A DNA stretch of 35,759 nt from Cyanobacteria bacterium auto_48_18 (lineage in GTDB: Bacteria > Cyanobacteriota > Vampirovibrionia > Obscuribacterales > Obscuribacteraceae): positions 1 through 35,759 of the forward strand of contig JAVHQC010000003.1 in NCBI GenBank assembly GCA_036170915.1, in the 5' to 3' direction. The translations under genes were made by a program, and so were the position numbers. Shown one piece after another: positions 1-35,759 of this stretch. A model generated the notes under the pieces. That model was not told where the DNA came from. It saw nothing but the letters and a program-made list of their open reading frames with translations, and searched no databases. How positions within the stretch are numbered: position 1 is the stretch's first letter; every line of letters begins with the position of its first letter.

Positions 1-55
<55 letters not shown>

Positions 56-172
56 GGCGCTGTAGTTAAACATAGATCTTTGAGGCCGTTTTCAATTCGT
101 AAGTCTTTCATGCTAATCACAAACGTGCAAGCAGTCAATAGAAAGTAAATATTTGATTCGATAGAGTTGCCG

Positions 173-1786
173 CTATTGAGCGGGAGCAACAGTTTCTTTT
201 TCTTCTAAGACAAGTTCTTTTTCGCCAGAAACAATTACTTTCTTCTCCGGTTCAATGGCGCTTAGATCCGTTTTCGCTTCGATGACTTGAGAATTTGATT
301 TGGCCAGGTGACCTGAAATTTTGTCTGAATTTAAAATGTCTTTGATCATCCAATCAAAGATATCTTTTTGACCATCAGCCGGATTAAGCTCATCTCTAAA
401 CTGAGTGTTGACTTTGTTGATGATTGGATTCATCGGTCTGACACCGTCGATAAAGGTCAGGTGATCTACATTGCGGAATACTCTAGCTAGACCAACATCG
501 GTTTTATCTCTGACTTTTTCAAAATCAGTTTCGCGGGCAAGAAATTGTGCGCGCTCCACCCCTGGTGGCAAGAAAATAGCGCTGGTCACAGGTGTTATGC
601 CGTCATTGAGACCATAAACAAAGGGTGAACCCGCTTGCTTAGCTATTTTTTTCGAGACTTGCATATTGGTCATGTCTCGATTGATAAACTCTAAAACCGG
701 ATGCTCTCTGCCAAAGTGAGCAGGAAAAGAATTGTTCAAAAGGAAGGCAGGGTAAGATGCGGTTGTTTCAATATAACGTTTGAAGCCAGGTACCAGATAT
801 GGACTGGCAATATAACCGCCATAAGTAATCAGTTTTTTGCGATCGACAGGAGCACTATTTACTTTGCTCAAGCGCAAATTAATGGTATCGCCCACAGTGA
901 GTATGCCTTTTGGTCCAAAAGGCAACTTTGATTTGAAAGGTCCGGCTTCTGGAATAGCTTCATCAAAGTTGTCCCAGGCCAGGTCTTGGCGCAGCATTGA
1001 GTTCTTAGTGAAATAAAGATGGTAAGCAAGATTGTGATCTATACGCGTCCAGGGCCAGGCGAGACGTTTGTAGACCGTGTAATTCATCCAGTCTTTGCAA
1101 AACAGCGGAGAACCGTGAAATGGAGTTCCCATGGTGAACAAAAGAGCGACCTTGGCGTCAATTGCGGGGTCTGTCAGAGCTTCATAAGCTATATTGCCGC
1201 CCATACTTAATGCCATCATCGATAGTGGTCGCTGTTTGGTCGCACTGTAAAGCGAGGTTAGGGCATCTTTAAATTTAGGTAGAACAACATCAAATCTATC
1301 GAGACTGGAATAACGAATTAGATAAATTTTGTACCTGGTGTTAAATTCTTCATTTTTTACCAGTTTCTCGGCAACTTTCTGCCAGCGGAAGTAAGGGTAA
1401 TATTCACCCCTTAAACCGTGAACCAGTAAGAACGGGCGGCGCTCAGCGAGCGGTTTCTGGTCAAATTCGTAAATCTTGACATCGGTGGGTCTTTTGCGCT
1501 GCCTGGTGCCTGCGGGCACGTTGGCAAAGCGATCTGAAACTGAACCGTAGAGCACATTAGATTGTCGCTCCACGTCGGCAGGGGTAGCCAAGCGGGCGGG
1601 GTTGGCCAGGGCTTGAGAGCTGGCGCTGCTTATCAATACAGCCAATCCGAGAGCTAAAAATCTGGCTGCCGCCTTGGACGGAACGAAGCCAGTTTCAGAG
1701 TTTGACCGACTACGTGAGAGCCAACTTTGATGGTACATTATTATCTGAAATGACAGGGAATTTGAGGTCGCGCCTTTTTTGAGCAA
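173..1786 (-). CDS. Secreted alpha/beta-hydrolase (lipase/esterase, PGAP1-like); true start may be the ATG at 1738
   Basis: LLVHGL oxyanion motif, ALSMGG nucleophile elbow, GTPFHGSPL, NDGITPVTSA (Asp) and VDHLTF (His). Hydrophobic signal-like stretch FLALGLAVLISSASSQALA. Confidence 0.8.
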   Translation of the reverse strand: MLKKGATSNSLSFQIIMYHQSWLSRSRSNSETGFVPSKAAARFLALGLAVLISSASSQALANPARLATPADVERQSNVLYGSVSDRFANVPAGTRQRKRPTDVKIYEFDQKPLAERRPFLLVHGLRGEYYPYFRWQKVAEKLVKNEEFNTRYKIYLIRYSSLDRFDVVLPKFKDALTSLYSATKQRPLSMMALSMGGNIAYEALTDPAIDAKVALLFTMGTPFHGSPLFCKDWMNYTVYKRLAWPWTRIDHNLAYHLYFTKNSMLRQDLAWDNFDEAIPEAGPFKSKLPFGPKGILTVGDTINLRLSKVNSAPVDRKKLITYGGYIASPYLVPGFKRYIETTASYPAFLLNNSFPAHFGREHPVLEFINRDMTNMQVSKKIAKQAGSPFVYGLNDGITPVTSAIFLPPGVERAQFLARETDFEKVRDKTDVGLARVFRNVDHLTFIDGVRPMNPIINKVNTQFRDELNPADGQKDIFDWMIKDILNSDKISGHLAKSNSQVIEAKTDLSAIEPEKKVIVSGEKELVLEEKETVAPAQ

Positions 1787-1846
1787 TGCTAGGCGATTTC
1801 ATTCTATCAGAATAATTGCGCTACCTCTGGCTTTCAGCCCAATTGG

Positions 1847-3184
1847 TTGGTCCCAAACCGCACGGATGTACTCCTTTTGAATGGAAACAATAGTTCCTCT
1901 AAGACCAGACCAATTCGCATTGGGATGTTTTTCTCCGACACTGGCGGTGGACATCGCAGCGCTACTGAAGCCATCCAGGCAGCCATCCTCTTAGTTGCAG
2001 CTCAACGTTTTCCTGAGCGTCCGATAGAGATCACCATAGATAGCGTGGTTGAAAACACCCACCCGCTAAACCGACGTTTCGTCCAGCTCTACAATTACCT
2101 TTTGCGCCATCAGCAATCGGCAATGAAGTATTACTACTGGTTTATTGAAACCTTTAAACCGAATGACTCTGCACTTGGCTGGAAAATTGCCAAACCATAT
2201 GTAGAGAAGACATTGCGTAGCATGGGTGCTGACGTGATCGTTTCAGTACATCCAATGTCAAACCAATATATTGCTCGCGCACTAAAAGAAACGGGCATGA
2301 AGTCGCACACAAAGCTTGTCACTGTGGTCACTGATCCCAATGGCGATTTCTGGAGTGGTTGGGCTTGTCAGGCTGCTGATTTGACCATCGCTCCCAACGA
2401 CCTTGCTCACGGCCGGCTGGTGGAGCTCGGTGTTGAGCCTTCTAAAATTGCCACTATGGGAATGCCTGTACATCCGGCTTTTGTCAGCCCCCCTAATTGC
2501 ACTACTGAAGAATTTTGTCAGTCTCTAGGCCTCAGCCCTGACTTGCCGACCATTTGTATCAATTCCGGTTGGGCTGGTGGTGGCAACATGCTTGCCATTT
2601 ATCGCGCACTTAAGAACGTCAAACGCAAAATTCAGGTAGTTTTCCTTTGCGGCCACAATCTCAAGTTGTACGAAGCAATTAAACAAGAAGTAGGACGCTC
2701 TTTGATACCAACAGCGGTGCTACCTTTCCATGACAGTATGTCTGATTTAATGGCTGCCTGCGATCTTATGGTCACCAAAGCTGGTGGCTTAACTTCGTTC
2801 GAGTCTGTGGCCCGTCGTTTGCCTATGGCACTTGATATGATTACAACCCCGATGCCGCAAGAGCTAGGGACAGCAAGAATGTTGGTGGAACAGGGTTTGG
2901 CCACAGCCATTGAAAAACCTGAGCACATTATTGCCGTCGCTGAAAACATTGTTTGCCGTCGCGATATTGATGCCAAGCCTTTACCGGTTAAGCACCAACT
3001 CGATCAGGTAGACGCTGTCTTCAAAATTGCCAATACTCTGGTAGATATGGCGTGTGGCGATTATCAATCAACAGATTTGCAGACGACAGAATCGCAGGCG
3101 GCAGGTTCACATACTATAGCCTTGCAGGCGACACCTTTGCATTCGGTGCACACAAGCAGACCGCAGCCTTCTGTAGGGTACTAG
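1847..3184 (+). CDS. GT28 glycosyltransferase, MGDG synthase / UgtP (diacylglycerol glycosyltransferase) family
   Basis: SDTGGGHRSA, IVSVHP, TVVTD, GMPVHPAF, FLCGHN, LMAACDLMVTKAGGLT, PMPQE. Confidence 0.88.
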   Translation: MVPNRTDVLLLNGNNSSSKTRPIRIGMFFSDTGGGHRSATEAIQAAILLVAAQRFPERPIEITIDSVVENTHPLNRRFVQLYNYLLRHQQSAMKYYYWFIETFKPNDSALGWKIAKPYVEKTLRSMGADVIVSVHPMSNQYIARALKETGMKSHTKLVTVVTDPNGDFWSGWACQAADLTIAPNDLAHGRLVELGVEPSKIATMGMPVHPAFVSPPNCTTEEFCQSLGLSPDLPTICINSGWAGGGNMLAIYRALKNVKRKIQVVFLCGHNLKLYEAIKQEVGRSLIPTAVLPFHDSMSDLMAACDLMVTKAGGLTSFESVARRLPMALDMITTPMPQELGTARMLVEQGLATAIEKPEHIIAVAENIVCRRDIDAKPLPVKHQLDQVDAVFKIANTLVDMACGDYQSTDLQTTESQAAGSHTIALQATPLHSVHTSRPQPSVGY

Positions 3185-3191
3185 TTTTCAG

Positions 3192-3926
3192 TTGTTATTG
3201 TCGATTCAGAAAAACGAACCTGTCAGTGGTGGCAACGATCAGTTGACTGACCTGATTTTTTTGCATGGCACCGGATCTGCCGGCGAAATGTGGAAACACC
3301 AGGTCGAGTTTTTTACTGCACGTGGATATCGCTGTTATGTAATTGATCTGCGCGGCCATGGTCTAACAGAAGATCCTGGTGAGCACACAGACCTTGCCGT
3401 TCACTTGAGCGATGTGGTGGAAACTTTAGAAGCATCCGACATCAAATTTCCGGCGGCATTCATCGGCCATTCCTTAGGGGCAATGATTAGCGTCACACTG
3501 GCGCAAAGTCGACCTGAGATGTTCAAGACAATACTGGCAGCCGGTCTGCCTGGTCGTGTGCTCAAGCCTGTTACTTATGTCTTCAAATTGTTCATGGAAC
3601 ATTCGTACGATCATGTCAAAAAATCGAATATGCACAAAAATTGGAACTGGCGCAATCGCACATTGATTGAAACCAACAAACATTCTCTCGAACAGATAGT
3701 GCTTAATTTCGGGGATCTTGATTTCGTGTCAAAAGTGCCCCAGCTAAATTGTCCTTTGCACATCGCTGCGGGCCGCTTTGATCCTGTAGCGCCCTGCCAC
3801 TATGCTGTGCAGATCCATAAAAAAATTCCCAATTCCACCCTCAAGATTTTTGAATTGGGTGGTCACAACTTTATGGACAATTTTAGAGATTCATTCAATC
3901 AGTGGATTTTATCTGGCCTTAAATAG
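3192..3926 (+). CDS. Alpha/beta hydrolase (Abhydrolase_1/6)
   Basis: IFLHGTG, DLRGHG, GHSLG nucleophile, GRFDP (Asp) and GGHNF (His). Starts 7 nt after the glycosyltransferase stop. Confidence 0.9.
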   Translation: MLLSIQKNEPVSGGNDQLTDLIFLHGTGSAGEMWKHQVEFFTARGYRCYVIDLRGHGLTEDPGEHTDLAVHLSDVVETLEASDIKFPAAFIGHSLGAMISVTLAQSRPEMFKTILAAGLPGRVLKPVTYVFKLFMEHSYDHVKKSNMHKNWNWRNRTLIETNKHSLEQIVLNFGDLDFVSKVPQLNCPLHIAAGRFDPVAPCHYAVQIHKKIPNSTLKIFELGGHNFMDNFRDSFNQWILSGLK

Positions 3927-5276
3927 TTAAGGCATATGCAAAGTTTTTTTCAGCCAGCTGAAAAGCTTTTGGCTTTTTTCCATTAATGAATCGGTAACCG
4001 GTTCTTTATTGAAGTCTTTAAGTGCGGCAGGCTCAGTGCTATTCAAGGTTGGCCCCTTGCGTGCGTCGGCGGCAGCGGCAGCCGATGGCCCTTTATCAAA
4101 TTCATTGTCTTCAAGAATAGCTTTGCGTGTAAAACTATTGTCGGCGTGTTCGTCGCTGACTTCGTTGTCATCCATCAGCTCACCAAGTGTGCCGCTGCTG
4201 TTTTCATTGTTGCTGTCAGCAGAGTGCTTGGAGGGTTTAGCTGGTAGCTCCACCGCCTCTTCGCCAAAAAGTTCTCTGTCTGTTTGTGCCTTGTCTTTTG
4301 CTTGTTCGCGTGCTGATGCTTTCTGCGCGTCATTGTCATTCAAATCGATCAGTGCGGATGGATCACCGCCAACAAGCTTGCCTAAGGTGGAGAGTTTGTA
4401 TAGCAAATCTGCCGGAATGAGCATATCTGGACGCCTGGCTTTAACCAGTTCGTGCGTATCTTGAGGGGCCGAGATGATACGGCGAATGCGCCTGCCATCT
4501 GCCAGGAAAATTACAGCTTCGCCTGTTTCTTCTGAAAACATAAAAGCTTCGCCGGCCTTTAGACTGCCAGTACCGTTGACGCTCAGGTATTTCAGGCGCT
4601 TGGCCCAGGCATCATTTTCAAGTACGACTTTAGGTGTGACTTTGGCGGCCGATGCTTTCGCTTCGCTTTTGAGCTCGGTTCTAACGCTTTCTTTTGTACT
4701 GTCTTTGGTATTTTCTTTGGCGTTGGCGGCTGAGAAAACTAGAGCACTCTTGCCTGCTGGGCGCACCACTGTCGGTGCCCTTTCAGGGGTAGTAACTGCA
4801 GGTTTATCGGCCAGGCCCAGTGAGCGTGTTAATTCTTGAGCGGCGCCGCCGGTGTTGCCTGCTTCAAGGCGCACTGTGGCCAAAAGTATGCGGGCTTCGC
4901 GAAAGCTGGGATCTACTGCCAGGGCCTGACACAGGCTTGACTCTGCTAGTTTGGGATAACCCTTGCTGCGAAAAATTAATGCCTGTTCGTAAAATGCTCT
5001 GATGCACCGGGGGTTTTCTTTGATTGCTTGAAGAAATTCAATCAGAGCACGATTGACGTCGCCGCTTTTTTTGTAAGCAAGGCCTTGATCAAAATGCTTT
5101 GATAATGTGATTGAGGGCGTGGTGGGCTTCAGCCCGGGCACTACAGCTGGTGCCGGAGTTGACATTGACGAGAGGTAAACAGGCCGAGCTTTGCTCTCCG
5201 CCTCAGAGGGGCAGATTGAAGTTGTTGATAGCAGAATGATCAACGCCAGACTAAGCTTCAGTGAATCAGCTTTCAA
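3927..5276 (-). CDS. Secreted TPR-containing protein with low-complexity charged C-terminus
   Basis: N-terminal signal-like hydrophobic stretch; TPR helices (HFDQGLAYKKSGDVNRALIEFLQAIKENP, AESSLCQALAVDPSFREARILLA). Its stop directly abuts the stop of the convergent hydrolase. Confidence 0.75.
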   Translation of the reverse strand: MKADSLKLSLALIILLSTTSICPSEAESKARPVYLSSMSTPAPAVVPGLKPTTPSITLSKHFDQGLAYKKSGDVNRALIEFLQAIKENPRCIRAFYEQALIFRSKGYPKLAESSLCQALAVDPSFREARILLATVRLEAGNTGGAAQELTRSLGLADKPAVTTPERAPTVVRPAGKSALVFSAANAKENTKDSTKESVRTELKSEAKASAAKVTPKVVLENDAWAKRLKYLSVNGTGSLKAGEAFMFSEETGEAVIFLADGRRIRRIISAPQDTHELVKARRPDMLIPADLLYKLSTLGKLVGGDPSALIDLNDNDAQKASAREQAKDKAQTDRELFGEEAVELPAKPSKHSADSNNENSSGTLGELMDDNEVSDEHADNSFTRKAILEDNEFDKGPSAAAAADARKGPTLNSTEPAALKDFNKEPVTDSLMEKSQKLFSWLKKTLHMP

Positions 5277-5376
5277 TCTCTTGATTTGCCTTAAGCAGGA
5301 GCCTGTCTATAGTACACCACTTCCTTGCAACTCCATCAGCGTTTGTCATACTCGACAGGGGAGTTGTTAGCGATTT

Positions 5377-5862
5377 TTAATTGCCTTTGATGAACACACG
5401 CTCAAGATTGCGAATTTGAGTTTTCCAGCGCGGCTCTTTTTGCGATTTGAGAATCTGCACCAGCACTGTTTTCATTCCTGCTCGATAGCCACCCCATATA
5501 TCGGTCAGGGGGCGATCGCCGATGACGGCCACCTGGTGAGCTTCTAAGTGAAAATCGGTCATAAGCTTGTGAAAAGCTTTTCGGCTTGGTTTGGCCGCCC
5601 GGCCAACCACCGGAATGGTCAGAATGTTGCGAATCTGATCTAAATAAACCTCATTTTTATTATTACTGGCAATTGCCACGGCAAAGCGCTGGCAAGCCCG
5701 CTCAAGCCAGGCGCTGGCCTCGGGGGTGAGCTTGGCTGAATGGGGCTCAACCAGGGTGCTGTCGAGATCTAATATCAATCCTTTGATGCCCGCCTGAGCC
5801 AGCATTTCAATGTCTATATCTGTAATATCACCCTCAATCAGGTAATCTGGTTTCAGGAACAC
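5377..5862 (-). CDS. yqeG: YqeG-family HAD IIIA phosphatase (possible phosphatidylglycerophosphatase)
   Basis: GIKGLILDLDSTL (motif I), IASNN (II), AKPS (III), IGDRPLTDIWGGYRAG (IV). Confidence 0.85.
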   Translation of the reverse strand: MFLKPDYLIEGDITDIDIEMLAQAGIKGLILDLDSTLVEPHSAKLTPEASAWLERACQRFAVAIASNNKNEVYLDQIRNILTIPVVGRAAKPSRKAFHKLMTDFHLEAHQVAVIGDRPLTDIWGGYRAGMKTVLVQILKSQKEPRWKTQIRNLERVFIKGN

Positions 5863-5974
5863 TTTGTTTTCTCTGGCGACGGGTACTTAAATAACTAGTC
5901 TAAAATACCAGGCTTTGCCACATGGCTTTGCAAAAGCTTCTTAGACATGGCCCTGAGCGCTAAAATGGCAAATA

Positions 5975-6772
5975 GTGAGTTTACGCGTGAAAGCCTTGCA
6001 CCGCACAAAATTTTCCAAAACCAATAAAGCCGAACCAGCGACCCAATCTGACGCTGAAACTGCTCCGCTGGCCGCCTTGCCGGTGGACCATGTGGCCATT
6101 ATTATGGACGGCAACAGGCGCTGGGCCGACAAACGCCATTTTCCCCGCTTGAAAGGCCATCAAGAAGGGGTCAAAAGTCTCAAGCGCCTGGTTAAGCATG
6201 TAGGAGCCATTGGCCTTAAGTATCTAACCGTCTACGCATTTTCATCTGAGAACTGGCAGCGCAGCTCCGACGAAGTCAATTATCTTTTTGACCTTTTCGG
6301 CCGGGCCCTGACGGAAGAATTTGATGAGCTTTCGAAAAATGGTGTCAGGCTGCGCTTCATCGGGCAGTTAGACAAAGTACCGGCCAATTTGCGCCGTTCC
6401 ATGTTCGAGACCATGGAAAAAACTAAAAACAACACCGGCCTAAATTTGCAGGTGGCGGTCAATTATGGTGCTCGAGTAGAAATAACCGACGCTGTGCGCT
6501 CAATTGCTACGCTAGTGCAAAAGGGCGAATTGAAACCGGAAGAGATTACCGAGGAGCTGGTGGCCAGCCATCTTTATACAAGTGGCATTCCTGATCCTGG
6601 TCTATTGATTCGCACTGGTGGCGACATGCGCCTGAGCAATTATCTGTTGTGGCAAGCGGCATACACCGAAATTTTCGTTTCGCCTGTGCTCTGGCCTGAA
6701 TTTCTACCCGAAGACTTTGATCAAGCTTTGCGTGATTTTGGCAGTCGCAGTAGACGTTGGGGCGGCGACTAA
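5975..6772 (+). CDS. uppS: Isoprenyl transferase (undecaprenyl/polyprenyl diphosphate synthase)
   Basis: HVAIIMDGNRRWA, TVYAFSSENWQR, NYGAR, LLIRTGGDMRLSNYLLWQAAYTE, RRWGG. Confidence 0.96.
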   Translation: MSLRVKALHRTKFSKTNKAEPATQSDAETAPLAALPVDHVAIIMDGNRRWADKRHFPRLKGHQEGVKSLKRLVKHVGAIGLKYLTVYAFSSENWQRSSDEVNYLFDLFGRALTEEFDELSKNGVRLRFIGQLDKVPANLRRSMFETMEKTKNNTGLNLQVAVNYGARVEITDAVRSIATLVQKGELKPEEITEELVASHLYTSGIPDPGLLIRTGGDMRLSNYLLWQAAYTEIFVSPVLWPEFLPEDFDQALRDFGSRSRRWGGD

Positions 6773-6806
6773 CTAATTACTCTAATCATTCTAATTATTG
6801 GTGCGC

Positions 6807-8636
6807 CTAGTATTGAGGCTGCTGCTGATATTGGGGTGGTGGCTGATACTGGGGCTGGGCCTGGGGTTGATATTGAGGCTGCTGAGGATAACCTTGAGGC
6901 TGCTGCGGATAACCTTGAGGCTGCTGCGGCTGATATTGAGGCTGCTGAGGATAACCTTGAGGTTGCTGCGGATAGCCTTGAGGTGCTTGTTGATATTGTG
7001 GCTGCTGCGGCGGCGCATAATATGGAGCAACGGCGGCAGCGGCCGTTATTTGCATAGACTCGTCGAGCTGAACAGGCAACTGTGTTCCAGCCTTAAATAC
7101 TACTTCTGAACCTTTGCGCACCCCGGCGCCAACCAGACCCACACCGGCACCAATGGCGGTGCCGAAGACCGCACCCATGCCCGTGGCGCGGCCCACCTGC
7201 CCGTTAGATGTGGCGCCGACAATGGCTCCCAGTCCTGTTCCTAGTGCGGCGCCGCCACCAGCACCAATGCCAGTCGTGAGCAAGCCTTTGCCCACTCTGC
7301 CGGCAGTGCTACCACCTGTGAGGCGCACTTCATTACCATCTACCGATGCTGAAAGATTAAAGCGTCTGCCATCAGGTGTTTGAATGGTGGTAAAGCGAAT
7401 GTCTATTTTGCCGTTGGCGCCAAAGCGAAAACGCTTTGCTGAGACTACGTTGCTTACCTGGCCGATTAAGGTACTGCCTGCAGGCACCACTTCTACGCCA
7501 CCTGAATAAATTGGCGATGGCAAAGTAGCTTCAACTGATTCGCCCGGAACAGTCGACCCTGAATCCATTGTATTTTTCAAAGAGGCCTGAAATTTAGTGC
7601 CGGCGCCCACAGTCATGACTCGCCCGGAGAGAGGCTGTTGGTAACCACCAGCCTGGCCATACTGAGGTGGATAGCCAGCAGGCGGCTGAGCATAAGCTTG
7701 TTGTGGCGGTTGTTGATATGGTTGCTGTGGTGGTGTGGCACCAAAAGATTCGGGTTGCCCTTCATGCTGAACACCACCCTGCCAGCCGCCTTGAGGTGGT
7801 GGTGTTTGCTGATAGTTTTGCCTTGGCGCTTGTTGATATTGCGTCGGTGGCGGCTGATATTGACCCTGAGGTTGAGTTTGGGGCTGCGCTTGAGGTTGAG
7901 CCATAATCGGGGTTTCAGCTTGGAATTGAGGCTGTTTTGGCTTGGGATTGGCCAGAGCCAGATTGACGGCCTGCCGTTTTTTGTAGTCACTAAGTTTGCT
8001 TAAAAGCGCAGCGGTGTCGCCACGAGAAGCGATGGCGCTGGCATCAATAGTAGTGTCACCGGTTTTGTCAACCAGAATGCCGGCCAGTTCAGCCTGGGCA
8101 ATTCCTGCCGCCGCCCAATCAGGAATTTTGCTTTTGTCTGTAAACTTTGCCAGCGTTTTAGCTGTGGTGCCATCATCAGGAACGGTTGTGCCAAGAGTGC
8201 GCGAAATGATTGAAATCATCTCACCACGTTGCATAAACTGCTTTGGTCTGAAGCCGTCGGCATAACCGGCAATGTAATTATTTTGCACAATAATTTCTAC
8301 TGGTTTGTAAAACCAGTCTGTGGGCTTCACGTCAGCAAATGTCTGTTTCTCAGGTACTGCCTGGTTTTCGATGCCTAAAACTTTTACCAACCAGCTGGCT
8401 AACTGTGCGCGTGTTACCGGATCAGCGGCACGAAATTTGCCGTCTGCTTCTGCGCTGATGACGCCTTGATCAGACAGGGCGTTGATGTATTTTTCGGTCC
8501 AGTTGCCGGTCAGGTCAATAAAGCGTGCAGCGTCGGCAGCTTGAGGAATGGCATAGAAAGCGAAAGCCGATAGAGCGATTGAAGAAGCAATCGCCACTGT
8601 AACCGTTTTCAATTTGACCAGTGTTCTAGTCGGCAT
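6807..8636 (-). CDS. S-layer homology (SLH) domain protein with Gln/Pro-rich linkers and a C-terminal TrbI/VirB10-like beta domain containing a glycine zipper
   Basis: Signal peptide ending AADA; three SLH repeats (FIDLTGNW...VTRAQLA; FADVKPTDW...GYADGFRPKQFMQRGE; FTDKSKIPDWA...SRGDTA); AGTKFQASL...VVPAGSTLIGQV...IRFTTIQTPDG; GAALGTGLGAIVG glycine zipper. Confidence 0.88.
   Translation of the reverse strand: MPTRTLVKLKTVTVAIASSIALSAFAFYAIPQAADAARFIDLTGNWTEKYINALSDQGVISAEADGKFRAADPVTRAQLASWLVKVLGIENQAVPEKQTFADVKPTDWFYKPVEIIVQNNYIAGYADGFRPKQFMQRGEMISIISRTLGTTVPDDGTTAKTLAKFTDKSKIPDWAAAGIAQAELAGILVDKTGDTTIDASAIASRGDTAALLSKLSDYKKRQAVNLALANPKPKQPQFQAETPIMAQPQAQPQTQPQGQYQPPPTQYQQAPRQNYQQTPPPQGGWQGGVQHEGQPESFGATPPQQPYQQPPQQAYAQPPAGYPPQYGQAGGYQQPLSGRVMTVGAGTKFQASLKNTMDSGSTVPGESVEATLPSPIYSGGVEVVPAGSTLIGQVSNVVSAKRFRFGANGKIDIRFTTIQTPDGRRFNLSASVDGNEVRLTGGSTAGRVGKGLLTTGIGAGGGAALGTGLGAIVGATSNGQVGRATGMGAVFGTAIGAGVGLVGAGVRKGSEVVFKAGTQLPVQLDESMQITAAAAVAPYYAPPQQPQYQQAPQGYPQQPQGYPQQPQYQPQQPQGYPQQPQGYPQQPQYQPQAQPQYQPPPQYQQQPQY
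6810..7012 (-). repeat. Coding tandem repeats (21-nt PQGYPQQ and related PQYQPQQ units) at the SLH protein C-terminus
   Basis: Recurrent GGATAACCTTGAGGCTGCTG and GATATTGAGGCTGCTG on the + strand. Confidence 0.85.
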
Positions 8637-8653
8637 TGAGCACCTGAAAAAGT

Positions 8654-9031
8654 TTAGCTCAGCATCCCTTCTAATGATCTACCCTGTTCTTCCACTGATC
8701 TAATCAATCCTTCCAGATTGATGCGTTGACCTTTAGCAGTCAGCACTACGAGAAAATGGCCAGCCGCCTCATAAAAATGCAGAATGCCTTGATCTGTGAG
8801 CAGAGTCATTTGAATTAGATTGCCTCTGTTCATGCGTTGAATGGAGACGTCGTTATTGGAAAACAATGTGGCTGAAAGGGCACCGATAGTGGATATGTCA
8901 ACTTCTGCCGGTAGACTGCTCGACACTACGGAACCATCTCGACCAACCAGCAAGCAACCGAGAATGCCATGTTTGCCGTTAAGTGAATTAAGCAAAGTTT
9001 TGAGTTGGGCAGCCGATTCAGGTGTAACCAT
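8654..9031 (-). CDS. Roadblock/LC7 domain protein (MglB-like)
   Basis: 125 aa; GILGCLLVGRDGSVVSS, ALSATLF, GNLIQMTLLTDQG, FLVVLT, INLEGLIR match the roadblock pattern. Confidence 0.85.
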   Translation of the reverse strand: MVTPESAAQLKTLLNSLNGKHGILGCLLVGRDGSVVSSSLPAEVDISTIGALSATLFSNNDVSIQRMNRGNLIQMTLLTDQGILHFYEAAGHFLVVLTAKGQRINLEGLIRSVEEQGRSLEGMLS

Positions 9032-9076
9032 TGATCCTATTCCTTTTTACTTTCTTTTTTTTTGTTCAAGAGCTGC

Positions 9077-9874
9077 TTACTTGGTGCCGGCTTCAGCTGA
9101 TGCTTTTTTCTCTTTATCATCAGCTGCCGCTTTAAGGCGTTTGACTTTCAAAACATCAATCCATGGTTCGTCAAGTGGAATGGCAAACACTTTGCCTGTG
9201 ATCTCAAGCTGATCGCCATCTTTCAATTCACTCAAAAGTTTGGCCTGGGGAGATTTGTCATCTTCTTTAGGAATCGGCATGGCCAACTTCATTTCAGAGA
9301 GAGGAACTTTGCTGTTATTGCGCATCACTAGAAAAGACAAATATGTTTTGGCCGGGCGCAAGGCCGGTTTGTAGTCAAGGGCGATTGAGCTGTAAGAGTG
9401 GAAATTGGAGATAAAACGGACGTTTTTATTGAGATATTCACTGGCATGATCAACCAGTGTTTCGGCGGGCACGTTGATTACATTTTCAATAACCACTTCA
9501 GGTACCGGTTTGGTCTCTTTTTTGTCTGTAGTCTTAGCTAAATCTTTTTTGTCGGTGGTGGATGCAGCGTCACCTTTAGCCGGCTCTTTTTTGTCAGCTG
9601 GCGCTTTGGAATCTTTAGCCTTGTCCGCGGCCTTGTCTGGAGCCTTGCCCGGGGCCTTGTCTGGTGCTTTTTCAGCAGGCTTGTCAACTGCTTTGACGGT
9701 TTTTTGCTGACCGTCGACATGAGCGTCTGTGGCCATTTTGGCGCTGGGGCTGGCTGGAGCGGCGGAGGCCTGGTCGGCCGCCAGAGTTAAACTCAGTGCC
9801 AGAATGCAGCTCAGAGCAGCAATAATCTGGGGCTGGCGTTCGCGCTTGCGCATGTTAATTACCGTCGTATACAT
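9077..9874 (-). CDS. Exported hypothetical protein with Lys/Ala/Pro/Asp-rich linker and a probable OB-fold-like C-terminal domain
   Basis: Signal-like IIAALSCILALSLTLAADQASA; KAPDKAPGKAPDKAADK repeats; YLNKNVRF...LKDGDQLEITGKVF...WIDV resembles extracytoplasmic OB folds (inference). Confidence 0.6.
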   Translation of the reverse strand: MYTTVINMRKRERQPQIIAALSCILALSLTLAADQASAAPASPSAKMATDAHVDGQQKTVKAVDKPAEKAPDKAPGKAPDKAADKAKDSKAPADKKEPAKGDAASTTDKKDLAKTTDKKETKPVPEVVIENVINVPAETLVDHASEYLNKNVRFISNFHSYSSIALDYKPALRPAKTYLSFLVMRNNSKVPLSEMKLAMPIPKEDDKSPQAKLLSELKDGDQLEITGKVFAIPLDEPWIDVLKVKRLKAAADDKEKKASAEAGTK

Positions 9875-9947
9875 AGGGATATAGCTATTTAGTTAGCCAT
9901 ATTACCAGAAGCTTAATAACTTAGCCGCGCTTCAACGGTAATATTGG

Positions 9948-12686
9948 TTGCTGACGCAAAGTCAATTGACGAGGGTGCTGAAACAAGTGACCGCCAGTCT
10001 AGAAAGTGAAAAGGCCCCAGATTCTTCAAAAGATTCTGCGCAAGATTCTGTCAAGGAGTCGCCGCAAGAGCTGAAAGAACCTTTGAAAGAAGCTTTGAAA
10101 GAACCAAAGGAAGCCGCCAAGAGTACTGGCATGATGCGCCAGTACTGGGACATCAAATCTCAGTATCCCGACGCTTTGCTTTTCTTTAGAGTGGGCGATT
10201 TCTATGAAACATTTGACAGTGACGCTCAAGTAGCCGCCCGTGAGCTTGACATCACTTTGACTGGTCGACCTGAGTCAAGCCATCCTGCCGGTCGCGTGCC
10301 AATGGCCGGAGTGCCGGTGCGTTCGTACGAACTTTACGTCAGCAAACTTCTGGCCAAAGGGTATTCAGTAGCGGTTTGCGAACAAGTTGGTGAAGTGGGG
10401 GCCTCTAAAGGCCCCGTAGAGCGTCAAGTGCGTCGCGTGCTGACACCAGGTACGGTGCTGGAATCACATCTGCTTCCGGCTCGCGACAACAATTATCTTG
10501 CTGCCATAGTTAAAGCCGGCCGCTCCTCAGCCGCCGGCGAAGAGCTCTGGGGGCTCGGTTACGTGGACGCTTCTTGCGGCGAATTTTTTGTCACTCAATT
10601 GACGGAAGAAAATCTAATTTTAGAACTCGGTCGTTTGCGGCCGGCCGAAATTATTGCCCCCTTGCGTCTTGTAAAGCCGGGTGTAGACGAAGTTGTTGCT
10701 CGCGAAGTACTTGAGGTACCGGAACTTATTGCCGGACAATATCGCTTTAGCGGCCGACCAGCAATGTTTTTCCAGACGGAGCCAGCGCAGAGAAGAATTT
10801 TGCAAAGCTTTGAAGTAAGCACTCTAGAAGGATTTGGCTGTCAGGAAATGCCACTGGCCATCGGTGCTGCTGGTGCAATTCTTGAATATTTGGATCGCAC
10901 GCAGGGTGGGCAGAAGCCATACTTTGCCGGCATTTCTACCTATGCTGTAGACGGTTATCTGGTGCTTGACGCCAATACCCGCAAAAATCTGGAGCTGACC
11001 GAAACGTCGAGAGATCGTAGTTTTAATGGCTCACTGTTGTGGGCCATTGATCAAACGCAAACTGCCATGGGCAGTCGCATGTTGCGCAAATGGCTGCTCA
11101 AGCCACTGCTATCGGTAGACGGCATTCGCGCCCGGCAAGAAGCAATTAAAGAACTGCTTTTGCCCATGACCAGACGTGACTTGATTGAAGCGGTTATTGG
11201 TCGTCTTTCTGATCTGGAAAGATTGGCAGTGCGGATGTCGTCGCAATCTATTAATCCTAAAGAGCTGGCTGCCGTGGCCGCTTCTCTTGAAGTATTGCCC
11301 GAGCTTTTCGCACTATTGCAGACTGCCTCAAGCCCATATTTGACCGCACTTAAAACCACTCCTCATGCTCTGGTGGAATTGTGCGATAAGCTACGCGGTG
11401 CCCTTTGCCCGGAGCCGCCACGGGAACTCACTGATGGTGGCATTTTTGCTCAAGGTTTCAGCGCTGAGTTAGACGAAATTCGCTCGCTGCTCGGCGGCGG
11501 CAAACAATGGATTGAAGATTTTCAACGCAAAGAACAAGATCGCACGGGCATCAAAAGTCTCAAGGTCAGTTTCAATCGTAATTTCGGTTATTTCATTGAA
11601 ATCACCAATGCCAATCAGGGGGCCGTTCCTTCTGATTATATTCGCAAGCAAACACTGACTAACGCTGAGCGCTACATTACTCCAGATTTAAAGGAGTATG
11701 AGGCGAAAATTCTCAACGCTGAAAAAAATCAGTCTGATGTGGAGCACAAACTATTTGTGGAGTTACGCCAGTCTGTTGCCGCCACTGGTACCGAACTGCA
11801 TAAAATGGCTAATCAATTGGCCAATCTTGACGCCCTGCTCTCACTGGCCAAAGTGGCGCAAGAGCGCAAATTTGTTTGCCCCTTTGTAGATGACGGTAAA
11901 AATCTGTTGATCAAACAAGGGCGTCATCCGGTTTTAGAAAAAATTCTGCCCATGGGCAAATATGTCTCTAATGATGTGCGTTTGTGCGGCGAGAGCGAAG
12001 AAAATCAACTAGTGATTCTCACCGGCCCAAACATGGCTGGTAAATCAAGTTATTTGAGACAGGTAGCTTTAATTGTTATTCTGGCGCAAATGGGTTCTTT
12101 CGTTCCTGCTAAAGAGGCGCATGTCGGCCTGGTAGACAGAGTGTTTACGCGTATTGGAGCGGTGGACGATTTGACCCAAGGTCAGTCTACTTTCTTAGTA
12201 GAAATGTCTGAGACTACCCAATGTTGTTTGTCTGCCACCAGCAGGTCTTTGATTTTATTAGATGAAGTTGGTCGCGGCACCAGTACTTATGATGGCGTGT
12301 CGATTGCCTGGTCAGTGGCTGAATATCTTGCTCGCGAAGTGCGCGCGCGCACAATTTTTGCCACTCACTATCACGAGCTCAACGGCCTGGCCAACTTCTT
12401 TCCGCAAATTGCAAATTATCAGGTGTTGGTTAAAGAACAAGACGGCAAAGTCGAATTTATTCGCTCGGTGGTGCCAGGTGGAGCCAGTCGCAGCTTTGGT
12501 GTGCAAGTGGCGCGCATGGCCGGTCTACCCATGCAGATTATTGACCGCGCTCTATATTTGATTAATCAGATGGAGAAGAAAGGTGTGGCCGCCAAAATTT
12601 TGGACGGGCCGCGTCTGCGAAATATTCCTATGGATGAAGTGATGCAGCTTTCTATTTTTGAAGCATCAAAAAATACAGTAAAGTAA
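9948..12686 (+). CDS. mutS: DNA mismatch repair protein MutS (true start may be the GTG at 9975 or 9987)
   Basis: MMRQY...LLFFRVGDFYETF, PMAGVP, TPGT, GRHPVLE, TGPNMAGKSSYLRQ (Walker A), STFLVEM, DEVGRGTSTYDG, FATHYHEL, SFGVQVARMAGLP. Confidence 0.98.
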   Translation: MLTQSQLTRVLKQVTASLESEKAPDSSKDSAQDSVKESPQELKEPLKEALKEPKEAAKSTGMMRQYWDIKSQYPDALLFFRVGDFYETFDSDAQVAARELDITLTGRPESSHPAGRVPMAGVPVRSYELYVSKLLAKGYSVAVCEQVGEVGASKGPVERQVRRVLTPGTVLESHLLPARDNNYLAAIVKAGRSSAAGEELWGLGYVDASCGEFFVTQLTEENLILELGRLRPAEIIAPLRLVKPGVDEVVAREVLEVPELIAGQYRFSGRPAMFFQTEPAQRRILQSFEVSTLEGFGCQEMPLAIGAAGAILEYLDRTQGGQKPYFAGISTYAVDGYLVLDANTRKNLELTETSRDRSFNGSLLWAIDQTQTAMGSRMLRKWLLKPLLSVDGIRARQEAIKELLLPMTRRDLIEAVIGRLSDLERLAVRMSSQSINPKELAAVAASLEVLPELFALLQTASSPYLTALKTTPHALVELCDKLRGALCPEPPRELTDGGIFAQGFSAELDEIRSLLGGGKQWIEDFQRKEQDRTGIKSLKVSFNRNFGYFIEITNANQGAVPSDYIRKQTLTNAERYITPDLKEYEAKILNAEKNQSDVEHKLFVELRQSVAATGTELHKMANQLANLDALLSLAKVAQERKFVCPFVDDGKNLLIKQGRHPVLEKILPMGKYVSNDVRLCGESEENQLVILTGPNMAGKSSYLRQVALIVILAQMGSFVPAKEAHVGLVDRVFTRIGAVDDLTQGQSTFLVEMSETTQCCLSATSRSLILLDEVGRGTSTYDGVSIAWSVAEYLAREVRARTIFATHYHELNGLANFFPQIANYQVLVKEQDGKVEFIRSVVPGGASRSFGVQVARMAGLPMQIIDRALYLINQMEKKGVAAKILDGPRLRNIPMDEVMQLSIFEASKNTVK

Positions 12687-12721
12687 AAACTGAAATTATA
12701 ATTAGGGCAGAGAACGATTAA

Positions 12722-15304
12722 ATGAGAGAGAAAGCAAAAGTGAATTATCGCGATCAAAGAAAGAAAATTGCCGGTATCACCCGTAGTGCAATTTTATTGG
12801 CTGCTTCACTAAATTTGTCGCTGCTAAGTTCGACAAGCGCGGCATTTTCCGCCTCTCGCGATATTGTCATCGATAATCGCCGCCCCACAACTGTGATTGA
12901 CACTACAACACCGAATGCAACAACGACTACAACAACAAATACAACAACAAATACCACAAACAGTCGAACTGCCGGCGTAAAAAAAGCTGCTGCTTTTGAG
13001 CTCGTCGCCAATCAATCTTTAGATGAGAACAGTTTGCATTTGATCAACACCGGCGACTGGAAAGGCCTGATCGATAAACTCAATAAGTTGCTCGGCACCG
13101 ATAAAAGTAAAGGTGCTGAAGCTGATTTGAGGCGTTCTTATCGCCAGGGCTGGCTGGCATTTGCTTACATGTTCAACGCCAAACCTGAGCAGTCGCAAGC
13201 CTTAAGCGATCAAGTAGACCGGGAGCGTACCGCACTGGCTGACATTAAAAATGACACTGAGCGCAGGCTTTACGGCAACGCTTTAGTTGTGCGGGCTTTC
13301 AATCAACTGGCCCAGGGCAAAAATGATGCAGCTGAAGCCAGTTTGCTTTCTGTGCCTGATATTAATCGCAACGACGCTCTTTATAATTTCGCCTTTGCCG
13401 CCGTCTGCGGCAAAAAGGGTCAAGCGGCTCGGGCCATTGATTTTTCCATCAAAACTACTGAAGCTGATCCTCGATTAGCCTGGGCATATCGCACCATTGG
13501 TTTTCTGCGCTTGCGCTGGCTTAAAGACAACGCTGGTGCTGAGCAAGCCTTGCTTAAAGCCTTAGAAATCGAGCCGCAATCATCTGAAGCGCGCGATATG
13601 CTGATTGATATTAAATTGAGTCGCAATGATTTTGATGGTGCCATTGATGTGGCCCGAGCCGGAATTTTAATTGACCCTAAAAATGGTGCCAGTCATTTTC
13701 GCCTGGGACAAATTTATATTCAGCAGTGGAGGCTGACAGAAGCGCTCGAACAGCTTAACTTAGCCATTGCCGATGATGCCAGCAGTGCTAAATATTTCCG
13801 CAATCGTGCTTCGGTGAAAAAATTGCGTGGTGATATTGAATCAGCCATTGCAGACCAGCAAGTAGCGGTGCAACTTGGCAAAGACAAAGCTTTTGAACTG
13901 ACCGAGCTGGCTAATATGAATGTACTGGCCGGCAACATGAATAAAGCGGTAGACAATTTTAAGCAAGCTCTGGCTGTAGATCCTGAAAATCAGGCGGCCC
14001 GCGAAAGACTGTTTAAAATTCTGCTGCAAGAAAAGCGCTATGACGATGTTTCGCAACAGTATCAAGAGCAAATCGCCAGAGATCCTAAAAGAGCTGATCT
14101 TCACCTCGGCTACGCCAATGTTCTGCTTATGCTCAATCAATCTGACAAAGCAATTGCAGAATTTAAGGAAGCGGCCAATCTCAATCAGAGTGACCCTACC
14201 GCCCACCGCTCTCTTGGTGCCTATTACATCACGCGCAAAGAATACAGTCTGGCGGCTAAAGAATATACGCGCGCACTTAATATCATGCCTTCCTCAGTGA
14301 AAGACCTGGTGGCAGTTGGTTTTTGTTATGCCGAAAATGACGAGTATATGAAAGCGGAAGCTGCTTTTGTCACAGCTCTGGCTTTACAACAACTGGCACC
14401 CAATAGCTCGCCGGACGAACCCAGCCGTCTTGACGTAATGCGCTCACTGGCTTGTTTACTTTACGATGAAGGTCGTTACGCCGACGCCGCTGCGCAGTTT
14501 GAAAATCTGGTCACTATCTACCGTGATAAAGGCGCCAGTAAAGACGACCAGTTGCTTTTAGCCAAAAGTAAAATGATGAGAGATTTGAGCGCGGCTTCTA
14601 CTAAAGTGCTGACTAATGCACTGGAAGAACTGCCTGACGAGCGCCGTAGTGCTTTTCGCTATGGCGTTATTGAAGCTATGCTTGATGCCGGAAAAACCCC
14701 AGAGGCCCGTGCCCTGCTAGATAAAATTCCGGCAGAAGAACGTCAAGATAATTTGTCATACGCCCTTTATAACGGCACTGCACTGCGTCTTTCTGGAGAC
14801 CTCAAAGGCGCCCTCGATGCGGTATCGCAGGCGGTGCCCTTAGCTGAGGCCAACAAGGTAGATAGTCCAGCTGTGGCATCTCGTTTGCTTTGTGAAAAGG
14901 CTCGCATTGAGCTCGCTCAGGGCAACCTTGAAGCTGCTACCGCTTCAGCCAATGCTGCTCTGGCATTGTATGAACAGTGCTACCCTGCTTACCTTTGTCT
15001 GGCTCAAATTGCCTTGGCCAAAGGTGACAATACTGCTGCTCTAGAAGCTTCCCATAAAGCGCTTATACTCAATCCATATTATTCGCCGGCTTACCTGGCT
15101 CAAGGTGCGGCTCAGCAGAAAACCGGGGCCTTGAAACCGGCTCTAGAGAGTTACAAGAAAGCCACCGAACTTTATCCGGGTTGGATAGAAGCGCATAAAG
15201 CTTTGCTCAGTGGTTACGAGAAGCTGGCATTGACTCAAGAAGCAGAAAAAGAAGCCGCACAAATTGCTCAGATGGAAGGTCTGTTGCGCACCGGCCGCCC
15301 TTAA
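12722..15304 (+). CDS. Large exported tetratricopeptide-repeat protein
   Basis: Signal-like N-terminus, Thr-rich linker (TTTTTTTNTTTNTT), many 34-aa TPRs (AVDNFKQALAVDPEN, AIAEFKEAANLNQSD, ALESYKKATELYPGW). Confidence 0.88.
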   Translation: MREKAKVNYRDQRKKIAGITRSAILLAASLNLSLLSSTSAAFSASRDIVIDNRRPTTVIDTTTPNATTTTTTNTTTNTTNSRTAGVKKAAAFELVANQSLDENSLHLINTGDWKGLIDKLNKLLGTDKSKGAEADLRRSYRQGWLAFAYMFNAKPEQSQALSDQVDRERTALADIKNDTERRLYGNALVVRAFNQLAQGKNDAAEASLLSVPDINRNDALYNFAFAAVCGKKGQAARAIDFSIKTTEADPRLAWAYRTIGFLRLRWLKDNAGAEQALLKALEIEPQSSEARDMLIDIKLSRNDFDGAIDVARAGILIDPKNGASHFRLGQIYIQQWRLTEALEQLNLAIADDASSAKYFRNRASVKKLRGDIESAIADQQVAVQLGKDKAFELTELANMNVLAGNMNKAVDNFKQALAVDPENQAARERLFKILLQEKRYDDVSQQYQEQIARDPKRADLHLGYANVLLMLNQSDKAIAEFKEAANLNQSDPTAHRSLGAYYITRKEYSLAAKEYTRALNIMPSSVKDLVAVGFCYAENDEYMKAEAAFVTALALQQLAPNSSPDEPSRLDVMRSLACLLYDEGRYADAAAQFENLVTIYRDKGASKDDQLLLAKSKMMRDLSAASTKVLTNALEELPDERRSAFRYGVIEAMLDAGKTPEARALLDKIPAEERQDNLSYALYNGTALRLSGDLKGALDAVSQAVPLAEANKVDSPAVASRLLCEKARIELAQGNLEAATASANAALALYEQCYPAYLCLAQIALAKGDNTAALEASHKALILNPYYSPAYLAQGAAQQKTGALKPALESYKKATELYPGWIEAHKALLSGYEKLALTQEAEKEAAQIAQMEGLLRTGRP

Positions 15305-15311
15305 TATTCCC

Positions 15312-15341
15312 TTGACAAGCCTTGGGCTGAGCAGGTAAGTT
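15312..15341 (+). promoter_or_regulatory. Possible sigma70-type promoter for the 15439 gene and yaeQ
   Basis: TTGACA at 15312-15317, 18-nt spacer, TAAGTT at 15336-15341. Confidence 0.35.
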
Positions 15342-15438
15342 AGGAAAAGAGCTTCTCTTTCCTACGGTTTCTGTTGGCGCACATTGGCCTGTGCGGTTTC
15401 GCTGTTCTTAATGCTAACGGCATGAGGCGAGGAAAGTT

Positions 15439-18081
15439 TTGCATCCTCTTAAGTTAAAAGATAACACGCCGATTTTCGAGCGTGAGTCATTCGCCAGCCA
15501 GCATTGGCCGCTGGCCTGGATTGCTTTATTGCTTGCGCTGATGGTCTGGTTAGGCAGCGTTTTGCTTGGTTCAGTCAATGACACACTTGGCACAGCGATT
15601 AAGAACCAGTCCAATCAAGTAATGGTTGCTTTTTCTAAAGAGTATGATTCTTCTACTGCCACGCTGCCTCGCGGTGAGCTTTCACTATTGCAAAGGCATA
15701 ATGTTCGCTCTGCCAGAGATCATGGCACTCAGCTGGATGCCTGGCGCGATACTTTTCGCGTGCTCAGTGTGGACCTTTCGAATGTTGGTCGTTTAACTAA
15801 ATCTCCGCAGGAAAGGCAATACGTAGAGTGGCAGTTACACCGGCAAACTGCTTTCGCCGCCCTGCGCGCCGAGAATTTAGCCCGGGCGAGGAGCGAATTT
15901 GAAATCTGCCTGTCATTAGCTAATGCGCTTGGTCGGGAAGAACCAATGGTGGTGCAAAGCCAACTTGATTTAGCCTGGATCAATCTGCGCACTCTGCTCG
16001 AATACGAACATCGTGCCAGCGTGCTACAAGCAATTTTATTGCCCTGCTTTTCACTGGTGGCGGCCTTTTTACCTTTTCTCTTAATAGTCAGATTTTTGCG
16101 TCGTCGTCGTGTTAGTGGTCAATTTAACGAGAGCGTAGAAGAGAATTTTTCTGAAATTCTCTGGGTGAAATTGCTTACAGCTGCCAGTTGGTGCATGGCT
16201 ATTGCTGGCGCCTGGGTAGCAGTGCGCAATTATGCATTTGGTGTTGATGATGTCGTTCTCAGTGGTGCCGTCAATGCCACCATTTTTTCTCTGGTGGCAA
16301 TGGCACTGGGCCTCTGTCTGCTTTTGCGTTATATGCCACCAACTCGTAATCTGACTATGCGTGCCATGATTATTCAATGCGGATTCGGCGGTCTGCTTCT
16401 CAGTCTTAAAGCTGCCGGAATTTATATGGCACTCTGCCTGGCTCTGGCGAGCCATCCTGGCGTCAACCAGTTTTTATTCTTAAGCAACACTCGCGAGTCT
16501 TTGCGCAAAGAAATGCATCTACTGGTGCAAGCTGCTGAACGTAATAATCGTGCCATTCCAAACATCTATAACCGTGTATTTAAAGCTCAAATCTATAATT
16601 TAAAGCTTTTATCGCAGCGTGAAGCTTTAGATACTTATGTTAAAGACTTACCCGAGAAAATGACACTATTTCCCCGGGTGGCAGCCCTGACAAAGTTGAA
16701 GAAGGATGCTGCAATCAAGTTTGAAAGAGCGCTTACACTGCGCTTCACGAGCCGAAATATTGCCAACAACATTATGGACGGTGCTGTACCTAACGAAATG
16801 TTTGCAGGCGATATTGCCAAAGTCAAAAGAGTAGATAATCGAACAGCGCTGCTCTGGCTAATTTTTGAGCTTTGTTGTCTGTTTACAGCTATCGTTTATC
16901 CAGAAGCTCTGGCTTATCTTTTCTCGCTGGCCAGAAAACCAGATTCGGCTTTCAGGTGGTTTGAAAGAGCGATCAGAATTAAAACTTATATACTGGGCGA
17001 AAACCACTGGCACATCGCTTCTATGCGCATGACTTTCGGCAGAGTGCTCACTGCTGATTATCATAAACAGAGCCTTGACAAAGAAGGTGAGTTGCAAATG
17101 AAAGAGGCCATAGCCATCTATGAAATTTCTTGCGGGCGTCACGCTGAAGAAACGCTGGCGGCCAAATTGATTTTGGCCAACTACTATCAAAAGCGCGGCA
17201 ACAGTATCGAGGCAGAAAAAATACTATTGGAAGCCAGGCAAGACGCTGGTTCAAATCTTGATCTGGTGCCTTATTGCCGCTTGCTTAGCCAATTAGGAGC
17301 AATCTATTTAGCTGAGCAGAATTTGGCCAGGGCTAAATCTATCTATCGCGAACAAATTGATTTGCTCACTAAGGCGCTGGCTGCTTCTCCTCCGCAGCAT
17401 GGCTTCTGGGCAATGTTCCGCTCAACTTATTTGTCGCAGTCAAGCTGGCAGATTGAGGTGGCATTGACCTTAGCGCAATTGGGGCTGGCCGAAGTATATG
17501 AAAGAATGCGTTATGAAGGTGAAGTTGAACGTCTGATTGCTGATGCCATTGCGTTAGTAAAGCCCTACGAGATGTTTTTAGGCTATTACGAAGAATTGAC
17601 CAGTGCTTATGTCAAAGCGCATGCGGCCCAGGCTAATTTGTTTATGCGCCAGGGCAGAATTGATCAGGCTTTGAAAAGCGCAAGCGATTGTCTGAGTAAG
17701 TTAGAGAAAACCAATTACATCTCACGTCCTTTTGGCGTGGAGCTACTCGAATTGACAAATCGTCTGCGTCTTCAAAAAATGGCCAATTGCAGCAGCATGG
17801 AAAAGAAAGCCGAGCAGCGTTTGGCCAGACAAACTTTTGACCTCTTGCTTGCAGCTAAATATTCTAATTCTATGTTTATGTCGAGTGAGTGCAGCAGCGA
17901 AAGGAAAAAATTCGAAGAACAGCTAGCTTTACTCTGCCCACAGAATTTGACAGGTTCTGAGGCTGCGGTTAGTAGCATTCAAACTTTTGAAAGTTCGTGG
18001 GATCAAAGCAGTGATCATGGTTTCTCAATCAAGTATGATCACAGGGTTGAAGAGGCAATTCCCATTCGCGTTCGTAAATGA
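15439..18081 (+). CDS. Multi-pass membrane protein with TPR-like helical repeats
   Basis: About 6 hydrophobic segments in the N-terminal 500 aa; TPR-like motifs (ILGENHWHIASMRMTFG, LGAIYLAEQNLARAKSIY, QANLFMRQGRIDQAL); TTG start after GAGG/AGGA. Confidence 0.7.
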   Translation: MHPLKLKDNTPIFERESFASQHWPLAWIALLLALMVWLGSVLLGSVNDTLGTAIKNQSNQVMVAFSKEYDSSTATLPRGELSLLQRHNVRSARDHGTQLDAWRDTFRVLSVDLSNVGRLTKSPQERQYVEWQLHRQTAFAALRAENLARARSEFEICLSLANALGREEPMVVQSQLDLAWINLRTLLEYEHRASVLQAILLPCFSLVAAFLPFLLIVRFLRRRRVSGQFNESVEENFSEILWVKLLTAASWCMAIAGAWVAVRNYAFGVDDVVLSGAVNATIFSLVAMALGLCLLLRYMPPTRNLTMRAMIIQCGFGGLLLSLKAAGIYMALCLALASHPGVNQFLFLSNTRESLRKEMHLLVQAAERNNRAIPNIYNRVFKAQIYNLKLLSQREALDTYVKDLPEKMTLFPRVAALTKLKKDAAIKFERALTLRFTSRNIANNIMDGAVPNEMFAGDIAKVKRVDNRTALLWLIFELCCLFTAIVYPEALAYLFSLARKPDSAFRWFERAIRIKTYILGENHWHIASMRMTFGRVLTADYHKQSLDKEGELQMKEAIAIYEISCGRHAEETLAAKLILANYYQKRGNSIEAEKILLEARQDAGSNLDLVPYCRLLSQLGAIYLAEQNLARAKSIYREQIDLLTKALAASPPQHGFWAMFRSTYLSQSSWQIEVALTLAQLGLAEVYERMRYEGEVERLIADAIALVKPYEMFLGYYEELTSAYVKAHAAQANLFMRQGRIDQALKSASDCLSKLEKTNYISRPFGVELLELTNRLRLQKMANCSSMEKKAEQRLARQTFDLLLAAKYSNSMFMSSECSSERKKFEEQLALLCPQNLTGSEAAVSSIQTFESSWDQSSDHGFSIKYDHRVEEAIPIRVRK

Positions 18082-18623
18082 AATATTCGTTTAACATTCA
18101 AGCTGGCGACGGCAAACAAGAAATAACTGAAAAACTTGTAGTTGGTGCTTTCAATAATGAGTCGGGCGATCACATTGCTCTTAAATTGCTTGCTTATTTG
18201 ATGTTTTTCAAAAAGCGTCCACGCATTGATGAAGATGCGGGCTGGCATTTTGTGCCTGACCTGGTAGCGCGCGATGACGGCGGCAATATAATTTTGTGGA
18301 TCGACTGCGGCAGCGTTTCCGCTAAAAAAGCTGACACTATCGCTACTAAAGTGCGAGACAGTATCGACTTTTATGTTTTTCGCAAAACAGAAAGAGAGAT
18401 GGATCAGTTTTATAAACAGATTCAAGACAAAGTGAAGCATCTGCAAAACGTCAATTGCATTAGCTTTGATGATGGCTTTATTGAAGGGATTGGTGGAAGT
18501 CTCGATCGCACTAATAATCTGGAAGCCTACTTAAGTGATGAAATGGTCACTGTTACCATCAACAATACTTTCGGCAAGCATGAAGCTTATTCTACGATTC
18601 ACCGCATCGTCGGCGAGCGCTGA
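18078..18623 (+). CDS. yaeQ: YaeQ family protein
   Basis: NESGDHIALKLLAYL, PDLVARDDGGNIILWIDCG, KKADT match the YaeQ pattern; ATGA overlap with the upstream gene. Confidence 0.78.
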   Translation: MKYSFNIQAGDGKQEITEKLVVGAFNNESGDHIALKLLAYLMFFKKRPRIDEDAGWHFVPDLVARDDGGNIILWIDCGSVSAKKADTIATKVRDSIDFYVFRKTEREMDQFYKQIQDKVKHLQNVNCISFDDGFIEGIGGSLDRTNNLEAYLSDEMVTVTINNTFGKHEAYSTIHRIVGER

Positions 18624-18645
18624 GTTGCAGGTGGGCAGGTGGGGC

Positions 18646-19044
18646 CTAAAGCTTGTGCGACGCCGCTGCTAGTTTAGCGCCTGCTCTGGCTTTCTTGCGT
18701 TCTTTTTGTTCGGCTCTGCTATGACAATCAATAATTTCATCGCTATGTTCTTGTGCCCACTGCTCGAGGCTATTTAAAACGGGCACGAGGGTCTGACCCA
18801 GGGGAGTAAGTGAATATTCAACACGCGGCGGTACTTCGGCATAGATTTTGCGGGCTACCAAACCGTCATCTTCAAGCTCGCGCAATTGACTGGTTAATAC
18901 TTTTTGGCTGACACCTTGTAAGGAGCGCATTAGTTCGTTAAAGCGCATGGTACCAGGACGCAATTGGCAGACAATTAATACTTTCCATTTATTAGAAATC
19001 ATGGCCATTGTGGTCATAATTCGGCATTCAAATTTGCTTACCAT
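18646..19044 (-). CDS. HxlR (MarR/DUF24) family winged-helix transcriptional regulator
   Basis: N-terminal Cys, ISNKWKVLI, MRFNEL, VSQKVLTSQLRELEDDGLVARKIYAEVPPRVEYSLT, LEQWA. Confidence 0.95.
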   Translation of the reverse strand: MVSKFECRIMTTMAMISNKWKVLIVCQLRPGTMRFNELMRSLQGVSQKVLTSQLRELEDDGLVARKIYAEVPPRVEYSLTPLGQTLVPVLNSLEQWAQEHSDEIIDCHSRAEQKERKKARAGAKLAAASHKL

Positions 19045-19078
19045 CTGGCTCTAATCTCCGCACTGGTTTGATAATCTG

Positions 19079-19100
19079 ATAGTTTCCAAAAAGATACTAT
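19079..19100. promoter_or_regulatory. Inverted-repeat operator, candidate HxlR-family binding site
   Basis: ATAGTTTC-CAAAAA-GATACTAT (7 of 8 arm positions complementary), about 35 nt upstream of the HxlR start in the divergent intergenic region. Confidence 0.6.
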
Positions 19101-19245
19101 AGAACATTTGGGTTGTTAGCCAACTATTTGGTGTCTTCTTGCGAATGTATACCGTCCATTCTATGCTTGACACATCGAAGTTGCAAGCTAGATATGAGAT
19201 GAGATTTGCAACGGGCGTATCAAATTAAAAGATTGGAGAAATGAA

Positions 19246-19662
19246 ATGAGTATTGAAACACTGACTAAAGAACAAACTAAAGCAATTGAATTTTTTGAAC
19301 AAAAACTTGCTTTCGAAATCGGACCGATTGCTCTCAAGTACGCACTGGCTGCTAAAGAACCAATTACGGTAGTCGATTTGCGTACACCTGATTTGTTTGC
19401 CAAAAGCCACATTCCTGGCGCGATCAATTTATCTTATGAAGAGTTGGAAAAAAGCACAAGCGCATTGAACAAAGATAAAACCACAGTTCTTCACTGTTAT
19501 GGAATCACTTGTGCATTAGGTGCTAAAGCGGCTTTGCTGTTGGCTAAGAAAGGCTATCCGGTTAAAGAATTGTTTGGCGGTTTTGATGAATATGCTGCCA
19601 ACAATCTTCCTTTGGAAGGCACCGAAGTTAAAGCTGGTACTTGCGGAACTTCCTGCGCATAG
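19246..19662 (+). CDS. Rhodanese-like domain protein (single-domain sulfurtransferase)
   Basis: VVDLRTPDLFAKSHIPGAINL, active-site loop HCYGITC, LAKKGYPVKELFGGFDEY; GGAG RBS. Confidence 0.92.
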   Translation: MSIETLTKEQTKAIEFFEQKLAFEIGPIALKYALAAKEPITVVDLRTPDLFAKSHIPGAINLSYEELEKSTSALNKDKTTVLHCYGITCALGAKAALLLAKKGYPVKELFGGFDEYAANNLPLEGTEVKAGTCGTSCA

Positions 19663-19704
19663 TCAGCGCAAGATTCATATGCACCAGATTTAGATAGCAA
19701 AAGA

Positions 19705-19739
19705 GAAGCGAGCACTTGCAGATGCTCGCTTCCTTTTTT
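19705..19739 (+). terminator. Rho-independent terminator after the rhodanese gene (possibly bidirectional)
   Basis: GAAGCGAGCA - 8-nt loop - TGCTCGCTTC followed by CTTTTTT; A-rich run just upstream. Confidence 0.85.
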
Positions 19740-19780
19740 ACGTCCCAGCGAATTGAACTTATTTAGCTAACGCTTAACGG

Positions 19781-20371
19781 TTAACGCTTATCTTGGGTGG
19801 CGTCGAGAATGCCTTTGAGAAGCAGTGCTCCGCCGGCTCCGGCTGCAGCGCCTTTAACTTCGTCGCCTTTTTTTGATACACCTGCTCCGAGCACGGCGCC
19901 ACCGATGACCATTTCCAGCCCACTATTATCTTGTCTTGGAAGGGGGCGGTCATAGATTCCTCTTGGTGGGTGTGGATCATGACGATGATCTCTATCACGA
20001 TCTCTATCGCGATCTCTATCAATAATAATTACATCTGGCTGGCGACGTGGTGGCTCGTGGCGAGGTCTTTCGACGATCACCACAGGTGGTAGAGGAACAA
20101 TACGGCAAGCCTCTTCTACTGGGATGCGCCCGGCATTGTAACGTCTGCCGTCACGGCCGTGAAGAACTACATCACCATCACGTTGAATGTGCAGATCTGC
20201 AAGTCCGCCGTTGTCTTCCATGCGTGCTGTCTTTAGCACCAAGCTGGTGAACTGCCCTGGGGTCATATCTTGGCAGTTTTGTCTCAGTATATTGGCTGTT
20301 CTTTGTGGATCGATGCAATCTACGGCGTTAGCTACGAATTTTGCTTCTCGTTCGATGAAGTTGTCGGGCAT
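19781..20371 (-). CDS. Hypothetical protein with an Asp-Arg dipeptide run and a C-terminal glycine-zipper-like segment
   Basis: GAGG RBS before the ATG; DRDRDRDRDRD encoded by 12-nt repeats; VIGGAVLGAGV...GAAAGAGGALLLKG. Confidence 0.65.
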   Translation of the reverse strand: MPDNFIEREAKFVANAVDCIDPQRTANILRQNCQDMTPGQFTSLVLKTARMEDNGGLADLHIQRDGDVVLHGRDGRRYNAGRIPVEEACRIVPLPPVVIVERPRHEPPRRQPDVIIIDRDRDRDRDRDHRHDPHPPRGIYDRPLPRQDNSGLEMVIGGAVLGAGVSKKGDEVKGAAAGAGGALLLKGILDATQDKR

Positions 20372-20426
20372 GTGTATCTACCTCGGGTTTCGCTGGGTGG
20401 GTCGTGCATTTACTTTGCTGCACAAA

Positions 20427-20444
20427 TGTGAAACCACTGTGAAA
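20427..20444 (-). promoter_or_regulatory. Tandem direct repeat TTTCACA-N4-TTTCACA, candidate OmpR/PhoB-type box
   Basis: TGTGAAA at 20427-20433 and 20438-20444 (11-bp period), 56-73 nt upstream of the 20371 start. Confidence 0.4.
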
Positions 20445-20469
20445 TCTTTCTAGAGCAAGGAAAGCGAGG

Positions 20470-21756
20470 TCAGAGAAAGGGAATAAAGTGCGCCGCTGCC
20501 TGCGAAGTAATGGCGTGATTCAACTTAATCAAGTCTTCGCCCACAGGTAGCGCGGCAATCATGGCGTCAAGCTCATCTGCATAACAGCCGCTCACAGCAC
20601 CACCCATGCGGTGTACGGCGCGTTCAACCAGAAGCTGACTGCTTTGCATAGACTCGTGGCTATTGGCATAAACAGTAATGTACATTCCGACTTTAGTGGC
20701 CGCCATCTCTGTCTGGCAGAAGGCTTGAATTTTAGCCAGATGCTCTGGTGGTGTTACTGGTCCGTGGTTTTTAACGGTGGTGCCGAGATGATAATTGAGG
20801 CGAGCTTTTTGTTTAAGAGCTGGAAGATTGCAGCGCGAGAAATAAACCGAGAATGCTGAATCGCAATCAATATCAAGGATTTTGTTGAACAAACCAAAAT
20901 TGGCTTCCATGGGCAAATTAGATAGGTGCAGGGTGGAGACGAATTTGCCGTCAATTAATACATAGTTGAGTTTGTGTTCAAAGCCAGCTTCGCACAATGA
21001 CAAAAGATCTTCACCATGGGTGATGGCATCATTTTCAATCTCGGCCTGCCAGTGTGAGGGGCTTAACTGGCCATATAAAAGTTGGCGCAGTTGCCTTTTA
21101 TCAATTGCTGCTGTTGCCAGGCCGAGCTTTGTCATTCTCCTGGCCAATCTTTCTGAGCGCATTTGCTTTTGTTTAGCTGGCAAAGAATCGTCAGACCCGA
21201 GCTCTGCTGAAGTCTCTTTTGTAATGATATAAAAGTCTCTGTCTTCGCCTTTCTGCATCCATTGCGGCGGAGAATAGATCTGCACTGGTGCATAATGATC
21301 GCTTGCAAAGTCAATCAGCAAATCTGCTATTTTCAAACGCTGCACGGCGTCTAATTTTTGCAAGTGATCATTATCAATTTTCAGGCAGGAGCATATTGTA
21401 TTTTTGCCTGCCAGAGGTGAAGACTGATTTTGCACCGCCAATTTCCCTTCAAGATCAAATTCAGGTAAATAGAGGGGCAATGGACCACGCAGGTGTTGAA
21501 TGCGTTTCACCCACCACTTCAAAGGTTTCAGCTCAAGCGCTTTTACATTGGCAGCAATAATCGAAAAGAAAGCAATGAATACAATAATGCTGCAGGGCAG
21601 ATTGCCGAATCTATATGATGGATGGATAAAGAGTGAAAGCTTCAAAGCCACCAGGCTGGCTGCAATTAAACACAGCAAGGGCAAGGGTTTGAAATCAAAA
21701 ATGCGAATCGGCCTGTCTAAAATCACCACGGGATATCTATCCATGAATTCACTCAT
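20470..21756 (-). CDS. PrgI-like membrane domain fused to a VirB4/TraE N-terminal-like region, no ATPase domain
   Basis: RIFDFKPLPLL plus two TM helices plus LKPLKWW; YVLIDGKFVSTLHLSNLP; VGMYITVYANSHESM; AMIAALPVGEDL...ITSQAAAHFIPF. No Walker A/B motifs. Confidence 0.55.
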   Translation of the reverse strand: MSEFMDRYPVVILDRPIRIFDFKPLPLLCLIAASLVALKLSLFIHPSYRFGNLPCSIIVFIAFFSIIAANVKALELKPLKWWVKRIQHLRGPLPLYLPEFDLEGKLAVQNQSSPLAGKNTICSCLKIDNDHLQKLDAVQRLKIADLLIDFASDHYAPVQIYSPPQWMQKGEDRDFYIITKETSAELGSDDSLPAKQKQMRSERLARRMTKLGLATAAIDKRQLRQLLYGQLSPSHWQAEIENDAITHGEDLLSLCEAGFEHKLNYVLIDGKFVSTLHLSNLPMEANFGLFNKILDIDCDSAFSVYFSRCNLPALKQKARLNYHLGTTVKNHGPVTPPEHLAKIQAFCQTEMAATKVGMYITVYANSHESMQSSQLLVERAVHRMGGAVSGCYADELDAMIAALPVGEDLIKLNHAITSQAAAHFIPFL

Positions 21757-21910
21757 GCTTTAGTAATGGCGTGCCAAATGCGTTGTTCGACCTTAACATC
21801 AGGTCGTCGGCTAAAACATGGGGTTAAGGATAGTGTTTCCAAGTGTCACTGGTGGAACTTAATCACCGGCTTCGCGTCTCACCGTCGACCCAGCTAAGGA
21901 GAAAGTTTTT

Positions 21911-22351
21911 ATGGCTACTAATGTCACCGGCAATACGGTGGAACAAATCAATGGTTTGCTCAGAGGTGAACTGAGCGCGCTTGAGACTTACAGACAGGCT
22001 CTAGAAAAAGTTGAAGACAGAACCGCTAAAAATGTCCTCAAAGAATGCCATATGTGTCATTCAAAAAGAGTAGACAGCATTGTTGAGAAAATCGTCGCGC
22101 TTGGCGGTAAGCCAGTAGAGGATTCAGGCGTTTGGGGCTCTTTCGCTAAACTGATGGAAGGCGGCGCCGCGGCGTTTGGCGATAAATCTGCCATTGCTAT
22201 GTTAGAGGAAGGGGAAGACAAAGGCTTGCGCGACTATAAAAAGTTGCTCGAAGAAACAAATCCACACGTAAGGGAACTGGCTTCCAGCTTGGTCTCGGCC
22301 CAAGAAGGCACTCATGGCAAAATGCGTAATGTGAAACTGTTGCTGAAATAG
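21911..22351 (+). CDS. PA2169/DUF2383 family ferritin-like four-helix-bundle protein
   Basis: INGLLRGELSALETYRQALEK, LGGKPVEDSGVWGSFAK, AMLEEGEDKGLRDY; AAGGAG RBS. Confidence 0.85.
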   Translation: MATNVTGNTVEQINGLLRGELSALETYRQALEKVEDRTAKNVLKECHMCHSKRVDSIVEKIVALGGKPVEDSGVWGSFAKLMEGGAAAFGDKSAIAMLEEGEDKGLRDYKKLLEETNPHVRELASSLVSAQEGTHGKMRNVKLLLK

Positions 22352-22370
22352 ATTTTCAAATGCCGATTGC

Positions 22371-25300
22371 TCAAATGGTCGAGTCTTGTTTATCAAGGCT
22401 CGACTGTTTGTCTTTTTGCTTCCGGCTGCCGCTGAGCAGGCAGTAGAGAACAGGCAGAACCAAAAGGGTGAGCAAGGTTGAGCTTACCAACCCACCAATT
22501 ACAACTGTGGCTAAGGGCCTCTGCACTTCAGCTCCTGAGCTAGTGGAAAGCGCCATGGGTAAGAAGCCCAGAGCTGCCACCATGGCAGTCATAATTACTG
22601 GTCGAAAGCGAGCTTTGACACCTTGCCTCACAGCCTCTTCCACCTCGACACCGGCGCCCACAAGGCGGTTGATATGACTGACTAGCACGACGCCGTTGAG
22701 GACCGCCACGCCGAATAGAGCAATGAAACCAATGGCTGCCGGCACAGAGAGGTACAAATGGCGCAAGTAAAGCGCTACCACTCCACCGATTAAGGCGAAA
22801 GGTACATTGAGCAGAACTAAAAGAGCATGGTTGATGTTGCCAAATGTCAGAGTCAACAGCAGAAAAATAATGACAATGGAAAGTGGCACTAATATGGCCA
22901 GTTTGCCCATGGCCCTCTCTTGATTTTCAAATTGTCCACCCCAGGCCATATGCGTGCCTGGGCTTAACTTTACTGCCTGATTGATTTTGCTCTGACACTC
23001 TTTGACAAAACTGCCGATGTCACGGCCGCGTACATTGCATTGCACCACAATGCGCCGCTGGCCCTGTTCGCGGTTGACAAGCTCAAGGCCTGACTCAAGC
23101 TTCACTTGTGCCACTTGCGATAACGGCACGCGCTTGTTTGATTTGCCAGATTGTGTCTCTACTAATAATTCACCAACCGCCTCCGGTTCCATGTTGATGC
23201 CGAGCGGCAGCCGCACGCGCAGGTCGAATCTTTTGCGCCCGTCTAAAATTTGTGAAACCGAAGTGCCCATGATTGCTGTTTCGGCAATGGTTTTAATATC
23301 CTCGACGTTCACTCCATAGCGGGCCATGCGCACTCGGTCTGGAATAATCAAAAGTTGTTCGCCGCCTTGCAATTTTTCTACCTGCAAATCGGCAGCACCA
23401 GGGATAGTGGCAATGACTTTCTCCACTTCTTTAGCGCGTGCTTGCAGGTCGTCCACATTTTCGCCAAAAATTTTCACAGCCACGTCGGCTCTTACGCCTG
23501 AAACCAGCTCATCTACCCGCATAGCAATCGGTTGGGTAAAATTGAACTGGGCGCCGGCAATATTTTTGCTCAGCATTTCTCTGATCTCTTGGGTCAATTG
23601 ATCTTTGGTCAGACCTGGTCGCCATTTGCTGCGTTCTTTCAGCATGACAAAGCAATCTGTGCCGTAGACGCCCATAGGATCTGTGGCCAAGTCTGGTCGC
23701 CCTGTGCGTGAGACTACGGTTTTGACCTCGGGCACTGATTTTATTAAGGTCTCAACGTCAGAACATATTTTTAAAGCATATGGCAATGAAATGCTGGGAA
23801 TGTTTTTTACTTCAATTAGTATGTCGCCTTCATCTAAGCGAGGCACGAACTCAGTGCCGAGAAATGGCAGCAGTGAGAGGGCTGACATAAAGATGGTGGT
23901 AGCACAAATTAGCGTCATTATTTTATGTCGCATCGCCAGTGTGAATGCCACCAGATATGGTTTGTAGAGCAGCTTAATTAAAAAGTTGTCGCTATGTTTT
24001 GGTGCTTTCTTGATAATCAAAATTGTCAGCACCGGCACGAGCAACAGTGAAACGAAAAGCGAGCCGAGCAGAGCCGACGAGACAGTCACCACCATGGGTG
24101 AAAAGAGCTTATATTCCATGCCTTCAAGACCAAGAATGGGCATGTAGACAACAGTAATGATCGCCACTCCAAAAAGGATAGGGCGGAATACTTCACGCGC
24201 AGAGGCCTCAATTATGCTGGTTGATGAAGGCTGAGGAACTTCCGGATGCAACTGCGCTTGCTCTTGAGCCTCGCTTAAATGTCTGAGCGAGTTTTCCACC
24301 ATGACGATAGCGCCGTCAACAATCATGCCAAAATCAATGGCACCCAGGCTCATGATATTGGCTGTAACACCAAGCAAGCGCATACCGATGAATGAAAACA
24401 TCATCGAAAGAGGAATAGCCGATGCACAGATCAAAGCGGCCGGTAAGCTATCTACAGTCAGTAAAAGTACGATTACGACCAGTGCCCCACCTTTAAGCAA
24501 ATTGTCTTTGACTGTTTCAATCGTTTCGCCTACCAGGCCTGACTGATCATAAAACGGCTCAAGGAAGACCCCTTCAGGTAGTGTTTTGCTTATTTCTTTC
24601 AGCTTTTCAGTTACGCGCTCAATAACAGCCTTGCTGTTTTCTCCCTTTAACATCATCACCATACCAAGCACCACTTCACCCTGGCCGTTGCGTGTGGCTG
24701 CTCCCTGACGCAGTGCGCTACCATGGTAAACTCTGCCGATATTTTTGATTATGATTGGCACCCCATCAACGGTGCGCACGACAATATTCTCAATGTCCGC
24801 CAGCGAATTGGCTCTGCCCAGGCCGCGCACCACGAACTGCTCGTTTTCGTGATTAATCAAGCCTGCGCCGAAATTGTCATTGTTTTTTTCTATGGCGGCA
24901 AAGACATCTCTCATGGTCAAGCCGTATTGTTGCAAGGTTGTTGGTTTTACTTCCACCTCGTATTCGTCAGTCAAACCGCCCCAGGTATTAACCTCTGCCA
25001 CACCAGGGACGGTGCGCAGTCGATATTTAATATCCCAATCTTGAATGGTTTTTATTTCAGTGGCTGAATAGCCGCGGCCGCTCAAGACATATTGATAAAT
25101 TTCACCCATAGCTGTAGAAATTGGCCCTAGCTGTGGATTAACGTTAGCCGGTAGTCTCCCTCGAGCACTCTGCAATCTTTCCAAAACCAGTTGCCTGGCA
25201 AAATATGTATCGACTTTGTCTTTGAAAATAACAGAGACAACAGAAAGACCATATTTTGAAATGGAACGGGTTTCGTCTACATTGGGCAAGCCACTCATGA

Positions 25301-25511
25301 CCGATTCGAGCGGGATAGTGACCAGTTCTTCTACTTCTACAGGGCCTAAGCCGGGAGATTCAGTGAGAATTTGTACTTGATTATTGGCCAGATCGGGAAA
25401 AGCATCGATAGGTAGGCTAAGCAAACAGATGATACCGGCTACGGTGACGGCAAAAAAGAGCGTCAAAACGAGAAGCCGCTGTCTGATTAAGCCTGCCAGA
25501 AAGTTTTCCAA
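22371..25511 (-). CDS. czcA: CusA/CzcA family heavy-metal efflux RND transporter
   Basis: LPIDAFPDL, SKYGLSVV, GEIYQY, ANIMSLGAIDFGMIVDGAIVMVEN, LGTEFVPRLDEG, FTQPI, GFIALFGVAVLNG, RFRPVIMTA, GAEVQRPLATVVIGG; TTG start with GAGG RBS. Confidence 0.93.
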   Translation of the reverse strand: MENFLAGLIRQRLLVLTLFFAVTVAGIICLLSLPIDAFPDLANNQVQILTESPGLGPVEVEELVTIPLESVMSGLPNVDETRSISKYGLSVVSVIFKDKVDTYFARQLVLERLQSARGRLPANVNPQLGPISTAMGEIYQYVLSGRGYSATEIKTIQDWDIKYRLRTVPGVAEVNTWGGLTDEYEVEVKPTTLQQYGLTMRDVFAAIEKNNDNFGAGLINHENEQFVVRGLGRANSLADIENIVVRTVDGVPIIIKNIGRVYHGSALRQGAATRNGQGEVVLGMVMMLKGENSKAVIERVTEKLKEISKTLPEGVFLEPFYDQSGLVGETIETVKDNLLKGGALVVIVLLLTVDSLPAALICASAIPLSMMFSFIGMRLLGVTANIMSLGAIDFGMIVDGAIVMVENSLRHLSEAQEQAQLHPEVPQPSSTSIIEASAREVFRPILFGVAIITVVYMPILGLEGMEYKLFSPMVVTVSSALLGSLFVSLLLVPVLTILIIKKAPKHSDNFLIKLLYKPYLVAFTLAMRHKIMTLICATTIFMSALSLLPFLGTEFVPRLDEGDILIEVKNIPSISLPYALKICSDVETLIKSVPEVKTVVSRTGRPDLATDPMGVYGTDCFVMLKERSKWRPGLTKDQLTQEIREMLSKNIAGAQFNFTQPIAMRVDELVSGVRADVAVKIFGENVDDLQARAKEVEKVIATIPGAADLQVEKLQGGEQLLIIPDRVRMARYGVNVEDIKTIAETAIMGTSVSQILDGRKRFDLRVRLPLGINMEPEAVGELLVETQSGKSNKRVPLSQVAQVKLESGLELVNREQGQRRIVVQCNVRGRDIGSFVKECQSKINQAVKLSPGTHMAWGGQFENQERAMGKLAILVPLSIVIIFLLLTLTFGNINHALLVLLNVPFALIGGVVALYLRHLYLSVPAAIGFIALFGVAVLNGVVLVSHINRLVGAGVEVEEAVRQGVKARFRPVIMTAMVAALGFLPMALSTSSGAEVQRPLATVVIGGLVSSTLLTLLVLPVLYCLLSGSRKQKDKQSSLDKQDSTI

Positions 25512-25526
25512 CTGTACCTCTCAGTG

Positions 25527-26774
25527 CTAGTCTTCGGAAGCGCCGTTGATTTTTCGCAGAAATTCGGCTTTGAGAGTGAGGCCGCCGTTGTTTACCACAG
25601 CAGCCCCGCTACTGATGCCTGATTTAACTAAGTGGCCGTCCAGTAAACGTTCTCCCAGTTCAATTGAGCATTTTTGATATTTACCGCCACCCATATCGGC
25701 AAAAACAAAGACGTCTTTGCCATAACGTTGAATGGCATTGTCGGCTACGTAAGGCAGCGTTTCTTTGCGGTTGGTATGAATGGTGGCGTTGCCGAACATG
25801 CCTGGTTTAAGCAGCAAGCCGCGATTAGGCAGTACTGCCCGAGCCAGAAATGTGCGGGTGTCACCAGCCAGAGGCTGTATATAGCTAATCTTGCCGTCAA
25901 ATTTGTGACCGGGCAGGCTATCGCTGACAAAGGTAACGGCCTGCCCTATTTTGATTTGCGCCAGATCTTTATCGTAAATAGTGATATCAAGCCAGATGTC
26001 GGAAAGGTCAGCCACTACATATAGTGGCTCAGTCGTACTGACCACGTCACCCAGAGTTATTGTTTTTTTTATGATTATGCCTGCTCGCGGCGCAGTTAGC
26101 GGGCTATCACTGTCGATTTTATGACTGTCATAATTGCGCAGATGCTTGCCGTAAGCTGAAAGCATCGCTTCTGTTTCTGAAGTCAGGTGAATGTCGTGTT
26201 CTTTAACACCCTTGAGTTCGATGGTAAGTTGGTCTACTGCATTGCGAGCGGTCAACACGTCTTTTTGCGGCGCAATGCCTTCGTCGGCCAGTTTATTCAG
26301 GCGCTCGAGATTTTTGTTGGCCAGCTCTAAACGCGAATTTAGCTGACTGGCCAGAATTTCATTAGAATGTTTCTGGTGAATGTATTCGCCAATTAGTTTT
26401 GTCACTTCGAGATTTTGCACCACTGCCAGTGTCTGACCTTGATGAATCAAATCGCCTAAATTGACTTTGTCTTCAGTTACTCGGCCGCCCACCATGGAGT
26501 TGATGTGGAAAACATGATTTTCGTCAGCTTTCAGTTCGCCGGTGGTTTTAATATCGCTGGTATAGCTCATTTCTTTTAAAGGCTGACTTTTAATTTCAGC
26601 ATTGGCAGCAGCCTGCGGGCTCAAGGTAATAATGTCTTGATTGCTCGGGGCGTCCGTTTTCTTTATAACGCTGACATTGGTGCCGCCACCGCCCTGAGTA
26701 ATTGTGTTTGAATTGCAGGCACTAAGTAGTGTGGTGCTCAAAATTCCGACAAAAAGTATTTGATTGACATTCAC
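25527..26774 (-). CDS. RND efflux periplasmic adaptor (CzcB/CusB-like), lipoprotein; start re-called at GTG 26774
   Basis: Lipobox LLSAC after a hydrophobic stretch; TTGEL...VGGRV...VNLGD, LTAPRAGIII, LYVVADLSDIWL, LLKPGMFG. The GTG lies 1 nt after the upstream TPR stop. Confidence 0.88.
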   Translation of the reverse strand: MNVNQILFVGILSTTLLSACNSNTITQGGGGTNVSVIKKTDAPSNQDIITLSPQAAANAEIKSQPLKEMSYTSDIKTTGELKADENHVFHINSMVGGRVTEDKVNLGDLIHQGQTLAVVQNLEVTKLIGEYIHQKHSNEILASQLNSRLELANKNLERLNKLADEGIAPQKDVLTARNAVDQLTIELKGVKEHDIHLTSETEAMLSAYGKHLRNYDSHKIDSDSPLTAPRAGIIIKKTITLGDVVSTTEPLYVVADLSDIWLDITIYDKDLAQIKIGQAVTFVSDSLPGHKFDGKISYIQPLAGDTRTFLARAVLPNRGLLLKPGMFGNATIHTNRKETLPYVADNAIQRYGKDVFVFADMGGGKYQKCSIELGERLLDGHLVKSGISSGAAVVNNGGLTLKAEFLRKINGASED

Positions 26775-26775
26775 A

Positions 26776-28275
26776 CTAAGCGCTTGCTTTAAGAATGGCC
26801 TGGGCACACACTCGCATATGTTCGGCCTCGGCTTCGCGGTATGTAGCCGAAAGCAAGTCGGCATAGCCGTCCAGTGAGCGAGCCACATCTGGATGATTAG
26901 GGCCAAGGCATTTGGTGCGAATATCAAGGGCGCGTTTGTAATTCTTCTCAGCCAGATCATAACGGCCGTCGAAACGCATAATTTCAGCCAGATAATGCAG
27001 GCATGCTGCCACATCAGGATGATCCAGGCCAAGATTCATTTCTCTCAGCTCAGTCAATTGTTTAAGCAGCGCCTCTGCTTCTTTATATTTGGTCTGCTGC
27101 AGATAACAAATGATCAAGCTATCAATGCAAGCCTGAGTATCAGGATGTGCCATGCCCAGCTTGCGCTCGCGCAAATCCATGAGCCGTTTCCAGTAAGGCT
27201 CAGCTTTCTGATAGCGATTGTGATTGTGATACAGACAGGCGAGATCCCATAGCCGTGCTTCTACTTCAGGGCTTTCGGCACTGCGGGCCGCTTCCGTAAT
27301 GCTCAGCGCTTCTTTGTATAGGTTTTCTGCCAGCAAATATTTATTGTCTGACTGATGCACAAAAGCGATGCTGGCAAGAATTTCGGCTACTTCGGCACTG
27401 TGTCTGCCGAGAGCGCGCTCGCGAATCGACAAAGCGCGCTTGTAGAGACGTTCGGCGTCAGCGAACCGACCTTCAAATAAATGTGATCCAGCTAAATTGG
27501 TGATGCATGCCACCACTTCAGGATGGTTGGGGCCAAGCGCGATTTCATTTACTCCCAGAAGTTTTTCCAGGTGTTTGCTGGCTGCTTTGTGGTGCCCGTT
27601 GGCCTGGCAGACTGCGGCGAGATTGACAAGCACAGGCATCAAATCGGCGTGATCATCGCCAATAGTGTCGGAGAGAATGGTCACTGCTTCTGTGAGAAGC
27701 GGCTCGGCTTCAATAAAACGATCTTGCGACCAGTAAACATTAGCCAGATTGTGCAGAATATCGCCCACTTCAGGATGGCTGCGACCGAGAGCTTTTTCTT
27801 TGACGTCAAGGGCCCGCTTAAAAAGCTCTTCGGCCAAACGGTTTTTGCCCTGAGCAGCATAAATAAGAGCTAGATTGTTAACTGAAGTTGCCACTTCAGG
27901 ATTATCAGCACCAAGTGCTTGCTCATATATCTCAGTTAAGCGCTTGCAGGGGACCTCGGCTTTTTCATGATTGCCCTGGAAAAAATAGAGGGCCGAAAGA
28001 TTATTGAGCGCAGCCACAACCAGGTCGTCGTGCGGCTTTAGCAGCTTGTCGCGCACCTTCAGGGTGTGGTTGAAATGCGGCTCAGCCTCGTCATAGCGCT
28101 CGAGTTCGAATAATAACTCGCCCAGCCGCTCAGAACAGTTGGCAGTGCCAAGCTCGTCACCTTGTTTTTCGGAGTCGGCTAGCGCTGCCTTAAAATAAGA
28201 CTCTGCTTGCTCAAGGTTGCCCTTTTCGAAAGCGTCATTGCCCTGTTCAAAAAACTTTTCCCAATCTTTGCTCAT
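26776..28275 (-). CDS. Kinesin-light-chain-type (42-aa) TPR protein
   Basis: Repeated LGxxHPEVA...LNNLA..Y..QG....AE.L..RAL units across the protein. Confidence 0.92.
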   Translation of the reverse strand: MSKDWEKFFEQGNDAFEKGNLEQAESYFKAALADSEKQGDELGTANCSERLGELLFELERYDEAEPHFNHTLKVRDKLLKPHDDLVVAALNNLSALYFFQGNHEKAEVPCKRLTEIYEQALGADNPEVATSVNNLALIYAAQGKNRLAEELFKRALDVKEKALGRSHPEVGDILHNLANVYWSQDRFIEAEPLLTEAVTILSDTIGDDHADLMPVLVNLAAVCQANGHHKAASKHLEKLLGVNEIALGPNHPEVVACITNLAGSHLFEGRFADAERLYKRALSIRERALGRHSAEVAEILASIAFVHQSDNKYLLAENLYKEALSITEAARSAESPEVEARLWDLACLYHNHNRYQKAEPYWKRLMDLRERKLGMAHPDTQACIDSLIICYLQQTKYKEAEALLKQLTELREMNLGLDHPDVAACLHYLAEIMRFDGRYDLAEKNYKRALDIRTKCLGPNHPDVARSLDGYADLLSATYREAEAEHMRVCAQAILKASA

Positions 28276-28298
28276 CTAAAGTCGTATGGATCCTGGTT

Positions 28299-28326
28299 AT
28301 TGTGGCTTAGCCGGCGGTAATGTCAA
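28299..28326 (-). promoter_or_regulatory. Possible sigma70-type promoter for the TPR-adaptor-czcA operon
   Basis: Minus-strand TTGACA (28326-28321), 16-nt spacer, CACAAT (28304-28299), about 25 nt before the ATG at 28275. Confidence 0.35.
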
Positions 28327-28420
28327 GAAAGACTGGTTAATAGTCTCAATGCTTTATTCTACCCGCCTTTGAATCTGTTCTAATGATTGCAATTACCTTT
28401 ATAAATTCGCGAAGGTCGCC

Positions 28421-29827
28421 ATGAAGAGAGAAATATTTATCGCCCGGTCGCGCTTCCATGCCACATCTGACCAGGTCTTCGACTGGCACGAGCGGCCCGG
28501 CGCTTTTGAGAGGCTGTCGCCTCCCTGGGTCAATGTTAAGTGCGTAGAGCGCTCCGGGGGAATTCAAGACGGTTCCAGAGTGGTGCTCTTGCTGGAAAAG
28601 GGCCCAGTGCGCATGCCCTGGGTGCTGGCCCACAAAGATTACGTTAAGGGCAAGCGTTTCGTCGATTATCAAATTGCCGGGCCTTTTGACTACTGGCAAC
28701 AGAACCACGAACTCGAAGACGACGGCCCTGGTCATTGTTATCTGACCGATCGCGTGGAGTATTCTCTGCCCATGGGTCTGGCCGGACGCATTGCCGCTTC
28801 CGCTTTTATCAGATCAGAGTTAAGCCGCTTGTTTCGATATCGTCACGCTTTGACTGCCCGCGACATGGCGCTTCTCAAGCGTTACGGTCAGAAACCGCTG
28901 AAGATACTGGTCAGTGGAGCCACCGGGCTCGTGGGTGAGCGGCTGGTGTCTTTGCTTGCAACTCAAGGGCATGAGGTGATACGCCTCAGCCGCCGCGCGC
29001 CAGCAGGTGAAAGTGCTAAAAGCAGCGGCAGCGAGATTTTCTGGAATCCTCTGGCAGGCACTATCGAATCAAACCTACCTGACGACCTTGATGCCGTGGT
29101 GCATCTGTCAGGTCGTAATGTCACTGCCGGCCGTTGGTCAGTGGAAGAAAAGCAGATGATTTATCAAAGCCGCGTGCAAAGCACCCAATATCTGTGCCAA
29201 TTGCTTGCCGCTTTAGATAAAAAGCCCGAGGTTTTAGTCTGCGCCTCAGCCATTGGTTTTTATGGAGAACGCGGTTCTGAGCCCGTCACTGAAGATTCTA
29301 AAGCAGGCACCGGATTTCTCGCCGAAGTCTGTATCGACTGGGAAGCGGCAGCGGAACAAGCTCGCGCTGCCGGAATTCGGGTTGTGCTGGCGCGTATCGG
29401 GGCTGTACTTAGCCCCAGAGCCGGTGCGCTGGCTAAGTTACTGCCGATTTTCAGCTCTGGCGCCGGCGGTAAAATCGGCGACGGCAAACAATATTTTAGC
29501 TGGGTCTCAATCGATGATGTTTGCACCGCCATTTATCATGCCATTGCCACAAAAGAAGTTGAAGGACCACTCAATGTGGTGGCACCAAATTGTGCCACCA
29601 ACGCTGAGTTCACTCGCGCTCTTGGTCGGGCACTTTTTCGTCCCACACTATTTCCTGTGCCTCCACGGGTTTTACGCGTGGCTTTTGGCGAAATGGCCGA
29701 CGCTTTACTTATGGCAAGCGTACGCGTTCTGCCGCAAAAATTGAAGCAAACCGGTTACGAATTTCAAGACCCCGATTTGCTTGACGCCATAAAATTTCTC
29801 ATTGGCCGGGGAGCCGGTCATCAATAA
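28421..29827 (+). CDS. TIGR01777-family NAD-dependent epimerase/oxidoreductase with N-terminal SRPBCC domain
   Basis: VFDWHERPGAFERLSPPW, FVDYQIAGPFDYWQQNH, LTDRVEY (SRPBCC); ILVSGATGLVG, ASAIGFYG, GFLAEVCIDWE, GKQYFSWVSIDD, GPLNVVAP. Confidence 0.93.
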   Translation: MKREIFIARSRFHATSDQVFDWHERPGAFERLSPPWVNVKCVERSGGIQDGSRVVLLLEKGPVRMPWVLAHKDYVKGKRFVDYQIAGPFDYWQQNHELEDDGPGHCYLTDRVEYSLPMGLAGRIAASAFIRSELSRLFRYRHALTARDMALLKRYGQKPLKILVSGATGLVGERLVSLLATQGHEVIRLSRRAPAGESAKSSGSEIFWNPLAGTIESNLPDDLDAVVHLSGRNVTAGRWSVEEKQMIYQSRVQSTQYLCQLLAALDKKPEVLVCASAIGFYGERGSEPVTEDSKAGTGFLAEVCIDWEAAAEQARAAGIRVVLARIGAVLSPRAGALAKLLPIFSSGAGGKIGDGKQYFSWVSIDDVCTAIYHAIATKEVEGPLNVVAPNCATNAEFTRALGRALFRPTLFPVPPRVLRVAFGEMADALLMASVRVLPQKLKQTGYEFQDPDLLDAIKFLIGRGAGHQ

Positions 29828-29839
29828 TTAGTTCAAATT

Positions 29840-30868
29840 TCAATCTGGATTAAAAGGCATAATTTTTATCAGTGGCGGCGAAGAGTAAGCTGCCATCTGC
29901 GCGGGGCTTATGGGCGGATGTTTAAGACAAGCCGTAAACAACGCGTCTTTGCACCACTTTTTGCGATCAGTATGACACCAGTACGCAGCGATAAAAAGTT
30001 GCAGATATTTTCGACTGACAGAGTGAAATATCCCATGGGCAAATTCTACAATTTGCTCAATTTGATTTTGAATTGTTTCTTCGCTGGCACCATGCAGGTT
30101 TTCTTTCAAGGAACTTTGCGCTGATTCATCAATTCGTACAATTTTCCCATCATCTTTTTGCTTTGCGAAATTCCCGAGTTCAAGCATCGTGAGATTACTA
30201 TAGAACTCGCCAAAAGGCATTGAGAGCTTCTGATACAGCGCATCCACTGAAACAGGGGTTTTAGATAGATGCTCTAGAATGTTTTTTTGCTTTTCCGAGA
30301 GCTCTGAAAGCTCTGAATCTATATGTTGAGCAGAATCGGGCTGTACAAGTTCGTGCTCCCTTTCGATTAAGGTCTGCTCTTCGTAGGCGTGCATGCTAGC
30401 CGGTGTGTTGGCACTCCGCCTGGAAATAATTTTTTTGAAGCGTTGAGCCGAAACGAGTAGTGCCTCCTCTGGCATTTCACTTGCAATCACTATAAGTATT
30501 TTTTTGATGATCGAATCGGCGCAGCTAGGAGTGATCAGGAACATGCGTGAAAGCCTGTGAGCGCTTATAGCTAAACCTTGCTCCATTAGTCTTATAGCCG
30601 CTATCCAGGCTAAAAGTTGAGTTGAATATTCCATCACTGTATCTTTGGTAGTCATGACTATCATTTTGCAAATGTTACATTGAGCCTGTCGACCGTCTGC
30701 GCTCAGAATAAATTGGGCTGATCTGCATTTGCACTTGAAGTGGCCAAGGCTAAGTCTCTTTTGGAAAATTTGTGAGGCTGCTTGTTGATTGTTAGGAGTG
30801 GTGGCGCAAATTATTGATGATGCTGTAGCGACTTTAAAATCATATTCAAAGGTTTTCTGATCTTTCAT
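29840..30868 (-). CDS. IS1595-transposase-like protein lacking a recognisable DDE core, with an internal DprA-type winged helix
   Basis: C46xC48...C64xxC67 Zn ribbon, then TKDTVM..LLAWIAAI..ISAHRLSR..KKI; LSEKQKNILEHLSKTPVSVDAL...LTMLELGNFAKQKDDG; GIFHSVSRKYLQLFIAAY. Confidence 0.6.
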   Translation of the reverse strand: MKDQKTFEYDFKVATASSIICATTPNNQQAASQIFQKRLSLGHFKCKCRSAQFILSADGRQAQCNICKMIVMTTKDTVMEYSTQLLAWIAAIRLMEQGLAISAHRLSRMFLITPSCADSIIKKILIVIASEMPEEALLVSAQRFKKIISRRSANTPASMHAYEEQTLIEREHELVQPDSAQHIDSELSELSEKQKNILEHLSKTPVSVDALYQKLSMPFGEFYSNLTMLELGNFAKQKDDGKIVRIDESAQSSLKENLHGASEETIQNQIEQIVEFAHGIFHSVSRKYLQLFIAAYWCHTDRKKWCKDALFTACLKHPPISPAQMAAYSSPPLIKIMPFNPD

Positions 30869-30952
30869 AACGTTACCCCCGTGTAAATGATCAAACGGAT
30901 TTTGGAGGTAGAAAGTTCAAATTTAGAATATTAAATGCTTGCGGTATGTGTA

Positions 30953-30986
30953 TCGCCAACTGAACCGTGCACGTTTCAGTTGGCGA
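30953..30986. repeat. Near-perfect 34-bp palindrome (REP-like or operator)
   Basis: TCGCCAACTGAA-C-CGTGCACG-T-TTCAGTTGGCGA, with a single mismatched pair. Confidence 0.9.
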
Positions 30987-31051
30987 AAGATTAAAGACAC
31001 CCGGTTCAGTTTGGTAATCGAGTCACAAACGTGCTCATCGCGGCTAGCAAA

Positions 31052-31075
31052 AAGTTAACCGTGCACGCTACAGTT
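31052..31075. repeat. Degenerate second copy of the palindrome core
   Basis: AAGTTAACCGTGCACGCTACAGTT matches 30958-30981 (AACTGAACCGTGCACGTTTCAGTT) at 20 of 24 positions. Confidence 0.8.
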
Positions 31076-31130
31076 TTAAAAACACTCCCCGGTAGACCAC
31101 CGACAATTTGCCAGTGAAACAAAAGCACCA

Positions 31131-31829
31131 CTAGTGGTGCAAGAACATAAAAGCTCCAGCGACAGCCAACACCAACAACATAACTATGCTGGCAATTAAA
31201 ACAGGGCTTAAGCCTGTCTGAGGCCGGGCATCAGTGCTCACTACTTGCTCTGCTCTGTCTGCTTTAGCCGATTTGCGAGCTAATTTCTCTTCAGCTACTT
31301 CTGCTTCGCTAGGCAGCTCGCTGCCTTCATAGGACCGCATGCGTGACATTCCTGTGCCGCCCGCGCCGGCCAGTTCGTCGAGGGTGGAAGGCAAATCAGG
31401 CAAAGCATTGACTAACTGATTGACTCGAATTTTCAATCCTTCTTCCAGATGCGCTGCATCGGCTGGAGAATTACTGCAATCCAACAATGAATAACTGCCA
31501 TGTTGAATTTTTAGCATGGCGAATAGAGCCGGATAGCCAACCATTTCATCATTGAGCAGCCTGGCGCCCTGCACGTTAGTACTTTTAGTAATCAGAAATT
31601 CGCCATCGACTACGCCATCTTCCGACGCCATGCGAGCAATGGCATAGTCAGCTTTTTTGCTTTTAAAAATGGCAAGCAGCACTTCTTTGGTAGAACGATT
31701 CTCCCAAATTTTCCCTGACTCAATAGTAGGCAGATTATTTAGAGACTTTAAAGATGAGTGTTCCGCCGACTCTGTCGCAAACTGATCGGAATCATCGTTT
31801 GCAGATTCATCATTTATAGATTCAGGCAT
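31131..31829 (-). CDS. Hypothetical protein with a C-terminal membrane anchor (possibly DUF4388/PatA-N-like domain); start re-called at ATG 31829
   Basis: GGGAG RBS before MPESINDES; C-terminal TM LIASIVMLLVLAVAGAFMFL; GYPALFAMLKIQHGSYSL resembles DUF4388 (weak). Confidence 0.55.
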   Translation of the reverse strand: MPESINDESANDDSDQFATESAEHSSLKSLNNLPTIESGKIWENRSTKEVLLAIFKSKKADYAIARMASEDGVVDGEFLITKSTNVQGARLLNDEMVGYPALFAMLKIQHGSYSLLDCSNSPADAAHLEEGLKIRVNQLVNALPDLPSTLDELAGAGGTGMSRMRSYEGSELPSEAEVAEEKLARKSAKADRAEQVVSTDARPQTGLSPVLIASIVMLLVLAVAGAFMFLHH

Positions 31830-31849
31830 GGGCTGCTCCCACAAACTAG

Positions 31850-32623
31850 CTAGGTATGTAGTTCCAAAGTCACCGGACAATGATCTGAGCCGTGGACGTT
31901 GTTGAGGATACCAGCATTGACAACGTTCTCGGTCAATTTGCTCGAGGTAAAGAAGTAATCAATGCGCCAACCGACATTGCGCTCCCGCGCCCCTGAGCCC
32001 ATGTGCCACCAACTGTAATTGTGGGGTTCTTTGTTGTACATGCGAAATGTATCGCTGTATCCCGCGGCTACAAGTTTGTCCAGCCATTCTCTTTCGGCGG
32101 GCATGAAACCGGAGACTGTTTCGTTGGCTTTTGGTCGAGCTAAATCGATAGCCATGTGGGCAGTGTTAAAGTCACCACACACGGCCAGCTTTTTCCCTTC
32201 TTTGGTCAGTTGGTCGGCCCACTGGTAAAAGGCGTCGTAAAACTCCATTTTGTAGAGCAAGCGCTCAGGGCTCTGCGCTCCGTTGGGGAAATAGATATTG
32301 GCCATGACAAAATCGCCGAAGTCGGCCACAAGCGTGCGGCCTTCGCAGTCAAAACGCTGCACGCCGAAGCCTTCTCGAATTGATATGGGCTCGTGGCGTG
32401 TATATATTGCCACACCACTATAACCACGCCTTTCGGCATGGGAGAAAAAGCATTTGTAGCCTTTCCGTTCCATAATTTCAGGAGTAAGTTGGTCCGCTGA
32501 AATTTTGGTTTCTTGCAAACCGACAATGTCTGGTTGCAGACCTTCCATCCAGTCGTAAAGGCCTTTTTTAGCGGCGGCACGAATACCGTTTATGTTCCAA
32601 GAAACCAGTTTTAGTTTTGACAA
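31850..32623 (-). CDS. xth: Exodeoxyribonuclease III / AP endonuclease
   Basis: LVSWNINGIRA, GLQETK, GYSGVA, EGRTL, NIYFPNG, CGDFNTAH, YSWW, GWRIDYF, GSDHCPV. Confidence 0.97.
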   Translation of the reverse strand: MSKLKLVSWNINGIRAAAKKGLYDWMEGLQPDIVGLQETKISADQLTPEIMERKGYKCFFSHAERRGYSGVAIYTRHEPISIREGFGVQRFDCEGRTLVADFGDFVMANIYFPNGAQSPERLLYKMEFYDAFYQWADQLTKEGKKLAVCGDFNTAHMAIDLARPKANETVSGFMPAEREWLDKLVAAGYSDTFRMYNKEPHNYSWWHMGSGARERNVGWRIDYFFTSSKLTENVVNAGILNNVHGSDHCPVTLELHT

Positions 32624-32670
32624 TGACGGTTTGCCTTCCTACTTCTCTACTTCTTAATTCTCTACTACTT

Positions 32671-32710
32671 AAAAACAGGCGCACGGGCTATTAAGCTAGT
32701 GCGCCTGTTT
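32671..32710 (-). terminator. Rho-independent terminator downstream of ald
   Basis: AAACAGGCGCAC (32673-32684) and GTGCGCCTGTTT (32699-32710) form an inverted repeat; T-run follows on the minus strand. Confidence 0.8.
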
Positions 32711-32730
32711 ATTTTAAACTCTAAGGAAAA

Positions 32731-33843
32731 TTATTTCTTAGAACCGACTGGTGTTTTAGCTGCATTAACCGCTTCAAGCACACCTGCGTGAACAATTTCG
32801 CCCTGGTGAATATTTACGCCGAGGTGCAAAGCTGGATCATCTAAGCAAGCTTGATAGCCGAATTTAGCCAATTTAGAAGCATAGGCCATGGTGGCATTGG
32901 TTAATGCGCGAGTGGATGTCCATGGAACAGCTCCAGGAATATTGGCCACGCCGTAGTGCACCACTCCATCAACTTCGTAAACGGGTTGGGAGTGAGTGGT
33001 GGCGTGAATTGTTTCGATACATCCACCCTGGTCAATGGCTACGTCTACAATGACTGAGCCCTTTTTCATCTTGCTCACCATTTCTCTGGTGACAATTCTT
33101 GGCGCTTGTTTGCCTGGAATGAGCACCGCTCCGATGACCAGATCAGCGCTAGGCAAGAGGCTTTCCAGGTAGTGGCCCACTGAGAAGACTGTGCGCACTT
33201 GGCCGCCGAACACGTCGTCGAGATAACGCAATCTATCCAGTGAGAGATCGAAGATTGTTACGCGAGCGCCCAGTCCTACGCCAATTTTCGCAGCGTTGAT
33301 GCCGACTACACCACCACCAATAATGATGATTTCGCCTGGTTCGACACCAGGTACGCCGCCCAGAAGAACGCCCCGGCCGCCCATAGGACGCTCGAGATAC
33401 TGAGCACCGATTTGTGTTGCCAGACGTCCGGCAATTTCAGACATCGGTGTGAGCAATGGCAGTTGGCCATTGGCTGTTTGCACTGTTTCATAAGCAATAC
33501 AGGTAGCGCCGCTTTTGGCCAGATCTTCAGCCAGTTTTGGAGCAGCAGCCAGGTGCAGATATGTGAAAAGCAGTTGGCCTTTTTTGAGCATGGCCACTTC
33601 TTGAGCTTGAGGCTCTTTCACTTTTAGAATCAAATCAGATTCGCCAAAAACCGAAGCAGCATCGGGGAGAATCTTGGCGCCCACAGCCTTGTACTCATCG
33701 TCACTCATACCAGAGCCTACGCCGGCATTTTTCTCGATGTAGACTGTATGACCTTCGGTTACCAGTGTTTTAACACCAGCAAGCGTGATGGCAACGCGGT
33801 ATTCGTTGTCTTTAATTTCTTTCGGCACTCCAACCTTAGCCAA
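32731..33843 (-). CDS. ald: Alanine dehydrogenase (start re-called at TTG 33843)
   Basis: VGVPKEIKDNEYRVA, KVKEP, LFTYLHLAA, IAYETV, PMSEIAGR, GVLLGGVPGV, IGGGVVG, DVAIDQGGC, VANIPGAVP; GGAGG RBS upstream of the TTG. Confidence 0.97.
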   Translation of the reverse strand: MAKVGVPKEIKDNEYRVAITLAGVKTLVTEGHTVYIEKNAGVGSGMSDDEYKAVGAKILPDAASVFGESDLILKVKEPQAQEVAMLKKGQLLFTYLHLAAAPKLAEDLAKSGATCIAYETVQTANGQLPLLTPMSEIAGRLATQIGAQYLERPMGGRGVLLGGVPGVEPGEIIIIGGGVVGINAAKIGVGLGARVTIFDLSLDRLRYLDDVFGGQVRTVFSVGHYLESLLPSADLVIGAVLIPGKQAPRIVTREMVSKMKKGSVIVDVAIDQGGCIETIHATTHSQPVYEVDGVVHYGVANIPGAVPWTSTRALTNATMAYASKLAKFGYQACLDDPALHLGVNIHQGEIVHAGVLEAVNAAKTPVGSKK

Positions 33844-34052
33844 GGTCTCACCCTCCAATATTGCGAACCTAATCTCTAGATACTTCAGATACTTTTATTG
33901 AAGTGATCTACGAGAAGATAAAATTCTATCCCGCAATATGTCGTTACTATATTCTCTTGATAGATGTTTTATGATTGGCGGCTCTTGACAGCCCGCCTGC
34001 TAGAATCTGGATCAGAATTCAGAACAAACAGACAAATTGAAAGAGCATAAAA

Positions 34053-35225
34053 ATGAACGACATAGTGATCGTAAACGGCGCACGCACGGCATTTGGCGCT
34101 TATGGCGGGGGGCTTGCTTCTAAAACTGCCACTGATTTAGCGGTTGAAGCCACACTTGGTGCCATCGAAAGAGCTGGTGTTGAGAAAGAATCAGTCGATT
34201 CAGTGATTATGGGCAATGTTATTCAAACCAGTAAAGACGCCATCTATTTGGCAAGACACGTGGCTCTGCGAGCCGGTTTGAAAGAAAACACCCCTGGTTT
34301 AATACTTAATTTGCTCTGCGGCTCTGGAGTCTATGCCGTGGCCAACGCCGCCATGCAAATCGACAACGGCATGGCTAAGACTGTGATTGCCGGTGGCACC
34401 GATCATTTGTCCAGCACGCCTTACAGCAGCTGGAGTACCCGCTGGGGTGGTCGTATGGGACACATGGAATTGTGGGATGGTCTTGATATCCGCGATACTT
34501 ACGCTAAAGCATCCATGGGCGAAACAGCAGAGAATCTGCAAGAGAAATATAAAATCAGTCGCGAAGAGCAAGACCAGTTTGCTTTGCGCAGCCAGCAACT
34601 GGCGAAAGCAGCTGCTGAGAGTGGGCGCTTAAAAGAAGAGATTCGCGCCATTGAGATTGCTTCGAAAAAAGGTCCGATTGTTATCGACCGCGATGAGCAT
34701 GCCAGGCCTGACACCACTATTGAAGCTCTGGCTAAGTTGAAGCCGGCCTTCCGTAAAGATGGCAGTGTCACGCCAGGAAATGCTTGCGGTATCGTAGATG
34801 GTGCCGCCGCGCTGGTGGTGACCAGCTTAAAGACTGCCGAGAAGAGCAAACTCAAGCCACTCAGCCGAGTGGTGTCGTGGGCGGTTACCGGCGTACCGCC
34901 GGAAATCATGGGAATCGGCCCTGTGCCTGCCATTCCTATGGCTCTGGAAAAAGCCGGTTTGAAAATGGACGATATCGACTTGTTTGAAATTAACGAAGCT
35001 TTTGCTGTGCAATATCTGGCATGCGAAAAAGAATTAGAGCTCGATCGCGATAAAGTTAACGTAAACGGCGGTTCCATTGCCCTTGGACACCCTTTTGGTG
35101 CCACCGGTGCAAGATTACTGCTCTCTATATCAATGGAGCTACAGAAGCGCAAGAAACGCTATGGTTGCGTCAGTCTGTGCGTCGGCGGCGGCATGGGTAT
35201 CGCCATGATTGTAGAGCGAATTTGA
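34053..35225 (+). CDS. Thiolase (acetyl-CoA C-acyltransferase)
   Basis: NLLCGSG catalytic Cys, MGETAE, TPGNACGIVDGAAA, EINEAFA, NGGSIALGHPFGATG, CVGGGMG. Confidence 0.96.
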   Translation: MNDIVIVNGARTAFGAYGGGLASKTATDLAVEATLGAIERAGVEKESVDSVIMGNVIQTSKDAIYLARHVALRAGLKENTPGLILNLLCGSGVYAVANAAMQIDNGMAKTVIAGGTDHLSSTPYSSWSTRWGGRMGHMELWDGLDIRDTYAKASMGETAENLQEKYKISREEQDQFALRSQQLAKAAAESGRLKEEIRAIEIASKKGPIVIDRDEHARPDTTIEALAKLKPAFRKDGSVTPGNACGIVDGAAALVVTSLKTAEKSKLKPLSRVVSWAVTGVPPEIMGIGPVPAIPMALEKAGLKMDDIDLFEINEAFAVQYLACEKELELDRDKVNVNGGSIALGHPFGATGARLLLSISMELQKRKKRYGCVSLCVGGGMGIAMIVERI

Positions 35226-35273
35226 GCGAATTTGAGCGAATTTGAGCGAATTTGAGCGAATTTGAGCGAATTT
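35214..35273. repeat. Perfect tandem repeat, 6 x GAGCGAATTT
   Basis: Read directly; the array spans the thiolase stop (35223-35225) and runs into the convergent gene's stop (35272-35274). Confidence 0.97.
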
Positions 35274-35601
35274 AGTTGTAGAAGCTCACGCCTTTACGGC
35301 TGGCTGAAGGTTTGATGATGTGCGAAGTAGGCCCATATTCTTTGACATATACGGGCTTTACTGCGGCTGGTTCGCCGGACTCAGTGGTTTCGGCAGTTGG
35401 CACCACTTCTCTGGTGTAAGCAATCAAACCGTTATTTCTAGCAGAGGCAGGCAGAATGGAAGGGGCATATGCTGGTGGCGGTGGCACCAGGTAAGCACCA
35501 CGATGGCCTTTACCTTTAGCTTCTACACTGGATGGACTAATGTTGATGCAGCACGCCAGAAGGGCAGCTGTTGATAACAAGAAAATCGATTTTCTCAACA
35601 C
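35272..35601 (-). CDS. Small exported hypothetical protein with a proline-rich motif
   Basis: Signal-like MLRKSIFLLSTAALLACC...VEA; YLVPPPPAYAPSILP. Confidence 0.6.
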   Translation of the reverse strand: MLRKSIFLLSTAALLACCINISPSSVEAKGKGHRGAYLVPPPPAYAPSILPASARNNGLIAYTREVVPTAETTESGEPAAVKPVYVKEYGPTSHIIKPSASRKGVSFYN

Positions 35602-35759
35602 TATAGAAACCCCGCTGAAAATAAAATTAGCAAATAAGACAGGCCCTGAGGCATGTCCTAATTTTTACTAAAAGAATCATACCACCGAGGTTCGCTCTCC
35701 AAACCCTCTGAGTAGCTTCTCCCGTTTTCTGTAAAGAATCAGCTGTTAAACCATTTAGA

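Follow-up and report, generated by a model that had tools for sequence, protein, structure and literature searches.

Eukaryotes offer many examples of transposases that were domesticated and now serve the host by binding DNA, whereas we know of few bacterial cases. The FHY3/FAR1, THAP and BED proteins have kept the DNA-binding domain of a transposase, lost its catalysis and form paralogous host families; they are eukaryotic, unlike the bacterial family described here. In DDE transposases, the N-terminus is the part that binds the ends of the insertion sequence. Among bacterial transposon proteins, the TldR proteins are nuclease-dead, TnpB-derived repressors (bioRxiv 10.1101/2023.11.30.569447) that lost catalysis and whose DNA targeting was kept by the host. 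The DprA/Smf winged helix was reported to recruit ComM, and the winged helix of Helicobacter pylori DprA was reported not to bind dsDNA (PMC12012524). The same study places the Vibrio cholerae interface at L350, E353 and L354 of DprA and at L455 and R497 of ComM, within its Mg-chelatase domain. YraN (UPF0102) was reported as a ComM partner in another preprint (bioRxiv 10.1101/2024.02.06.579203).

The window analysed here is the complete stretch of 35,759 nt from Cyanobacteria bacterium auto_48_18 (assembly GCA_036170915.1, contig JAVHQC010000003.1). One of its genes encodes a domesticated IS1595 transposase without the DDE core, with a DprA-type winged helix in its place (Table 1). The gene resembles tldR as a bacterial transposon gene that outlived its catalytic function. 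The ancestors differ, being RNA-guided TnpB for TldR and a DDE transposase here, where no guide RNA is known. A further difference from TldR is that here the core was physically swapped for a presumed protein-docking domain and that the family has grown to approximately 10–20 copies per genome.

Table 1. Features of the gene and its upstream region, in positions of the window.
Feature	Positions	Strand	Basis or remark
Whole gene P0001, 342 aa and stop	29840..30868	-	belongs to an IS1595-derived family with 10 paralogues in the genome
Residues 18-133: two leading helices, four-Cys zinc ribbon, helix-turn-helix	30470..30817	-	hhalign to IS1595 N-terminus; secondary structure of the model
Zinc ribbon C46, C48 ... 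C64, C67	30668..30733	-	invariant in family alignment
Residues 134-186: short strand-helix-strand, (K/R)RSxxTPA..H motif (invariant R151), acidic low-confidence linker	30311..30469	-	
Residues 187-250: DprA-type winged helix	30119..30310	-	Pfam 35.5 bits; genome-scan match at 30152-30310
Residues 262-327: helices with HSVSRKYLQ motif, invariant R286 and K287	29888..30085	-	hhalign to IS1595 C-terminal end
Promoter-like site	30889..30922	-	exact TTGAAC-N17-CGTT at 30894-30920, ends 25 nt before the ATG
Deep-divergence island, ~1 kb	30100..31120	.	50-73% DNA identity to the closest sister genome; flanks 90-97%

The frame was open throughout, as stated in the preliminary description. The claimed cysteine zinc ribbon was likewise present, and its four cysteines were invariant in an alignment of 17 family sequences, together with R60, R151, L229, R286 and K287. 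D209, inside the winged helix, was nearly invariant, and no invariant acidic residue was found in this alignment. The C-terminal segment GIFHSVSRKYLQLFIAAY lies at residues 279–296, where it had been placed. Both claimed likenesses to IS1595 transposases were borne out by profile–profile comparison (hhalign) with eight true IS1595 transposases. Residues 18–133, presumed to be the DNA-binding part, matched IS1595 positions 16–133 (probability 99.1%, E 8.3e-19), and residues 262–327 matched positions 243–312 of 326 (92.9%, E 3.8e-7). The two ends thus stand in the same order as in IS1595 transposases. The single-sequence search was weak (NF033547, 16.3 bits, cut-off 75). Pfam Zn_ribbon_IS1595 (PF12760) matched 3 of the 17 family members, with a best E of 0.0044, and DDE_Tnp_IS1595 matched two.

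The reported absence of the DDE motifs was confirmed: residues 134–260 gave only E 0.23–0.45 against the IS1595 profile, i.e. no similarity, and residues 134–186, which sit where the DDE core was lost, had no similarity to that core. E137, D139, E140 and D206 were invariant in the IS1595 transposase set, unlike in the family. The predicted structure of the full protein was confident (pLDDT 86.5) and contained no RNase H-like sheet, with only two short strands between the helix-turn-helix and the winged helix. Compared with the IS1595 family (ISXO2-like; PF12760 and PF12762, NCBIfam NF033547), the protein therefore shares the N-terminal helices, zinc ribbon and helix-turn-helix, and C-terminal helices with a VS.K.LQ.YL motif. 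It differs in having a winged helix instead of the DDE domain, the conserved acidic triad and the RNase H-like sheet, and in that its copies are diverged (28–33% identity), keep their synteny across species and evolve under purifying selection. Pfam, hhalign and dN/dS agree with the earlier proposal of a non-catalytic IS1595 derivative, its DDE core replaced by a DprA-type winged helix, that is kept as an intact, selected gene.

The winged helix had been compared with that of DprA on the basis of sequence motifs, and Pfam DprA_WH (PF17782) was found at residues 187–238 (E 1e-8, 35.5 bits, cut-off 22.9). All 17 family members matched this domain, and a scan of the genome gave 11 matches to it, one in DprA and the others in the 10 paralogues. 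The winged helix of the genome's own DprA aligned to all 17 members with 30–58% identity. For the window protein, identity was 41% over 44 residues; BLASTP E values ranged from 4e-7 for this protein down to 1e-18 for other members. The window copy was the most divergent member, its winged helix scoring 35.5–38.9 bits compared with 57.6 in the best paralogue. Pfam gave only DprA_WH in the window protein and did not detect the Rossmann-like DNA_processg_A domain (PF02481), so the protein is not a DprA. The true DprA of the genome is encoded on contig C26 (PF02481 at 243 bits). Unlike in DprA/Smf, the winged helix lies inside the protein and not at its C-terminus, as part of a fusion with a presumed DNA-binding shell of transposase origin.

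With VIA-align over 48,161 chains, the full model was matched only through its winged helix. The best fold match was RPA32C (Z 10.0, rmsd 1.1 over 59 residues), whose winged helix is protein-binding. The fold was also like that of DNA-binding MarR/ArsR domains (Z 8–9), and it matched many DNA-binding regulators (TubR Z 9.6, MecI 9.0, MarR-type 8.8). Pfam helix-turn-helix families matched just 1–3 of the 17 members (E ≥ 0.0013), and the MarR/ArsR likeness is confined to the fold of the winged helix. Foldseek against the PDB returned nothing at E ≤ 0.001 for either the full model or a model of the shell without its winged helix (pLDDT 89.0, pTM 0.85), and the family profile found nothing better than E 0.12 among PDB sequences. 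VIA-align gave no chain at Z ≥ 5 for the shell; the best value was 4.2, on a helix-turn-helix. The ISCth4 transposase was rejected as a shell match (Z 3.0, rmsd 7.3). These fold searches thus gave no solved structure analogous to the shell, which does not in itself make the fold novel.

The genome carries 10 paralogues with 28–33% identity; a search for related loci with the single protein had returned one locus. All 10 frames were open and their housekeeping contexts differed; none of the 120 ORFs that flank them belonged to a mobile element. Each of the eight other full-length paralogues had a syntenic reciprocal-best orthologue in sister genome G006, and in a check for variable insertion sites synteny with this genome was held at 9/9 full-length loci. 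The dN/dS was 0.09–0.20 in the eight other full-length paralogues, with dS equal to that of their flanks, and 0.20 for the window copy. Conservation was 88% in the N-terminal domain, 86% in the C-terminal domain and 76% in the linker (structured domains, 86–88%). A mobile or foreign origin had been suggested for the gene; it is not upheld, since the synteny is the same in two sister species, the family is vertically inherited and no terminal or inverted repeats frame the gene. The family is a set of about ten divergent paralogues that are fixed in the chromosome, passed on vertically and maintained by purifying selection. All the hallmarks of domestication were found, namely an intact frame, purifying selection, kept synteny and loss of the catalytic residues.

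Family members were present in 24/24 genomes of the same taxonomic family, and the four checked matches outside it were all true DprA proteins. The proteins are confined to this single taxonomic family, whose members are non-photosynthetic relatives of cyanobacteria (labelled Melainabacteria). Public data contained at least 651 sequence clusters (E ≤ 1e-30), annotated only as 'hypothetical protein'. Among sequencing runs, a single DNA run, probably the groundwater metagenome of origin, and no RNA run were listed as carrying the sequence. In a phylogenetic tree, from which one near-duplicate of the eight IS1595 rows was left out, forms without the winged helix fell into two clades nested among those with it; the deep nodes of this tree are weak (80/63, 86/83) and long branches meet there. 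Literature searches, with subscription journals outside their scope, found no description of the family, and no comparable paralogous expansion in a bacterium was reported in the literature searched. New here are the restriction of DprA_WH in the genome to DprA and the 10 paralogues, the model of the winged helix with ComM and the shared promoter-like motif.

Upstream of the window gene, we found the motif TTGAAC-N17-CGTT, which is common to all 10 paralogues (nine exact). The exact motif had 31 matches in the genome at spacer 17, compared with 5–14 at eight other spacers tested; nine of these lie ahead of family genes and one lies ahead of comM. Weight-matrix matches were located upstream of comEC, radC, yraN (UPF0102), xseA and an ECF sigma gene (contig C23). 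The 17 non-family sites included three of 13 core transformation genes (P ~1e-5). The motif, its spacer varying, preceded comM in 14/14 sister genomes of the genus, and in sister genomes it was also kept before comEC (4/5), yraN (3/3), radC (5/5) and 15/17 family genes. No site of this kind was found at the dprA gene (best score 6.9). ECF-sigma-dependent promoters are marked by an AAC-type −35, a CGT-type −10, 16–17 nt spacing and an autoregulated sigma gene. From the resemblance to this consensus, we infer that the motif is probably an ECF-type sigma promoter; it could instead be an operator. Being common to the family and to comEC, comM, yraN and radC, it points to a natural-transformation regulon. 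The motif also stands before envelope-type genes (two Metal_resist/LTXXQ, one OEP) and five AbiEi-like genes, so the regulon is broader than transformation.

The preliminary description had treated the winged helix as one more DNA-binding domain. This assignment was not sustained: DprA winged helices are reported to recruit ComM and that of H. pylori not to bind dsDNA (PMC12012524), and the domain was here modelled on ComM. Complex models of ComM with residues 183–250 scored 0.76, 0.76 and 0.77, compared with 0.00 for the best of three controls. The runs shared at least 85% of their contacts, and the partner pLDDT was 80. The complex score is the model's own confidence; in calibration, 116/157 solved complexes and 2/215 mismatched pairs passed, figures that apply only roughly here because our own alignments were supplied. 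In the model, the LTMLEL helix (residues 219–231) faces ComM residues 464–517. Contact with the ComM C-terminal domain through an L..EL helix is as published for V. cholerae. Within the motif, E230 was 88% and L231 82% conserved. Interface positions had a mean entropy of 1.90 compared with 2.23 in the rest of the domain, a difference that was not significant (one-sided p 0.07). Close relatives of a true partner also pass this scoring; the score therefore shows likeness to the DprA winged helix rather than binding by this copy. We infer that the domain may dock ComM in the same way as the winged helix of DprA. The seven members without a winged helix that were examined retained the shell and the promoter, and the core function of the family thus cannot depend on ComM docking.

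The GC contents counted by hand for three lines of the window (36.7%, 36.7% and 61.7%) were exact. The gene as a whole has 42.8% GC, a value in the bottom 1.2% when the genome (mean 47.9%) is scanned in segments of 1029 nt. The drop in GC is genuine but small; it accompanies the island of deep divergence and is not evidence of mobility. This island takes in three-quarters of the gene, from the N-terminal side, as well as the spacer upstream; inside the island, the promoter stretch is better kept (77–82%). The window copy had 61% identity, compared with 92–100% for its neighbours. Gene conversion from a paralogue is an unlikely source of the island because identity to the paralogues does not exceed 33%. 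The palindrome described at 30953–30986 is real, with 17-nt arms that are 94% complementary. The suggestion that the protein acts on adjacent palindromes was not supported: a genome-wide count (24 nt, up to six mismatches) found the palindrome at 30 sites, none near the other nine paralogues; most follow a stop codon at a distance of 11–60 nt or separate two convergent genes. Inspected by eye, the palindromes upstream of the paralogues were not alike from one locus to the next. The palindromes are a genome-wide REP-like repeat without a specific link to the family, and this distribution led us to reject them as a family operator.

Our preferred reading, to which we give about an even chance, is that the protein is a domesticated transposase that would bind DNA and dock ComM inside a transformation regulon. 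An ECF-type sigma factor would drive this regulon from TTGAAC-N17-CGTT, the former transposase N-terminus would bind DNA, and the winged helix would dock the branch-migration helicase ComM in the manner of the DprA winged helix. The protein may then be a DNA-bound adaptor or modulator, placing or holding ComM at DNA during transformation-type recombination.

It is somewhat improbable that the paralogues are ordinary lineage-specific transcription factors, in which DNA is bound by the ex-transposase helix-turn-helix and the winged helix alike, each paralogue regulates targets of its own, the DprA likeness reflects only shared ancestry and the promoter belongs to a common stress sigma factor. 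The fold matches to TubR, MecI and MarR-type regulators, a paralogue divergence as expected from differing DNA specificities, the members without a winged helix and the motif upstream of envelope-stress-type genes all fit such regulators. However, the winged helix belongs specifically to the DprA type, since 11/11 genome matches fall in DprA or the family and identity reaches 58%, and its best fold match is to a protein-binding domain. The promoter motif shared with comM, comEC, yraN and radC, the separation of the ComM complex model from its controls and the reported properties of DprA winged helices (PMC12012524) also argue against a purely regulatory role. A decoy or brake, in which the winged helix competes with DprA for ComM and limits or times branch migration without targeting a site, is a doubtful explanation. 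It agrees with a modelled surface that is the same as DprA's, with the large pool of winged helices that ten copies represent and with the apparent co-expression with comM suggested by the shared motif. A decoy would need no zinc-ribbon/helix-turn-helix shell, yet the N- and C-terminal domains of the shell are the most conserved parts of the protein and persist in members without the winged helix, and ten diverged paralogues are hard to account for.

We also considered that the gene is still mobile DNA, a truncated transposase that inhibits the transposition of IS1595-type elements, or binds their ends, or does so for miniature relics such as the palindromes. Its N-terminus is homologous to the end-binding part of a transposase, low GC and a divergence island coincide at the window copy, and a palindromic repeat adjoins the gene. 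Against this stand the lack of any detected IS1595 DDE domain in the genome (assembly 86% complete), synteny kept between species at nine loci, the lack of framing inverted repeats and the position of the palindromes, most of which lie where genes end and none of which is close to the other nine paralogues; this very improbable explanation is already largely refuted. Loss of the catalytic core and the fast divergence of the window copy relative to its neighbours are what a decaying, functionless transposase relic would display. The probability of such a relic is negligible, and it is already refuted by the ten open frames, the dN/dS values, the invariant cysteines, R151 and R286–K287, the 651 clusters, the conserved promoter and the two confident models.

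Returning to the reading of a DNA-bound ComM adaptor, a bolder version, which we consider unlikely, is that the 10–20 paralogues per genome are ex-transposase DNA readers, each with a sequence preference of its own. They would steer the D-loop machinery (ComM helicase and YraN nuclease) toward or away from sequences in incoming or resident DNA, e.g. insertion-sequence ends.

The family is an expanded bacterial one whose catalytic core was swapped for the type of domain with which DprA recruits ComM. We know of no study of competence in uncultured non-photosynthetic cyanobacterial relatives; in these organisms, the motif points to a natural-transformation regulon that is probably run by an ECF-type sigma factor. 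If ComM docking is true, the proteins would be the first ComM recruiters besides DprA known to us and would offer a route into how branch migration is targeted. If the paralogues are indeed a panel of DNA readers, natural transformation would gain a sequence-specific control layer from a tamed transposon, and the window copy, with its 1-kb island of deep silent-site divergence, would represent the fastest turnover of specificity.

The gene at 29840–30868 (minus strand) was an intact open reading frame of 342 aa, as the preliminary description stated. In its protein, P0001, the sole Pfam domain was DprA_WH, a DprA-type winged helix (WH), at residues 187–238 (E 1e-8; 35.5 bits with a cut-off of 22.9), in line with the expected match; the NCBIfam IS1595 model reached 16.3 bits (cut-off 75). 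Transposase ancestry was assessed by profile–profile comparison of the gene family with eight bona fide IS1595 transposases encoded by genomes from the same phylum. Family residues 18–133 matched transposase positions 16–133 (probability 99.1%, E 8.3e-19) and residues 262–327 matched positions 243–312 of 326 (92.9%, E 3.8e-7), both segments keeping the order that they have in the transposase. Residues 134–260 had no similarity to the IS1595 profile (E 0.23–0.45). E137, D139, E140 and D206, invariant in the eight transposases, were without counterpart in the family. An alignment of 17 family sequences contained no invariant acidic residue; invariant were R60, R151, L229, R286, K287 and the four cysteines singled out previously (C46, C48, C64 and C67). 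In the AlphaFold model of P0001 (pLDDT 86.5, pTM 0.73), the stretch linking the HTH to the WH had just two short strands, so the RNase H-like sheet was absent. Since both ends matched IS1595 and the middle lacked both this match and the sheet, the earlier reading of a transposase-like shell with a swapped core was right.

The source genome (4.94 Mb, 39 contigs) encoded ten paralogues, nine of them full-length and one short, sharing 28–33% identity, every frame open. The 120 ORFs flanking the paralogues were unrelated housekeeping genes; neither a transposase nor an integrase nor a common partner gene was among them, and an IS1595 DDE domain was not found in the assembly, which is 86% complete. 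All eight other full-length paralogues had syntenic reciprocal-best orthologues in the closest sister genome (G006), with 80–91% identity. Against G006, their dS (0.37–0.66) matched the flank medians (0.30–0.55), dN/dS was 0.09–0.20 compared with 0.03–0.10 in the flanks, and four-fold sites concurred (0.22–0.38 in paralogues, 0.22–0.31 in flanks). Conservation was 86–88% in the structured domains and 76% in the linker. With open, syntenic paralogues at such dN/dS values, the proposed domestication held, and the gene belongs to a family of host genes rather than to an insertion sequence.

A foreign or mobile origin had been suggested from GC content. The three hand-counted GC lines were exact on recount, and the gene, at 42.8% GC, was among the lowest 1.2% of equal-sized genome windows; the suggested origin itself was unsupported, given the synteny of all eight orthologues and the lack of mobile-element genes in the flanks. 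The same neighbours flanked the gene in G006 and in a sister species (G009). Beside the epimerase gene, 11 further species of the genus had other small ORFs, and no family member was found at that place. Compared with G006, the neighbours had 92–100% identity and a dS of 0.05–0.42; the gene itself had 61% identity, a dN of 0.29 and a dS of 1.43. Four-fold sites in identical codons differed at 39/78 positions in the gene and 146/701 in the flanks (Fisher p 9e-8). This divergence formed a sharp-edged island (approximately 30100–31120) of 50–73% DNA identity, surrounded by DNA of 90–97% identity. It took in the upstream spacer and, within the gene, the N-terminal domain, linker and WH. Better conserved were the promoter stretch within the island (77–82%) and the C-terminal shell (82–90%). 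Likewise, the C-terminal shells of P0001 and P0002, a protein of the same clade, were 83% identical, and their N-terminal domain, linker and WH 53%. Allelic replacement, with a more distantly related donor, and local fast evolution or hypermutation could both account for the island. Next to it, at 31131–31880 (minus strand), an ORF of 249 aa overlapped the end of an exonuclease III-like gene by 31 nt; it matched no Pfam family, had a hydrophobic tail at its C-terminus, was syntenic in G006 and G009 and was not found beside the epimerase gene in the 11 other species.

In the taxonomic family to which the source genome belongs, 24/24 genomes matched the family profile, with 1–20 matches each and 7–20 inside the genus. 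Outside the taxonomic family there was one weak match per genome, and all four that were checked were the WH of true DprA. An exhaustive library contained 651 clusters at E <= 1e-30. The nearest Atlas clusters were labelled 'hypothetical protein' and were most frequent in Candidatus Melainabacteria, one related sequence record was from an uncultured cyanobacterium MAG, and no description of the family was found in the literature searched. Sister species also encoded WH-less members of 265–302 aa, in which the N- and C-terminal shell were joined directly (seven examined); none reached any Pfam cut-off. The model of one was confident and compact (pLDDT 89.0, pTM 0.85), and among 48,161 chains it lacked a solved analogue at Z >= 5. 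Rooting the tree on IS1595 recovered the family as a single clade (99/99). Two WH-less clades were nested among the WH forms, which suggests secondary loss of the WH, although the deep nodes were weak. The short member on contig C23 (36738–37505, minus strand, 255 aa) retained the zinc ribbon, HTH, WH and promoter motif and was missing the KRSxETPA and SRKYLQ motifs; it may represent a third architecture or have degenerated.

The palindromes beside the gene belonged to a dispersed 24-nt palindrome, AACTGAAnCGTGCACGnTTCAGTT, with 27 sites in the source genome besides the three in the window (e.g. C29:59005–59028). Genome-wide, 30 sites were present at <=6 mismatches and 19 at <=3, where far below one was expected by chance (our own arithmetic). 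Most were located 11–60 nt after a stop codon, frequently separating convergent genes and sometimes paired 50–95 nt apart; the palindrome at 31052 came 56 nt after the upstream gene's stop. No other paralogue had any of the 30 sites nearby. The palindromes look like REP or (bidirectional-)terminator-type hairpins unlinked to the family, and with this distribution the idea that the protein acts on them found no support.

A TTGAAC-N17-CGTT-type site preceded all 10 paralogues, with GGAGG and the start codon after it; the C4 copy was a variant and the other nine sites were exact. The exact motif occurred 31 times genome-wide at spacer 17, compared with 5–14 times at spacers 13–16 and 18–21. Nine of the 31 sites preceded family genes, and another was located 21 nt ahead of the ComM ORF. 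Scanning the genome with a weight matrix derived from the nine family sites detected further genes (see table), and the motif was absent before the DprA gene.

Features beside the gene and genes with a motif upstream in the source genome
Feature	Coordinates	Observation
34-nt palindrome	30953–30986	dispersed repeat
Further window site; relative of the 34-nt palindrome	31002–31011; 31052–31075	same dispersed repeat
comEC (PF03772 plus DUF4131)		weight-matrix site upstream
RadC-like gene		weight-matrix site upstream
UPF0102 gene		weight-matrix site upstream
xseA		weight-matrix site upstream
ECF sigma gene (Sigma70_r2 + r4_2, 214 aa)	C23:45659–46352	motif upstream, matrix score 27.1
Five DUF6088/AbiEi-like genes	C15:59451–60098; C22:30502–31146; C35:228258–228941; C25:106052–106615; C22:109264–109896	weight-matrix site upstream
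Two Metal_resist/LTXXQ (Spy/CpxP-like) genes	C33:276666–277196; C20:10524–11408	high-scoring motif copies upstream
DUF1800, OEP and HTH_3 genes		weight-matrix sites upstream

UPF0102 is YraN, described in bioRxiv 10.1101/2024.02.06.579203 as a ComM-interacting nuclease of the transformation D-loop. Three of the 13 core transformation genes named there were among the 17 non-family sites (P ~1e-5, a rough value because the gene number and site list were our own counts). Both boxes were conserved across sister genomes with a varying spacer, a phylogenetic footprint. The motif preceded comM in 14/14 sister genomes of the genus, comEC in 4/5, yraN in 3/3 and radC in 5/5, as well as 15/17 sister-genome family genes; both orthologues of the gene in the window and 7/7 WH-less forms were among these 15. 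ECF-type promoters have AAC and CGT boxes at such spacing, and we infer that an ECF sigma factor recognizes the motif. The ECF sigma gene on C23, 8 kb from the short paralogue, may encode an autoregulated sigma serving the entire motif-bearing gene set. Since the motif also preceded two Metal_resist/LTXXQ genes, the presumed regulon mixes envelope-type with DNA-uptake genes. The DUF6088/AbiEi_4 antitoxin-like wHTH proteins (188–228 aa) were a second paralogous family, behind the TTGAAC-N17-CGT-type motif common to the transposase-derived family and the transformation genes.

DprA_WH occurred 11 times in the source genome, with one copy in DprA and the other 10 distributed one per paralogue, and the WH of DprA aligned to 17/17 family members with 30–58% identity. 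By structure, the WH matched RPA32C best (Z 10.0, rmsd 1.1, 59 residues), a protein-binding WH. PMC12012524 reports that the C-terminal WH of DprA recruits the ComM helicase, that this WH in H. pylori does not bind dsDNA, and that in V. cholerae DprA L350, E353 and L354 form an interface with two residues of the ComM Mg-chelatase domain, L455 and R497. ComM was encoded in the source genome (TIGR00368 at 595 bits, all three Pfam domains). Complex prediction with ComM (10-row alignment) and P0001 residues 183–250 (17-row alignment) scored 0.76, 0.76 and 0.77 (best control 0.00), with >=85% of contacts agreeing between runs and a partner pLDDT of 80. In calibration, 116/157 solved complexes and 2/215 mismatched pairs reached that mark, which applies only roughly here because custom alignments were used. 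The predicted contacts joined helix 219–231 to ComM residues 464–517 and 203–209; conservation of this interface was not significantly higher than that of the remaining WH (p 0.07). Residue equivalence to the V. cholerae interface is putative, based on the motif only. The model supports a likeness to the DprA–ComM mode and is not proof of binding. Given the reported role of the DprA WH and the modelled place of the P0001 WH on ComM, the view of the WH as a further DNA-binding domain is probably unsupported.

The original observation was confirmed. The analysis showed that the family is homologous to IS1595 and DprA_WH, is fixed in its host genome and shares an upstream motif. The protein is presumed to bind DNA, and its WH may bind ComM, as modelled. 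The best-supported mechanism is that of a DNA-binding protein derived from a transposase, in which the ex-transposase part would bind DNA, the WH would dock ComM, and expression together with the transformation machinery would be achieved via the common TTGAAC-N17-CGTT promoter-like motif.
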